A stretch of DNA of 58,715 bases from Chloroflexota bacterium. GTDB lineage: Bacteria > Chloroflexota > Dehalococcoidia > UBA2979. Positions 1-58,715 of this stretch are shown piece by piece (the first letter of the stretch is position 1; each line of letters opens with the position of its first letter). Position numbers and translations under genes: made by a program. The DNA lies in NCBI GenBank assembly GCA_009839925.1, contig VXOS01000142.1, forward strand, positions 69,110 through 127,824, read 5' to 3'. The notes beneath the pieces are model-generated. The model was not told the DNA's origin. It did not search any database and saw only the letters and a program-made list of their open reading frames with translations.

Positions 1-136
1 GCGCACCGACGTGGCAACTGCGGGGAGGACCGCACGAAATCGCTGCTTCGGCGTCCGAACATGCGGGGAGTTCGCATGTCTGGGCGTGGGCGCGTGCAGG
101 GTACGGCACGTTTCCGTGGATCACCTTTGTGAGGGG

Positions 137-1711
137 ATGTCGCCAATGGCCATCTCCGGGTCGGCCCCACGTAGCGCCGACGGGGCGGCCGCAGTGAGGG
201 ATGAGGCTACCGCAGGGGGACCGATGCTCAATAGCCAGACCGCTGACGCAGGAGACGACTGGCGCCTGTTCCGGGCCGGCGCGTTTCTTGCGTCGGACCC
301 GCACGGGTCCGACGCACCTGACGAATGGGGTGACCTGGAGGAGCGTGAGGACGCCTTGGGCTTGGAGTTCGGACGCCCGTTTTTGCTCCGGCCGGATCTC
401 TCCGCTGACATCAATGTCCTGCTGTACTTCGCAAGTCCTCGCTTCCGGCTCCTGGCGCCAACCTCTCAACTCGGCTACGCCAACAACATCCGAGTGTTCC
501 TCAGCTACCTCACGTCGCAGGGCGTGGAGTGGCGCGAGGCTACCGAAGACCACCTCCTGAACTACCACTACCGGCGCCGACAGAAGCCGATCAAAGGCCA
601 GGCTGTGATCTCGGGTACAGCCTTCGCGCGAGAACTCGCGGCCCTGACTCACTTCTTCGTGTGGCAGCAGGAGAGTGGTGCCATCCAGGAGAGCCCGGTC
701 AAGCTGCGGTCGTACCGCCGGTACGATGGAACGACGGGGATGACTGCGCGGCTCCGCCCGAAGGATGTGCGCGCGTTGGACGTGAAGTGGCTGCTTCCCG
801 ACACGTACCGTGTTTGGAGGCAAGTGGGTCTGGGGGGCTACACCAGGGACGGCCTCCCGGACCGGTCCTGGCGTGGCCGGAACGATGGCCGGAACCTCGC
901 GTTTGCGGACGCGTTGTGGACGAGCGGCTTGCGACGCAAGGAAGCCGGCACGCTGCTGTTGTGCGAACTACCGGCCCCGCGAAGTGACGGCACCCTGTCT
1001 CGTGGTCGCGTCGCGGACGCCGTCGCCAAGGGTCGCGCCCGGAGCTTTTGGATCTCGCAGGCCGGTCTGCAGGCTATCGACGGGTACAGGGAGTCCACTC
1101 GGGCGCTGAGCGTTCTGAGAGCGCAGGCGGCTGGCCGCTACGACCAGATACGCGGACGGCGAATCGTCCGGCGGGTGACTGCGAGCGGGCAGCTCCGCTT
1201 GGAGGATGAAGACGGGAACATCACGACAGAGTCGCTGGATAGCCTTACCGCCGGCGACAGGCAACGGTTGTTCATCGAAGGCGCCCGCGGGTTTGAGCCC
1301 GCAATGCTCTGGCTCTCGGAGTCGGGAATGCCGCTGCGCTTCAACACCTGGAAGATGGTGTTCCACGACGCGAACCGGCGGTGCGAAGCGCTGGGCGTGG
1401 GCATACGATGCTACCCACACATGCTCCGGCACTCCTTCGCGCTGCGTTGATGGGCGATCAGCGCTGAGCAGCTCGGTGCCAGGGAGAACGACAGGCTCGA
1501 TGACTACGTGGGTCGCGCCGACCCCTGGGTGAGGGTTCAGACTCTCCTCGGGCATCGCAGCCCCCAGACGACCCGAGACACTTACCTCGAACCCGCACGC
1601 GAGGTCGACATCGAGCTCATGCTCGCGGGCGACGACGGCATCGGTTCGCGCGATGAAATCTTGGGACTTGTCGCAGATAGGTCACCAAGAGTGCAGGGGT
1701 GGCCGTCCTGA
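137..1711 (+). pseudogene. Tyrosine recombinase/integrase interrupted by in-frame TGA at 1448-1450
   Basis: TSGLRRKE (R), AKG (K) and HMLRHSF (HxxR) precede the stop. The same frame continues WAISAEQ...LLGHRSPQTTRDTY (H and catalytic Y) to TGA 1709-1711, which overlaps the next ATG. Confidence 0.85.
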
Positions 1712-3567
1712 TGTCACCCGGCCGGAATCGCCGCATCTCCTTCCCCGAGCCCGACGATGAGCGTCCCCCAATCCTCAGCGCCGATGGTCTGGTCCTCGGT
1801 CCGCTGATCGAAGAAGACGGGACGGACATGGGCACGTACGACTTCAGGGTCTTGCTGCCGGACTGCCCGCGAGGCCTTGTGGTGCCGCTCGTGGCCGGGC
1901 TCGCCAGGGGTGCGGGTCCCGGGGGGCGATGGCGGAGGCGGGCTTCGGTTCGTCAGGTTGCCGGCGTCTTGCGCACGTTCGTGCGGGAAATCGCAAGGCT
2001 GTACCCCCAGTTGGATTCGATTGAGCGGCTCAGCCCCGAGATGTATCGGACTTGGTTCTGGGAAGTGCGGTCTCGTGTGACGTGGCCGGGCCTCATCGTC
2101 ATCGTGCGTGGGCTCCTCGAGGAGACCGACGGCGTGCCACGAGAGACGCTGCAGGCAGTACGAACGCTGCGGGCGAGCAAGCCGAACCATGGAGCGTCGA
2201 AGCGCTATACCCGGTCCGAGTTCCGGCGCATCCGGTCCGCCCTTCGTAGGAGCGCCTTCGCTGGCCACGCCCGCGTCGAATCGAACGCCGCACACCTGGC
2301 CCTCTATCTGGCCGGGGAGGAACCGGATGACGCGCCGCGATGGCAGCTCATGGACGAGGTCTTCAGTAAGGGCGAGTTCCTAGCTCACCTCGCGCGCACC
2401 GGCAGGCTACCCGACGCGTATTTGGGTGCCGAGCATGTGGAGCAAATACCTGTGCGTGAGTCGTTGGGATGCGTCGCCGGTGGGGTCGATGCGCGAGCGG
2501 CACTCTTCCCGACCGCGTCCGAGGCGTTCGCCCTGGCTGCTCTCATCGCCTGCGAACGCGGGTGGAATCACGCTTCCATCATGGCTCTCGACCTCGACGC
2601 TGTGGAACGTGTCGTCGGCGTGGCGGGTCGAGGCGCAACTTACCGCATCGAACTGGACAAGCCTCGGCGGGGTTCCGGTCGCCGGTTTGGAGCGCAGATC
2701 CTCACTAGGAGGCAGGCTCGGCTCTGGGAGCTGGCCGTCGCCTTCACGCAGCCCGCGCGGGATACGCTCGCCGAGCTCGGCCACCCAACGACTCAGCTGC
2801 TGGTTGCAATCAGCCAAGCCGCCGGCACGACCGGGCCGGGAGGCGTGTTCATCACCGACTGGCTGACCCAGTCTCCGGGCTCATTGGCTTGGCACCGGAA
2901 GGTCGAGCTGGCGGCCGACGACGGTACCCCCTTGAGAGTCACGTTCCTGCGTCTTCGCAAGACGTGGTTCGGGATGCATCGGCGGCCCAACCAGAACACC
3001 GGTGAAGTCCTTGAGCAGTCGTACCTCCGGAACGACCCGGAGGTCGTCGAGCTAGCACTGCAGGAAGCCGAGCACGGGCTGACCGACTGGGTGGAGGGCG
3101 CGAAGGAAGGCATGGTACAGCGGATCGGCACCGACGATCTCGCGGCTGCCCGCGATGGCGTGAGGGACGTACCCGGCATCAGCCAGGAACAGGCAGGGGA
3201 CATCTTGAGTGGGCGTCTCGAGACACCGGGTTGTGTTGCATGTCTCGACATCCATCACAGCCCCCACCCGGCAGACGATGGCGGCGACTGTACGGTCTCA
3301 CCGCTGATCTGCCTGGCGTGCCCTAACGCGGTGTCGACTCCCGCGCATCTCCCAAAACAGCTGGCCCTGGCTGAGGTTCTCAAGAACGCCGCCGCCGCCC
3401 TCTTCCGCACGCCGAGGGAAGGGCAGTATGACCTGCACCTCCTTCGACTCCGAAGTCTCATTGCGCGAGCAACGCCGGCCGAAATCGAGGAGGCGCGTTC
3501 CGCCATAACGGCCGAGGACATCGACAACGCCGAAAGGCTGCTGAGAAGGGAGTTCGACGTATGGTAG
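1711..3567 (+). CDS. Degenerate tyrosine-recombinase-like protein with C-terminal Cys-rich domain
   Basis: ERGWN, DKPRR, LRLRKT and EQSY occupy recombinase motif positions; C-terminal CVAC...C...CLACPNA. TGATG coupling to the upstream gene (alternative GTG start at 1699). Confidence 0.7.
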   Translation: MSPGRNRRISFPEPDDERPPILSADGLVLGPLIEEDGTDMGTYDFRVLLPDCPRGLVVPLVAGLARGAGPGGRWRRRASVRQVAGVLRTFVREIARLYPQLDSIERLSPEMYRTWFWEVRSRVTWPGLIVIVRGLLEETDGVPRETLQAVRTLRASKPNHGASKRYTRSEFRRIRSALRRSAFAGHARVESNAAHLALYLAGEEPDDAPRWQLMDEVFSKGEFLAHLARTGRLPDAYLGAEHVEQIPVRESLGCVAGGVDARAALFPTASEAFALAALIACERGWNHASIMALDLDAVERVVGVAGRGATYRIELDKPRRGSGRRFGAQILTRRQARLWELAVAFTQPARDTLAELGHPTTQLLVAISQAAGTTGPGGVFITDWLTQSPGSLAWHRKVELAADDGTPLRVTFLRLRKTWFGMHRRPNQNTGEVLEQSYLRNDPEVVELALQEAEHGLTDWVEGAKEGMVQRIGTDDLAAARDGVRDVPGISQEQAGDILSGRLETPGCVACLDIHHSPHPADDGGDCTVSPLICLACPNAVSTPAHLPKQLALAEVLKNAAAALFRTPREGQYDLHLLRLRSLIARATPAEIEEARSAITAEDIDNAERLLRREFDVW

Positions 3568-5666
3568 CGCGCGAAGCTCACATGCACGGCGACGGGGAGT
3601 ACGACGCGCCCGTCGAGTTCGGCCCGGATCTGCCTGTACTGGACGGCGCCCGTGCCGCGACCTGGCCCTACGACGAACCGCCACCCCGGATGGGTGACAG
3701 TGAGTGGCCGCTTCCCGGGACCGACCCCGACGGGGCAGGCATGCAGCACACCATAGTGTGGAAGGGCGTGCCCGATGATTTCCTCGAGGGCCTGAAGCTG
3801 GTCGTCCGGTCGCTCCTGAATAACCGAACCCCGCTCGGCGTCTTGGAGCGCAGTAGCTGGGCGCGCTCCCGCCTCAGCGACGGTTCGGTAGCGGCCGCCG
3901 TCGCCGACCTGAAGTACTTCGCTCGCTGGGCCCACGAGCGCGGCATCAGCGACCTTCGAGACGTCGACGGACCTACGCTCTGGGCATACGTCACTCACCT
4001 GAAGAGCCTCGGTGTGTCGCGGAGGATGGGCTACAACCGCGGCTGGGCGTTGACGCGGCTCTGGCTCCACAGCAGGTACTTGCCAACTCGCCACCGGCTC
4101 CGCCAGCCACGGTGGGAGATTCCCGGGCAGCCGAGTCTCACGGAGTTCTTCGGGCCCCCGGAGAAGTACGTGGAGAACACAACCGAACCAATCGACCCGG
4201 ACACGTGGGATGTCATGTGGTCCTGGGCCGAGTGGTTCATCAGGGAGCCCGGGCCCGACATCGTGAGAGCCAAGGAAGCGCGTGACGCAATGAGAGCGGG
4301 TCTGCGCAAGAAGGTCGAGCCCGGCGATGAAGCGCGATTCAAGGAGTGGCTGGCCGCGCGCGAGCGGATTGGTGAGCCCTTGCCGGGGTGGCGCTACCAC
4401 GGCCGTTTGGGCGTCGGCCGCGAGTACATTGCCCTTCAGGCCAACGTTGGTCTCGGCGCGGTTCGCCGCTTTGAAGCCGTACCGGTGGAACGCAGCGCCC
4501 CCCTCGACTGCCGTATCGAAGGGCGTCTTCAGGGTCGGCCATGGACCAACTTTATCGACTACTACGAGATCGACGCCCTTGTGGAGCATCTCGCGACGGC
4601 AGGCACCATCATCATCGCCGCCTTGACCGGAATGCGGGGCCTGGAGCTGCGCTCGCTGGAGCGAGGCTGCTGCCGACGCGTGGATCGCGGTTCCGGAAGG
4701 CCGCCGGGCTACGAGGTGAGAGGCAAGACATTCAAGACAACGGACTCGGACGGAAACGCCGTCCGCGGTGGTCAAATGCGCGATGCCCCGTGGCCGGGGA
4801 TCCCCCCGGTACCGCAGGCCGTTCAGATCCTAGAGTGCATGCACGACGATGCTCTCCTGCTCCCGAGCTACATCTTCGGGAGCAAGCCTGGGCGGGCGGT
4901 GTCGGGACAGCAGTTGAACACATGCATCCAGAGGTTCATGGCGTGGTGCAGTACCACCGCGCGGCAGGCGGGCCTGAACGGGGCGGCCATCCCTGAAGAC
5001 CCGGCTGGGCGCATCACCGTGCGGCGGTTCCGGCGCACGATGGCTCGAGTGGTCCAACTCCGACCGCTCGGGCGAATCGCCAACGGTGTCATGCTGGGCC
5101 ACGCGTCGCTCCGCACCACGGACGGGTACGGCTCGCTCGTGTTCAGTGAGCAGCGTGACACGTATCGGCAAGAGGAGTCACTAGCCATCGCTGCGCGGCT
5201 GCTATCGCTTGCCGAGCGTCTCGACGCAGGGGAGGGCGTGAGCGGGCCCGCTGCGTCGGACCTGCTCTCAGTGGTGACCGAGTTCGCCGGCAAGCACCTT
5301 ACGCCCCGCCAAGACGAGGCGGTGCGCGAGAATCCTGACAGCGCTCTCTATGAGAACGACCATCTGTACCTCATGTGTGTATACCGGGCAGATCGGGCGC
5401 TCTGCCACCCAGATCGGGCCGGCTCACCGAATAGCAACCAAAGCCCGGACCTCACCAACTGCCAGGTGAGTTGCCCGAACGTGGCCTACACCGACCGCAA
5501 CATTGTCGATATGGAGGAAGCGGCGCGTCAGCTACGCGCGGTCGCGGCGTCTCCGGAGGCCCCACTGTTTCTCGTGGTCCGCTCGGCGCAGCGCGCCGAG
5601 CGCATGGAAGAGATCATCGCCAAGCACCGCGAGACGCGCATCGTCAACCCGAGGGATGTGACTTGA
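3561..5666 (+). CDS. Phage-integrase-family tyrosine recombinase with Cys-rich C-terminal extension
   Basis: LTGMRGLE, TFK, RRFRRT and LGHASLRTTDGY motifs; C-terminal MC...C...CQVSCPN; overlaps the upstream stop. Confidence 0.8.
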   Translation: MVAREAHMHGDGEYDAPVEFGPDLPVLDGARAATWPYDEPPPRMGDSEWPLPGTDPDGAGMQHTIVWKGVPDDFLEGLKLVVRSLLNNRTPLGVLERSSWARSRLSDGSVAAAVADLKYFARWAHERGISDLRDVDGPTLWAYVTHLKSLGVSRRMGYNRGWALTRLWLHSRYLPTRHRLRQPRWEIPGQPSLTEFFGPPEKYVENTTEPIDPDTWDVMWSWAEWFIREPGPDIVRAKEARDAMRAGLRKKVEPGDEARFKEWLAARERIGEPLPGWRYHGRLGVGREYIALQANVGLGAVRRFEAVPVERSAPLDCRIEGRLQGRPWTNFIDYYEIDALVEHLATAGTIIIAALTGMRGLELRSLERGCCRRVDRGSGRPPGYEVRGKTFKTTDSDGNAVRGGQMRDAPWPGIPPVPQAVQILECMHDDALLLPSYIFGSKPGRAVSGQQLNTCIQRFMAWCSTTARQAGLNGAAIPEDPAGRITVRRFRRTMARVVQLRPLGRIANGVMLGHASLRTTDGYGSLVFSEQRDTYRQEESLAIAARLLSLAERLDAGEGVSGPAASDLLSVVTEFAGKHLTPRQDEAVRENPDSALYENDHLYLMCVYRADRALCHPDRAGSPNSNQSPDLTNCQVSCPNVAYTDRNIVDMEEAARQLRAVAASPEAPLFLVVRSAQRAERMEEIIAKHRETRIVNPRDVT

Positions 5667-5748
5667 TGCCCCTGACTATAGGACCGCAACGGTCACGGGC
5701 CGGGCGCTGCCGAGCGCCGAATGTGTTGGCGACAGGGATGGGTGCTCG

Positions 5749-6231
5749 ATGAGCAAGGCGAATCAGGTCGAAGCCGCGATCCGCGCCGCTATGGACAGAC
5801 TCCTGAAGGGCGAGCCGATTCGTTCGGATGGGAGCCTGACAGCAGTAGCTCTCGCTGCAGAGTCCGGCGTGTCACGATGGAAGCTCTACGACGAGTACCG
5901 GTATCTGCTCGATGAGTTCGGCACCAGGGCCGCGCTCCAGGACAACACGCCTCGGGCCCTCCGAGACTTGCAGGAGAAGCACGCGCAGCTCAAGGAGCGG
6001 CACATCAGGACCCGCAACAAGCTGGCTCAATCCGCCGCAGATGTGAAGCGCCTGAGCTGTGTCGTCAACGTGCTGGCGTTGGAGAACGCGAAGTGCAAGG
6101 AGAACCACGGCGACCGCCGCGACTCCGACAATCGCCCCGATCGAGGCGGCGGCCCCGATTGGGACGACGGCCCCGATTCCAATGTGACCCCAATCAGCCG
6201 CGCGAAGGGTTTCAGCCACGACACGAACTGA
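5749..6231 (+). CDS. Small HTH + coiled-coil accessory protein (TnpC/GmtX-like)
   Basis: IRAAMDRLL...LTAVALAAESGVSRWKLY HTH-like segment followed by a heptad-rich helix; last gene of the recombinase cluster. Confidence 0.7.
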   Translation: MSKANQVEAAIRAAMDRLLKGEPIRSDGSLTAVALAAESGVSRWKLYDEYRYLLDEFGTRAALQDNTPRALRDLQEKHAQLKERHIRTRNKLAQSAADVKRLSCVVNVLALENAKCKENHGDRRDSDNRPDRGGGPDWDDGPDSNVTPISRAKGFSHDTN

Positions 6232-6319
6232 ACAGGTTCCTGCGCGGGCGCCGGCAGGGTGTCGACGTCGTCCGGCAGGGCCCCGTATCGAGATGCGGCC
6301 TTAGGCGACAGCGCCCGAA

Positions 6320-6343
6320 CAGGAGGGCAACATCCCCCTCCTG
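6320..6343. repeat. 8-bp inverted repeat near element right end
   Basis: CAGGAGGG-caacatcc-CCCTCCTG. Confidence 0.6.
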
Positions 6344-6392
6344 AAGCCCCTCAGTACGCCGACAAAACCCGCTTCGACACGCCGACCCTGAA

Positions 6393-6668
6393 TACAACGC
6401 CGGCTTTTGCGACCCCGGCTTCGGCTACGGCGCGGACCTGCGCGGGACGCAGGCGGTCCTCGAGGTGCGTGCGCACGACGTGCCGTTCATGCTCGAGGAC
6501 GGCCAGCCGATCGCCCGGCTCGCCTTCGAGCGAATGGCGGAGCCGCCGGGCGTGCTCTACGGCAGCAGCGAGCTGGGCTCGCACTTCCAGCGCCAGGGCG
6601 TGAAGCTCAGCCGCCAGTTCAAGGCCCCCGAAGCGAGCATCCGCTTCCAGATGACCAGCGGCCGCTGA
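6393..6668 (+). pseudogene. dcd: 3' remnant of long-form dCTP deaminase
   Basis: Frame reads YNAGFCDPGFGY...AVLEVRAHDVPFMLEDGQ...LYG...SHFQRQGVKLSRQF, matching the C-terminus of DCD-family proteins (HYAGFFDPGFG...LEVR...Q.Q.LKLS..F). Upstream in-frame stop at 6342-6344, and no start codon before the conserved block. Confidence 0.8.
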
Positions 6669-6775
6669 GGCGCCCGCGCGGCCGCAGCGGACACGACAGC
6701 CCTCGCAGCCCGTATCCTTGTCGGACGGCGGTCGGCCCTCGCCGAGGGCGGGCCGCGACCCCGGAGGAGGACCGG

Positions 6776-8041
6776 ATCCCGAGGAAGCGCACTCGCAACG
6801 GTCGCAACGGCGGAGCCGACGGCACGGGCAGGAACGGACGCGGGCACGCGACCGCGCCGGTGCAGGAGCGCGCCTTCCTCGTCGGCCTCGACTACCAGCG
6901 CAAGCCGCTCATGCCGCCTCGCGAGTCGCTGCGCGAGCTGGCGCGGCTCGCCCGCACGGCGGGCGCGACCGTCGTCGGGCAGGCGCTGCAACGGCGGCCT
7001 CGCCCCGACCCCGCGACCTGGATCGGCGCCGGCAAGCTCGAGGAGATCCAGGCGGCACGGGAGACCACGGGCTACTCGCTCGTGATCTTCGACGAGCAGC
7101 TCTCGCCCGCGCAGCAACTCCGGCTGGAGTCGGCGCTCGGCGTCAAGGTGCTGGACCGCAGCGCGTTGATCCTCGACATCTTCGCCAGCCGCGCCCGCAC
7201 CCGCGAGGCGGCGCTGCAGGTGGAGCTGGCGCAGCACGAGTACCTGCTGCCGCGCCTGCGCGGGCAGTGGCGGCACCTCGAACGCACCGAGGGCGCGATC
7301 GGGGCGCGCGGACCGGGCGAGACGCAGCTGGAGACCGACCGCCGCCTGGTCGGCGCCCGGATCAGCCACCTCAAGCGCTCGATCAAGGGCGTGCGCAAGC
7401 AGCGGGCACTGCACCGCCGCCGCCGCGAGCGCGACGGCATCCCGGTGGTCGCGCTCGTCGGCTACACCAACGCCGGCAAGTCCTCGCTGCTGCAGGCGCT
7501 CGCGGGTAGCGAGGCGCTCACCGCCGACGCGCCTTTCGCGACGCTCGATCCGCTGACCCGCCGCGTCGGCGCGCCCGGCGGCCACGCCTTCCTGCTGACC
7601 GACACCGTCGGCTTCATCCAGAAGCTGCCGACGCAGCTGATCTCGGCCTTCCGCGCCACCCTCGAGGAGCTTGAGTCCGCCGACATGCTGCTGCACGTCG
7701 TCGACGCCAGCTCACCCGCCGCGGCGGCGCAGGGCGAGACGGTGCTGGAGACGCTCGCCGACCTCGACCTGACGGGACGGCCGGTGTTCACAGTGCTCAA
7801 CAAGGCCGACGAGCTGGAGCTGCCGGACGGGTCGCTGCCGGCCGCGGAGTCCGACCTCGCACGTCTCGACGGCGAGAATCCGGCGCACGAGTCCGCGCTG
7901 GCGCACCCGGACCTCCCGCACATCGGGACGCTCGTCGTCTCCGCGCTGCACGGCTGGGGCATCGATGCGCTGCGCGAGCGGCTCGCGCTCGATCTCTTCG
8001 GCGAGCGTCCGCCCGCGCCGGCGCTCGCGGCGTCGCGCTGA
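6776..8041 (+). CDS. hflX: Ribosome-splitting GTPase HflX (probable ATC start; alternative GTG 6860)
   Basis: ERAFLVG, DRSALILDIFA, RGPGETQLETDRR, GYTNAGKS, FATLDP, DTVGFI, NKAD. Confidence 0.95.
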   Translation: MPRKRTRNGRNGGADGTGRNGRGHATAPVQERAFLVGLDYQRKPLMPPRESLRELARLARTAGATVVGQALQRRPRPDPATWIGAGKLEEIQAARETTGYSLVIFDEQLSPAQQLRLESALGVKVLDRSALILDIFASRARTREAALQVELAQHEYLLPRLRGQWRHLERTEGAIGARGPGETQLETDRRLVGARISHLKRSIKGVRKQRALHRRRRERDGIPVVALVGYTNAGKSSLLQALAGSEALTADAPFATLDPLTRRVGAPGGHAFLLTDTVGFIQKLPTQLISAFRATLEELESADMLLHVVDASSPAAAAQGETVLETLADLDLTGRPVFTVLNKADELELPDGSLPAAESDLARLDGENPAHESALAHPDLPHIGTLVVSALHGWGIDALRERLALDLFGERPPAPALAASR

Positions 8042-8132
8042 TCGAGGGATTCAGGAACCCCAGCCGCCCTGACCGCGTTATCCTCACAGGGGCCGTTCGC
8101 GCAGCGAGCGGCTCTTGGGCGACAGGAGCACG

Positions 8133-8657
8133 ATGGGCGACACAGCCACACCGCCGGAGGCGCGCGATCCCCGGCGGCACGACGGTCGCGAGACCTTCGG
8201 ACGCTACCTCGACGACTTCGTGGCGGGCGACGAGTTCGTCCACTGGCCGGGCCGCACCATCACCGAGTACGACGACACGCTCTTCGCCGCGCTGACGATG
8301 AACCAGCACCCGGTCCATAGCGACGCGGCGTATGCCGAGGGCACGCAGCACGGGCAGCGCCTCGTCGTCGGGACGCTCGTCTTCAGCCTCGTCGTCGGCA
8401 TGACGGTGCGCGACATCTCGGGTCGCGCGATCGCCAACCTGCAGTACGACGCGGTCCGCCATCTCGCCCCGGCGTTCCACGGCGACACGATCTACGCACG
8501 GTCGACCGTGCTGGGCGTGCGGCGCAGCGAGCGCCGCCCCGACCGCGGCGTCCTCGAGGTGGAGACGATCGCCGAGAACCAGCGTGGCGAGCCGGTGCTG
8601 TCGTTCCGGCGCTCGGTGCTGCTGCCGTGCCGTCCTGCGGACGGGGGCGCGGCGTGA
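8133..8657 (+). CDS. MaoC-family (hot-dog fold) dehydratase
   Basis: HWPGRTITEYD, TMNQHPVH, APAFHGDTIY; AGGAG RBS. Confidence 0.9.
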   Translation: MGDTATPPEARDPRRHDGRETFGRYLDDFVAGDEFVHWPGRTITEYDDTLFAALTMNQHPVHSDAAYAEGTQHGQRLVVGTLVFSLVVGMTVRDISGRAIANLQYDAVRHLAPAFHGDTIYARSTVLGVRRSERRPDRGVLEVETIAENQRGEPVLSFRRSVLLPCRPADGGAA

Positions 8658-9889
8658 GCGCGGAGGGGACGCGGGTGCGGCCGCTCGAGGGGTTGCGCGT
8701 GATCGCGGTCGACCAGTACGGGGCCGGCCCGTTCGCGACGCTGCACCTCGCCGACCTCGGCGCGGACGTGATCAAGATCGAGGATCCGGCGGCCGGCGGC
8801 GACATGGGCCGCTACGTTCCGCCCTACGCCGAGGAGCAGGACAGCCTCTTCTTCCAGGCGCTCAACCGCGGCAAGCGCAGCCTCGCGCTCGACCTGCGCT
8901 CACCCGAGGGCGCCGCCGTCCTCGGCGACCTCGTCGAGGTCTCGGACGCGCTGTTCTGCAACCTGCGGGGCGACGGCCCGGCGCGGCTCGGGCTGACCTA
9001 CGAGCAGCTGCGGCATCGCAACCCGCGCATCGTCTGCTGCTGGCTGAGCGGCTACGGGGCAAGCGGGTCGCGCGCCAGCGAGCCGGCGTTCGACTACCTG
9101 ATCCAGGCGGAGCTCGGCTACATGGCGATCACCGGCGAGCCCGGCGGCCCGCCGACCCGCTCCGGCGTATCCGTCGTCGACTGGTCGGCGGGCTACGCGG
9201 CCGCCTTCGCGCTGCTGGCCGGCGTACAGCAGGCGCAGCGCAGCGGCCGAGGATCGGACATCGACCTCTCGCTTTATGAGATCGGGCTTGGGATGCTCAA
9301 CTACGTGGCCTCGTGGCATCTCACGCGCGGCTACCAGCCGGAGCGGCTGCCGGGCTCGGCGCATCCCAGCCTGGTGCCCTCGCAAGTCTTCGCGACTGCG
9401 GACGGGCACATCTTCGTGATGTGCAACAAGGAGTCCTTCTACGGCGCGCTCTGCGAGGCGATCGCACGCCCGGACCTCGCTGCGGACCCACGCTTCGCGA
9501 ATGCCGCGGCCCGCCTCGAGCATCGCGAGACGCTCGTCGCGCTCCTCGCCGAGGTGTTCGCGCAGCGACCGACGGCGGACTGGATGGAGGCGCTGCTCGG
9601 GATCGTACCGGTCGCCGTGCCTCGGGGAGTCCCGGAGGCGCTCGCCGACGAGTTCCTGCGCGAGCGCGGCGACATCGTCGAGGTCGAGCACGAGCGCTTC
9701 GGTCCCTTGCAGCAGATCGCGACCCCGTTCCGCTTCGTTGGCGACGAGCCGGACTACCGGGCCGCCTCGGCGCTGGGCGAGGACAGCGAGGACGTGCTGT
9801 CCTCCGTACTCGGCTACGACGCGGAGCGGATCGCCGCGCTGCGCGAGGCAGGCGCCGTCGCGGGTCCCGAACGGACGCCCGCCCGATGA
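8654..9889 (+). CDS. Family III CoA-transferase (CaiB/BaiF)
   Basis: LADLGADVIKIE, LNRGKRS, SGYG; GTGA overlap with upstream gene. Confidence 0.92.
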   Translation: MSAEGTRVRPLEGLRVIAVDQYGAGPFATLHLADLGADVIKIEDPAAGGDMGRYVPPYAEEQDSLFFQALNRGKRSLALDLRSPEGAAVLGDLVEVSDALFCNLRGDGPARLGLTYEQLRHRNPRIVCCWLSGYGASGSRASEPAFDYLIQAELGYMAITGEPGGPPTRSGVSVVDWSAGYAAAFALLAGVQQAQRSGRGSDIDLSLYEIGLGMLNYVASWHLTRGYQPERLPGSAHPSLVPSQVFATADGHIFVMCNKESFYGALCEAIARPDLAADPRFANAAARLEHRETLVALLAEVFAQRPTADWMEALLGIVPVAVPRGVPEALADEFLRERGDIVEVEHERFGPLQQIATPFRFVGDEPDYRAASALGEDSEDVLSSVLGYDAERIAALREAGAVAGPERTPAR

Positions 9890-11052
9890 GCGCGCTGCCC
9901 GCGAGCGACGAGGCGCGCGAGCTGCTGGTCGCGAACCTGCGGGACTGGGTGCGGCGCCGCGTGCTGCCCGTCGCGCGAGAGTACGAGCTGCGCGACGAGT
10001 ACCCGGCCGAGCTGGTGCAGGACATGCGCGATCTCGGCCTGTTCGGCGCGGTCATCGATCCCGCCAACGGCGGCGCGGGCCTGAGCTACGAGGCCTACGT
10101 GGCCGCCGTCGAGGAGGTCTCGCGCGGCTGGATGACGCTGGCCGGGGTCTTCAACTCGCACTTGATCCTCTCGCACATCGTCGAGCGCTTCGGCAGCGAC
10201 GAGCAGCGGGCGCGCTTCCTGCCCGGCCTCACCTCGGGCGAGGCGCAGGGCGCCCTCGCGCTGACCGAGCCGGGCGCGGGCAGCGACGTGCAGGCGATCG
10301 CCACGACGGCGCGACGCGACGGCGATGTCTACGTGCTGAACGGCCAGAAGCAGTTCATCACCAACGGCCGGCGCGCCCGCTACGTCGCCGTCCTCGCCAG
10401 GACGGATCCGGCCGCGCAACCGCCGCATCGCGGGATGGCGGTCCTCATCGTCGAACGCGGCACGCCGGGCTTCAGCGTCGGGCGCGACTTCGAGAAGCTC
10501 GGCTACCGGGGCATCGAGACATCCGAGCTGTTTTTCGACGACTGCGCCGTGCCCGCCGACAACCTCGTGGGCGGCGAGGGGCGCGGCTTCCAGCAGGTGA
10601 TGGCGGGACTGGAGCTGGGCCGCCTCAACGTCGCGGCGCGCGGGGTCGGCCTGGCGCGCGCGGCCTACGAGGACGCCCTCGCCTACGCGCAGGAGCGCCA
10701 CACCTTCGGCGTGCCGATCGCCGAGCACCAGGCGATCCAGATGAAGCTTGCCGACATGTCCGTCGCGATCGAGGCGGCCCGCTTGCTCACGCAGCGCGCG
10801 GCGCGCCTGAAGGACGCCGGGCAGCGCGTCGACCTCGAGGCCGGTCAGGCCAAGCTTTTCGCGACCGAGGCGGCGCAGCTGTGCGCCCTCGAGGGGCTGC
10901 GTATCCACGGCGGCGCCGGCTACATGCAGGATCTGCCGGTGGAGCGCTACCTCCGCGACGCGCCCCTGCTGATCGTCGGCGAGGGCACGAACGAGGTGCA
11001 GCGCCTGGTGATCGCGCGCCGCCTGCGCGAGCCGGCGCGAGGCGAAGGCTAG
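9886..11052 (+). CDS. Acyl-CoA dehydrogenase
   Basis: ALTEPGAGSD, LNGQKQFITNG, IHGGAGY, GEGTNEVQR. Confidence 0.93.
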   Translation: MSALPASDEARELLVANLRDWVRRRVLPVAREYELRDEYPAELVQDMRDLGLFGAVIDPANGGAGLSYEAYVAAVEEVSRGWMTLAGVFNSHLILSHIVERFGSDEQRARFLPGLTSGEAQGALALTEPGAGSDVQAIATTARRDGDVYVLNGQKQFITNGRRARYVAVLARTDPAAQPPHRGMAVLIVERGTPGFSVGRDFEKLGYRGIETSELFFDDCAVPADNLVGGEGRGFQQVMAGLELGRLNVAARGVGLARAAYEDALAYAQERHTFGVPIAEHQAIQMKLADMSVAIEAARLLTQRAARLKDAGQRVDLEAGQAKLFATEAAQLCALEGLRIHGGAGYMQDLPVERYLRDAPLLIVGEGTNEVQRLVIARRLREPARGEG

Positions 11053-11079
11053 CGTGATGGTGACGGACGGGAGCCGCGC

Positions 11080-12615
11080 GTGAGCCCGGCCAGCAACTAC
11101 GCACGGCTCAGCTACGGGCTGAAGCGCTACACCGACTCGCTGCGGCGCTACATCGACCGCCGGGTGCGCGAGGACTGGTGGGACGAGTACGTCCTCACGA
11201 GCCTCCCCGCCGAGCAGATCGCCGCCCTCGACCGGGAACGCAGGCTGCACGCCGACGACGTCGACGAGGCGCGCGAGGGTGTGTTGCCCAAGGCCGGAAC
11301 CGAGTTCCTCGATGCGCGCCACTTCGCGGCGATCTACCGGGAGCGCTTCCGCGCCAACGAGCGCACGACGGATCTGATGCGCCACGTGCAGGAGATCCAC
11401 GACCAGTGGTCCGATCCTCTCGAGGGCGACTACGCCACCGAGGACGTCGACCAGGCGCTCAGCGCCATGCACGAGGCGCTGGCGTACTACCAGCTGCCGG
11501 CCGCCGCGGAGCTGCTCGCGCTGCGTGAGGGCGGCGATCCCCCGCGCAGCGCCTACGTGGAGCTGAGCGAGGAGATCAAGAGCCACAGCGATGGGCTGCG
11601 CCGCGTCTTCCTCGACTGGGCCGAGCGCGAGTCGCCCGGCGATTGGTGGGAGCGACGCATCAGCGAGCAGCGACGGGCGTCGGTGGCACGACACCTCGAG
11701 GACGCGGCGCAGCTGACGGCCGAGGAGCTTGTGGACCTGCTCGGCCCCGCCGACTTCACGGCGATCGCGCTCGACAACTGCGATCTTAGCGGCCCGGAGC
11801 GCTCGCTGCTGCGCACGGTGCTCCGGGTGCGTCGCAGCTGGTCGCACCCGTCGAGCGGCGAGTACCCGGATGGCTACGTCGCCGAGGCCGCGGAGTGGCT
11901 CCGCGAGGCCCTCGATACAGTCGCGGACGCCGTCGACGAGTTGCTGGAGCCGATCCCGGCCGACGAGGAGGAGCCTGAAGAGTCGGAGGCGGCGGAGCCG
12001 GAAGCGGAAGCAGAGGAAGCCCGCCGCGTCACCATCGCCGACTACTTCACGTGCGGGATCGTCGTCGCGTTCCTCGGAGCGTTCGCCGTAGGCGTGATCC
12101 TCGTCGGGCTTGCGCTGCTTGGGACGCGGACCTGGCCAGTCGATCGCGCGCTCGACGCATCGAGCGCGGCCGCCAACGCGGTCGGCGAATTCGTGGACAG
12201 CGTGACCGGCACGACGCCACCGGACGCGACCGCCACCCCGATTCCGACGGCGACGGCCACGCCGACGGCGACGCCCTCGCCCAGGCCGTCGGCCACTGCT
12301 ACGCCGACGGCCACGTCCACGGCAACGCCCACACCGACGGCGACCCCGACGCCGATCGCGACGCCGACCGCGACGCCGCCACCCTCACTCGCGCTTGAAC
12401 GGGCGATCGGGAACACGGACGGTGACGGCGTCTCGCTCCGCGACGACTGCGCCGACGACGCCCGCTTCTCCGCCCCCGGCGAGGGCTGGCCGGAGGGCCA
12501 GGCCATCGAGGTGATCGAGGTGGGCAGCGATCGCTGCGAGGGCTGGCTGCTGGCGCAGGCGGACGGCGTCGCCTCGTGGGTTCGTGAGGAGTATGTCGTC
12601 GATCGCGAGCAGTAG
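11080..12615 (+). CDS. Tandem Swt1-like HEPN domains + transmembrane helix + Pro/Thr linker + SH3-like domain
   Basis: Two internal repeats (..L.RY/VF...DWW...LD/LG..F.AI...), the second carrying RRSWSH. Hydrophobic span GIVVAFLGAFAVGVILVGLALLG, then TPT repeats, then GNTDGDGVSLR...GW...WVREEYV. Confidence 0.6.
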   Translation: MSPASNYARLSYGLKRYTDSLRRYIDRRVREDWWDEYVLTSLPAEQIAALDRERRLHADDVDEAREGVLPKAGTEFLDARHFAAIYRERFRANERTTDLMRHVQEIHDQWSDPLEGDYATEDVDQALSAMHEALAYYQLPAAAELLALREGGDPPRSAYVELSEEIKSHSDGLRRVFLDWAERESPGDWWERRISEQRRASVARHLEDAAQLTAEELVDLLGPADFTAIALDNCDLSGPERSLLRTVLRVRRSWSHPSSGEYPDGYVAEAAEWLREALDTVADAVDELLEPIPADEEEPEESEAAEPEAEAEEARRVTIADYFTCGIVVAFLGAFAVGVILVGLALLGTRTWPVDRALDASSAAANAVGEFVDSVTGTTPPDATATPIPTATATPTATPSPRPSATATPTATSTATPTPTATPTPIATPTATPPPSLALERAIGNTDGDGVSLRDDCADDARFSAPGEGWPEGQAIEVIEVGSDRCEGWLLAQADGVASWVREEYVVDREQ

Positions 12616-12624
12616 CGCGGGCCG

Positions 12625-13419
12625 CTACTGGCGCGGCGGTGGTCGCAGGGCGTAGCTCTCCGGCTCGCGCAGCCATTCCCGGTCCGCGAAGTGGGAGCGC
12701 AGCGCCAGCGCGACCTCGGCGAGCACGGCCTCACTCGTGGCCGGGGAGCGGGTGTCCAGCCAGGGCGCGATCCGGCGTCCCAGCCCGGTCTGGCGCGCGG
12801 CGGCGTCCAGCCAGTCCGTCGTCGGGTGCGCGCCCTCCTCCAGGATGCAGGCCAGCCGTGTGAGCGCGCTTGCCGCCTCGCCGCCGGCGATCGCCTCGCT
12901 CGCCTCGATCGAGGCCGCGTGCGCGCGCTCCAGCGCCTCCAGTGCGCGTACCGCCTGCAGGTAGAGCGGCCGCACCAGGCGCTCCAGCGCGCCGCCGGGG
13001 AGGCGCCGCGCGGCGGCCGCGAGGCGCTCCGCGCGCCCGCTGGGATCGTGCAGCGCGGCGGCGTGACAGAACTCCCAGCGGACCTCCAGCGAGCGGCGCG
13101 AGACGCCATCGAGCAGCGCCTCGACCCCGTCCGTGGTGGCCACGGTGGTCTCGATCGCCTCGTCGCCCACGCGTCGCAGCCGATGGCGCAGCAGCGGCTC
13201 TCGCCAGTCCGCGTCCAGGTCGCGCACGTCGGCGGCGTCGACGACCAGCCAGAGCCGGTGCGGTCCCCCCGGAGCGCCTTCCGGCGGCTCCACGGCGAGC
13301 AGGGTCAGCACATAGGGGCGATCGTTCCAGGGCGGCGCCTCAAGCAGCCCACGGGCCCGCGCGGCCAGCGGCACGACGGCTTCTCCTCCGTCGCGCGGTT
13401 CGCCGTCGTGCGCGCTCAC
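12625..13419 (-). CDS. Hypothetical protein, possibly degenerate nucleotidyltransferase-like
   Basis: Host-like codon usage; overlaps the flavodoxin stop; W...LHDPSG segment followed by a helical C-terminus. Confidence 0.55.
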   Translation of the reverse strand: MSAHDGEPRDGGEAVVPLAARARGLLEAPPWNDRPYVLTLLAVEPPEGAPGGPHRLWLVVDAADVRDLDADWREPLLRHRLRRVGDEAIETTVATTDGVEALLDGVSRRSLEVRWEFCHAAALHDPSGRAERLAAAARRLPGGALERLVRPLYLQAVRALEALERAHAASIEASEAIAGGEAASALTRLACILEEGAHPTTDWLDAAARQTGLGRRIAPWLDTRSPATSEAVLAEVALALRSHFADREWLREPESYALRPPPRQ

Positions 13420-13925
13420 GAGGCGCCCTCGAGGCGAACGGCCAGGCGGGCGACGCGCCGGCCGAGGGCGCGCGCCTGCTCGCGGTCGTCGTCCGTGACC
13501 GCGCCGGCTGCCGTCGCGCCGTAGTAGGAACCGGATCGCCGCATCCGCTCACTCCAGGGCAGGCCGACGAAGATCATGCCGTGCCCGACCAGCAGGTGCA
13601 TGAGCTGCTGCAAGGTCGCCTCCAGCCCGCCGTGCGGCGACCAGCCGGCGGCGAACGCGCCGCCGGGCTTGCCCGCCAGCTCGCCGGACTCCCAGAGATC
13701 GCCCGACTGGTCGAGCCAGACCTTCAACTCTCCCGTCATCCCGGTCCAGTTCGGAGATCCGAGGATCAGCGCGTCGCAGCGCAACAGCTCGGCCGGGTCG
13801 GCTTCGCCGATGCGCAGGGTTCGCAGCGCCGCGCCCTCGATGCTGCGCACGCCCTCGCCGACGGCGTCGGCGAGCTGCTGCACGAGGCCGGCGCGGCTGT
13901 CGTAGACCAGCAGGATTCGGGTCAT
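13416..13925 (-). CDS. Flavodoxin/WrbA-like NAD(P)H-dependent oxidoreductase
   Basis: ILLVYDSRAG, LILGSPNWTG, GKPGGAF, GGLEATL, YGAT. Confidence 0.85.
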   Translation of the reverse strand: MTRILLVYDSRAGLVQQLADAVGEGVRSIEGAALRTLRIGEADPAELLRCDALILGSPNWTGMTGELKVWLDQSGDLWESGELAGKPGGAFAAGWSPHGGLEATLQQLMHLLVGHGMIFVGLPWSERMRRSGSYYGATAAGAVTDDDREQARALGRRVARLAVRLEGAS

Positions 13926-13947
13926 CGCCAGCGCCCGGCCGCCGCGC

Positions 13948-14220
13948 TCAATCCTCGGTCGATTGCTCGGTGACGACGCGGCGGATGCGGGTGACGCGCT
14001 CATCGACGAGCGCGTCGGGGCCCTCCTCGCCGTCCGGATCGAGGGCGTCGCGAAGCCAGGTGATCAGCACGGCGGCGCCGCCGTAGGCGATGAACCACTC
14101 GCAGCCCTGGAGCAGCGCGAGCGCGCCTGCGTGGCCGTTGCGGCGATGGCGGAACGAGCCCCAGGCCACGCCCGCGACGAACGCGGCGGCGGCAAGGCCG
14201 AACTGCTGCTTCTCGTTCAT
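13948..14220 (-). CDS. Small membrane protein, hypothetical
   Basis: MNEKQQFGLAAAAFVAGVAWG...; two hydrophobic segments; GGGGGA upstream of ATG. Confidence 0.55.
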   Translation of the reverse strand: MNEKQQFGLAAAAFVAGVAWGSFRHRRNGHAGALALLQGCEWFIAYGGAAVLITWLRDALDPDGEEGPDALVDERVTRIRRVVTEQSTED

Positions 14221-14395
14221 CCGTCCCCCGGCATCGTCTGTTCGGGAATCATCGTACGGCGCGTGCCGAGGCCGGTACAGCGCGCACCCGAGCCTCGCGG
14301 CGGGCGGGCCGAGCCGTACTGCGCAGTTCCGCGATCCTGCGGTATGCTGCGCGGCGGCGTGCGCTCGCTCGCCAACGGCAGGGAGGGATACGCAT

Positions 14396-15289
14396 TTGCA
14401 GGCGTTGAAGGTGGTCCGGCCTACCACCATCGCGGAGGCCATCGAACAACTGAACGAAGGAGGCGACGGGGCCCGTCCGCTCGCGGGTGGGACCGACGTG
14501 ATCGTGATCGCCCGGGCGCGAGTCCGGGACATCGACGTACTCGTGGACGTGAAGCAGATTCCGGAGCTGACCGCCATCGAGTGGGATCCCGACTCCGGGC
14601 TCACGATCGGGGCGGCGACGCCGTGCTACGAGCTTTACGGCAACGCGGACGTCGTCCAGAACTACCCGGCGATCATTGACTCCGCGACGCTGATCGGCGG
14701 CACGGGGATCCAGGGGCGCGCCAGCTTCGGCGGGAACCTCTGCAACTCCTCGCCGTCCGGTGACACGATCCCGACGCAGATCGTGCTCGAGGGCGTCGCG
14801 AACATCGCTGGCCCGAATGGCGAGCGCTCCGTGCCGGTCGAGGACTTCTGCACGGGTCCGGGCCGCAACGTGCTCGGGCAGGGCGAGTTCGTGGTCTCGA
14901 TCTCGTTCCCCGCGCCCGACGCCAGCGGGGGCGCGCGTTTCCTGCGCTTCATCCCCCGCAACGAGATGGACATCGCGGTCTGCAACGCCGCCTCGGCGGT
15001 GAAGCTGGACGGCGACACCGTGCGCTGGGCGCGCGTCTCGATCGGAGCGGTGGCGCCGACGCCGCTGCTCGTGCAGGGCGCGGCCGACGCGCTCGTCGGG
15101 AAGCCGCTCACGGACGAGACGATCGAGGCCGCTGCGGAAGCCTCCAAGGACGCCGCGACGCCGATCGACGATATGCGGGGTTCGATCAAGCAGCGCAAGC
15201 ACCTCTCCGCGGTGCTGACCAGGCGCACGCTGCAGCAGGCGGCGAGGCGGGCGCGCGGCGAAGATATCCCGTCGGTGGGAGGACACTAA
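14396..15289 (+). CDS. Xanthine dehydrogenase family FAD-binding subunit (CoxM-like)
   Basis: LAGGTD, IGAAT, ASFGGNLCNSSPSGD, IDDMRGS; GGAGG RBS before TTG. Confidence 0.9.
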   Translation: MQALKVVRPTTIAEAIEQLNEGGDGARPLAGGTDVIVIARARVRDIDVLVDVKQIPELTAIEWDPDSGLTIGAATPCYELYGNADVVQNYPAIIDSATLIGGTGIQGRASFGGNLCNSSPSGDTIPTQIVLEGVANIAGPNGERSVPVEDFCTGPGRNVLGQGEFVVSISFPAPDASGGARFLRFIPRNEMDIAVCNAASAVKLDGDTVRWARVSIGAVAPTPLLVQGAADALVGKPLTDETIEAAAEASKDAATPIDDMRGSIKQRKHLSAVLTRRTLQQAARRARGEDIPSVGGH

Positions 15290-15290
15290 C

Positions 15291-15758
15291 GTGACGGATC
15301 GCATGATCGTTTCGGCCACCATCAACGGCGAGCCGCTTGAGTTCCTCGCCGACCAGCGCGACAGCCTCCTCGAGGCGCTGCGCGAGCGCATCGGCCTGAC
15401 GGGCACGAAGGAGGGCTGCAACGACGGCAACTGCGGCGCCTGCTCCGTGCTCATGGACGGCCGCCTCGTCAACTCCTGCCTCGTCATGGCAGCCGAAGTC
15501 GAGGGCGCCGACGTCACCACCGTCGAGGGCCTGGCGACCGAAGACGGACTGATCCCCTTGCAGCAGGCCTTCCTGGAGGAGGCGGCGCTGCAGTGCGGCA
15601 TCTGCACCCCCGGCTTCCTTGTCGCCTCGAAGGCGCTGCTCGACGCCAACCCGAACCCGACCGAGTACGAGGCCCGCTACTGGCTGGCCGGCAACCTCTG
15701 CCGCTGCACGGGTTACGACAAGATCATCCGCGCGGTCCTGAAGGCCGCCGAGGCATAG
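15291..15758 (+). CDS. Xanthine dehydrogenase family [2Fe-2S] subunit (CoxS-like)
   Basis: GTKEGCNDGNCGAC, NSCL, QCGICTPG, GNLCRCTGY. Confidence 0.95.
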   Translation: MTDRMIVSATINGEPLEFLADQRDSLLEALRERIGLTGTKEGCNDGNCGACSVLMDGRLVNSCLVMAAEVEGADVTTVEGLATEDGLIPLQQAFLEEAALQCGICTPGFLVASKALLDANPNPTEYEARYWLAGNLCRCTGYDKIIRAVLKAAEA

Positions 15759-15803
15759 CGCCTCCGAGGAGAGCCATTCCGAGACCAGGCAGGAGGACCA
15801 CTC

Positions 15804-18107
15804 ATGGTCGCCACTGAGAAGCCCGGCAACTACCAGGTTGTCGGCACCCGCCCGATCCGCCACGACGGGACGGACAAGGTCACCGGGCGCGCGGGCTACG
15901 GCGCCGACTACCAGGCCGCAGGGATGTTGTTCGGCCGCGTGCTGCGCAGCCCCCACGCCCACGCGCGCATCAAGAGCATCGACACCTCGAAGGCGGAAGC
16001 CCTCGAGGGCGTGCGCGGCGTCATCACCAACGCCGACTTCCCCCAGCCGGACGACTCGCAGGTCGAGATCGGCGAGGGCGCGACGACCAGCGCCCGCTGG
16101 ATGCTCGACAACGTGCTCGCCGGCGAGAAGGTGCTCTACACCGGACACGCCGTCGCCGCCGTCGCCGCCACCGACCCGCACATCGCCGAGGACGCGCTCG
16201 ACCTGATCGAGGTCGAGTACGAGGTCCTCGAGCCGGTGATGGACGTGCGCGAGGCGATGGACGAGAACGCGCCGGTGCTGCACGACTTCCTGCGCACCGA
16301 GCAGATCGCCAGCGCCTTCGGGCCCGGCGACATGGTCGGCCAGAAGCCGACCAACGTCGCCAAGTACCTCGAGTTCAAGGCGGGCGACGCCGACGCCGGC
16401 TTCGAGGAGGCCGACGTGGTCGTCGAGCGCGAGTTCACGACCACGATGGCGCACCAGGGCTACATCGAGCCGCACAACGGCAGCGCCTTCTACAACAGGG
16501 ACGGGCACATCACGATCTGGAGCTCGACGCAGGGCGCCTTCGGCGTGCGTGACATGACGGCCGGCCTGCTCCAGGTTCCGGTTTCGCAGGTGACGTGCGA
16601 GCCGGTGGAGATCGGCGGCGGCTTCGGCGGCAAGATCGGCATCTACCTGGAGCCGCTGGCGGCCCTGCTCTCCAAGCAGACCGGCAAGCCCGTGAAGTTC
16701 ACGATGACCCGCCAGGCGGTGCTGGAAGCGACCGGCCCGACCTCCGGGACGTACATGCGTGTGAAGGTCGGCGCGAAGAACGACGGCACGCTCACCGCCG
16801 CCCACGTCTACCTCGTGTTCGAGGCCGGAGCCTACCCGGGCTCGCCGATGGGGGCGGGCGCGATGTGCGCGCTGGCGCCGTACCAGGTGCCCAACGCCCA
16901 CGTCGAGGGCTACGACGTCGTGCTCAACAAGCCGAAGGTCGCGGCCTACCGCGCGCCTGGGGCACCGGCCTCGGAGTACGCCGTCGAGAGCGTGATGGAC
17001 GAGGTCGCGCAGCAGCTTGAGCTGGATCCGATGGACTTCCGCCTCAAGAACGCCGCGGTCGAGGGCTCGCGCCGCCCCGATGGCGCGGTCTACGGCGTGA
17101 TCGGCAACGAGGAGGTGATGGAGGTCGTCAAGAGCAGCGACCACTACCGCTCCGAGCTGCAAGGCGAGAACCGAGGCCGTGGCGTGGCCATGGGCTTCTG
17201 GTTCAACGTCGGCATGGAGTCCAGCGCCTACGCCAGCGTGCAGGCCGACGGCACGGTCAGCCTCTCGCTCGGCTCGGCGGACATCGGCGGCACGCGCGCC
17301 TCGATCGCGATGCAGCTCGCCGAGACGCTCGGTATCTCCGCCGAGGACGTGAAGCCGCAGGTGGTGGACACCGACTCGGTCGGTTACACGATGGTCACCG
17401 GCGGCAGCCGCACGACCTTCGCCGGCGGCTGGGCCGCCTACGAGTCGGCGATGGACATCCGCCGCCAGATGGAGGAGCGAGCCGCCGCGATCTGGGACGT
17501 CGACCGCGACCAGGTCAGCTACAGCGACGGCGGTGTCAATGGCCCCGCCGACGATGACGGCAATGCGCGCTCGATGACGTTCAAGGAGCTGGCGGGCCAG
17601 CTCGCCGGGAGCGGCGGGATGATCCAGGGTCGCGCCGATGTGAACAGCATGGAGGCCGGGCCGGCCTTCGCCGGGCACATCGTCGATGTCGAGGTGGACC
17701 CGGAGACCGGCAAGGTCGACATCCTGCGCTACACGGCGGTCCAGGACGCCGGCACGGCGATCCATCCCTCGTACGTCGAGGGTCAGATCCAGGGCGGTGT
17801 CGCCCAGGGCGTCGGCATGGCGCTGACCGAAGAGTACTTCTACGCCCCCGATGGACGGCTGCTGAACTCGAGCCTGCTCGACTACCGCATGCCGACGGCG
17901 CTGGACCTGCCGATGATCGAGACGCACATCGTCGAGGTGCCCAACCCCGGGCACCCCTACGGCGTGCGCGGCGTCGGCGAGGTGCCGATCGTCCCGCCCG
18001 CGCCGGCCATTGCGAACGCCATCGCGGACGCGATCGGTCTGCGCATGCGCGACCTGCCGATGTCCCCGCGGGCGATGCTCGAGGAGCTGCTCCCCGACGA
18101 GGGCTAG
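15804..18107 (+). CDS. Xanthine dehydrogenase family molybdopterin-binding subunit, paralog 1
   Basis: KVTGRA, LRSPHAHA, GGGFGGK, AYRAPG, EGQIQGG, GVGEVP. Confidence 0.93.
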   Translation: MVATEKPGNYQVVGTRPIRHDGTDKVTGRAGYGADYQAAGMLFGRVLRSPHAHARIKSIDTSKAEALEGVRGVITNADFPQPDDSQVEIGEGATTSARWMLDNVLAGEKVLYTGHAVAAVAATDPHIAEDALDLIEVEYEVLEPVMDVREAMDENAPVLHDFLRTEQIASAFGPGDMVGQKPTNVAKYLEFKAGDADAGFEEADVVVEREFTTTMAHQGYIEPHNGSAFYNRDGHITIWSSTQGAFGVRDMTAGLLQVPVSQVTCEPVEIGGGFGGKIGIYLEPLAALLSKQTGKPVKFTMTRQAVLEATGPTSGTYMRVKVGAKNDGTLTAAHVYLVFEAGAYPGSPMGAGAMCALAPYQVPNAHVEGYDVVLNKPKVAAYRAPGAPASEYAVESVMDEVAQQLELDPMDFRLKNAAVEGSRRPDGAVYGVIGNEEVMEVVKSSDHYRSELQGENRGRGVAMGFWFNVGMESSAYASVQADGTVSLSLGSADIGGTRASIAMQLAETLGISAEDVKPQVVDTDSVGYTMVTGGSRTTFAGGWAAYESAMDIRRQMEERAAAIWDVDRDQVSYSDGGVNGPADDDGNARSMTFKELAGQLAGSGGMIQGRADVNSMEAGPAFAGHIVDVEVDPETGKVDILRYTAVQDAGTAIHPSYVEGQIQGGVAQGVGMALTEEYFYAPDGRLLNSSLLDYRMPTALDLPMIETHIVEVPNPGHPYGVRGVGEVPIVPPAPAIANAIADAIGLRMRDLPMSPRAMLEELLPDEG

Positions 18108-18227
18108 ACCGCCGCCCGTGAGGGCGACGGAGGCAAGCGACTACCGGCGGCGCCCGCAGGGGCGCCGCCGCTGCGTTCGGCGCGCGGCAACATCCTCGAT
18201 CGCCGCGGCAGGGCTCGCGGTCGCGTA

Positions 18228-18233
18228 TACAAT
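18228..18233 (+). promoter_or_regulatory. Putative -10 element for the second large-subunit gene
   Basis: TACAAT about 35 nt upstream of the ATG, which has a GAGGAGG RBS. Confidence 0.45.
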
Positions 18234-18268
18234 CCCGGTACGAGGCCACGGTGTGCGAGGAGGATGCG

Positions 18269-20557
18269 ATGGTTGCGACGGACAAGCCCGCCTACCGCGT
18301 GATCGGCAGCCGGCCGGTCCGCCCGGACGGCGCGGACAAGGTCACGGGGCGCGCCCGCTACGGCGCCGACGTACTGCTGCCCGGGATGCTCTACGGCCGT
18401 GTGCTGCGCAGCCCGCACGCGCACGCCCGGATCGTGCGCATCGATACCTCGAAGGCCGAGGCGCTCGACGGTGTCCGCGCCGTGGCCAGCTGGGACGACC
18501 TGCCGCCGAAGAACTGGGACGAGCTCCCGAACCTCGGCGAGGGCGCGGCCGAGACGCGCTGGATGGCGCGCAATGTCTTCGCGAGCGACAAGGCGCTCTA
18601 CAAGGGCCATGCGATCGCCGCCGTCTGCGCCACCGACCCCCACATCGCCGAGGACGCCCTCGGCCTGATCGAGGTCGAGTACGAGGTGCTGCCTCCGCTG
18701 CTCGACGTGCGCGAGGCGATGGACCCGAACGCGCCGTTGCTGCATGACGACCTCTACACCACCGACCTCAGCGGCGGCGGCACGAGCGACGAGCCGACGA
18801 ACATCGGCAAACACCTCGAGTTCCGCAGCGGTGATATCGAGGCTGGCTTCGAGGAGGCCGACATCGTCGTCGACCGCGAGTTCGAGACCTCGATGGCGCA
18901 CCAGGGCTACCTCGAGCCGCACAACGGCACGGCGATGTGGAGCGAGGACGGGGAACTGACGGTCTGGAACAGCTCGCAGGGCCCCTTCGTGGTGCGCGAG
19001 CAGCTGCACATGCTGCTCGACCTGCCGCTCTCCAAGGTGAAGGTCGTGCCGATGGAGATTGGCGGTGGCTTCGGCGGCAAGATTCCGGTCTACATGGAGC
19101 CGATGGCCGCCATCCTCTCGAAGAAGACCGGGCGACCCGTGAAGATGATCATGACCCGCCAGGAGGTGCTCGAGGCCACCGGCCCCACCTCCGGCACCTG
19201 GGTGCGCGCGAAGATCGGCGCCACGAACGACGGCCGCATCGTCGCCGCGGAGATCGAGCTGGCCTTCGAGGCGGGCGCCTTTCCCGGATCGCCGTTCTCG
19301 GCGGGCGCGCTCTGCGCGCTGGGCCCGTACGACATCGAGAACCAGCGCGTCGAGGGCTGGGACGTCTGCGTCAACAAGCCGAAGGTCGCCGCCTATCGCG
19401 CTCCCGGCGCGCCCGCCACCGCGTTCGCCGTCGAGTCCGTCCTCGATGAACTCGCGGAGCTGCTGGAGCGCGACCCGATCGACCTGCGGCTGCAGAACGC
19501 AGCCCGCGAGGGCACCCGGCTCTCGGACGGGACGCCGCTCCCCGTGGTCGGCAACATCGAGGTGATGGAGCGCGTCCAGGGCAGCGAGCACTACCGCTCC
19601 GAGTTGCAGGGCGAGAACCGCGGCCGCGGTGTGGCGATGGGCTACTGGCGCAACGGCGGGATGGAGACGAGCGCCCACGCCGCGATCAACCAGGACGGCA
19701 CCATCAACCTCGTCGTCGGCACGGTCGACATCGGTGGCCTGCGCGCGACGCACTCGATGCAGCTCGCCGAGGCGCTCGGCCTCGAGTACGACGACATCCG
19801 GCCGCAGGTCGTCGATACCAGCGCGGTGGGGCGCAGCTCGGTGACCGGCGGCAGCCGCAGCACCTTCGCCGCCGGTTGGGCCATGCACGAGCTTGCGCAG
19901 GATCTGCGAACACAGCTCGAGGCCCGGGCCGCGCAGATCTGGGGAGTCGAGCGCGACGAGGTCTCGTACGGAGACGACGCGGTCGTGCGCGGCCCGGAGG
20001 CCGAGGACGGTTCCGAGCGTTCGGTGAGCTTCAAGGAGCTGGCGGGCCAGCTCTACGGCAGCGGCGGGATGATCCAGGCGCGCGCGGACGTCAGTCCCAC
20101 CACCGTCGGCCCCGCCTATGCCGGACACGTCGTTGACGTGGAGGTGGACCCGGAGACCGGCAAGGTCGACATCCTGCGCTACACCGCGGTGCAGGACGTG
20201 GGGAAGGCAATCCACCCGTCCTACGTCGAGGGTCAGTTGCAGGGCGGGGCGCTGCAGGGCATCGGCATGGCGCTCACCGAGGAGTACTTCTACGACGACG
20301 ACGGCGTGATGCGGAACTCGAGCCTGCTCGACTACCGCATGCCGACCGCACTCGACACGCCGATGATTGACGCGGTCCTCGTCGAGGTGGCGAATCCGGG
20401 GCACCCCTACGGAGTGCGCGGCGTGGGCGAGGTGCCGATCGTGCCGCCGCTGGCGGCGATCACGAACGCGATCCACGCCGCGACCGGCGTGCGCATGCAG
20501 AAGCTGCCGGCCTCGCCGCGCGCGGTCCTCAACGAGCTGCTCTCCGAGGAGACATAA
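18269..20557 (+). CDS. Xanthine dehydrogenase family molybdopterin-binding subunit, paralog 2
   Basis: Same motifs as paralog 1 (GGGFGGK, AYRAPG, GVGEVP) and collinear with it. Confidence 0.93.
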   Translation: MVATDKPAYRVIGSRPVRPDGADKVTGRARYGADVLLPGMLYGRVLRSPHAHARIVRIDTSKAEALDGVRAVASWDDLPPKNWDELPNLGEGAAETRWMARNVFASDKALYKGHAIAAVCATDPHIAEDALGLIEVEYEVLPPLLDVREAMDPNAPLLHDDLYTTDLSGGGTSDEPTNIGKHLEFRSGDIEAGFEEADIVVDREFETSMAHQGYLEPHNGTAMWSEDGELTVWNSSQGPFVVREQLHMLLDLPLSKVKVVPMEIGGGFGGKIPVYMEPMAAILSKKTGRPVKMIMTRQEVLEATGPTSGTWVRAKIGATNDGRIVAAEIELAFEAGAFPGSPFSAGALCALGPYDIENQRVEGWDVCVNKPKVAAYRAPGAPATAFAVESVLDELAELLERDPIDLRLQNAAREGTRLSDGTPLPVVGNIEVMERVQGSEHYRSELQGENRGRGVAMGYWRNGGMETSAHAAINQDGTINLVVGTVDIGGLRATHSMQLAEALGLEYDDIRPQVVDTSAVGRSSVTGGSRSTFAAGWAMHELAQDLRTQLEARAAQIWGVERDEVSYGDDAVVRGPEAEDGSERSVSFKELAGQLYGSGGMIQARADVSPTTVGPAYAGHVVDVEVDPETGKVDILRYTAVQDVGKAIHPSYVEGQLQGGALQGIGMALTEEYFYDDDGVMRNSSLLDYRMPTALDTPMIDAVLVEVANPGHPYGVRGVGEVPIVPPLAAITNAIHAATGVRMQKLPASPRAVLNELLSEET

Positions 20558-20826
20558 TGGCGACGGTCTTTATTCCCTCGCTGATGCGCAAGCTGACGGA
20601 CGACCGCGAGACGGTCGAAGTGCCGGGCGCCACGCTGCGGCAGGTGGTCGACAACTTGGATGCGGAGTATCCGGGCATCAAGGAGCTGATCGTCGAGGAC
20701 GGGCGGGTGCGGCCGGGGCTACAGCTGGCCGTGGACGGGGTGCTCTCCGCGACGGGGCTGATGGGCAAGGTGCCCGAGGGCTCGGAGGTCCACATCCTGC
20801 CGGCCCTCGGGGGCGGGCAGCGCTAG
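20557..20826 (+). CDS. MoaD/ThiS-family ubiquitin-like protein
   Basis: Beta-grasp pattern ATVFIP...GATLRQVVDNL...EVHILPALGGG. Confidence 0.85.
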   Translation: MATVFIPSLMRKLTDDRETVEVPGATLRQVVDNLDAEYPGIKELIVEDGRVRPGLQLAVDGVLSATGLMGKVPEGSEVHILPALGGGQR

Positions 20827-20902
20827 CCGCGCACTCTCGGCGGGTCGACACTGCTCGCGTAGTGCTGCGCCCTCGCAACGCGAACCATCGTGTGCCGTAA
20901 GC

Positions 20903-20930
20903 TTGCATGACGGCAAGGGTGTGCTATACT
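20903..20930 (+). promoter_or_regulatory. Putative sigma70-type promoter of the TA operon
   Basis: TTGCAT-16 nt-TATACT with TG extension; inverted repeat CACCGG/CCGGTG at 20942-20959 just downstream. Confidence 0.55.
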
Positions 20931-20973
20931 TATACCAGTCACACCGGGGGGTACCGGTGGTAGTAGGTGGTCC

Positions 20974-21459
20974 ATGGAGCAGTTCGAAGTCTACTACACA
21001 ACCGGGGAGGTCAAGGACGGGGAGCCCGCCAACGCCGGGCTGTCCGCCGCAGACCTGCCGCGCCTGGAACGGCAAGTCCGGGAGACGGGCGTGGCCTACC
21101 GGGTGGTGGAAGGACTCAGCCAGCAGGAGCGCGAGGAGGCCTACGTCAGCCGGGCGGTCCGGCCCTCGGTCAGCAAGCGCTACCGGGTGCGGCGCGTCTT
21201 CGGCACGAACAAGTACTCCGGGCAGTACTTCGGAGGGGCGGTTCCGGCGCTGGTGGTGCTGGAGAACGGACGCCCGGTCGACGTCTACCCGCACGAGGAA
21301 CAGGACGGGACGATCGTGACCATTCGTGACTACCTGGATCGCATCGGCGCCGGCAGCGACGGCGCGGACCTGGCCAGGCGTATGGACGCCTTGCGCGCTC
21401 GCATCGGGGATGTGGACATCAGCGTCCGCGAATTGATCGAGGACGGACGCCGCTTCTGA
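20974..21459 (+). CDS. Putative antitoxin with unusual N-terminal domain
   Basis: Lies upstream of a PIN gene; C-terminal DALRARIGDVDISVRELIEDGRR resembles VapB-type tails. Confidence 0.55.
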   Translation: MEQFEVYYTTGEVKDGEPANAGLSAADLPRLERQVRETGVAYRVVEGLSQQEREEAYVSRAVRPSVSKRYRVRRVFGTNKYSGQYFGGAVPALVVLENGRPVDVYPHEEQDGTIVTIRDYLDRIGAGSDGADLARRMDALRARIGDVDISVRELIEDGRRF

Positions 21460-21508
21460 TGGCGCCGGGCTTCGACAGAGGCCGGGGCGCGCGCAGGCGG
21501 TTACCGGC

Positions 21509-21961
21509 GTGACCTATGACGTCGGGCCGCGGCGCTGCGTCGTCGATGCGTCCGTGGTGCTGAAGTGGCAGTTCGGCGACGAGGACGACGTGGCGCAAGC
21601 GCTCGCGCTACGCGACGCCTTTCTTGTGGATCATGCCGTGGAGCTGCACGCGCCGGTGCTGCTGGCGTACGAGCTGACCAGCGCGATGCGGACCGCGGAG
21701 CGCCGTGCGCGCGTGCCCGCCGAGATGGCCAGTGAGGCGCTCGACAACATGATCGGGGCGGGGATCGCGCTGCACGAGCCCGCGCCCTCCGAGACGCTCC
21801 GCCTCGCTCGTCGACTCGGGGTCAGCGGCTACGATGCCGCCTACGTCGCGCTCGCGGCCGAGCTGGGCGTCGAGTGCTGGTCGGCCGACGAGCGGCTGGT
21901 GCGGGCCGCCTCGCCGCACGTATCGTTCGTGCGCGCGATCAGCGAGTACGCCTCACGTTAG
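21509..21961 (+). CDS. vapC: PIN-domain VapC-family toxin
   Basis: VVDASVVLKW, YE, YDAAYVALA and SADERL acidic PIN motifs. Confidence 0.88.
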   Translation: MTYDVGPRRCVVDASVVLKWQFGDEDDVAQALALRDAFLVDHAVELHAPVLLAYELTSAMRTAERRARVPAEMASEALDNMIGAGIALHEPAPSETLRLARRLGVSGYDAAYVALAAELGVECWSADERLVRAASPHVSFVRAISEYASR

Positions 21962-22041
21962 GCCCGCCCTCGGCGGGACGGCGTCGTGCACGGCCACGCG
22001 CAACGCCGCGCTCCAGACCCGGGGTGGATCCTCCGGCCTGG

Positions 22042-22869
22042 CTATTGCTGCTGCTGCTCTTGGTGTTGTTCCCCGGACTCCGAGCGCACCCGAACCATCG
22101 TGCTCCAGTGTTCGGCGGCCGAGCCGGTGAACGCGCCGCGGACCGGCGGCACGTCGTCGTAGTCGCGGCCGATGGCCGTGACCACGTAGCGCCCGTCCTG
22201 CTGCGTGTCGTTAGCGGGGTCGAGGCCATGCCAGCCGGCGGGCCCCAGGAGCTGCACCCAGGCGTGGCTGGCCGGGGTCGCCGCCTCGCCGACGTGGGGA
22301 GCGAGGTAGCCGCTGACGTAGCGGGCCGGAATGCCGCGCATACGCAAGGCGGCGAGCATCAGGTGCGCGAAGTCCTGGCAGACACCGTGTCCGGCCTCCA
22401 GCAGATCGAGCGCGGTGGAGCCGACGTCCGTGGTCCCGACCTCGAACCCGAAGCGCTCGTGAAGCAGCGAGGCGATCGCCTCGCCCGTGGCGATCGGATC
22501 GAGGTTCTGCGGGACGCCCTCGCATAGCTCCGTCACCGCCCGGTCGAACGGCGAGCGCAGGGTCGGGGCGAGGAAGAGATGGCGCATCAGCGGGGTGGGC
22601 TCGCTGTGCTCGCTGGGCTGCTCCGTCTCGACTTCCGCGTCGAGCGCGAGGTGGATCTCGTCGATCTCCTGGATGAAGTCGACGTGGTGATACGCGTTGC
22701 CGAAGCCGTCCCTGAGCTGATGCAGCGGTGCTTCCGGGCTCAGCGTGAGCGTGGCGTTGATCCGGCGCTGACCGAATCCGTCCGCAGGAATCACGCGCAG
22801 CTCCGTGTGCAGCAGCCGTACGCCTTGCGAGTAGCGATACGAGGATTCCCAGCGGACCGCGATACGCAT
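22042..22869 (-). CDS. Transglutaminase-like protein
   Basis: GVCQDFAH, PARYVSGY, SHAW, DPAN, GRDYDDV. Confidence 0.92.
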   Translation of the reverse strand: MRIAVRWESSYRYSQGVRLLHTELRVIPADGFGQRRINATLTLSPEAPLHQLRDGFGNAYHHVDFIQEIDEIHLALDAEVETEQPSEHSEPTPLMRHLFLAPTLRSPFDRAVTELCEGVPQNLDPIATGEAIASLLHERFGFEVGTTDVGSTALDLLEAGHGVCQDFAHLMLAALRMRGIPARYVSGYLAPHVGEAATPASHAWVQLLGPAGWHGLDPANDTQQDGRYVVTAIGRDYDDVPPVRGAFTGSAAEHWSTMVRVRSESGEQHQEQQQQ

Positions 22870-22878
22870 CCGATAGTC

Positions 22879-23841
22879 CTAACCGACCGACGACGGGATG
22901 AGCCGGAAGATCTGCTCGTGCAGATGCTCGTCGATCCCGATCAGTCGCGCCTGAAAGGTATCGAGGAAGTCGTGCAGGCGCTCGTCGGTGAGACGGCTCT
23001 CGTCCAGCGAGGAGAGGTCCAAATCGAGCAGCGCGAGCTCGCGCGAGACGTGCACGGAGACGGCGGGCGGCGTGAGCGCGGTCGCTCCCTCGTAGTGGCG
23101 GCGGAACGCGCGGATGCAGAAGCGCAGGCTGCGCGGGAAGCGCTCGCTCAGCACGAGCATGCTCGCGACCGCGGGGCCGCTCGGCGGCGCCCGGTGGGTC
23201 ATCCGGAAGGCCTGCCTGGCGCCGGCCGAGCGCAGCACGGAGGTCCAGTGCACGCGGTCGACCGGGCCGCCGACGGCCTGGCCGGCGGGAAGCGAGACGT
23301 AGGACTTGGCGTCGATGATGCGGCTGGTCATGTCGGCGCGCTCCATGAAGATGCCGCAGCGGAACCAGTCCCGCCCTTCGTCGAGCTGCACGGTGTTGTC
23401 GAAGAGCCCGAAGATCGCGGCGATGCTGCGGCGCACCGAGTCGTAGAACTCGGCCATCCCGGAGCCGTCGGCGGGATCCGCGCGCCGCACTTCCAGGTAG
23501 AGCCTGTTGGTCTCCTCCCAGACGTCTCGGGAGAGGTGCTCGCGCAGCTGGCGGGCGAGGCTGCGGGCGTAGTTGAGGGTGGAGCGGAGCGAGTGCGGGT
23601 TCTCGGTGGAGAGCAGCAGGAACTCGCTGGGGCTGATGTTGGAGTCTGCCTCGCGCGCCGCGTCGAAGCGGCCGTGGCCGCCGGTGGCGGTGATCACGGC
23701 GTCCCAGATCTGCGGGTCCGCGTCGAGGCCCCCCGCCTCCACCGAGGCGAAGTACGAGACCTCGGCCATGCGCGAGATGTTCTCGACGCGCTCGAGATTG
23801 CGGCCGAACCAGTAGAGGTTCTCTGCGACCCGGCTCAGCAT
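22879..23841 (-). CDS. Alpha-E domain protein (DUF403)
   Basis: MLSRVAENLYWFGRNLER, MERADMTSR, FPRSL. Confidence 0.92.
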   Translation of the reverse strand: MLSRVAENLYWFGRNLERVENISRMAEVSYFASVEAGGLDADPQIWDAVITATGGHGRFDAAREADSNISPSEFLLLSTENPHSLRSTLNYARSLARQLREHLSRDVWEETNRLYLEVRRADPADGSGMAEFYDSVRRSIAAIFGLFDNTVQLDEGRDWFRCGIFMERADMTSRIIDAKSYVSLPAGQAVGGPVDRVHWTSVLRSAGARQAFRMTHRAPPSGPAVASMLVLSERFPRSLRFCIRAFRRHYEGATALTPPAVSVHVSRELALLDLDLSSLDESRLTDERLHDFLDTFQARLIGIDEHLHEQIFRLIPSSVG

Positions 23842-23844
23842 GGC

Positions 23845-25320
23845 CTAGCCGTCCCGTTCCAGCGGGGTGCGCAGCACCCAGGTGTCCTTGCTGCCGCCTC
23901 CCTGCGAGGAGTTGACGATGTATGAGCCGTCCCTGAGCGCCACGCGCGTGAGCCCGCCGGGCAGCACCCAGCTGTGCTCGCCCGTGAGGATGAACGGCCG
24001 CAGATCGGAGCGGCGTGCATGCAGCTTGCCGTCGAGCAGCGTGGGGATGGTGCTGAACTCCTGGAGCGGCTGCGCGATCCAGTTGCGCGGATCGGCGCGC
24101 ACGCGCTCCTCGAGCGCTCGCAACTCGTCAGCCGAGGCCTGCGGTCCGATCACGATCCCGTACCCCCCCGACTCGCCCGCAGGCTTCGTCACCAGCTGGT
24201 CGAGGTTCGCGCACATCTGCTCCAGGTCCGAGGGCAGGACGGCGGCGTAGGTCTCGATGTTGGGGAGGATCGGCTCTTCGCCCAGGTAGTAGCGGATGAA
24301 GTCCGGCACGAAGCGATACACCACCTTGTCGTCGGCGACGCCGACGCCGGGAGCGTTGGCCAGCGTGACCCGGCCCGCCCGGTAGGCGTCGGCGAGACCG
24401 GCGACGCCGAGCGCGGAGTCCGGGCGGAAGGCGAGTGGGTCGATGAAGTCGTCGTCGATCCGGCGGTAGACCACGTGGACGGGCTCCAGGCCGGTGGTGG
24501 CGCGCAGGTAGACGGTGTGGTCATGGACGAGCAAGTCGTGGCCCTCGACCAGCTCGACGCCCATCTCCCGGGCGAGGAAGGCGTGCTCGAAGTAGGCGGA
24601 GTTGTAGCCGCCCGGTGTGAGGATGACGACCCGCGTCTCGTCGTGGCTGACGTGTGGCGGGCGGACGGCGATCAGCGTCTCCAGGAGGCGCTCCGCATAG
24701 TCGTCGACGGACTGGACGGCGCCCTCGGGGAAGAGGTCGGGCACGGCGTTCAGCATGACGCGGCGGTTCTCGATCACGTAGGAGACGCCGGAGGGCGTCC
24801 GGGCGTTGTCCTCGATGACGCGGAACTGGCCGTCCTGGTCGCGGATCAGGTCGGTCCCGACGATGTGCGCGTAGACGCCGAGCGGCGGCTCGAAGTCGAC
24901 CATGCGGAGGTTCAGGCCGGCCCCCCCGAAGAGCACCTCTACGGGGATCACGCCGTCGGTGATGCAACGCTGCGTGGAGTAGACGTCGGCGAGGAAGGCG
25001 TTGAGGGCACGCACGCGCTGGATCAGGCCGGACTCGATCATCCGCCACTCCGCGGCCGCGACCACTCTCGGGAGGATCGAGAAGGGGAAGATGCGCTCGG
25101 CCCCGGCGTCGTCCTCGTAGACGGTGAAGGTGATGCCGCCGGTCAGCATCTCGAGTTCCGCGCGCTGCTGGCGCACGTCGATGTCGTCGATCGTCCAGGA
25201 CGCCAGGCGGGAAGCAAACTCGGCGTAGGCAGGGCGCGGCAGGCCCTCCCGGTCAAGCATCTCGTCCGGGCCGGCCAGCTGCTCGTAGGCCGAAAGCATC
25301 TCGGTCACGGTTGATGTCAC
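23845..25320 (-). CDS. Circularly permuted type 2 ATP-grasp protein
   Basis: EDNARTPSGVSY, NSAYFEH, YRRIDDDF, GGLTRVAL, NSSQGGGSKDTW; GTG start 6 nt after a TATCCT -10 (leaderless-like). Confidence 0.92.
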   Translation of the reverse strand: MTSTVTEMLSAYEQLAGPDEMLDREGLPRPAYAEFASRLASWTIDDIDVRQQRAELEMLTGGITFTVYEDDAGAERIFPFSILPRVVAAAEWRMIESGLIQRVRALNAFLADVYSTQRCITDGVIPVEVLFGGAGLNLRMVDFEPPLGVYAHIVGTDLIRDQDGQFRVIEDNARTPSGVSYVIENRRVMLNAVPDLFPEGAVQSVDDYAERLLETLIAVRPPHVSHDETRVVILTPGGYNSAYFEHAFLAREMGVELVEGHDLLVHDHTVYLRATTGLEPVHVVYRRIDDDFIDPLAFRPDSALGVAGLADAYRAGRVTLANAPGVGVADDKVVYRFVPDFIRYYLGEEPILPNIETYAAVLPSDLEQMCANLDQLVTKPAGESGGYGIVIGPQASADELRALEERVRADPRNWIAQPLQEFSTIPTLLDGKLHARRSDLRPFILTGEHSWVLPGGLTRVALRDGSYIVNSSQGGGSKDTWVLRTPLERDG

Positions 25321-25769
25321 GCCGACAGGATACGGCGCGGGAGGTGATCGCTGGGCGATCGAGCGCGGTGAGGGCGGACGAAAGGGTCCGGAATCGGTCG
25401 TGTTGGCGGAGAACGCCGCTCTGCCTAGCGCGCCTGGGGGGTGCGCAGGCTGGCTCGGGCGGGAACCGGCGCGCAGCTGGTCGCTGACCACGCGCAGCCG
25501 GTGCTGCGGGGCCGGCTGCCGGTTGCGGGTTCCGCGCGCTGACAGCATCCGCCTGTTCCCTCCGGGCGCAACCCAGAAGTCGGCGCTCCGCGTGACGGGC
25601 GTGTTCCCGCAATGTTGCGTTCGCGCAAAGTCCGTGGCGCGCTCGCTGCCGCCACGCCTCCTCCGTGCGGGAACCTTCCGGCCCACGGCAGCGTCCAGAT
25701 GACATCAGGCCTCCCGAGTTCGGCGAGTCGCGCCGCGCGCGCAGCGAGCGAGGGGGACGAGAGGGCCGG

Positions 25770-28145
25770 ATGCACGGGCGAACGCTCGAAGCGATCTCCA
25801 CTTGCCTGCTGAGGCGCGACCGAAGCGGCGCGCTCCTGCGTCTCGCCATCGGAGCAGTCGCGGCCATCCTCGGGCTCTGCATGGCGCTGGTTGGCTATGC
25901 CCACCTGGCTCCGCTGACGCCGCTCCACGAGCAGGCGCCGCCGGCCGGAACGGTGATTGTCGACCGCCACGGGTCTCCGCTGCTCCGAGACGCATCCGAG
26001 GGCGTGCACATCCCGGTCAGCCTCGACGAGATCGCCCCGATCGCCGTCAGCGCCAGCGTCGCCGCCGAGGACCGGCGTTTCTGGCGGCACCCCGGCGTCG
26101 ACCCGCTGGCGGTGGCGCACGCGCTGACGCAGGTGGCGACTGAGCGATCAGAGCCGCGTGGCGCCTCGACGATCACGCAGCAGCTCGCGCGGCGGCTCTA
26201 CCTGTCCGGCACGGACTCGCCCGGGCTGCTGCGCAAGGCACGCGAGGCGCTGATCGCGCTTCAACTCGAGGCCCGCTACGCGAAGCGCGATCTGATCGAG
26301 GCGTACCTCAACCACGTCTACTACGGCCGCGGCGCATACGGCATCGAGGCGGCGGCGCGGCGCTACTTCGGAGTGAGCGCGCGACACCTCGATCTCGCGC
26401 AGGCGAGCTACCTGGCCGGCCTCCCGCAGCTGCCGAGCGTGTACGGCGACGAGTCCCCTGCGGCGCGCGCACGGCAGCGCTACGTCCTTGACCGCATGGT
26501 CGCGATCGGGGCAATCACGGCCCACCAGGCCGCGCAGGCCACGAGCGCTCCGCTGGCATTCGCCGAGGCGGGCGAGCCGGCGCTGGCGCCGCACTTCACG
26601 GCGATGGTGGGCGAGGAGCTCGCGAGGGTCCGCCCGGATCTCGCCGAACGGGCGGGTCTGATCATCGAGACGACGCTCGATAGCGCGCTGCAGCGCGAGG
26701 CGACGCGATCCGTGCGCGCGCACCTGGAGCGCGTCGCCGAGCGCAACGCCGGCAACGGCGCGGTCGTGGCGCTGGACCCGTGGAGCGGCGCCTTGCTCGC
26801 TCTGGTCGGCAGTGCGGACTTCTCCGAAGAGCAGACCGGGCAGGTGAACATGGCGCTCGCGCCGCGCCAGCCCGGGTCCGCGCTGAAGCCGTTCCTCTAC
26901 GCTGCCGCGTTCGAGCAGGGCTACACGGCGGCGTCCGTGCTGCTCGATGTGCCTTCGAGCTTCCCAACGTCGATGGGCAGCTATCAGCCGGTGAACTACG
27001 ACCTGCGCTACCACGGCCCCACGCCCTTGCGAATCGCCCTCGCCTCGTCGCTGAACGTGCCGGCGGTGCGAACGCTCGACGAGATCGGCGTCGAGGCGCT
27101 TATCGAGATGGCGCAACGCGTCGGACTGGACGAACTGGCGGCAGCCGAGGATCACGGGCTCGCGCTCACGCTCGGGTCCGGCGAGGTGCCGCTGCTCGAT
27201 CTGACGGCGGCCTACGGCGCGCTGGCGGCAGGCGGACTCCTCCTCGATCCGTACGCGATCGAGCGCGTGCGCGACGCGGCCAGCGGTGAGCTGCTGTACG
27301 AGCGCACGCCACAGTCGCCCTCGCGGGTGGTGTCGGCCGCGCACGCGTTCCTGCTGGCGGACATCCTCAGCGATCCGTTCGCGCGCGCGCCGGCCTTCGG
27401 CTTCGACTCGGTGTTGGAGACGCCGTTTCCGGCGGCTGTGAAGACGGGAACGACCTCGCAGTTCCGCGACAGCTGGGCCGTGGGTTTCACGCCCGATCGA
27501 GTGGTCGGCGTGTGGGTCGGCAATGCCGCCGCTGAGCCGATGATCGATCTGCCCGGCCTCGAGGGGGCCGCGCCGATCTGGCGCGACGTGATCGAGGCGG
27601 CGATGGCGGATCGACCGGCTCGCGAGTTCACGCGGCCGCCGACGCTGGTCTCCGTCACGGTCTGCATGCCGACGGGGCTGCTGCCCGGTCCGCACTGCCC
27701 GTCGCCCGTGCAGGAGTGGTTCATCGCCGGCACGCAGCCTTTGGAGGCGGAGACCTACTACCTGGCTCGACCCGATGGCGCGCTCGCTATCGATCCGCCC
27801 GTGGAGGCGCGCGCCTGGGCCGCGCAGGCGGGTACCCGGCTGGCCGATCACACCGACGGCGCAACGCAGGCCGGGATCAGCATCGTCCAGCCCGCCCGGG
27901 GAGCGGTGCTGTATCTCGCACCCGAACTCCCGCGCCAGGAGGCGCTCCTGCGCGTGGCCGCACCGCCGGACGCGGAGCGTGTCGACTTCCTCGTGGACGG
28001 CGTGAGCGTTGGCAGCGCACCGGGGCCGGACGCTCGCGTCGTGTGGACGCTGAGCGTCGGCGTGCACCGCCTCCGCGTGGTGGCAACGCTCGCCGGCGGC
28101 GGCACGGCCGAGGCGTCCTCGCGGTTCGAGGTGCGGGGCCGATGA
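25770..28145 (+). CDS. pbpC: Bifunctional penicillin-binding protein, PBP1C-like
   Basis: Transglycosylase motifs EDRRF/GASTITQQL/RKARE; transpeptidase SALK, SLN, KTG; C-terminal Ig-like domain; adjacent to A2M. Confidence 0.85.
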   Translation: MHGRTLEAISTCLLRRDRSGALLRLAIGAVAAILGLCMALVGYAHLAPLTPLHEQAPPAGTVIVDRHGSPLLRDASEGVHIPVSLDEIAPIAVSASVAAEDRRFWRHPGVDPLAVAHALTQVATERSEPRGASTITQQLARRLYLSGTDSPGLLRKAREALIALQLEARYAKRDLIEAYLNHVYYGRGAYGIEAAARRYFGVSARHLDLAQASYLAGLPQLPSVYGDESPAARARQRYVLDRMVAIGAITAHQAAQATSAPLAFAEAGEPALAPHFTAMVGEELARVRPDLAERAGLIIETTLDSALQREATRSVRAHLERVAERNAGNGAVVALDPWSGALLALVGSADFSEEQTGQVNMALAPRQPGSALKPFLYAAAFEQGYTAASVLLDVPSSFPTSMGSYQPVNYDLRYHGPTPLRIALASSLNVPAVRTLDEIGVEALIEMAQRVGLDELAAAEDHGLALTLGSGEVPLLDLTAAYGALAAGGLLLDPYAIERVRDAASGELLYERTPQSPSRVVSAAHAFLLADILSDPFARAPAFGFDSVLETPFPAAVKTGTTSQFRDSWAVGFTPDRVVGVWVGNAAAEPMIDLPGLEGAAPIWRDVIEAAMADRPAREFTRPPTLVSVTVCMPTGLLPGPHCPSPVQEWFIAGTQPLEAETYYLARPDGALAIDPPVEARAWAAQAGTRLADHTDGATQAGISIVQPARGAVLYLAPELPRQEALLRVAAPPDAERVDFLVDGVSVGSAPGPDARVVWTLSVGVHRLRVVATLAGGGTAEASSRFEVRGR

Positions 28146-31100
28146 GCGCGGCGAGCCGGCTGCCGGGGCGCGAGCGCGCATGGCTGTGGATGGTCGGCCT
28201 TGCGGGCCTGGCGGCCGTCGTTGCGGCAATCGCGCTGATCGTCGCCCCGGACGGGCAGCACGACGACCCCGATCGGCTGGCCGCGACAGCGACACCCGCG
28301 GTCGCACCGTCGCCCCCGGTCGCCACGCCCTCGCCGACGGCCACCGCCGCCCCGTCGCCGGCAGCGGTCGCAACCCCGACCGCCAGGACGACGCCTTCTC
28401 CCACGCCGCCCGCGACCGTGACTCCCGAGGCCGCGCCGCTCGTGTCCGTTTCGCCCGGAGGAGACGCGGTGCCGCGGCTGGCCACACTGAAGATCGCCTT
28501 CCGCGACCCGCCGAGCGAGGAGGACGGGGCCGACCTCGTACGGATCAATCCGCCGACCGAGGGCTCGTTCGCCTGGGCCGACTCCCGCACGCTGCTCTTC
28601 CAGCCTGAGTTCCCCGGCTGGCAGCGCGGCCAGCGCTACGAGCTGCTCGTGGACGCCTCGGCCGCCGGCATCGAGGACGACCACCCGCACGCGTTCACCG
28701 TCGAGGGACAGCTGGAAGTGGCCTACGTCATCCCCGGAGCAGGGGATAGCGAGGTGCCGACGAACGCCCAGATCCTCGTCCAGTTCAACCGCTCGGTCGC
28801 GGCGCTGACCGTGCTTCAGGAAGGCCCCGCCCCGCAGGTGCTGGAGTTCGACCCGCCGCTCGCGGGGAAGGGGGAGTGGCTCAACACCTCGCTCTACCGC
28901 TTCATCCCGAGCGATCTGCGCCCGAGCACGGAGTACCGGGTGCGCATCCCCGCCGGGCTGACCTCGGCGGCCGACGGCGTGCTGCTGTCCGACTACGCCT
29001 GGACCTTCGCGACATTCCAGCCGTCCGTGACCCGCGTCTACCCGGGCGACGGCACGTACCACGTGGAGCCGGACGGGGCGCTCGTCGTCTCCTTCAACCA
29101 GCCGATGGACCGCGCCTCGATCGAGGCCGGCATCGCGCTCCGCAGGGCGGGTGATGGCGACACCGGGTCCTGGGTTCCGTGGAGCGGCGAGTACGAACCC
29201 GCCCCCTCGCTCTCGTTCGAGTGGAACGAGGACGACAGCACGGCCACGGTCACGCCGGACCAACCGCTCGCCTTGAACACCGCCTACGAGCTGATCGTGC
29301 CGGCCGGCCTGCGTGGCGCGTACGGCGGCGAGTCGAGATCCGAACGCGTCTCTCGCTTCACGACGATCTCGCCGCCGAAGCTCGTGCGCACCTCACCGCG
29401 CGACGGCGCCACGGGCGCGGGCACCTACCGGATCAGGCTCGACTACAACAACCCGATGGATTCCGGGTCCTTCGTCGACCGGATCTCGATCAGCGGCATT
29501 GACTCCGAAAAGATCGATGTCGACGTGTACTACGACCGCGCCTACATCTACGCGCCGCTCGAGTACCTGACTCACTACACGGTGAAGATCGAGGCAGGCG
29601 TGCGCGATCGCGGCCGCCGCCCGCTCCCGGCTCACGAGTTCTCGTTCACGACACGGGCCCGGCCGGCCCCCCGGCCGTGGATGTACCTCCAGACACCGGG
29701 TCAGTTCGTGACCTGGTCGGCGACGCACCAGCAGGAGCTGTACTACTTCGCCGCCCACGTCGACAAGGTCCACTTCCAGCTGCACCCGCTGACCGACACG
29801 GAAGCGGAACTGCTGCTGCGCCGCAACTACATCGACACCTGGGTCAACCGGAAGTGGACCCCCTTCGTGCCCTCGAACGATCCGTTGCGTATCTGGACCG
29901 AGGAGATCGCCGAGGAGCTGCGCGGCTCACGCCGCCCCCACTCCACGACGCTCGGTGACGGCCGGCCGCTCGCGACGGGCGACTACCTCCTGGTGGCGAC
30001 GAGCGCGGGCGGGACCAGCAAGGTGATGCTCAGCGTCGTCGATACAACGATCGTCACGAAGGTCTCGTCCGACGAACTCCTCGTGTGGGTGCTCGACTAC
30101 GAGACCGGCGAACCGCTCGCCGGGGCCGAGGTCGAGACCACGACGACTGCGACGACGGACGCCGACGGGCTCGCGTGGTTCCCGTCGGTGGGCGGGAGCG
30201 GGCGTCACATCGTGAGGGTCGACTCGGCCGGACACCACGGCACGGCGTCGACACACTGGCAACAGGGAAGCGCCCCCTGGCAGCTCGAGGTGCCGTTTTC
30301 GATGTCTCGTCCGAGGCTGCTCGGGCATCTCTACACGGACCGGCCAATCTACCGGCCCGGCGAGACCGTCTCCTTCAAGGGTGTCGTACGCCACGAGGAT
30401 GACGCGGCCTACTCGCTTCCCGAAACAGGCACGGCCTTCCGCGTGAGCATCCGCGATCGCAGCGGCAGGGAGATCCTGAACACGAGCATCGAGAGCAACG
30501 AGCTGGGGACGATCACCGGCGAGGGGATCCTGCCGGACGAGGCGAAGACCGGGCGCTACTACGTGCGGCTCATGCGCGACAGCGGGGCCTACATCACCTC
30601 CACGAGCTTCTCGGTCGCGGAGTTCCGCGTACCCGAGTTCAAGGTCGAGGTCGAAGCGCCGCGGGCGCACTACATCGACGGCGAGCAGATCGACGCCGAG
30701 GTGCGCGCGCGCTTCTTCTTCGGCGGGCCCGTCAACGACCAGGCCGTCGACTGGGCGGTGCTCTCGTCACCTGCACGGATCCGTGTCGAGGGGTACGAGC
30801 GCTACTCGTTCTCCGCCTATGACCGCTACTGGTGGGCAGAGGTCGACCGGCCGCTGCGCGCCCAGGGCAGCGCGAACACGGACGCCTCGGGCGACGCGCG
30901 AATCCAGGTTCCGGCGGCGCTCGATCCCGGCGAGGGCGCTCAGGAGTTCACGATCAGCGCCACGGTCACGGACGCGAACGCGCAGGTCGTGGCCAACAGC
31001 ACCACCGTCACGGTCCATCCCGCCGCGTGGTACGTGGGAGTCCGCCCCGAGTCCTACATCGCCACGGCCGGCAAGGCGGCGCGTGTGCACCTGGTGACGG

Positions 31101-34100
31101 TCGATGTCGAGGGTGAGATCGCTCCCCGCCGCCCGATCAGCGTGCGCTTCTTCCAGCGTGAGTGGGTCACGACGAAAGTCCAGACGCCCGGGGGCGGCCG
31201 CAGCTACCACAGTGAACCCCTCGACACGGAGATCGAGGTGCGGACGCTCACGACGAACGCGGACGGAGAGGCCTCGATCTTCTTCACGCCGCCCAGTTCC
31301 GGCTCGTACCGGATCGTGGCGGAGTCCATCGACGAGCAGGGCCGCGTGGCGCGCTCGGCCCGCTTCCTCTGGGTCAGCGGGCAACAGCGCGCGTACTGGC
31401 GCGTGCGCAACGACGACATCATCGAGCTGGTTGCCGACCGCGAGAGCTACGAGGTCGGCGATGTCGCCGAGGTGCTTGTGCCCACGCCGTTCGAGGGGGC
31501 GACCGGCCTCGTCACGATCGAGCGCGGGCGCGTGCTCAGCAGCGAGGTGCGCGTCTTCGAGACGAACAGCGAGGTGCTGCGGATCCCGATCGAGGACAGG
31601 CACCTGCCCAACGTCTACGTCAGCGTCGTGCTCTACCGCGCGCCGACGGCGGACGACCCCTTGCCTCGCTATCACATCGGGACGGTCGAGCTTCCGGTCT
31701 CCACGGCCCCGCGCAGGCTCGACGTGCGGATCACGCCCGATCGCGAACGGGCCGCGCCCGGCGAGACCGTCCGCTACGAGGTGCAGGTCACGGATTGGCA
31801 GGGCCGGGGCGCGGCCTCGGAGGTCTCGGTCGCCATCGTCGACCAGGCGGTGCTCTCGCTGGCGGACGAGGTGGGGCCGGACGGGCTGCGCGCGTTCTGG
31901 TTCCAGCGTCCGCTCGGCGTCTCGACCGGATCGTCGCTCGCCGTCTCGGTCGACCGCAGGAACGACGTGCTCAAGGAGCCGGAGCCCGAGGATCTGGGTG
32001 GCAAGGGCGCGGGTGGCGACGCGACCCTTCGCTCGAACTTCAAGAACACGGCGCTCTGGATCGGACAGCTCACCACGGACGAGAACGGCCGGGCCAGCTT
32101 CGAGCTCACGCTGCCGGACAACGCCACCACCTGGCGGGCGCAGGCGCGAGCCGTGAGCGGCACGACCCAGGTCGGCGAGGGCACCAGCGAGCTGCTGGTC
32201 ACACGGCCGCTGCTCGTGCGTCCGGCGCTGCCCCGCTTCTTGCGCGTCGGCGACGAGGTTACGCTGCGCACCCTGGTGCGCAACGGCACGGCCAGTGCAC
32301 GGGATGTTGCCGTCACTATCGAGGTCGAGGGTGTGACCCTCGAGGGCGGAGCGCTGCGGGTGGCCCGCGTCGCCTCGGACCGCTCGGCGGTGTTCGAGTG
32401 GTCCGCCCGCGCGCTCGCGGCGGGCACGGCGACGATCCGCTTCCGCGCCGCCGCTGCCGGTGGGTACGGTGACGCCGTCGAGATCAGCTTGCCCGTGCAC
32501 CTCGACGTGACGCCGGAGACGACCGCGACGGGCGGAGTGGTCAAGGACTCGCTGGCCGTCGAGGCGGTCTACCTGCCGGACTACGTGATCACGGGCAGCG
32601 GCTCGCTGGAGATCTCGGTCCAGGGCTCGATCGTCGGCGCGCTCGACGAGGAATTGGCCCACTTCCGACCAGCTCCGGACCGCTACGAGTCGAACATCAC
32701 GATCGCCAGCCGCGTGATCGCGAGCGTCGCGGTGCAGCGCGGCACGGCGCGAGGCCTCAGCACCACGCAGCGGGGGCAGTTGCTCGCCGACCTGACGGAG
32801 CTGATCAGCCGGCAGCGCTACGACAGCGGCTGGGGCTGGTGCCGAACGTGCTCGAGCGACCCGATGTGCACCGGCTGGGTGCTGATCGCCCTCGGCGAGG
32901 CGCGCGATGCCGGCTACAACGTCCCGTACGACGTGCTCGGGCAGGCCTGGCGGCTGATCACGAATCACGTGCACCGCCGGACCGATGTCCAGTGGCCCGC
33001 GGACCCGAACCAGCACGCCTTCCTGCTCTACGCGCTCACCGACGCCGCGAATCGCGGCGACGTGACGAGCCAGATCGCCAGGCAGCAGGCGGGCACGATG
33101 CGCGCCATCGTCGAGCAGCACCGTGCGCAGCTGACCAGCTGGGGACGTGCCTACCTGCTGCTCGGCCTGCTCGCCACGGGTCACGAGCCGGACCACGAGG
33201 CCGTACGCACGCTGCTCAACGACCTCACGGCCGCCACCGTCGCGAGCGCCAACGGCAACCACTGGCGGGACGGGCGGATCGCCGGCTCGATGCATAACGG
33301 CAGCGTGCGCACCACGGCGCTCGTACTGCGCGCCCTCACCGCGGCCGATCCTCAGCACACCCTGATCGAGGAGACCGCACGCTGGCTGTCGATCACCCGC
33401 ACGGCGCAGCGCTGGAAGACCACTGTCGAGCGCTCGCAGGGGATGGCCGCGCTCGGCGCCTACGCCCAGCTGACCGGCGAACACCTCGGGCAGTACGACT
33501 ACGAGGTCTGGGTCAACGCGGACAGCGTGCTGGACGGCCACTTCGACGTGCCCGCGGGCGACTACCGCGACGCTACGAGCGTCGCGCTCGCCGACCTGCC
33601 GCTGGGCGAGGTCAGCCGCGTGCAGTTCGAGCGCGATGCGAGCGGTCCCGGGCGCATGTACTACGGCCTCAACCTGCGCTACGTCACGCCCGCGCAAGAC
33701 ATCGAGGCGCTGAACCGCGGCTTCGCCGTCTCGCACCGCTACACGCTGCTGGACAACCCCGACGAGCCGATCACGAGCGCGTCGCTCGGTGACGTGGTGC
33801 GGATCGAGGTGACGGTGATCGCTCCGACGGATCGCGTGTTTGCGAAGGTCGAGGACTTCCTCCCCGCGGGCCTCGAGCCGATCGACCCGCGGCTGAAGAT
33901 CGTGCCGATCGAGTTGCGCCGGCAGCTGGAAGACGACCGCACCCGGGCCTGGACGAAGGGGGGACCCGGCTACTACGCCCCCTGGTACGGCTGGTACTAC
34001 AGCCCGTGGGACCAGACCGATATCCGCGACGACCGGGTCGTGCTGCTTGCCGACCGGTTGCCGAAGGGGATGCATGTCTACGTCTACTACGCGAGGGCGA

Positions 34101-34210
34101 CGACACCCGGGGACTTCTTCCTTGCCCCCGCGCACGCTGAGGAAACGTTCTTCCCCGAGGTCTTCGGGCGCAGCGACAGCGGCCGCTTCACCGTCCACGC
34201 CGCCGAGTAG
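28142..34210 (+). CDS. Membrane-anchored alpha-2-macroglobulin family protein with N-terminal Ig-like repeats
   Basis: YTDRPIYRPGE, EFRVPEF, LPDNATTW, LPRFLRVGD, DFLPAGLEP, PEVFGRS; N-terminal TM and Pro/Thr linker. Confidence 0.9.
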   Translation: MSAASRLPGRERAWLWMVGLAGLAAVVAAIALIVAPDGQHDDPDRLAATATPAVAPSPPVATPSPTATAAPSPAAVATPTARTTPSPTPPATVTPEAAPLVSVSPGGDAVPRLATLKIAFRDPPSEEDGADLVRINPPTEGSFAWADSRTLLFQPEFPGWQRGQRYELLVDASAAGIEDDHPHAFTVEGQLEVAYVIPGAGDSEVPTNAQILVQFNRSVAALTVLQEGPAPQVLEFDPPLAGKGEWLNTSLYRFIPSDLRPSTEYRVRIPAGLTSAADGVLLSDYAWTFATFQPSVTRVYPGDGTYHVEPDGALVVSFNQPMDRASIEAGIALRRAGDGDTGSWVPWSGEYEPAPSLSFEWNEDDSTATVTPDQPLALNTAYELIVPAGLRGAYGGESRSERVSRFTTISPPKLVRTSPRDGATGAGTYRIRLDYNNPMDSGSFVDRISISGIDSEKIDVDVYYDRAYIYAPLEYLTHYTVKIEAGVRDRGRRPLPAHEFSFTTRARPAPRPWMYLQTPGQFVTWSATHQQELYYFAAHVDKVHFQLHPLTDTEAELLLRRNYIDTWVNRKWTPFVPSNDPLRIWTEEIAEELRGSRRPHSTTLGDGRPLATGDYLLVATSAGGTSKVMLSVVDTTIVTKVSSDELLVWVLDYETGEPLAGAEVETTTTATTDADGLAWFPSVGGSGRHIVRVDSAGHHGTASTHWQQGSAPWQLEVPFSMSRPRLLGHLYTDRPIYRPGETVSFKGVVRHEDDAAYSLPETGTAFRVSIRDRSGREILNTSIESNELGTITGEGILPDEAKTGRYYVRLMRDSGAYITSTSFSVAEFRVPEFKVEVEAPRAHYIDGEQIDAEVRARFFFGGPVNDQAVDWAVLSSPARIRVEGYERYSFSAYDRYWWAEVDRPLRAQGSANTDASGDARIQVPAALDPGEGAQEFTISATVTDANAQVVANSTTVTVHPAAWYVGVRPESYIATAGKAARVHLVTVDVEGEIAPRRPISVRFFQREWVTTKVQTPGGGRSYHSEPLDTEIEVRTLTTNADGEASIFFTPPSSGSYRIVAESIDEQGRVARSARFLWVSGQQRAYWRVRNDDIIELVADRESYEVGDVAEVLVPTPFEGATGLVTIERGRVLSSEVRVFETNSEVLRIPIEDRHLPNVYVSVVLYRAPTADDPLPRYHIGTVELPVSTAPRRLDVRITPDRERAAPGETVRYEVQVTDWQGRGAASEVSVAIVDQAVLSLADEVGPDGLRAFWFQRPLGVSTGSSLAVSVDRRNDVLKEPEPEDLGGKGAGGDATLRSNFKNTALWIGQLTTDENGRASFELTLPDNATTWRAQARAVSGTTQVGEGTSELLVTRPLLVRPALPRFLRVGDEVTLRTLVRNGTASARDVAVTIEVEGVTLEGGALRVARVASDRSAVFEWSARALAAGTATIRFRAAAAGGYGDAVEISLPVHLDVTPETTATGGVVKDSLAVEAVYLPDYVITGSGSLEISVQGSIVGALDEELAHFRPAPDRYESNITIASRVIASVAVQRGTARGLSTTQRGQLLADLTELISRQRYDSGWGWCRTCSSDPMCTGWVLIALGEARDAGYNVPYDVLGQAWRLITNHVHRRTDVQWPADPNQHAFLLYALTDAANRGDVTSQIARQQAGTMRAIVEQHRAQLTSWGRAYLLLGLLATGHEPDHEAVRTLLNDLTAATVASANGNHWRDGRIAGSMHNGSVRTTALVLRALTAADPQHTLIEETARWLSITRTAQRWKTTVERSQGMAALGAYAQLTGEHLGQYDYEVWVNADSVLDGHFDVPAGDYRDATSVALADLPLGEVSRVQFERDASGPGRMYYGLNLRYVTPAQDIEALNRGFAVSHRYTLLDNPDEPITSASLGDVVRIEVTVIAPTDRVFAKVEDFLPAGLEPIDPRLKIVPIELRRQLEDDRTRAWTKGGPGYYAPWYGWYYSPWDQTDIRDDRVVLLADRLPKGMHVYVYYARATTPGDFFLAPAHAEETFFPEVFGRSDSGRFTVHAAE

Positions 34211-34240
34211 CGGCGGCCCGAACCGCTACACAACAGGAGG

Positions 34241-35242
34241 TCAGGACTGCACCTGCGGCAGAACCTGCGAGGCGATCAGTTCGAGCGAGTCGAAGTCCGC
34301 GAGCGCGTGGTGCTGCAGCATCATGCCCGCGATCCCCGCCTCTTCGCAGCGCCCGATCTGCTCGACGATCGCGTCCGGCGTGCCGATCAGCCAGCCCCGC
34401 GTCGCGAGGACCGAGAGCGTCTCCTCGATTGACTGGGCAGCCTGCGGTTGGCGAGCGTCAATCGCGCGCCCGCCTGCCCGCACCAGCGCGGGCGCCTGCG
34501 CGGCGATGCGCTCGAAGTGCGCGCGCTGCTCCGCCTCGTCGCGCCCGATCACGAACCCCGCCATCTGCGAGTGACGGATCTCCGAGGCGTCGCGACCGAC
34601 GTCCTCGCAGTGCGCGGCGAGCACGCCTGCGAGCCGCTCGTACTCGTCGAGGTCGACACCGGCGAAGTTCCACTCCTGCGCGTAGCGGGCCGTGATCCGC
34701 AGCGTGCGGCGCTCGCCGCGGCCACCCACCAGCAGCGGGAGCGGCCGCTGCGCGGGCTTGGGATGGGAGATCGCCTCGTAGAGGCGGTAGTGGCGGCCCT
34801 CGAAGCTCGCGGGCCCGTCGCCGAGCAGCGCCAGCACGACCTGCACGCCCTCCTCGAGGCGGTCCATGCGCTCGCGCAGGCTGGGGAAGGGAAGGCCGAA
34901 AGCCTCGTGCTCCCCGACGTTCCAGCCGGCGCCGACGCCGAGCACGAAGCGCCCGCCGCTGAGCTGGTCGAGCTGCGCCGCCATCCGCGCGAGCAGCGAG
35001 GGGTGGCGGAACGTCATCGAGGCGACCAGCGGCCCGAAGCGGACGCGCTCGGTCTCCTCGGCGGCCACGACGAAGGAGATGAAGGTCTCGAGTGCGTCGC
35101 GGTCGCGTGGGCCCATCAGGGAGTGGAAGTGATCGGAGCGCCAGAGCGACTCGAAGCCGGCGTCGTCGGTGAAGCGGGCGATGCGCCGCCACAGCTCCCA
35201 GCCGAGCCCCTCCTGTCCCTCGATCATCACGCCCAGGTCCAT
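34241..35242 (-). CDS. LLM-class (probably F420-dependent) oxidoreductase
   Basis: MIEGQEG, WRSDHF, FRHPSLLA, SGGRFVLGVGAGW. Confidence 0.9.
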   Translation of the reverse strand: MDLGVMIEGQEGLGWELWRRIARFTDDAGFESLWRSDHFHSLMGPRDRDALETFISFVVAAEETERVRFGPLVASMTFRHPSLLARMAAQLDQLSGGRFVLGVGAGWNVGEHEAFGLPFPSLRERMDRLEEGVQVVLALLGDGPASFEGRHYRLYEAISHPKPAQRPLPLLVGGRGERRTLRITARYAQEWNFAGVDLDEYERLAGVLAAHCEDVGRDASEIRHSQMAGFVIGRDEAEQRAHFERIAAQAPALVRAGGRAIDARQPQAAQSIEETLSVLATRGWLIGTPDAIVEQIGRCEEAGIAGMMLQHHALADFDSLELIASQVLPQVQS

Positions 35243-35278
35243 TGAGGTCCTCCGTCCAGGCGCGAGTGAACGCCGCCG

Positions 35279-36430
35279 CTACAGGTTGCCGAGGATCAGG
35301 GTCGAGGTGCCGGAGAACATGCCGGCCGGGGCGTGCGTCATGCTCAGCTCGAGGTTGGGGAGCTGGCGCTCGCCGGCCTCGCCGCGCAGTTGCGTCACCG
35401 ACTCCATGATCGCGAACATCCCGTACATGCCGGTATGCGTGTAGGAGAGCCCGCCGCCGTTGGTGTTGACCGGCAGCTCGCCGCCGGGCGCGGTATGCAT
35501 CTCCGCGAAGTAGGGGGCGCCCTCGCCCGGCTCCACGAAGCCGAGCGCCTCGAGGGCGTAGACCGGCACGTGCGTGAAGGCGTCGTAGAGCATCAGGTGG
35601 CGGATGTCGGCGTGGTCGAGCCCGGCCATCGCGAAGGCGCTCGCGCCGGTCTGCTTCGCGGGCGTCCACTCCGTCATGTCGTCCATGAAGGTGATCGAGC
35701 GATGGGCGGTCGCCTCGCCGCGGCCGAGCAGCCAGACGGGCGGCTTCGGGAAGTCGTGCGCGCGTTCCTCGCTGACCAGCACCAGCGCGCCGCCGCCGTC
35801 GGTGACGAGGCAGCAGTTGAACAGGCGCAGCGGCCAGGCGATCAGCCGCGAGTTCAGCACGTCCTCGACGCTGATCGGGTCGCGCATCATCGCCCGGGGA
35901 TTGAGCGTCGCCCAGCGTCGCGTCGCAACGGCGACGGCGGCGAACTGCTCCTCGGTGCTGCCGAAGTGGTGCATATGCCGCACCTGCGGGATCGAGAACA
36001 TGCTGGGCGGGCCCCAGCCTCCGAACGGGTGCTCGAACTGCCCCTGGATGCTCGACGGCCCCGCGTCACCCGGCGGCATGCCGACACGCGAGCGGCCGGA
36101 CTCGCCGTGCGTGACCAGTGCCGTGTCGCAGTAGCCGGCCTCGATCGCCGCGGCCGCGTGGCCGACGTGCATGAGGAACGAACCACCGCCGACGGCGGTC
36201 CCGTCCACCCAGCGCGGCGAGATGTGCAGGTACTCCGAGATGTCCGCCGGCGTCGTGCCCGCGGTGGCGATGCCGTCGACGTCGTCCTCGGTCAGCCCCG
36301 CGTCGGCGAGGGCGAGCCGCGCGGCTTCGGCGTGCAGCTGGATCATCGAGCGGTCCGGGAGGACGCCGAGCTCCGTCTCCGCGGCGCCGACAATCGCGAC
36401 CTTGCGCCTGAGGCGGCTCGCTGAGGGCAT
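35279..36430 (-). CDS. Thiolase-fold protein (SCP-x/Ltp2-like)
   Basis: VAIVGAAE, GGGSF, CCLVTDGGGA, YDAFT, NTNGGGLS. Confidence 0.9.
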   Translation of the reverse strand: MPSASRLRRKVAIVGAAETELGVLPDRSMIQLHAEAARLALADAGLTEDDVDGIATAGTTPADISEYLHISPRWVDGTAVGGGSFLMHVGHAAAAIEAGYCDTALVTHGESGRSRVGMPPGDAGPSSIQGQFEHPFGGWGPPSMFSIPQVRHMHHFGSTEEQFAAVAVATRRWATLNPRAMMRDPISVEDVLNSRLIAWPLRLFNCCLVTDGGGALVLVSEERAHDFPKPPVWLLGRGEATAHRSITFMDDMTEWTPAKQTGASAFAMAGLDHADIRHLMLYDAFTHVPVYALEALGFVEPGEGAPYFAEMHTAPGGELPVNTNGGGLSYTHTGMYGMFAIMESVTQLRGEAGERQLPNLELSMTHAPAGMFSGTSTLILGNL

Positions 36431-36443
36431 GACCGGCTCCTCG

Positions 36444-36863
36444 CTAGCCTCGCGCCGGCCGGAACTTGGCCAGCGTCACCTCGTCGGTGACGTCGTCGTA
36501 GACGATCTCGAGCGGCATATCGACAGGCAGCGCCTCCGGCGTCGGCTCCACCTCGACGAGGTTGGTCATCATGCGCGGCCCCTCGTCCAGCTCGACGACG
36601 GCGATCACGTAGGGAGCGTCGTCGGCGAAGCCCCCGAAGCCGCGATGCGAGATCACGTAGGTGTGGAGCTTCGCGCGGCCGGAGACGGTCTCCCACTGCA
36701 CGTTGCCGGAGCGGCAGCCCGCGTGCGGGCAGAACGGGCGGGGGAAGAAGTAGAAGCGATCGCAGTCGAGGCAGCGCTGGATGCGCAGCTCATGCCGCTT
36801 CAGGCCGTCCCAGAACTCCTGGGTCTCCGGCGTCGGCTCCGGAAGGGGCTTGTCGTACGCCAT
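36444..36863 (-). CDS. DUF35 Zn-ribbon/OB-fold protein (thiolase partner)
   Basis: FW, QRCLDC...PRPFCP..C, VELDEGPRMMTN. Confidence 0.9.
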   Translation of the reverse strand: MAYDKPLPEPTPETQEFWDGLKRHELRIQRCLDCDRFYFFPRPFCPHAGCRSGNVQWETVSGRAKLHTYVISHRGFGGFADDAPYVIAVVELDEGPRMMTNLVEVEPTPEALPVDMPLEIVYDDVTDEVTLAKFRPARG

Positions 36864-36881
36864 CGTCTCCGCCGCGCCGGC

Positions 36882-37427
36882 TCAGTCGCCGAGGACGGTG
36901 TCGTAGCCGAGGGAGCGGATCTCCTCCACATACTCGGCGCGCCAGCCGGCGGCCGGGATGCGGCGCTTCAGCTCGCGGAACTCGCGGTGGTAGCGCAGGT
37001 ACTCCTCCTCGAGCCGCCGCCGCCACTCCGCCTCCTCGCGGTAGGCATCCGGGTCGACCTCTTCGAGGCGGCGGTCGAAGCTCTCCTCGTCGAGGTCGAA
37101 CTCGTCGCGCCAGTACTCGGCGAGGTAGTCGAGCGTGTCCTCGAGGTCGCGGCGGCAGTCGAGCATGTAGGTCTCGAGCAGCTGGCCGGCGTCGGCGGTT
37201 GAGCCGCGCAGCCGCTCGGAGCGCGCGCAGTCCTGGCACAGCGTGACGAGCTTGCGCGCCTCGCAGCTGTCGCCGCGCGGGCAGTTGCGGTGGCGCGGCG
37301 CGTAGGGCGAGAGCTCGGGCTTGCGGGAGTAGCCGACGACGAGCGCCTCGAAGTCGGTCTGGCAGCGCGGGCAGGTGAGCCGGCTCGCGAAGATCTGGTT
37401 GATCGCCTCTTCCCAGTTGATGCGCAC
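36882..37427 (-). CDS. Cys-rich hypothetical protein
   Basis: CPRC, HRNCPRGDSC, CQDC, followed by charged helices; host-like codon usage. Confidence 0.7.
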   Translation of the reverse strand: MRINWEEAINQIFASRLTCPRCQTDFEALVVGYSRKPELSPYAPRHRNCPRGDSCEARKLVTLCQDCARSERLRGSTADAGQLLETYMLDCRRDLEDTLDYLAEYWRDEFDLDEESFDRRLEEVDPDAYREEAEWRRRLEEEYLRYHREFRELKRRIPAAGWRAEYVEEIRSLGYDTVLGD

Positions 37428-37514
37428 TGCTTACCTCTCCGCACGGCCGGGCTGGTTCGATGGTACGCGCGGCCCGGCCACTGTCAACGCGACGGCGTCA
37501 CAGGATTGGTGACG

Positions 37515-38021
37515 TTACCCGGCAGCCAGCGCGCGTTCGTAGCTGCCGGACTGGCCGGGCATCTCCTCGACCTCGACGGCGATGCGCGTGAGGTTGTCGG
37601 CGCCTTCGGCGGCGAGTGCGGCGACGACGGTCTCGCAGAGCCACTGCGCCAGCAGCTCGGCGGTGCTGTTCTCGATTGGCAGCGCGGCGACGTCGGAGGC
37701 AGGGAAGCGGTACTCGTGATCGCCGAAGCGAACGACCCAGGCGTCCGGCTGCTCCTCGATCCCGAGTAGCTGCGAGTCGCGCTGGAGCAGGAAGCGGTGG
37801 TCGAGGCGCTCGCAGGCCTCGCGCACGAGGCGCTTGAGCACGCTGAAGTCGATCACCCAGTGGTCGGCCGTGAGCGCGCCCTCGACGTGGCAGCGCACGA
37901 TGTAGTTGTGGCCGTGCAGCGGCTCCAGCTCGTCGCCGAGCGTGGCCATGTGCGCCGCGGCGAAACGCAGCCGCACGCCCTCGACGGTCACCGCTCGGCG
38001 CTCCGCGCTTGCTTCGCTCAT
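37515..38021 (-). CDS. 6-pyruvoyl-tetrahydropterin synthase family protein (PTPS-III-type motif)
   Basis: FAAAH, EPLHGHNY, IDF..LK, LDHRFL, STAE. Confidence 0.85.
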   Translation of the reverse strand: MSEASAERRAVTVEGVRLRFAAAHMATLGDELEPLHGHNYIVRCHVEGALTADHWVIDFSVLKRLVREACERLDHRFLLQRDSQLLGIEEQPDAWVVRFGDHEYRFPASDVAALPIENSTAELLAQWLCETVVAALAAEGADNLTRIAVEVEEMPGQSGSYERALAAG

Positions 38022-38111
38022 CGCGCCATCCCGGCCGTTGGGGCGGTCCGCCCAACGAACGAGGGCAGCCGCGCGGCTGCCCTCGTCATACTCATCGCCC
38101 GCCGCGTCTGC

Positions 38112-38984
38112 TCAGACGGCGACCATGTCGAGCAACTGGTCGACGCTGCGCGTCTTGACGCGCAGCCGCTCCTTCGCCTCGACCAGCCGCTCGTGCATCG
38201 GAACGCTCTCGTTGGCGCGGTGCAGCAGGCCGATCGGGATGCCGGCCTCGCGCACGAGGTCGAGCGCGGCGGAGAGGTTGCCCGGGTCGTGGCTGTCCGG
38301 GATCTCCCAGGCGCCGGGGTCGATGCCCTTGGCCGGGTTGCCCTTCAGCGCCTCGTAGGTGTCGTTGTACGTCGTGCAGGGCGACTGCACGTGGACGATC
38401 GAGAAGCCCGGGTAGTCCATCGCCTCGCCGATCTGCTGGGCCAGCACGCGCGGCCGCGTCGAGATCGCGGAGACGATGAACGGCACGCCGTACGAGAGGT
38501 ACAGCAGCAGCGGGTTCACCGGGTCGTCGAGCTTGCCGTAGGGCGTGGTCGGCGTGATCTGGCCGAACTCGGTCGTCGGCGAGGCCTGGCCCTTGGTGAG
38601 CCCGTAGACGCCGTTGTCCATGATGATGCAGGTGACATCGAGGTTGCGCTTCGCAGCAGGGGCGATGTGCTCCCCGCCGATGCTGAGGAAGTCACCGTCG
38701 CCGGCGACGACCACGACGTTGAGGTCCGGCCGCGCCGACTTGACGCCGAGCGCGATCGGCAGGGTGCGGCCGTGGATGCCGTGGATGCCAAACGGCTGCG
38801 GACCCTCCTGCAGGTGCACGAGGTTCCCGGAACAGCCGATCCCGGCGACCATCACGGTCTCCTCGATCGGGCGGTTCGAGGTGTTCACCCACTCGGCGAG
38901 GGAGAGTTCGACGGCGCGCACCACCGCGAAGTCCCCGCAGCCGGGGCACCACTTGAAGTCGTAGTCGGGATTGCGCTTGGTCAT
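38112..38984 (-). CDS. korB: 2-oxoacid:ferredoxin oxidoreductase beta subunit
   Basis: WCPGCGDF, GIGCSG, HGR, GDGD...DNGVYGLTKGQ, SPC. Confidence 0.92.
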   Translation of the reverse strand: MTKRNPDYDFKWCPGCGDFAVVRAVELSLAEWVNTSNRPIEETVMVAGIGCSGNLVHLQEGPQPFGIHGIHGRTLPIALGVKSARPDLNVVVVAGDGDFLSIGGEHIAPAAKRNLDVTCIIMDNGVYGLTKGQASPTTEFGQITPTTPYGKLDDPVNPLLLYLSYGVPFIVSAISTRPRVLAQQIGEAMDYPGFSIVHVQSPCTTYNDTYEALKGNPAKGIDPGAWEIPDSHDPGNLSAALDLVREAGIPIGLLHRANESVPMHERLVEAKERLRVKTRSVDQLLDMVAV

Positions 38985-40687
38985 ACCTGAGCCAGCCTTC
39001 CGGCGCCGCAACGCTCCTGGACTCGTCCCACAAGATCCCTCACCTTGAACGGCAACCCGGTGAACTGCGTGAGCGACTCCGCAGGCACGCCGAGCTGACG
39101 CAAGATACTCGAGAACTGACCGAGGTAGTTGAGCTCCGGCACCAGCACCAGCTCCTTGCTGCGCAGGTGCTCGAGCAGCGGCGGGGGTAGCGGGTTGAGG
39201 TACATCGTGTAGCTCCACCCGATGTCCACGCCGGCCGCGCGCAGCTCCTCGTAGGCTGCGCGCGCCGCGCCCTTCGAGCCGCCCCACGGCATCAGCGCCA
39301 CGGGCGAGTCCGCGTTGTCCAGCTCGTAGTCGCCGTCCTCGAGGATCTTGAGCTTGTTGAAGCGCCGCGCCGTCATCGTCGGGTGCGTATCCGGTTGGTG
39401 GACGGTGTCGCCCTGCTCGTCGTGCTCGGAGGCGTTGGCGACGTAGGCGCCGGCCCCGCCCGGCACGGGGAAGGGCGTCACCCCGTCTCCGGCGTAGCGG
39501 CGGTTGCCCACCTCGCCCTGGGAGACGACGCGATGCTCGACGTGCGCGGTCGCGGGGTCGGGGCGCGGGATGTCCTGTGCGCGCTCGGCGAGCTGCATCT
39601 CGCTGAGCACGATCACCGGACCCTGGTACCGCTCGGCCCAGTTGAGGCCCATGATTCCGGCCGTCCAGCACTCCTCGACGGTGCCGGGCGCGATGACCGG
39701 CAGCCGCAGGTCGCCGTGGCCGGGGTTGAGGCAGGCGAGCAAGTCTGACTGCTCCGTCTTCGTCGGCAGGCCCGTGGCCGGGCCGCCGCGCTGGACGTCG
39801 ACGACCACGCAGGGGATCTCCGCCATCCAGGCGAAGCCGAGGCCCTCGCCCATCAGGCTGAGGCCCGGACCGGCCGTCGAGGTCATCGCCTTCCTGCCGG
39901 CGTAGCCCGCGCCGATGATCGTCGAGATCGACTCGATCTCGGAGCTCGCCTGGACGACCGACTTGCCCTCGCCGGTGAGGTGGTCCTCCATGAAGACGAG
40001 GATCGTCGTCGCCGGCGAGATCGGGTAGCCGACGAAGATGTCGAGGCCCGAGGTGATCGCGCCGAGCGAGAGCAGGTCGTTGCCCTTGATCACGACGCGC
40101 GGGCCGTTCTCGGACGGCGGCTCGTCGAGGTCGGAGACCTTGAAGCCCGCGCGCTCGATCTCCTGCACGCCGAGCTTCAGCGCCTCGATGTTGGCGTCGA
40201 TGATCTGCTGGTCGTTGTCGCGCCCTCGGGTGAAGCGCTCACGGATGAAGTCCTCGAAGTACTCGGGCGGCATCCCGCCGAGCGCGGCGACCGCGCCGAT
40301 CACGACCATGTTGGCCGCGCGCGGGTTGCCGGTGGAGCGCGCCAGCTCGTCGACGGCGATGCCGACGGCGTTGCCGTTGGACTCCAGCTCGAAGTCTTCC
40401 GCGTTGTAGACCAGCACACCGCCGTCGCGCAGTTCGGCGACGTGGCTCTCGTAAGCCTCGCGGTTGAGTACGACGAGGATGTCCAGTGCGTCGCCGTCGT
40501 GCTGGATCGGGTTCGTGGAGATGCGGGTCTGCGCCCAGGTGGGGCCGCCCTTGATCTGCGAGGGGTAGGTGGAATAGGTCTGCACGTGGTAGCCGACGCG
40601 GCCGGCTGCTTGCGCAAGTCCCTCGGCGGCGGTCACCTGCCCCTGGCCACCTTCACCTGCGAACCGGACGATCAGGTCTGTACTCAT
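38981..40687 (-). CDS. korA: 2-oxoacid:ferredoxin oxidoreductase alpha subunit (gamma-alpha fusion)
   Basis: AGEGGQG, IKGG, YPISPAT, TAGPG, QRGGPATGLPTKTEQSD, ELNYLGQ. Confidence 0.92.
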   Translation of the reverse strand: MSTDLIVRFAGEGGQGQVTAAEGLAQAAGRVGYHVQTYSTYPSQIKGGPTWAQTRISTNPIQHDGDALDILVVLNREAYESHVAELRDGGVLVYNAEDFELESNGNAVGIAVDELARSTGNPRAANMVVIGAVAALGGMPPEYFEDFIRERFTRGRDNDQQIIDANIEALKLGVQEIERAGFKVSDLDEPPSENGPRVVIKGNDLLSLGAITSGLDIFVGYPISPATTILVFMEDHLTGEGKSVVQASSEIESISTIIGAGYAGRKAMTSTAGPGLSLMGEGLGFAWMAEIPCVVVDVQRGGPATGLPTKTEQSDLLACLNPGHGDLRLPVIAPGTVEECWTAGIMGLNWAERYQGPVIVLSEMQLAERAQDIPRPDPATAHVEHRVVSQGEVGNRRYAGDGVTPFPVPGGAGAYVANASEHDEQGDTVHQPDTHPTMTARRFNKLKILEDGDYELDNADSPVALMPWGGSKGAARAAYEELRAAGVDIGWSYTMYLNPLPPPLLEHLRSKELVLVPELNYLGQFSSILRQLGVPAESLTQFTGLPFKVRDLVGRVQERCGAGRLAQV

Positions 40688-41068
40688 CTGTCCTTACCCC
40701 GGAGTCGCGCCTGGGAGGTCGCCGATCGATCCGAGCGGGGAGCCAGGGCCGCCAATCGCGCGCGAGCATACACGGATCGGCAACGCCGATCCGGCGACCA
40801 CCTCGCGTGGGACTCTGCGGCGTGTGATCGGGAGTGCCGTCATCGGAGCGCCCGGCCTCGCGACTGTCCTGGGGAGGTTCCCGCTGCATCGCGAATGCGA
40901 TGCTTCTTGCAAGCAGTATCGGGCGCGGATACGGCTACGTTCAACTATCAACACTCACGTTTGCGCGCGCGACTCGCGGGCCACATTCCAGCAACAGGCG
41001 TTATGGCGATCCATAGCCCTCCGGAGACCGTCGCGAGACCCTCCCCTCAGGGCAGCGAGCGCACCCTG

Positions 41069-41260
41069 TCCGGTCCCCTCGCCCCGAGGGAGAGGGCCAG
41101 GGTGAGGGCGCTTCGCCGGAGGGTCGTCGCGCCGCCGGGGCTCTTGGGGTCGCACGGGTGGTCCGGTGCGCCTGGATTCCGGCTCCACCGGAATGACGGG
41201 AGAGGGGGGCGGTCGCCCCTTTCCGGTCCCCTCGACCAGAGGGAGAGGGTTAGGTGAGGG
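41069..41260. repeat. Cluster of REP-like palindromic repeats
   Basis: Two copies of TCCGGTCCCCTCG..GAGGGAGAGGG..AGG(G)TGAGGG (41069-41108, 41222-41260) flank CTGGATTCCGG-ctcca-CCGGAATGAC (41172-41197). Confidence 0.75.
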
Positions 41261-41290
41261 AGGGCCGCCCCCGTGAGGGCCCCCGCGGCT

Positions 41291-42520
41291 TCAGGATCGC
41301 GGCAGGCCGAGGCCTCGCGTGGCGATGATGTTGCGCTGGATCTCGGAGGTCCCGCCGCCGATCGTGGCGGCGACGCACCCGACATAACCGCGTGACCAGC
41401 GAGCGCGCAGCGGCGTCCGGGGATCGTCCGTGTCCCAGAGCTGCCCGTAGAGCCCGAGTGTCTTCATGGCCGTGCGCGCGATGTGCTGCACGAGCACGTC
41501 CGTGAACAGCTTCTGCATCGACGCCTCGTAGTTGGGGATGCCGCCTCGCAGCTGCAGCGAGATCACCCGGTAGGAGAAGAGCCGCGCGAGGTGCCCCTCG
41601 ATGTAGCAGTCGGCGATCTCACCTCGCAGGGTAGGGGCGCGGTCCGCCCGTGCACGCGCCGCCATGCCGGCCGGCGCCTCGCCCTCGATCTGCCGCCGCA
41701 GGTCGTCCAGCGTGAGCAGGATGTGCACGCCGGAGCCGATCGAGGAGCGCTCGAAGTCGAGGTGCGTGGCGCCCACGTACCAGCCGCGGTTGACCTCGCC
41801 CACGACGTTCTGTGCGGGCACGCGGGCGTCCTCGAAGAAGACCTCGTTGAACTCCCGGTTGCCGTTGATCTGCTCCATCGTGCGGACGCTGATGCCGGGC
41901 GTGTCCATCGGCAGCAGCAGATAGGTGATGCCGCGGTGCTTGGGCGCGTCCGGGTCCGTGCGGAAGAGCCCGAACAGCCACTTCGCCTGGTCCGCGAACG
42001 AGGTCCAGATCTTCTGCCCGTTGAGCACGAAGTCGTCGCCGTCCCGGTCCGCCCGCGTCTGCAGCGAGGCGAGGTCCGAGCCGGCGCCGGGCTCCGAGTA
42101 GCCCTGCGCCCAGCGATCCTCGCCGCGCATCAGGCCGGGCAGGAAGCGCTGCTTCATCTCCTCCGATCCGTGCACGAGGATCGTGGCGCCCACCAGGTCC
42201 GGGACGCCGCCGCCGCCGGGGGCGCGGAAGTCGGCCAGCACCTCGTTGAGGATGAACTGCTCCTCTACGGAGAGGTCGGCGCCCCCGTACTCCTTCGGCC
42301 AGCCGGGAGCGGTCCAGCCGCGCTCGATCAGCGCCCGGCGGAACTGCTTGACCAGCGCCTGGTGCTCCTCGTCGTCCGGCCACACCGAGGCCGAGCCGGG
42401 GCCGCCGAGGCCGCTGTACCGCGCGTCGTCGCGCAGCTTCGCCGGCAGGTGCGCGTCGATGTATTCGGAGACCTCGCGTCGCCAGGCCGCCTGCTCGGGG
42501 CTGTCCGCGAAGTCGACCAT
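41291..42520 (-). CDS. Acyl-CoA dehydrogenase
   Basis: QGYSEPGAGSDLASL, NGQKIWTS, FNEVFF, IGGGTSEIQRN; GAGGAGG RBS. Confidence 0.93.
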   Translation of the reverse strand: MVDFADSPEQAAWRREVSEYIDAHLPAKLRDDARYSGLGGPGSASVWPDDEEHQALVKQFRRALIERGWTAPGWPKEYGGADLSVEEQFILNEVLADFRAPGGGGVPDLVGATILVHGSEEMKQRFLPGLMRGEDRWAQGYSEPGAGSDLASLQTRADRDGDDFVLNGQKIWTSFADQAKWLFGLFRTDPDAPKHRGITYLLLPMDTPGISVRTMEQINGNREFNEVFFEDARVPAQNVVGEVNRGWYVGATHLDFERSSIGSGVHILLTLDDLRRQIEGEAPAGMAARARADRAPTLRGEIADCYIEGHLARLFSYRVISLQLRGGIPNYEASMQKLFTDVLVQHIARTAMKTLGLYGQLWDTDDPRTPLRARWSRGYVGCVAATIGGGTSEIQRNIIATRGLGLPRS

Positions 42521-42711
42521 CGCGCCCTCCTCGGGTTCGGACCGCCGTCCGCGCAAGCATAGTGCGCGGCGCGGTGCGGGGGGCTGGGTCCGCGACGCGC
42601 GCGAGCGCCGAGACCCGGATAGCGACATAACTTATGGTGCGCTGCCCGTATCGGGGCGCCTTCGCATGATGACGTTGCGGGACCGCCGCGGACGCGCCGA
42701 GAGGGGACAGC

Positions 42712-42963
42712 GTGGTCAAGGCGTACGTGCTGATTGTCACGGACCCCGGGAGCACGCGGCACGTCACGGCCACGCTCGCGGCGCTGCCGCGCATCCACTC
42801 CGTCAGCGAGGTGATGGGGCCGTACGACATCGTCGCGGAGATCGTCGCGGAGAACCTGACCGAGATCCCCCCGATCCTTTCCGGCGAGATCCGCACCATC
42901 GAGGGCATCCAGTCCACGACCTCGCTGGTCGCGTTCCCCAGCGACAACCCGCAGTCCGGCTAG
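42712..42963 (+). CDS. Stand-alone Lrp/AsnC ligand-binding domain protein
   Basis: KAYVLI...VMGPYDIVA...IRTIEGIQSTTS; no HTH. Confidence 0.85.
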   Translation: MVKAYVLIVTDPGSTRHVTATLAALPRIHSVSEVMGPYDIVAEIVAENLTEIPPILSGEIRTIEGIQSTTSLVAFPSDNPQSG

Positions 42964-42991
42964 CGGCCGGGCGCTCTGGAGGAAGCAGCCG

Positions 42992-43474
42992 ATGGCGATC
43001 ACCCTCGAGGCCGGCGACCGCGCGCCGGCGTTCACGCTGGCGGACCAGGACGGCGAGACGCATCGCCTGAGCGACTACCGCGGGCAGACCGTCGTGTTGT
43101 ACTTCTACCCGCGGGACTTCACGCCGGGTTGCACGACGCAGGCCTGCTCCCTCCGCGACACGAACGCCGAGATCGCCGCCGAGGGCGCCGTGATCCTCGG
43201 CGTCTCCACCGACGACGCGGAGACACACCGGCGCTTCCGCGAGGAGCACGGCCTGCGCTTCCCGCTGCTCTCCGACGAGGGCGCGAAGGTCTCGACGCGC
43301 TACGGCTCGTGGGGAGAGAAGACGCTCTACGGCCGCAAGAGCATCGGCATGACGCGATCGACGTTCATCGTGGGGCCGGACGGCAAGCTGCTACGCGTCT
43401 GGAGGCGCGCCCGCGCCGCCGAGCACGGCGAGACGGTGCTCAAGGCGCTACGCGACCTCGCCGCCCGCGCGTAA
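42992..43474 (+). CDS. bcp: Peroxiredoxin Bcp
   Basis: GDRAPAFTL, VLYFYPRDFTPGCTTQAC, RSTFIV. Confidence 0.92.
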   Translation: MAITLEAGDRAPAFTLADQDGETHRLSDYRGQTVVLYFYPRDFTPGCTTQACSLRDTNAEIAAEGAVILGVSTDDAETHRRFREEHGLRFPLLSDEGAKVSTRYGSWGEKTLYGRKSIGMTRSTFIVGPDGKLLRVWRRARAAEHGETVLKALRDLAARA

Positions 43475-43892
43475 CGCGCGGGGATTGCACATACGTTACA
43501 TAAGGCTATCGATGGGTGTGTACCCCTTGACCGGTGCGGGATAGGGCCGCCGCGCGGGCAGTGTTCCGGCACGCGCCGGCTCCACATCTCGGGCGCCGTC
43601 GCTCCCCGGACTTCCACCGGCCGGTTGCAAGGATCCCTGCGCTACCACGGCCGCGCCGGGATCCGCCGGGGCTTCGGATAGCCTCCGCGCGTGCGCGCGG
43701 CAGATCGAGCGCACGCGTCCTCGATCCGGCGTTCCTCACGAGAGGGCTCGGGACGGCCATTCCCCTCGAATCGCGGAATCGCTACCGATCACGCTGGTTT
43801 GCTTCGCCCTATCTTTCTTATGTTTGAGTCGGCAAATGCGATGATAGACTCGATCGCGGCAGTCGCGACCGGAGAAGCGCGAGGGGCCCGGC

Positions 43893-45167
43893 ATGAGGCC
43901 GAACGCGGCTCGAAACGCTCTCGCCTCGGCGTTCCTGGCGCTGATCGGCGTCCTGCTCGTCGCCGCCGGTTTCCTCGCTGCCATCATCGTCGTCGACGGC
44001 AACGAGGTGGATACGGCGCCCACCGCCGTCGCGGATGTCCCCGCTATGCCGCCGCCAACTGTAGCCGCGAGCGGGCGCGGTGCGGTGTATTCCGCGCTCA
44101 TCGACGAGATCATCGCCATTCTCGAGGACGACTTCGTCGAGCCGGTCGACGGTGCAGCCCTGCTCGAGGCGGCGATCAACGGCATGGTCACCTCGCTCGG
44201 CGACCCGCACGTGGCCTACATCGACCCCCCAACGTTCGCGGTCTCGCGAGGCGACTTCCGCGGCGCCTTCCAGGGCATCGGCGCGACGATCGCGCAGCAG
44301 GACAATTATGTCGTGATCGTGCAACCGCTGCCCGGCACGCCTGCGGAGCGCGCCGGGCTTCGATCCGGCGGCATCATTCTCGAGGTCGATGGCGAGTCGA
44401 CCGCAGGCTGGAGCGTGAACGAGGCCGTGCTGCGGCTCCGCGGCGAGATCGGCAGCACCGTCGAGCTGCTGATCCGGCACGCCGACGGAAGCGAGGAGCG
44501 GGTCGCGATCACCCGTGATGAAATCCTCGTGGCCTCGGTGGACACCGAACCGCCTGGCGGGGTGCTCATGGACGGCGGCGCCAGCAAAGTCGCCGACCTC
44601 GCCTACATCCGCATCCACACCTTCACCGCCCGTACCCCGACCGAGTTGCGGCGCGCCGTCGAGGATGTCGGCGACGTGAGCGGGCTGATCCTCGACCTGC
44701 GCAGCAATCGGGGCGGTCTGCTGGTGGAGACGATGGAGACGGCAGACCTGTTCCTCGACGGCCAAACCATCGTCGTCCAAGTCGATCGCGACGGGCACGA
44801 GCAGGTCTTCAGAGCAGAGCCGGGCGTGCTGACGGACCTGCCGCTCGTGATCCTGCAGGACGAGTTCTCGGCCTCCGGCTCCGAGCTGCTCGCAGCGGCA
44901 CTGCAGGAGAACGACCGGGCAGTCGTGGTGGGCACACCCTCTTTCGGCAAGGGGACCGTCAGCCTTCCCCGCGAACTCAGCAACGGGGGCGCCCTCTACG
45001 TCTCGATCGCCCGCTGGCTGACGCCCGATCGCAACCTGATCGAAGGTCGCGGCGTCATTCCGGACATCGCGGTGGAACTCACCGCCGAGGACGTCGAGGA
45101 GCAGCGCGACGTCGCGCTGCATCGGGCGATCGACGTGCTCCGCGCGCGGGTTCCAACCTCCCTCTAA
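43893..45167 (+). CDS. S41 C-terminal processing protease, paralog 1
   Basis: TM, PDZ (FQGIGA), DLRSNRGG, SASGSE, SFGKG, WLTP. Confidence 0.9.
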   Translation: MRPNAARNALASAFLALIGVLLVAAGFLAAIIVVDGNEVDTAPTAVADVPAMPPPTVAASGRGAVYSALIDEIIAILEDDFVEPVDGAALLEAAINGMVTSLGDPHVAYIDPPTFAVSRGDFRGAFQGIGATIAQQDNYVVIVQPLPGTPAERAGLRSGGIILEVDGESTAGWSVNEAVLRLRGEIGSTVELLIRHADGSEERVAITRDEILVASVDTEPPGGVLMDGGASKVADLAYIRIHTFTARTPTELRRAVEDVGDVSGLILDLRSNRGGLLVETMETADLFLDGQTIVVQVDRDGHEQVFRAEPGVLTDLPLVILQDEFSASGSELLAAALQENDRAVVVGTPSFGKGTVSLPRELSNGGALYVSIARWLTPDRNLIEGRGVIPDIAVELTAEDVEEQRDVALHRAIDVLRARVPTSL

Positions 45168-45339
45168 CGCCGGAGCACGGGCACGCCTGCCGATTCCGGT
45201 CGACGCCGATGCGCCGGCTCTTCCCGGCTTCCGCTCACGCCCGGTCCGGGCGTGGAGGGCCGCGGTTTAAGTCGGCGATACACAGCGCGGTGGTAGACTT
45301 GATGCGTGCCGAGGCTGACACCAGTACGGGGAGCGCAGC

Positions 45340-46653
45340 ATGAACTCGAACGCGGCGCGTAACGCCCTCGTCGCCGTGCTCTCGGCGCTGATCGGCGTGC
45401 TGCTCCTCGCGGCCGGGTTCCTCGCCGCCGTGATCGTCTTCGACGAAGGTGACGAGGTCGCGGCCCCCGCCGCCGTCGCCGAGGTGACCGCCACTCCGGT
45501 GGCGGACCCCACCGAGACGCCTGAGTCCGCCTCCATCGAGGACGGCGGCACGATCCACTCGGGGATCTTCGAGGAGATCATCGACATCCTCGAAGAGGAC
45601 TTCGTCGACCCGGATCGCATCGACCGCCAGTACCTGTTCGAGGGCGCGATCGGCGGTATCTTCACCGCCCTCAACGACCCCCACTCGACCTATATCGACC
45701 CGCGAACGTTCCAGGTCTCGCGGGGCGACTTCCGGGGTGCCTTCCAGGGCATCGGCGCGACGATCGCGCAGCAGGACAATTATGTCGTGATCGTCCGCCC
45801 GCTGCCCGGCACGCCCGCCGAGCGCGCCGGCATCCAGCCGGGCGACGTCATCCTCGAGGTGGACGGCGAGTCCGCCGAGGGCTGGAGCGTCGAGAAGGCC
45901 GTGCTGCGCATCCGCGGGCGCACCGGCACGACCGTCGAACTGCTGGTCCGGCACAGCGACGGCAGCGAGGAACTGATCCCGATCACGCGCGACGAGATCC
46001 TCGTGGCCTCGGTCGGCACCGCGCCGCCGGGCGGCGTGCTCAAGGACAGCGACGACAACGAGGTCACGGACCTCGCGTACATCCGCATCAGCACCTTCAC
46101 CGCGCGCACGCCCACCGAGTTGCGGCAGGCGATCGAGGCGGCCGGCGACGTCAAGGGGCTGGTCCTCGACGTGCGCAGCAACCCCGGCGGCCTGCTGGTG
46201 GAGACCGCGCAGGTGGCCGACATGTTCCTCGACGGCGGCACGATCCTCGTGCAGGTCGATCGCGACGGGAACGAGCAGGTCTACGACGCGCAGCCGGGCG
46301 CGTTCACGGATCTGCCGATCGCGATCCTGCAGGACGAGTTCTCCGCTTCCGGCTCCGAGCTGCTGGCGGCTGCGCTCCAGGAGAACGGCCGCGCGATCGT
46401 GGTCGGCGCGAACTCCTTCGGCAAGGGCACCGTCAGCCACGCCCGCGACCTCAGCAACGGCGGCGCCGTCTACGTCTCGATCGCGCGCTGGCTGACGCCC
46501 GATCGCAACCTCATCGAGGGTCGCGGCGTTATTCCCGACATCGAGGTGGAGTTGACCGTGGAGGACATCGAGGAGCGGCGCGACGTGGCCCTGTTCCGGG
46601 CAATCGACGCGCTGCGGGCGCAGGTCGAGTCGCAGAGCTCGGCCAGCTCGTAG
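45340..46653 (+). CDS. ctpA: S41 C-terminal processing protease, paralog 2
   Basis: TM, PDZ, DVRSNPGG, SASGSE, SFGKG, WLTP. Confidence 0.9.
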   Translation: MNSNAARNALVAVLSALIGVLLLAAGFLAAVIVFDEGDEVAAPAAVAEVTATPVADPTETPESASIEDGGTIHSGIFEEIIDILEEDFVDPDRIDRQYLFEGAIGGIFTALNDPHSTYIDPRTFQVSRGDFRGAFQGIGATIAQQDNYVVIVRPLPGTPAERAGIQPGDVILEVDGESAEGWSVEKAVLRIRGRTGTTVELLVRHSDGSEELIPITRDEILVASVGTAPPGGVLKDSDDNEVTDLAYIRISTFTARTPTELRQAIEAAGDVKGLVLDVRSNPGGLLVETAQVADMFLDGGTILVQVDRDGNEQVYDAQPGAFTDLPIAILQDEFSASGSELLAAALQENGRAIVVGANSFGKGTVSHARDLSNGGAVYVSIARWLTPDRNLIEGRGVIPDIEVELTVEDIEERRDVALFRAIDALRAQVESQSSASS

Positions 46654-46729
46654 TTATGTAGCCTCTGTAGTTACTTCCCTCCCCGCCCACGCGCACCGTC
46701 GCGGGCGGCGTCGCCGGGAGAGCAGCGCC

Positions 46730-47218
46730 ATGGCAAAGCGATCACGCGGGCAACGCAAGGCACGCGACGGAGGCGCCGTCGCGACGAATCGCCGCGCCCG
46801 CTACGACTACGAGATCACACAGCGCCTCGAGGCCGGTCTGGTGCTCACCGGCTCCGAGATCAAGTCGATCCGCGCCGGCCAGGCGAACATCGCCGAGGGC
46901 TTCGGGCGCTTCCAGGACGGCGAGCTGTGGCTCTACAATGTACATATCGCTCCGTACGCGGCGGCCCGAGAGAACCACGAGCCAACGCGTCCGCGAAAGC
47001 TGCTGCTGCATCGCGGCGAGCTGAACCGGCTGGAGCGAGCGCTGCGCGAGCAGCCCGGCATGACCCTGGTCCCGCTGCGGCTCTACCTGACCCGCGGGCT
47101 GGCCAAGGTCGAGGTCGGGCTCGGTCGCGGCCGTCGCCGCTACGACAAGCGGCAGGCGATCGCGACGCGCGAGGCCGAGCGGACGATGCAGCGGGCGCTG
47201 CGCAGGGAGATGCGCTGA
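46730..47218 (+). CDS. smpB: SsrA-binding protein
   Basis: NRRARYDY, EAGLVLTGSEIKSIR, RKLLLH, YDKRQ. Confidence 0.97.
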   Translation: MAKRSRGQRKARDGGAVATNRRARYDYEITQRLEAGLVLTGSEIKSIRAGQANIAEGFGRFQDGELWLYNVHIAPYAAARENHEPTRPRKLLLHRGELNRLERALREQPGMTLVPLRLYLTRGLAKVEVGLGRGRRRYDKRQAIATREAERTMQRALRREMR

Positions 47219-47269
47219 GCCCTCCGCAGCGGAGGCAAGGCCGGACGCCGGGCGGCGCGACAGCAACGT

Positions 47270-47624
47270 GGGGACGATAGGAGTCGACAGGAGTCTACGG
47301 ACACGGATTGCGGGCCGAGGCGCCACCACCCTCGTTAAACAGGTGGCAAAACGTAACTGGCGAACGAGAACTCGCCCTCGCCGCCTAATCAGGCGGTGAC
47401 GTCGCCCCCGGGCTCAGCCCGGCAGACCGGGAGGCGGCGACGTAACGCCGGGCTGCACCCGCGAAGGCGCGCCACAGGTCTCGCGGCCAAGATTACTGGG
47501 GCTGGCCGGCCCACCCCTCGTCGGTGAAGGCAGGCCGGTGAGATCTTCTCACCGACTACGCCCGTAGCAGATCCGTGACGGACGCTCGCTGGACGGGGAG
47601 TTCGATTCTCCCCCGTCTCCACCA
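47270..47624 (+). ncRNA. ssrA: tmRNA
   Basis: 5' GGGGACG pairs with 3' CGTCTCC-ACCA (G3:U pair); TTCGATT T-loop; tag frame GERELALAA* at 47359-47388 after TAACT; downstream of smpB. Confidence 0.95.
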
Positions 47625-47667
47625 CAATCAATCCGCCCGAGGCCTGTTGGTTTCTCGAGGCTCACCC

Positions 47668-47693
47668 GAGACCGCCGGGGGCCCGGCGGTCTC
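47668..47693. terminator. GC-rich hairpin between ssrA and the convergent gene
   Basis: GAGACCGCCGGG/CCCGGCGGTCTC. Confidence 0.65.
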
Positions 47694-47746
47694 TGCTTGT
47701 ACCCGGACTCGCTCACTGGATGCGGGCGAGAGCAGGCGGCGCGGCC

Positions 47747-50242
47747 CTACCCCCGCGGCCGGGCGGCGGCGAGCTTCTCGCGCTGGCGCTCTTCGGCGGC
47801 CAGCGCGGCCGCGTCCTCGCCGCCCTCGTCAGGCCAGCCGACGATGCCGGCCTCCTTGAAGCCGTCGATCTCCGCGGGCGCGTAGCCGAGTTCCTCGAGG
47901 ATCGGGCGGGTGTGCTCGCCGGGCTCGCAGGCGGGACCGATGGTCGCCGGGGCGCTGTCGAGGGTGACGATCGGGCCGTGCCGCCAGTACTCCCCGAACG
48001 TCGGGTGACTGACGTCGACGGTGAAGCCCAGCTCGCGGTTGGCCTCGTTCCCGGCGAACTCGGCCACGTTGGCCGCGTCGGCGCGGACGCAGGCGACGTC
48101 GCGGGCGGCGAGGTCGCGCTCCCACTCGTCGGCGCCGCGCCCGAGGAACGCCTCGGCGAGCGCTGCCGCGAGCGCCTCGCCGTGCTGTTCGCGCGCATCG
48201 GCGCTGGCGAACCGCGGGTCGGCGAGCCACTCCTCGCGCCCCAGCTCCGCGCAGAGCGCGCGCCACTCGGGCTCGAACGGGGCGGCGAGGAAGACCCAGG
48301 CGTCATCGGCGGTGCGGTACAGCCGGTAGAGCGGCCCCTGCCCCAGCAGGTCGGCGTCGGGCTGCTGGCGTCGCGGCACGTCCGGACCACGGACGGCGCC
48401 GTCGGCGTTGGCGTAGAGGTTCGAGGCGATCATCGTCGTGAGCTGGTACTGGCCGACGCCCAGCTCCTCGGCGACGCGCAGGCCCAGCAGCAAACTGCTC
48501 CCGAGGCCGAGCGCCGCGTTGACGTCGGGGTTGCCCTCGTTCGCGTTCATCAGGCGCCAGGCCTTGCGCTTGAGCTCGTCCATCGGCAGCTCGGCGTCGT
48601 CGGCGTGGAGCTCGCTCGGCGGCATCTGCTGGATCGCGCCGCCGCCGAGGGCGCCCGCGATCGGATGCATCGCCGGCTTGTACGAGTAGGGGCCGGAGTC
48701 CCCGTAGGAGGCGCCGTAGTGGTAGACGACGCGAGGGTTGAGGTCGCGCGCCTGCTCGTAGCCGATGCCTAACCGCTCGGCGACGCCGGGGCGGAAGTTG
48801 TGCATGACAACGTCCGCGCGCGCCAGCAGCCGATGGATGATCTGCTGGCCCTCCGCCGTCTTGAGGTTGACCCCGATGCTCTCCTTGCCCCCGGTGGTCT
48901 TGTAGAACAGCATCCGCCCCGCCGTGTAGCGGCTGACCTCGCCCTCGGGCGGCTCGACCTTGATCACGCGCGCCCCGAGGTCGGCGAGCAACGCGCTCCC
49001 GAACGGCGTCGCGTAGAAGGTCGAGAAGTCGACGACCAACGTCCCCTCGAGAGGCGCGGCGGGTGCGGGGCCGGGCTCGCCCGGCTGCACGGCCGTCCAG
49101 CTCCCGGCGTCGATGCCGTTGGCCGAGCCGAGCGAGGGCGCTCCCCGGTCGGGCGCCGCCGGGGTCTCGGTCTGGCGCACGATCGGGCCGACCTGCTCGA
49201 CGCCGTCGATCTCGATGATGTGCTCGTTGTGCCGGACCTGGGGATGGTCGAACGCGTCGGGCGCTTCGAAGAGCGGCTCGATGGCGATGTCGCGCTCGGC
49301 GTCGAAGATCGGCTTCCATTCGGCCCAGGTCCGCTGACGGACGCGCTCGAGCACGGCCTCCCACACGTCCTCGCTGTCCCTCGCGTCCTTGAGCGCGGGG
49401 AGGTCGGCGAAGCGCGGCTCGGAGTAGAGGTCGGTGAGTCCGAGGGCGTTCATCTGCGCCATGAACAGGTGCGGCAGGGTGTTCGCGAACTGTAGCCAGA
49501 CGCCGTCCCTCGTGACCGCTGTGAGGTAGTTGGGACGCGGGATCTGGTGCTGGATCGCGCCCCAGGACCCGAGCCTGTCGGCAGCGAGCGGGTCGGCCCC
49601 GGCGGCCTGCAGGGCGAACCAGCGCAGCATGTCGTAGGCGGTGGTGCCCTGGAGCAGGCTCGTCTCGACGTGCGTGCCTCGATTGGTCTGTCGCCGCACG
49701 TGCAAGGCGGCGAGGATCCCCTGCAGCGCCGCGTGGAGCGCGCCGTAGCTTGCCGACGGCACGGCGGCGAAGACCGGGCCGCCTCGCTCGGGCAGCAGGC
49801 TCGAGAACTCGAGCATGCGCCCGGTCAGCGCCGAGACGATGCCCTCGTAACCCTTGAGGTGCGCCCAGGGGCCGCGCGCGCCGAAGCCTGTGATCGAGCC
49901 GTAGACGAGCGCCGGGTTGAGTTCCCGGGCGTCCTCGTAGCCGAGGCCGAGCCGCGTCATCACGCCAGGCCGGAAGTTCTCGATCAGCACGTCGGCCGTT
50001 GCGACCAGTTCGCGCGCGGTAGCTCGTCCGGCCTCGGACTTGAGGTCGAGGACGCGGCTGCCCTTGCCACGGTTCCAGAAGCCCCACGCGGGGCGCCCGC
50101 GGTACGGATCGCCCGATGGCGGCTCGATCTTGACGACCTCCGCTCCGTAGTCGGCGAGGATCGTGCTGACGAGGTTGCCGTGCATGCCCCGCGTGAAGTC
50201 GAGGACGCGCAGTCCGCTACAGGCCAGCATCACGGTCGTCAC
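47747..50242 (-). CDS. Two-domain (fused) family III CoA-transferase
   Basis: Two repeats of LAD(Y/L)GA.V.K.EPP...NFRPGV..RLG.GYE; start is GTG 50242 or ATG 50230. Confidence 0.88.
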   Translation of the reverse strand: MTTVMLACSGLRVLDFTRGMHGNLVSTILADYGAEVVKIEPPSGDPYRGRPAWGFWNRGKGSRVLDLKSEAGRATARELVATADVLIENFRPGVMTRLGLGYEDARELNPALVYGSITGFGARGPWAHLKGYEGIVSALTGRMLEFSSLLPERGGPVFAAVPSASYGALHAALQGILAALHVRRQTNRGTHVETSLLQGTTAYDMLRWFALQAAGADPLAADRLGSWGAIQHQIPRPNYLTAVTRDGVWLQFANTLPHLFMAQMNALGLTDLYSEPRFADLPALKDARDSEDVWEAVLERVRQRTWAEWKPIFDAERDIAIEPLFEAPDAFDHPQVRHNEHIIEIDGVEQVGPIVRQTETPAAPDRGAPSLGSANGIDAGSWTAVQPGEPGPAPAAPLEGTLVVDFSTFYATPFGSALLADLGARVIKVEPPEGEVSRYTAGRMLFYKTTGGKESIGVNLKTAEGQQIIHRLLARADVVMHNFRPGVAERLGIGYEQARDLNPRVVYHYGASYGDSGPYSYKPAMHPIAGALGGGAIQQMPPSELHADDAELPMDELKRKAWRLMNANEGNPDVNAALGLGSSLLLGLRVAEELGVGQYQLTTMIASNLYANADGAVRGPDVPRRQQPDADLLGQGPLYRLYRTADDAWVFLAAPFEPEWRALCAELGREEWLADPRFASADAREQHGEALAAALAEAFLGRGADEWERDLAARDVACVRADAANVAEFAGNEANRELGFTVDVSHPTFGEYWRHGPIVTLDSAPATIGPACEPGEHTRPILEELGYAPAEIDGFKEAGIVGWPDEGGEDAAALAAEERQREKLAAARPRG

Positions 50243-50259
50243 CCTTCGCGCGCGTCTGC

Positions 50260-52593
50260 TCAGCGGCAGATTACCTCGAAGGCGTAGCCGCGACCCGTCA
50301 GGCCCTCGATCACGGTCTCGAGGGCGGCGACGGTCTGCGAGCGCTCGCCGCCTCCGTCGTGCATCAGGATGATCGCGCCCGGCCGCACGTTGGCGAGGAT
50401 GTGCGAGGCGATCTGCTCCGCCCCCGGCCGCCGCCAGTCCTGCGGGTCGACCGACCAGAGGACGATCGACTTGCCGAGCTCGGCGGCGGTGCGGACGGCG
50501 CGCTCGTTCGTAGCGGCGTACGGCGGCCGCAGACACTCGATCGGGTCGACACTCGTCCCCGCGACGGCGTGGAGGGCGTCATCCGTGCTCGTCACCTGCG
50601 CGACGATGTCCTCGCGGTCCGCCTTGCTCAGCCAGATGTGGTCGAAGGTGTGGTTCTCGGCCTCGTGTCCGCCCTCGACCATGCGCTCGATGATCGTCGG
50701 GTACCTGGCGACGTTCTGGCCGAGCACGAAGAAGGTCGCCGTCACCCGGTAGCGCTCGAGCACGTCGAGCACCGCGGGTGTCCACGTGGGGTGCGGTCCG
50801 TCGTCGAAGGTCAGGTAGGCCAGCGGCGCGCCTGCCCGGTTGTGCGCCGGAGGGTGCGCCGGGTCCGCCCGATCCGGCGGCTCCTCGACGGGTTCGGGCT
50901 GCTGCCAGGCGGCCTCGACGGCGTCCCAGGTCGCGCGGTCGACGACGCCTGTCGGCTCGAGGTCGGCGCGGAGCTGGATGCGGATCACCGCCTCGCGGGT
51001 CGCCGTGTTGTAGACGTCGTAGTAGCGGCCGGGGTTGAGGAACCCGAGCCCCGGAACGCGCGCGAGTCGCTGCTGCAGCGCGCGCACGGCGCGCCCGCGA
51101 TCGCCCGCGCCGATCGTGTTGCCGCCGGCGAGGCGCTCCGGCGACGGCGCGGGCAGCAGCTCGTCAGCCGACGGCGCCTCCGGATGCACGCCGGGCGCGC
51201 GCTCGGCGGATTCGAGGAACGCCGCCAGTTCGTGCAGGTAGTCGTCATCGGGGGAGAGTTCGATCGCCCTCGAGGCCGCTTCGCGCGCCCGGTCCAGCTG
51301 GTCCGGCGAAGCGAGCGCGAAGGCCAGCGCGCGAACCGCGTGGATCGCCGCGTCGTCGGGCCGCTGCTCAAGCGCGCGCTCGCTGTAGTCGAGGAGCGTG
51401 ACGGCCATCGTCGTGAGGTCGTGCTCGGCGGCCGTGTCGATGATGAGCGGTCCGTTGAGAGCGAACGCCTGGGCAGGTGGGTGTCCGCGTTTCAGATCGA
51501 GCGCTGCCGCGTACTCCCCGGCGAGCACGTGGGTGAGCAGCGGTTGCCCGGGCGATCCCGCGTGCCCGAGGCGCGCCGCCGCCACCTGGTTCACGAGGAT
51601 CGAGAGCCAGCGCAGCCCGTCGTGACCGGGAACCTCGCCGGCCGCATGCACGGCGCGCGCCGCAGCCTCGCGCCAGAGATGGGCCTCCGCGAGCGCCACG
51701 ACGAACGCCGCGTCCGTCGTGGCATCCGGTGAAAGGCCGGACGGAACCGCGAGCTGCACGGGGCTCATGTCGCTGCCGTCCCAGCGGTAGATCTGGAGCG
51801 CGTGCTCCTCGACGGCGCAGGCGTAGCAGAACACGTAGGGGTTCGAGTCGTTGAGCACGAATTCGGGCAGGCCGTCTCCGTCGAGGTCCGTGATCTCGCC
51901 GGCGTTCGGCCGCGAGCTGATGTGCGAGAGCGCCGTGGAGAGGCGGGCGCCGTCGAAGCGGATCACATCGAACGTCCCGGCGTGCGCCCCTGTCGGTCCG
52001 CGGATTACGATCCAGGCGCTGCCGGGCACGGCGTCGATCGTGACGAGCTCGACCTGCTCCGTGCGCTGTGGCGCCGTGTCGATCTCGATGCGGCCGATCT
52101 CCTCGGACCAGGTTCCGTCGTCGCCGAGCCGGTGGACTGCGACGATGTGGAAGAAGTTGATCGGGTCGCCGTCGTCGTTCACGTAGAACGGCTGCGGTCC
52201 GTTCGTGACCACGGCCCAGTACGCCCCGTCCGCGTCTTCCACGCCAAGGTCCAGTGCGCTCGCCGTCAGCTCGTTCTCGCCGAACTCCTCGGTGATGGCG
52301 TCGAGCACGATCGAGGCGACTTCGTCGGCAAGCTCCTCGGCGCTCGGTGTCGGCTCCGGCGTCGGAGTGGGAGCGGGCGTCGCGGTCGGCGTGGGTGTCG
52401 GCGCAGGTGTCGGGCTTGGCGCGGCCGTCGGCGAGGGGCTCGCTGCGGCGGTTGCGGTCGGGCTCGGCGCGCTCGTCGGCGAACGCGCCTCCGTGGCAAC
52501 GGTGATCGGCGCGGGTTCGTCGCCCCCCTCGCAGCCGGCGAGGACGGTACCTGTCAGCAGCAGCGCGGCAGCGAGGGCAGTCCGGGCGTTCAT
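50260..52593 (-). CDS. Lipoprotein with Pro/Thr linker, TPR-like and peptidoglycan-binding regions, and C-terminal NodB polysaccharide deacetylase
   Basis: Lipobox VLAGC; DLDGDG loop; GDRGRAVRALQQRL...TGVVD..TW; TFDDGP, HTFDH, RPPY, DW, LMHD. Confidence 0.85.
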   Translation of the reverse strand: MNARTALAAALLLTGTVLAGCEGGDEPAPITVATEARSPTSAPSPTATAAASPSPTAAPSPTPAPTPTPTATPAPTPTPEPTPSAEELADEVASIVLDAITEEFGENELTASALDLGVEDADGAYWAVVTNGPQPFYVNDDGDPINFFHIVAVHRLGDDGTWSEEIGRIEIDTAPQRTEQVELVTIDAVPGSAWIVIRGPTGAHAGTFDVIRFDGARLSTALSHISSRPNAGEITDLDGDGLPEFVLNDSNPYVFCYACAVEEHALQIYRWDGSDMSPVQLAVPSGLSPDATTDAAFVVALAEAHLWREAAARAVHAAGEVPGHDGLRWLSILVNQVAAARLGHAGSPGQPLLTHVLAGEYAAALDLKRGHPPAQAFALNGPLIIDTAAEHDLTTMAVTLLDYSERALEQRPDDAAIHAVRALAFALASPDQLDRAREAASRAIELSPDDDYLHELAAFLESAERAPGVHPEAPSADELLPAPSPERLAGGNTIGAGDRGRAVRALQQRLARVPGLGFLNPGRYYDVYNTATREAVIRIQLRADLEPTGVVDRATWDAVEAAWQQPEPVEEPPDRADPAHPPAHNRAGAPLAYLTFDDGPHPTWTPAVLDVLERYRVTATFFVLGQNVARYPTIIERMVEGGHEAENHTFDHIWLSKADREDIVAQVTSTDDALHAVAGTSVDPIECLRPPYAATNERAVRTAAELGKSIVLWSVDPQDWRRPGAEQIASHILANVRPGAIILMHDGGGERSQTVAALETVIEGLTGRGYAFEVICR

Positions 52594-52630
52594 CGGGTCG
52601 AACCTAGCACGCGAACGCTACTATCGGTGC

Positions 52631-53497
52631 ATGACGCCGCCCGCACGGATAAAGGTCGAGGAGACGCCTGCACGCAGGCTGCTGACGCCCACCGGCGGCT
52701 ACCTCTCTGCCTTCTCGCACACGCTCAACCCCTACGCGGGCTGCGCCTTCGGCGATCGCGGCTGCGGGGTCTACTGCTACGTCGCCGAGTCGCCGATCGG
52801 GCGCTTCGCCGAGCGGCCGTGGGGCCGCTGGCTGCGCGTCAAAACGAACGCCGCCGAGGCCCTGCGCCGCGAGCTGGAGCGCCGGCCGCGCCTCGAGGAC
52901 GTGCGCATCTTCATGAGCTCCGCGACCGACCCCTACCAGCCCGCGGAGTCCCGCTACCGCGTCACTCGCTCGATCCTCGAGGTCTTTCGCGAGTTCCCGG
53001 TCGGCCTGCTGCTGCTGCAGACGCGCTCCCCGCTCGTCGAGCGCGATCTCGACCTGCTGGCCGGGCTGCCGTTCGTCTGGCTCTCGATGACCGTCGAGAC
53101 GGACGACGACGAGGTGCGGCGCGCCCTCACGCCGACCTGCCCGAGCATCGAGCGGCGCCTCGCGGCGATGCGCCGGGCGCGTTCGCACGGCATCGCCGTG
53201 CAGGCGGCGATCAGCCCAGTGCTGCCGCACGACCGCGAGCGCTTCGCCGAGCTGATCGACGGGGCCGCCGACCGGGTGGTCGTCGACACCTTCGTCGGAG
53301 ACGGCGCGAGCGGACGGCGCACGGCGGCGCGGCCCCTCCCCGCCTGCTTCGCCGACCTCGGCTACGGCGACTGGCGCGACGAGCGGTCCGCCCGGGCGCT
53401 GTACGAGGAGCTGCGAACGCGACTGGGCCCCGAGCACGTCGGCTGGTCCGTCGAGGGCTTCAACGAGCTTGCGAGGCCCGTTGTGGCGGGCGTGTAG
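52631..53497 (+). CDS. Spore-photoproduct-lyase-like radical SAM protein
   Basis: LNPYAGC...C..YCY, MSSATDPYQPAE, TRSPLVERD. Confidence 0.8.
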   Translation: MTPPARIKVEETPARRLLTPTGGYLSAFSHTLNPYAGCAFGDRGCGVYCYVAESPIGRFAERPWGRWLRVKTNAAEALRRELERRPRLEDVRIFMSSATDPYQPAESRYRVTRSILEVFREFPVGLLLLQTRSPLVERDLDLLAGLPFVWLSMTVETDDDEVRRALTPTCPSIERRLAAMRRARSHGIAVQAAISPVLPHDRERFAELIDGAADRVVVDTFVGDGASGRRTAARPLPACFADLGYGDWRDERSARALYEELRTRLGPEHVGWSVEGFNELARPVVAGV

Positions 53498-53521
53498 TTA
53501 TGTCACTTATGTGGAGAAAAC

Positions 53522-53919
53522 GGCCAGGGGGCCTGTAAGCCGAATTCTGTACCGCCCTCGCAACGAGGACGGCGACGGCCATCCATCTAGGACGGCGGTT
53601 GCCCGCCGCCTCCAGCGGCCTACCCGGGAGCGGAGCCGGACGCCCCTGCCGTGCAGAGCACGGCGCGCTCCCCTATTTGGCCTTGCTCCGGGCGGGGTTT
53701 GCCCGGCCGCCCCGTCTCCGGGACGCCGGTGCGCTCTTACCGCACCATTTCACCCTTACCCCCGCGCCCCGAGGAGCGCGGTGGCGGTATGTTTCTGTGG
53801 CACTTTCCGTCGGCTCGCGCCGCCCGGCCGTTAGCCGGCGCCCTGTCCGGAGGAGTTCGGACTTTCCTCCCGCGGCCCGCCCGAAGGCGTTCCGCCGGCG
53901 GCCGTCCGGCCCCCTGGCC
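53522..53919 (-). ncRNA. rnpB: RNase P RNA (type A)
   Basis: GAGGAAAGTCC, AGTGCCACAGAAA, GGTAAGAGCGCACC, GAGCAAGGCCAAATAG and ACAGAATTCGGCTTA on the minus strand; terminal GGCCAGGGG/CCCCTGGCC helix. Confidence 0.96.
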
Positions 53920-53929
53920 ACCTTCGATC

Positions 53930-55009
53930 CTACTCCCCGGCGCCCGCCGCCCGCGACATCACGTGCAGATCGTCCGCCGGCAACTCCACCACCCAGCGCT
54001 CCCGGCCCGCCACGCCGAGGATCTCGTAGGGCCTCGAGGCGACCTCGACGGCGATCGGCGGGCCGGCGCCCTCGGGGGCGAGGTGCAGCGTGTGCGTGTT
54101 GCCGAACGCCAGCTCGTCGACGACGCGCGCGACGAAGCAGTTCTCCGGCAGCGAGCCTTCCGGATCGAGCCGGCGCAGCACGACCCGCTCCGCGCGGATG
54201 GCGACATCAACCGCCTCCGCCTGGGCCGTGTCGGGCGGCAGCGCGGCGCGCAGCGGCAGGCCGGAGACGACCACGCCGTCGCCGCGACGCTCCCCCTCGA
54301 AGATGTTGGAGAACCCGGTCAACTCCGCGACCAGCCGCGAGGCGGGGCGCCGGAACACCTCGTCGCGAGGGCCGAACTGCAGCACCCTCCCCTCGTCGAG
54401 GACGGCGATGCGGTCGCCGAGCAGGTGCGCCTCGCGCAGGTCGTGCGTGACGAAGACGATCGAGAGCCGCATCTCGCGGCGCAGGCGCAGCAGCTCCGCC
54501 CGCAGATCGGCGCGCAGCGCCTCGTCCAGCGCCGAGAACGGCTCGTCGAGCAGCAGCACGTCGGCATGACGCACGAGCGCCCGCGCGAGGGCGGCCCGCT
54601 GCTGCTGTCCGCCCGAGAGCTGGTGCGGCCGCCGTCCGTCGAGCCCCTCGATCGAGAGCAGCCGCAGCAGCTCCTCGTAACGCCCGGGCGCGTCGATGTC
54701 GCGCTCGAGGCCGATCAGCACGTTGCGCCGCAGGTCGAGGTGCGGGAACAGCGTCGGCTCCTGCACGACGTAGCCGCTGCGCCGCTCCTGCGGCGGCAGA
54801 TCGACACCCGCCTCGGCGTCGAAGACGGTGCGCCCGCCGATCTCGATGCGGCCGCCGCGAGGACGCAGCAGGCCCGCGATCGCGCGCAGCGTCAGGCTCT
54901 TGCCGGAACCGGAACGCCCGTAGAGCACCACCAGCTCGTCGTCGGCCTCGAGGGCTACCGCGAGGTCGAAGTCGCCGACGCGCGCCTCGAAGCGCGCGCG
55001 CAGCGTCAT
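53930..55009 (-). CDS. modC: Molybdate ABC transporter ATPase
   Basis: GRSGSGKS, LSGGQQQR, LLLDEPF, VTHD; follows modB. Confidence 0.88.
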   Translation of the reverse strand: MTLRARFEARVGDFDLAVALEADDELVVLYGRSGSGKSLTLRAIAGLLRPRGGRIEIGGRTVFDAEAGVDLPPQERRSGYVVQEPTLFPHLDLRRNVLIGLERDIDAPGRYEELLRLLSIEGLDGRRPHQLSGGQQQRAALARALVRHADVLLLDEPFSALDEALRADLRAELLRLRREMRLSIVFVTHDLREAHLLGDRIAVLDEGRVLQFGPRDEVFRRPASRLVAELTGFSNIFEGERRGDGVVVSGLPLRAALPPDTAQAEAVDVAIRAERVVLRRLDPEGSLPENCFVARVVDELAFGNTHTLHLAPEGAGPPIAVEVASRPYEILGVAGRERWVVELPADDLHVMSRAAGAGE

Positions 55010-55803
55010 CGGTACGCCCCCGCCGTCGCCGTCACGCGGTGCAGTGCGAGCAGCAGCAAGGCGGCAAAGCCGAGCAGCACGACCGAGAGCGAGACGGCGC
55101 CGGCGATCCCGGACTCGGACTCGAACGCCGCGAGGATGGCGAGCGGCATCGTCTGCGTCTTGCCAGGCAGCGAGCCCGCGAAGAGCAGCGTCGCGCCCAG
55201 CTCGCCGAGCGCGCGCGCCCAGCAGAGCACCGCGCCGCCCGCCAGCGAGGGCCAGACCAGCGGCAGCGTGACGCTGCGGAAGGTGCGCCAGCGCGAGAGC
55301 CCGAGGGTGTAGGCGACGCCCTCGAAGCGCGGGTCGGCGCCGCTGAAGCCGGCGTAGGCGGAGCGCACGTAGAACGGCGCGGAGACGAAGAGCTGGGCCA
55401 GCACCACCGCCGCGGTGGTGAAGGAGAGCGAGAGGCCGATCCCGCCGAGCGTCTCGCCGAGGTAGCCGCTGCGCCCGAACGCGGAGAGCAGCGCGATGCC
55501 CGCAACCGTGGGCGGCAGCACCAGCGGCAGGTCGAGCAGCGAGGCCGCGAGGCGGGCCGCCCTCGCGCGGCTGCGGGCGAGCAGCCAGGCGAGCGGCGTG
55601 CCGAGCAGCACGGCGATGACGAGGCTGATCGTGGCGGTGACCACCGAGAGGCGCAGCGCGTCCCAGGTGGCGCCGGAGCCAAGCTCGGCGGCGACATCAC
55701 CGTCGCTCAGGGCGCGCCAGACGAGGCCGCCGAGCGGCAGGAGCAACAGCAGCGCGAGCAGGGCCGCCGCCACGGCCAGCGCGATCGCCACGCCGCGGCT
55801 CAT
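55006..55803 (-). CDS. modB: Molybdate ABC transporter permease
   Basis: DLPLVLPPTVAG, WARALGELGAT, GKTQTMPLAI. Confidence 0.92.
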   Translation of the reverse strand: MSRGVAIALAVAAALLALLLLLPLGGLVWRALSDGDVAAELGSGATWDALRLSVVTATISLVIAVLLGTPLAWLLARSRARAARLAASLLDLPLVLPPTVAGIALLSAFGRSGYLGETLGGIGLSLSFTTAAVVLAQLFVSAPFYVRSAYAGFSGADPRFEGVAYTLGLSRWRTFRSVTLPLVWPSLAGGAVLCWARALGELGATLLFAGSLPGKTQTMPLAILAAFESESGIAGAVSLSVVLLGFAALLLLALHRVTATAGAYR

Positions 55804-56615
55804 CGCGCCTGCACCCCGGCGACGCTGGGCAGGAACCCGTAGAGGCCGAAGATCGCCTGCGCGTTCGGCGACAGCAGCCAGGCGAGCAGCTCCCCGGCCG
55901 CCGGCTCGGCGCCTTCGATCAGCACCGCCACGTACTCGTTCGGAGGCGTCTGGGGCGGCAGCAGGATGGCGCGCAGCCCGTCGCTCACCGCGACATCCGA
56001 GGCGTAGACGAAGGCCGCGTCGGCCTCCCCGAGTTCGAGTCGCGAGAGCACGATCCGCACGCTCGGATCCTCCGTCGCGATCTTGTCGCGCAACGCTTCA
56101 GCGGTTTCCGGCTGCTGCTGTTCGACCCACGCAAGGGCGATCCGCGAGAGCAGGCCCACCGGTACCGAGGGCGCGCCGACCGCGATCCGCACGTCCGCCA
56201 GCGCCAGATCGCGGAGGCTGCGCCGTGGCGCAGCCTCGGGCACGGCGACGACGAGGACGTTCGCCGTCACCACCGTGGGCCGGGCGGCAAGTCCGGCGTC
56301 GAGCAGCCGCGCGGCCTGCAGCGGATTGGCGGAGATGAAGAGATCGTCGTCCGCCCCTTCCGCGATCTGGGAGGCAAGCACCTGCGAGCCGGCGAAGCGC
56401 AACTCGACCTCGACACCGGGGTAGGCGCGCTCGAAGCCCGCGACGATGTCGGGCAGCACGTGCCGCAGCGAGGACGCCGCCGCGATGGTGACGGTCGGCT
56501 CCCGGTCGCCGTCGCCGCAGCCGCCGAGCAGCAGCGCGAGGACACCGAGGACCGCGAGCGCCGGGAGTGGAGCACGGAGGCGCCGCGATGGCGAGAGTCG
56601 GCAGGCTGCGCGCAT
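55800..56615 (-). CDS. modA: Molybdate ABC transporter substrate-binding lipoprotein
   Basis: Lipobox LGGC, AAASSL, FAGSQVLASQI, VPVG, GEADAAFVYASD. Confidence 0.9.
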   Translation of the reverse strand: MRAACRLSPSRRLRAPLPALAVLGVLALLLGGCGDGDREPTVTIAAASSLRHVLPDIVAGFERAYPGVEVELRFAGSQVLASQIAEGADDDLFISANPLQAARLLDAGLAARPTVVTANVLVVAVPEAAPRRSLRDLALADVRIAVGAPSVPVGLLSRIALAWVEQQQPETAEALRDKIATEDPSVRIVLSRLELGEADAAFVYASDVAVSDGLRAILLPPQTPPNEYVAVLIEGAEPAAGELLAWLLSPNAQAIFGLYGFLPSVAGVQAR

Positions 56616-56782
56616 TCCGCCCAGGGCTTCCCCGCAGTCCGCGCCGGCCTGGACAGTCCCGGAACGCCGCCGCGCCTCCGAGTATATTCGGCAGCGCCCT
56701 CGGTGCTACGATCGTTCCCTGCCCGCGGCGCGGGCAGCCGAGGCTCGCGGCAGCCGATCGCGGGCCACACCGGAGACCCGCC

Positions 56783-57337
56783 GTGCACTTCAATGTCGCC
56801 ACGCTGCTGCAGGAGGGGGTGGGGAGCCGCCGCGACGGCCGCCTCGAGGGCGAGGCGATGCACGTTGCCGCGGTGGGCTGGAGCGCCCTCGCCAGCGGCG
56901 AGGTGCGGCTGCTGCGCTCGACCCGCGGAGTGCTGGTGCACGCGCGGCTCGAGACGGCCCCGCTCGTCGAGTGCGCGCGCTGCCTGGAGCCGTTCCGGCA
57001 GGTGCTCTCGCTGACCATCGACGAGGAGTTCGTCGCGCCGTACGACCTGCTCACCGGCGAGGCGGTGGAGCCGATCGACGAGGACGACTTCCGGATCGAC
57101 GAGCAGCACCATCTCGACCTCAGCGAGGCGGTCCGGCAGTATGAACAGACGGCAATCCCGATCCAGCCGGTCTGCCGTCCCGCCTGCGCCGGGCTGTGCG
57201 CGGAGTGCGGGAGCAATCGCAACCTCGCTCCTTGCGGGTGCGCGGAGGCAGTCACGGCGGGGCCGTGGGAGGCGCTGACCGCGCTGAGCGAGCGGCTGCA
57301 CGCCACGGAGGAGAGCGATGGCGCTACCGAAACGTAG
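56783..57337 (+). CDS. yceD: DUF177/YceD family protein
   Basis: CARCL, LDLSE, CRPACAGLCAECG; upstream of rpmF. Confidence 0.9.
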   Translation: MHFNVATLLQEGVGSRRDGRLEGEAMHVAAVGWSALASGEVRLLRSTRGVLVHARLETAPLVECARCLEPFRQVLSLTIDEEFVAPYDLLTGEAVEPIDEDDFRIDEQHHLDLSEAVRQYEQTAIPIQPVCRPACAGLCAECGSNRNLAPCGCAEAVTAGPWEALTALSERLHATEESDGATET

Positions 57338-57527
57338 GACCCCGAAGGCGAAGCAGCGGCAGCGCCGCAGCCACCATCGGATCATCACGCCGCACCTCGT
57401 GCGCTGCACGACCTGCAACGCCTGGCACATCAGCCATCACGTGTGCGAGGTTTGCGAGGATGACTACAATGACGCCGCCGAGGCGGCCCCGGTCACCGAG
57501 GCCGAAGACGCCGACGACGAGGAGTAG
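57318..57527 (+). CDS. rpmF: 50S ribosomal protein L32
   Basis: MALPKRRTPKAKQRQRRSH, CTTC...HHVCEVC. Confidence 0.92.
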   Translation: MALPKRRTPKAKQRQRRSHHRIITPHLVRCTTCNAWHISHHVCEVCEDDYNDAAEAAPVTEAEDADDEE

Positions 57528-57587
57528 CCTCCAGCCGGACTCCGCGCGGTTCGGCCCGAGGCACACCGAACAACCCGCGGAGCACCG

Positions 57588-58550
57588 ATGACCCCCATCA
57601 CCATCCCCGACCTGCCCCCCGCCGACGGTATCGCCGCCGCCTGGCTCTTCCCGGGACAGGGCGCCCAGCACGTCGGCATGGGCCAGGACCTCGCCGAGGA
57701 GGTTCCCGCCGCCCGCGCCGTCTTCGACGCGGCCGACGAGGCCCTCGGCTTCTCGCTCTCCACGCTCTGCTTCGAGGGCCCCGAGGACGAGCTGCTGCGC
57801 ACCGTCAATACGCAGCCGGCGCTCGTCGCGCACGGCATCGCGGCGCTCGCCGCGGCGATCGACCAGGGCAGCATCAGCGAGGCGCCCGCCCTCCTCGCCG
57901 GCCACTCGCTCGGCGAGTACGCCGCGCTGATCGCGGCGGGCGCGATCAGCTTCGAGGACGGCATCCGGCTGGTGCGCGAGCGCGGGCGGCTGATGCAGGA
58001 GGCCTGCGACGCGCAGGCCGGCACGATGGCCGCGATCCTCGGTCTCGATCGCGACACGCTGGAGCCGATCTGCGCCGACCATGGCGCAGCCGTCTGCAAC
58101 GAGAACGCCGCCGGCAACATCAGCATCGGCGGGACCGCTCAGGCTGTCGAGGCGGCCAGCGCCGCCGCGACCGAGGCGGGCGCCTCGCGGGTGGTGCCGC
58201 TCAAGGTGGCCGGCGCCTTCCACACACCGCTGATGGCGAGCGCCGCCGAGGGCATGGCCGCCGTCCTCGATGCCGCGCCCTTCACGGACCCCGCGACGCC
58301 GGTCGTCTCCAACGTGACGGCGCAGCCGCTGACCGCGGGGGACGCCCTCGCCGCCGAGCTGCGCGATCAGATTACGAGCCCGGTGCTGTGGCTGGACTCG
58401 CTGCGCACGATGCTCGATGCGGGCGTGAGCTCGTTCGTCGAGTTCGGGCCGGGCCGGGTGCTGACCGGGACGGTCGGCCGGACCGATCGTTCGGCCGCCG
58501 TGCGCAACGTCGCGACCGCGTCCGACGCGCGCGGCGGGGACGAGGAGTAG
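57588..58550 (+). CDS. fabD: Malonyl-CoA:ACP transacylase
   Basis: FPGQGAQ, TQPAL, GHSLGEY, GAFHT, EFGPG. Confidence 0.95.
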   Translation: MTPITIPDLPPADGIAAAWLFPGQGAQHVGMGQDLAEEVPAARAVFDAADEALGFSLSTLCFEGPEDELLRTVNTQPALVAHGIAALAAAIDQGSISEAPALLAGHSLGEYAALIAAGAISFEDGIRLVRERGRLMQEACDAQAGTMAAILGLDRDTLEPICADHGAAVCNENAAGNISIGGTAQAVEAASAAATEAGASRVVPLKVAGAFHTPLMASAAEGMAAVLDAAPFTDPATPVVSNVTAQPLTAGDALAAELRDQITSPVLWLDSLRTMLDAGVSSFVEFGPGRVLTGTVGRTDRSAAVRNVATASDARGGDEE

Positions 58551-58554
58551 CGAG

Positions 58555-58715
58555 ATGGTCGCCCAGGCGAACGCGAGGCCACTGCTGGGACGCAACGCCG
58601 CCATCACGGGCGGCGCGGGGGGGGCGCGGCCCCCGGCCGGCGGGGGGGCGCGCGGCGGCGCCGCCCGCCCCGTAATCCGGCGCGAGACCCTCGCGGCGGG
58701 CTCCGTGGTTGGGGG
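58555..58715 (+). CDS. fabG: 5' fragment of a short-chain dehydrogenase, probably FabG; runs into low-quality window end
   Basis: MVAQANARPLLGRNAAITGGA... after fabD; sequence degenerates into G/C runs after ~58615. Confidence 0.55.
   Translation, partial: MVAQANARPLLGRNAAITGGAGGARPPAGGGARGGAARPVIRRETLAAGSVVG

What the first reader, a model, noticed from the sequence alone, without database searches (positions are those of the whole stretch)
137..6231. Recombinase quartet: cargo-free four-gene tyrosine-recombinase mobile element
Seen: three overlapping recombinase-fold genes and a small HTH/coiled-coil gene. Gene 1 has the canonical R-K-HxxR-H-Y set. Gene 2 has lost the first Arg (GWN) and the His residues but keeps a Tyr. 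Gene 3 keeps R, K, R, H and Y. Genes 2 and 3 both end in Cys-rich, probably metal-binding tails. Only ~160 bp separate gene 4 from host DNA. Known: Tn554 (TnpA/B/C), RIT and Gamma-Mobile-Trio elements use multi-recombinase sets, but those are three-gene modules. Inference: this is a distinct hetero-oligomeric recombinase class with a catalytically altered scaffold subunit. The proteins recall actinobacterial integrase clusters, hinting at cross-phylum transfer.
Basis: partly seen in the sequence, partly recalled or inferred. Interest (0 to 1): 0.75.

Follow-up and report, generated by a model that had tools for sequence, protein, structure and literature searches.

The report
SE-like four-gene recombinase defence island
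The four genes are the recombination module of an already described kind of mobile island (three tyrosine-recombinase-fold proteins plus a small helper, as in SE and GInt elements), here in an undescribed lineage, sitting at the edge of a 41-kb anti-phage defence island that split the host dcd gene, and with its first recombinase gene broken by a stop codon.

Summary
The four + strand genes are real, and their order is kept in every relative inspected (3 of 3 genome loci, 2 of 2 plasmid loci). Predicted models of genes 2 and 3 match tyrosine recombinases (Z 12.4 and 13.9). Gene 2 has Gly in place of the first Arg and lacks both His, but keeps Lys, the second Arg and Tyr. Both large proteins carry four invariant Cys.

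- Gene 1 has an in-frame TGA (1448-1450) between its HxxR box and its His/Tyr. Contigs from two samples also show it.
- The element is not cargo-free. Seven of seven same-genus loci show an uninterrupted dcd. The insertion is 41,338 bp, bounded by a duplicated CGCCGG and 13-bp imperfect inverted repeats. It holds about 35 kb of defence genes and no other recombinase.
- Four-gene modules of this composition are published. GInts have ginABCD. SEs have intA-tfp-intB-srap, which is exactly this order and these sizes.

No significant sequence similarity to two real SEs was found. The module also lies at the "wrong" end of the island. I read it as a third, unnamed lineage of the SE/GInt kind. That lineage is common on actinobacterial plasmids. 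This copy, in a Chloroflexota host, is probably immobile.

The parts
1..136 (+). Last copy of a ~173-bp tandem unit that fills the cargo-to-g1 spacer. It follows a 10-N scaffold gap that lies just left of window base 1. Each unit holds the g1 start region and an inverted repeat, GAACATGCG-N7-CGCATGTC (window 56-80).
   Evidence: Raised contig depth over 82-127 in run X1.
137..1711 (+). g1, an IntA-like tyrosine recombinase (524 codons) interrupted by an in-frame TGA at 1448-1450. The 437-aa product would lack His III and the Tyr nucleophile.
   Evidence: Identical sequence in contigs of runs X1 and X2.
1699..3567 (+). g2, a Tfp-like recombinase-fold protein (622 aa from GTG 1699, 618 aa from ATG 1711). 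Arg I is replaced by Gly288 and both His are lost. K321, R420 and Y442 are kept, with a 4-Cys cluster at 515-541.
3561..5666 (+). g3, an IntB-like large tyrosine recombinase (701 aa) with R359, K392, R491, H514, Y523 and a 4-Cys cluster at 606-638.
5749..6231 (+). g4, a Srap/GinD/TnpC-like small accessory protein (160 aa). An 18-bp tandem repeat (6134-6178) adds about 18 residues that homologues lack.
6232..6397 (.). Right arm of the island. The last 13 bases (6385-6397, ACCCTGAATACAA) are the right terminal inverted repeat.
6398..6403 (.). CGCCGG, the 6-bp core. It is duplicated at the left junction (C20:34163-34168) and present once in the empty site of relatives.
6404..6668 (+). 3' remnant of the host dcd gene (long-form dCTP deaminase). 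Its 5' 332 codons lie 41.3 kb to the left, at C20:33180-34178.

Best explanation
The quartet is the recombination module of an integrative island of the SE/GInt kind. It consists of an ordinary tyrosine recombinase (g1, IntA-like), a recombinase-fold protein without a full active site (g2, Tfp-like), a large tyrosine recombinase (g3, IntB-like) and a small accessory protein (g4, Srap/GinD/TnpC-like).

Shown:
- The whole 41,338-bp low-G+C segment C20:34169-75506 (window ..6397) is one insertion in the host dcd gene.
- It is flanked by a duplicated 6-bp core, CGCCGG.
- Its ends are 13-bp imperfect inverted repeats that would flank a 6-bp spacer if joined.
- Its other 35 kb are defence genes: a type IIG restriction-modification enzyme, an Avs-like STAND NTPase, an HKD+Snf2 helicase, a GTPase-associated system, a TPR-PIN protein and toxin-antitoxin genes.

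Inferred, by analogy with experiments on GInts and SEs:
- g1 and g3 cut and rejoin the strands at the 6-bp core.
- g2 is an architectural or DNA-binding subunit.
- g4 assists synapsis or sets direction.
- The island leaves as a circle and enters dcd site-specifically.
- This copy is probably immobile, because g1 carries a premature stop and the genome holds no second copy to complement it.

The lineage is distinct from gammaproteobacterial SEs at the sequence level. It is widespread on actinobacterial plasmids and also occurs on alphaproteobacterial ones.
For: Composition, order and sizes:
- The window proteins are 524/622/701/160 aa. Real SEs have 545/614/671/161 aa on pAQU1 and 429/576/679/154 aa on pBT2436.
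- The published definitions of SE and GInt match this composition.

Folds and residues: the recombinase folds of g2 and g3 and the active-site pattern.

Conserved four-gene unit:
- 3 of 3 genome-contig loci.
- 2 of 2 annotated plasmid loci, in Rhodococcus and Mycobacterium, with position-by-position BLASTP of 1e-117/8e-83/2e-117/1e-11 and 4e-85/7e-34/2e-93/5e-20.

Family size:
- 175 plasmid records match g3.
- 1681 cluster representatives match the g2 profile, 1148 of them at E<=1e-10.

Island limits:
- 7 of 7 same-genus loci are colinear up to C20:34168/34170 and again from 75503/75508.
- The junction sequences were read directly.
- The termini match as inverted repeats in 10 of 13 positions, exactly abutting the core. 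Chance is about 3.5e-4 per placement.

Sole recombination module: no other recombinase or quartet remnant lies in the 35 kb, and there is no second copy in the genome.

Composition: the island is 65.1% G+C against 71.3% for the rest of the contig.

Cargo content.

Shared 4-Cys tails: the Tfp proteins of both SEs have C..C-x5-C-x2-C, and g2 has C-x15-C-x6-C-x2-C. Both IntB proteins and g3 also have four C-terminal Cys.

Same weak annotation state: IntA has a marginal Phage_integrase hit, IntB has none, and Srap has a sub-threshold DUF6262 hit. A g4 look-alike cluster carries DUF6262 in 26% of its members.

The stop in g1 and the right junction are both seen in a second sample's contigs.
Against: - There is no significant sequence similarity to the two SEs fetched. 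BLASTP found nothing for the window proteins. hhalign of the g3 profile against IntB gave E 0.035 (probability 1.5%), and of the g2 profile against Tfp gave E 0.74. GInt sequences were not compared.
- The module lies next to the right end and is transcribed towards it, with the cargo upstream of g1. In SEs, in GInts and in this lineage's own relatives (L005, L006, L007, L021, L022), the module lies at the end it is transcribed away from, and the cargo follows gene 4.
- A 10-N scaffold gap inside a tandem repeat lies between cargo and g1. The content of the gap is unknown.
- g2 keeps an invariant Tyr, Lys and Arg II. Published Tfp and GinC are described as lacking the catalytic motif.
- No circular junction or empty site appeared in the laid contigs. 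Contigs cannot show rare forms.
- Function was not tested.
Confidence: 0.7

Rival explanations
1. Cargo-free quartet. On this view, a ~6.4-kb element made only of g1-g4 integrated beside, or into the edge of, an older and unrelated 35-kb defence island in dcd.
For: - In relatives L005 and L006, the terminal motif lies within about 35 bp upstream of g1.
- Only 166 bp follow g4.
- The tandem repeats upstream of g1 could be a scar.
Against: - No terminus-like 13-mer (<=3 mismatches) and no second core lie in the cargo-to-g1 spacer, C20:68734-69245.
- The inverted-repeat partner of the right terminus sits 41 kb away, exactly at the other dcd junction.
- The 35 kb has no recombinase of its own.
- All 41.3 kb are absent together from 7 of 7 relatives.
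Confidence: 0.12
2. Rearranged canonical island. The element first had the usual order (terminus, g1-g4, cargo, terminus). The module block was later inverted, or the circle re-entered through a secondary site. That left the module at the far end reading outward, and the g1 5' region was then duplicated in tandem.
For: - The g1-proximal terminus of L006 (TTCTATTCAAGGT) matches the reverse complement of the window's right terminus in 11 of 13 positions. It matches the left terminus in only 8 of 13.
- All five relatives inspected have the cargo after gene 4.
- The tandem repeat and the broken g1 both point to decay.
Against: - No breakpoint sequences were identified.
- No close relative (>65% identity) could be fetched to compare arrangements.
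- An 11-versus-8-of-13 difference is weak evidence.
- This rival refines the best explanation rather than replacing it.
Confidence: 0.13
3. Assembly artefact. On this view, the scaffold wrongly joins two loci, and the quartet and the cargo belong to different places or strains.
For: - There is a 10-N gap with a 55-nt overlap inside a repeat.
- The genome is a 214-contig assembly with 3.4% contamination.
Against: - The two sides carry the two halves of one dcd gene that is uninterrupted in 7 of 7 relatives. They also have matching terminal repeats and core and the same G+C.
- Independent contigs of run X1 run 75 nt leftwards past window base 1, and contigs of run X2 bridge the right junction.
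Confidence: 0.05

Closest known systems
SEs, strand-biased circularizing integrative elements (intA-tfp-intB-srap; Idola et al. 2023, PMC10214605; passages and part of the supplements read)
   Same: - Four core genes in the same order, with nearly the same sizes.
[quoted passage not shown]
- A recombinase-fold protein in second position without the full catalytic set.
- A small last gene.
- Overlapping genes.
- Split attB, with imperfect 13-bp terminal inverted repeats around a 6-bp spacer.
- 4-Cys clusters in the tails of protein 2 and protein 3.
- No mobilisation genes.
   Different: - No significant sequence similarity.
- The hosts are Chloroflexota, Actinomycetota and Alphaproteobacteria rather than Gammaproteobacteria.
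- g2 keeps an invariant Lys, Arg II and Tyr.
- In this copy the module is at the far end, reading outward.
- Copy-out behaviour was not tested.
[quoted passage not shown] 2017, PMC5385486; Results and Discussion read)
   Same: [quoted passage not shown]
- One of the three lacks the first Arg.
- Site-specific insertion into a gene.
- Short flanking repeats with a 6-nt stagger.
- Large cargo. Defence cargo is reported in E. coli (PMC10121019, passages read).
   Different: - In GInts the degenerate protein is third (GinC), not second.
- GInt cargo follows ginD.
- GInt hosts are mainly Proteobacteria.
- GInt sequences were not compared here.
Tn554 (tnpA, tnpB, tnpC). Known to me only through the accounts in PMC10214605 and PMC5385486.
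   Same: - One ordinary and one ~630-aa tyrosine recombinase plus a small third protein.
- Site-specific insertion.
- A 6-bp carried-over core.
   Different: - Tn554 has no counterpart of g2.
- Its hosts are Bacillota.
- Its sequences were not compared here.
RIT elements (recombinase in trio). Described from the table in PMC10214605.
   Same: Three adjacent tyrosine-recombinase genes.
   Different: - RIT proteins are 315-410 aa and all keep the catalytic Tyr.
- RITs have 34-bp terminal repeats.
- RITs have no small fourth gene.

Membership tests
SE | Four core genes in the order recombinase, recombinase-fold protein, large recombinase, small protein | tested here: met
   The sizes parallel those of pAQU1 and pBT2436.
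SE | IntA and IntB carry the catalytic R-H-R-Y residues | tested here: inconclusive
   g1 has all the residues but is cut by a TGA before His III and Tyr. g3 has R359, R491, H514 and Y523, but the His II position (488) is variable.
SE | Protein 2 (Tfp) has the recombinase fold but lacks the catalytic motif | tested here: inconclusive
   The fold is met (Z 12.4). Arg I and both His are lost, but Arg II (102 of 107) and Tyr (107 of 107) are kept.
SE | Split attB, and joined ends that form imperfect inverted repeats around a 6-bp spacer | tested here: met
SE | Core operon at the motif-C end, transcribed inward, with cargo after srap | tested here: not met
   The cargo lies upstream of g1, and g4 ends 166 bp from the right end. 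The feature is met in relatives L005-L007, L021 and L022.
SE | Sequence similarity to SE core proteins | tested here: not met
   BLASTP and hhalign against the pAQU1 and pBT2436 proteins found nothing significant.
SE | Strand-biased copy-out circle, with no empty site left behind | not testable with these tools
   Only contigs were available for the runs.
GInt | ginABCD: three integrase-like genes plus a small helix-loop-helix gene | tested here: met
   The composition is met.
GInt | The degenerate integrase is the third gene (GinC), and cargo starts after ginD | tested here: not met
   The degenerate protein is second. There is no cargo after g4.
GInt | Sequence similarity to GinA-D | not tested
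   No GInt sequence could be fetched. Supplement part 1 of PMC10214605 gave only headers.
Tn554 | Three genes only (tnpA, tnpB, tnpC) | tested here: not met
   An extra recombinase-fold gene, g2, is present and conserved.
RIT | Three 315-410-aa recombinases that all keep the catalytic Tyr and full motif, and no fourth gene | tested here: not met
   The sizes are 524/622/701 aa, g2 lacks Arg I and both His, and g4 is present.

The most novel reading that the evidence does not exclude
The second protein may not be a dead scaffold. Across 107 members of its family, the Lys, the second Arg and the Tyr at the nucleophile position never or almost never vary, while Arg I and both His are gone. It could therefore be half of a composite active site. 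On this reading it would donate its Tyr in trans (as Flp does) to a partner recombinase, or cleave one specific strand. That would give a built-in strand bias to a third, Gram-positive/Chloroflexota lineage of SE/GInt-type elements.
Probability: 0.15. Interest if true: 0.7.

Novelty: new variant of a known kind. Interest (0 to 1): 0.42.

Why it matters
SEs are published as confined to Gammaproteobacteria and GInts mainly to Proteobacteria.

This module has the SE gene order and the SE terminal architecture. Its family has more than a thousand cluster representatives, and it sits on many Streptomyces, Rhodococcus and Mycobacterium plasmids. There its genes are annotated only as 'integrase' or 'hypothetical protein'.

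Recognising these as four-gene islands would have three uses:
- It would let genome annotators delimit a class of cargo-carrying islands in Actinomycetota and Chloroflexota. Here the cargo is defence genes.
- It would give a wider comparative set for working out why these elements need a recombinase-fold protein without a full active site.
- It would provide invariant residues (Lys, Arg, Tyr and four Cys) to mutate.

The particular copy in the window is a decaying one and is of limited interest in itself.

Tried and rejected
- **First genome-contig scan with g3 alone.** 129 pattern matches, 0 confirmed. It was repeated with the alignment, which gave 3 loci.
- **Profile-profile comparison of g3 against g2.** Not significant (probability 0.5%). 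Their kinship rests on fold alone.
- **Foldseek against the PDB.** No hit with E<=0.001 for either model, although all top rows were tyrosine recombinases. VIA-align was used as a second look.
- **DUF6262 search of the own genome.** No match. PF28121 is not in the library.
- **Complex prediction, g3 with g4.** 'No answer', score 0.00 in two runs. This is evidence neither for nor against binding.
- **tRNA scan of C20:57110-77109.** None found. The target is dcd, not a tRNA gene.
- **blastn-short of the island's left end, the g1 upstream repeats and the right arm.** Compared with each other and with the flanks of L005-L007; nothing beyond the tandem repeat.
- **Right end of the L005 island.** Not located by motif scan.
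- **Laid contigs.** No joint or loose end at the island's right junction. Contigs drop rare forms, so this says nothing about excision.
- **Literature.** Five searches in all. These covered Tn554/actinobacteria, 'recombinase in trio', the SE name, 'GInt'/'three integrases', and six phrasings of 'three integrases/recombinases'. They found no description of this actinobacterial/Chloroflexota lineage. Only the held library was searched, and PDF and pptx supplements could not be read.
- **GInt sequences.** An attempt to fetch them through the supplement failed.
Full report
**What is in the sequence**

The region holds four + strand ORFs:
- g1, 137..1711
- g2, 1699 or 1711..3567
- g3, 3561..5666
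- g4, 5749..6231

The g1 stop overlaps an ATG of g2. g2 and g3 overlap by 7 nt.

g1 is not intact. A TGA at 1448-1450 lies in frame between the HxxR box and the His/Tyr box. In three relatives the frame is open there, with H, W or V at that position. The stop is not an error of this assembly alone. An independent contig of the probable source run (X1, 2126 nt) and a 705-nt contig of a second sample (X2) match window 1-2051 and 1001-1705 without any difference.

**Are they recombinases?**

Family libraries see little:
- g1 has a SAM-like N-domain hit (6e-6), weak XerC/D hits and a sub-threshold Phage_integrase hit.
- g2 has no hit.
- g3 has one faint XerC hit.
- g4 has no credible hit (only a marginal Gemin6_C match, E 0.099).

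Structure prediction settles the fold:
- g2: pLDDT 83.5. It aligns over residues 53-456 to two-domain tyrosine recombinases. The best match is the Tn1549 integrase at Z 12.4, rmsd 4.3, 271 residues. XerH, lambda Int, IntI and Cre all score Z about 10-12.
- g3: pLDDT 71.9. It aligns over residues 71-553. The best match is Cre at Z 13.9, rmsd 4.5, 262 residues.
- Foldseek E-values alone were only 0.01-0.05.

Active-site residues:
- g1: R266, K298, H428xxR431, H473, Y483.
- g3: R359, K392, R491, H514 and Y523 are invariant in 15 of 15. The His II position is variable.
- g2: the Arg I position is Gly288 (96 of 107) followed by Asn290 (106 of 107). His II and His III are lost. K321 (107 of 107), R420 (102 of 107) and Y442 (107 of 107) are kept.

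The g2 figures come from g2 plus 106 cluster representatives. Those were the ones of 555-640 aa among the 142 newly listed representatives. The shorter, longer and previously listed ones were left out.

Both large proteins have four invariant Cys near the C-terminus.

**Is it a conserved unit?**

Yes.
- All three loci found in the species-level genome collection carry the four genes in the same order (29 pattern matches, 3 confirmed). The three are a Dehalococcoidia MAG, a Chloroflexi MAG and an Actinomycetota MAG.
- tblastn of g3 finds 175 plasmid records, 67 of them covering at least 80% of the query. The commonest genera are Streptomyces 52, Sphingobium 21, Rhodococcus 13, Agrobacterium 11 and Mycobacterium 9.
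- The two plasmid loci I opened (Rhodococcus and Mycobacterium) show the same four genes. They are annotated 'site-specific integrase / hypothetical / hypothetical or integrase / hypothetical'. Each is homologous to its window counterpart.
- The g2 profile finds 1681 cluster representatives, 1148 of them at E<=1e-10.
- The word-indexed searches had suggested rarity, with 15, 27 and 13 hits. That reflected their prefilter.
- Within the host's own class the element is rare: 2 of 401 genomes, both in one genus.
- The second genome's contig contains locus L006, whose record title names a Chloroflexi MAG. The host is therefore a Chloroflexota. The runs that hold the DNA are labelled sponge metagenome.

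**It is not cargo-free**

The window begins directly after a 10-N scaffold gap. Low G+C does not stop there. C20:34-75.5 kb is about 65% G+C against 71% for the rest of the contig.

Seven of seven same-genus loci with an intact long-form dcd gene are colinear with C20 up to 34168/34170 and again from 75503/75508.

The junctions read as follows:

| Site | Sequence |
|---|---|
| Left junction | host ...CACTA CGCCGG / TTGTCGTTAGGGT... |
| Right junction | ...ACCCTGAATACAA / CGCCGG CTTTTGCG... host |
| Empty site | ...CACTA CGCCGG CTTCTGCG... |

The insertion is therefore 41,338 bp (C20:34169-75506; window end 6397). It has a duplicated 6-bp core. Its terminal 13-mers are inverted repeats in 10 of 13 positions, with a chance of about 3.5e-4 for that placement. 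Joined, the ends would form imperfect repeats around a 6-bp spacer. This is the criterion used to recognise SEs.

The two halves of dcd lie on either side of the scaffold gap. Both sides therefore belong to one insertion, whatever the gap hides.

The 35 kb left of the quartet encodes:
- a type IIG restriction-modification enzyme
- an Avs1b-like STAND NTPase with a nuclease domain
- an HKD+Snf2 helicase
- GAP1-N1, DO-GTPase2 and GASH proteins
- a TPR-PIN protein
- HicB-like and other small toxin-antitoxin proteins
- a short dcd-like gene

There is no other recombinase and no remnant of a second quartet. The genome holds no second copy.

**Comparison with what is known**

[quoted passage not shown] GinC lacks the first Arg, and cargo follows ginD.
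- SEs are defined by intA-tfp-intB-srap. Tfp is a recombinase-fold protein without the catalytic motif, and Srap is a small coiled-coil protein. SEs have 13-19-bp imperfect terminal repeats and a 6-bp spacer. They are reported only from Gammaproteobacteria.
- GInts carrying defence systems are reported in E. coli.

The window's order and sizes are those of SEs. I fetched two real SEs:

| Source | Protein 1 | Protein 2 | Protein 3 | Protein 4 |
|---|---|---|---|---|
| Window | 524 aa | 622 aa | 701 aa | 160 aa |
| pAQU1 | 545 aa | 614 aa | 671 aa | 161 aa |
| pBT2436 | 429 aa | 576 aa | 679 aa | 154 aa |

Sequence similarity between the window proteins and these SEs is not significant. The SE authors report the same lack of similarity between SEs and GInts.

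Two softer links exist:
- Both SE Tfp proteins have a C..C-x5-C-x2-C cluster, and both IntB proteins have four C-terminal Cys, as g2 and g3 do.
- Srap of pAQU1 gives a sub-threshold DUF6262 hit. A g4 look-alike cluster carries that family in 26% of its members.

I therefore file the module as working like an SE/GInt module. I do not file it as a member of either named group.

**What does not fit**

In SEs, in GInts and in all five relatives inspected, the module sits at the end it is transcribed away from, and the cargo follows gene 4. In L005 and L006 the terminal motif lies within about 35 bp of g1, at the break in a dam-like host gene.

In the window the cargo is upstream of g1, and g4 ends 166 bp from the right terminus. 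No terminus-like motif lies between the cargo and g1.

The terminus of L006 resembles the reverse complement of the window's right terminus (11 of 13) more than the left terminus (8 of 13). This would fit an inversion of the module block, but it is weak evidence.

The cargo-to-g1 spacer consists of about three tandem copies of a 173-bp unit that includes the g1 start.

Together with the stop in g1, this looks like a rearranged, decaying copy. The closest homologues (65-89% identity) could not be fetched to test that.

**Mechanism**

Shown:
- site-specific insertion in dcd
- a 6-bp duplicated core
- terminal inverted repeats
- a four-gene module as the only recombination genes

Inferred from GInt and SE genetics:
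- g1 and g3 catalyse strand exchange at the core.
- g2 and g4 are required non-catalytic or accessory subunits.
- The island moves through a circular form.
- With g1 truncated before its Tyr, this copy should not move.

**Verdict**

This is a real, conserved four-gene recombination module of a published kind. It belongs to an unnamed lineage that extends the kind to Chloroflexota, Actinomycetota and Alphaproteobacteria.

The claims of a new class and of a cargo-free element do not hold.

Noticed in passing
L004 11650-11990 and window 1-136 (C20:68759-69245): About three tandem copies of a 173-bp unit fill the space between the cargo and g1. The first two copies are 98% alike. The third runs into g1 and shares its first ~25 codons. 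A 10-N scaffold gap with a 55-nt overlap lies inside the array. Each unit holds the inverted repeat GAACATGCG-N7-CGCATGTC.
   Followed up: partly
window 6134-6178: An 18-bp tandem repeat (2.5 copies) inside g4 adds about 18 residues (NHGDRRDSDNRPDRGGGP...) that 12 of 12 aligned homologues lack.
   Followed up: partly
C20:39873-40439 (left of the window); L005 12396-13502; L006 12492-13520: The island that truncates the host's long-form dcd carries its own short dcd-like gene (188 aa). In L005 and L006 a related element interrupts a dam-like host gene and carries a D12 adenine methyltransferase directly after gene 4. This may be a pattern in which the cargo includes a homologue of the target gene.
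   Followed up: partly
proteins P0056, P0057, P0059, P0063: Four representatives of the g2 family are 1054-1121 aa long, with the g2-like part in the C-terminal half. They may be fusions of gene 1 and gene 2.
   Followed up: no
C20:55602-60692 and C20:35847-39698 (left of the window): The cargo includes a GTPase-associated set (GAP1-N1, DO-GTPase2, GASH) and a 1283-aa TPR protein with the PIN domain of the TPR-GreAB-C-PIN system. None of these matched a PADLOC model.
   Followed up: no
window 7150-7690: Laid contigs show much higher summed depth here, with many short joints and loose ends in all four runs. This is probably a conserved host gene shared with other organisms of the samples.
   Followed up: no
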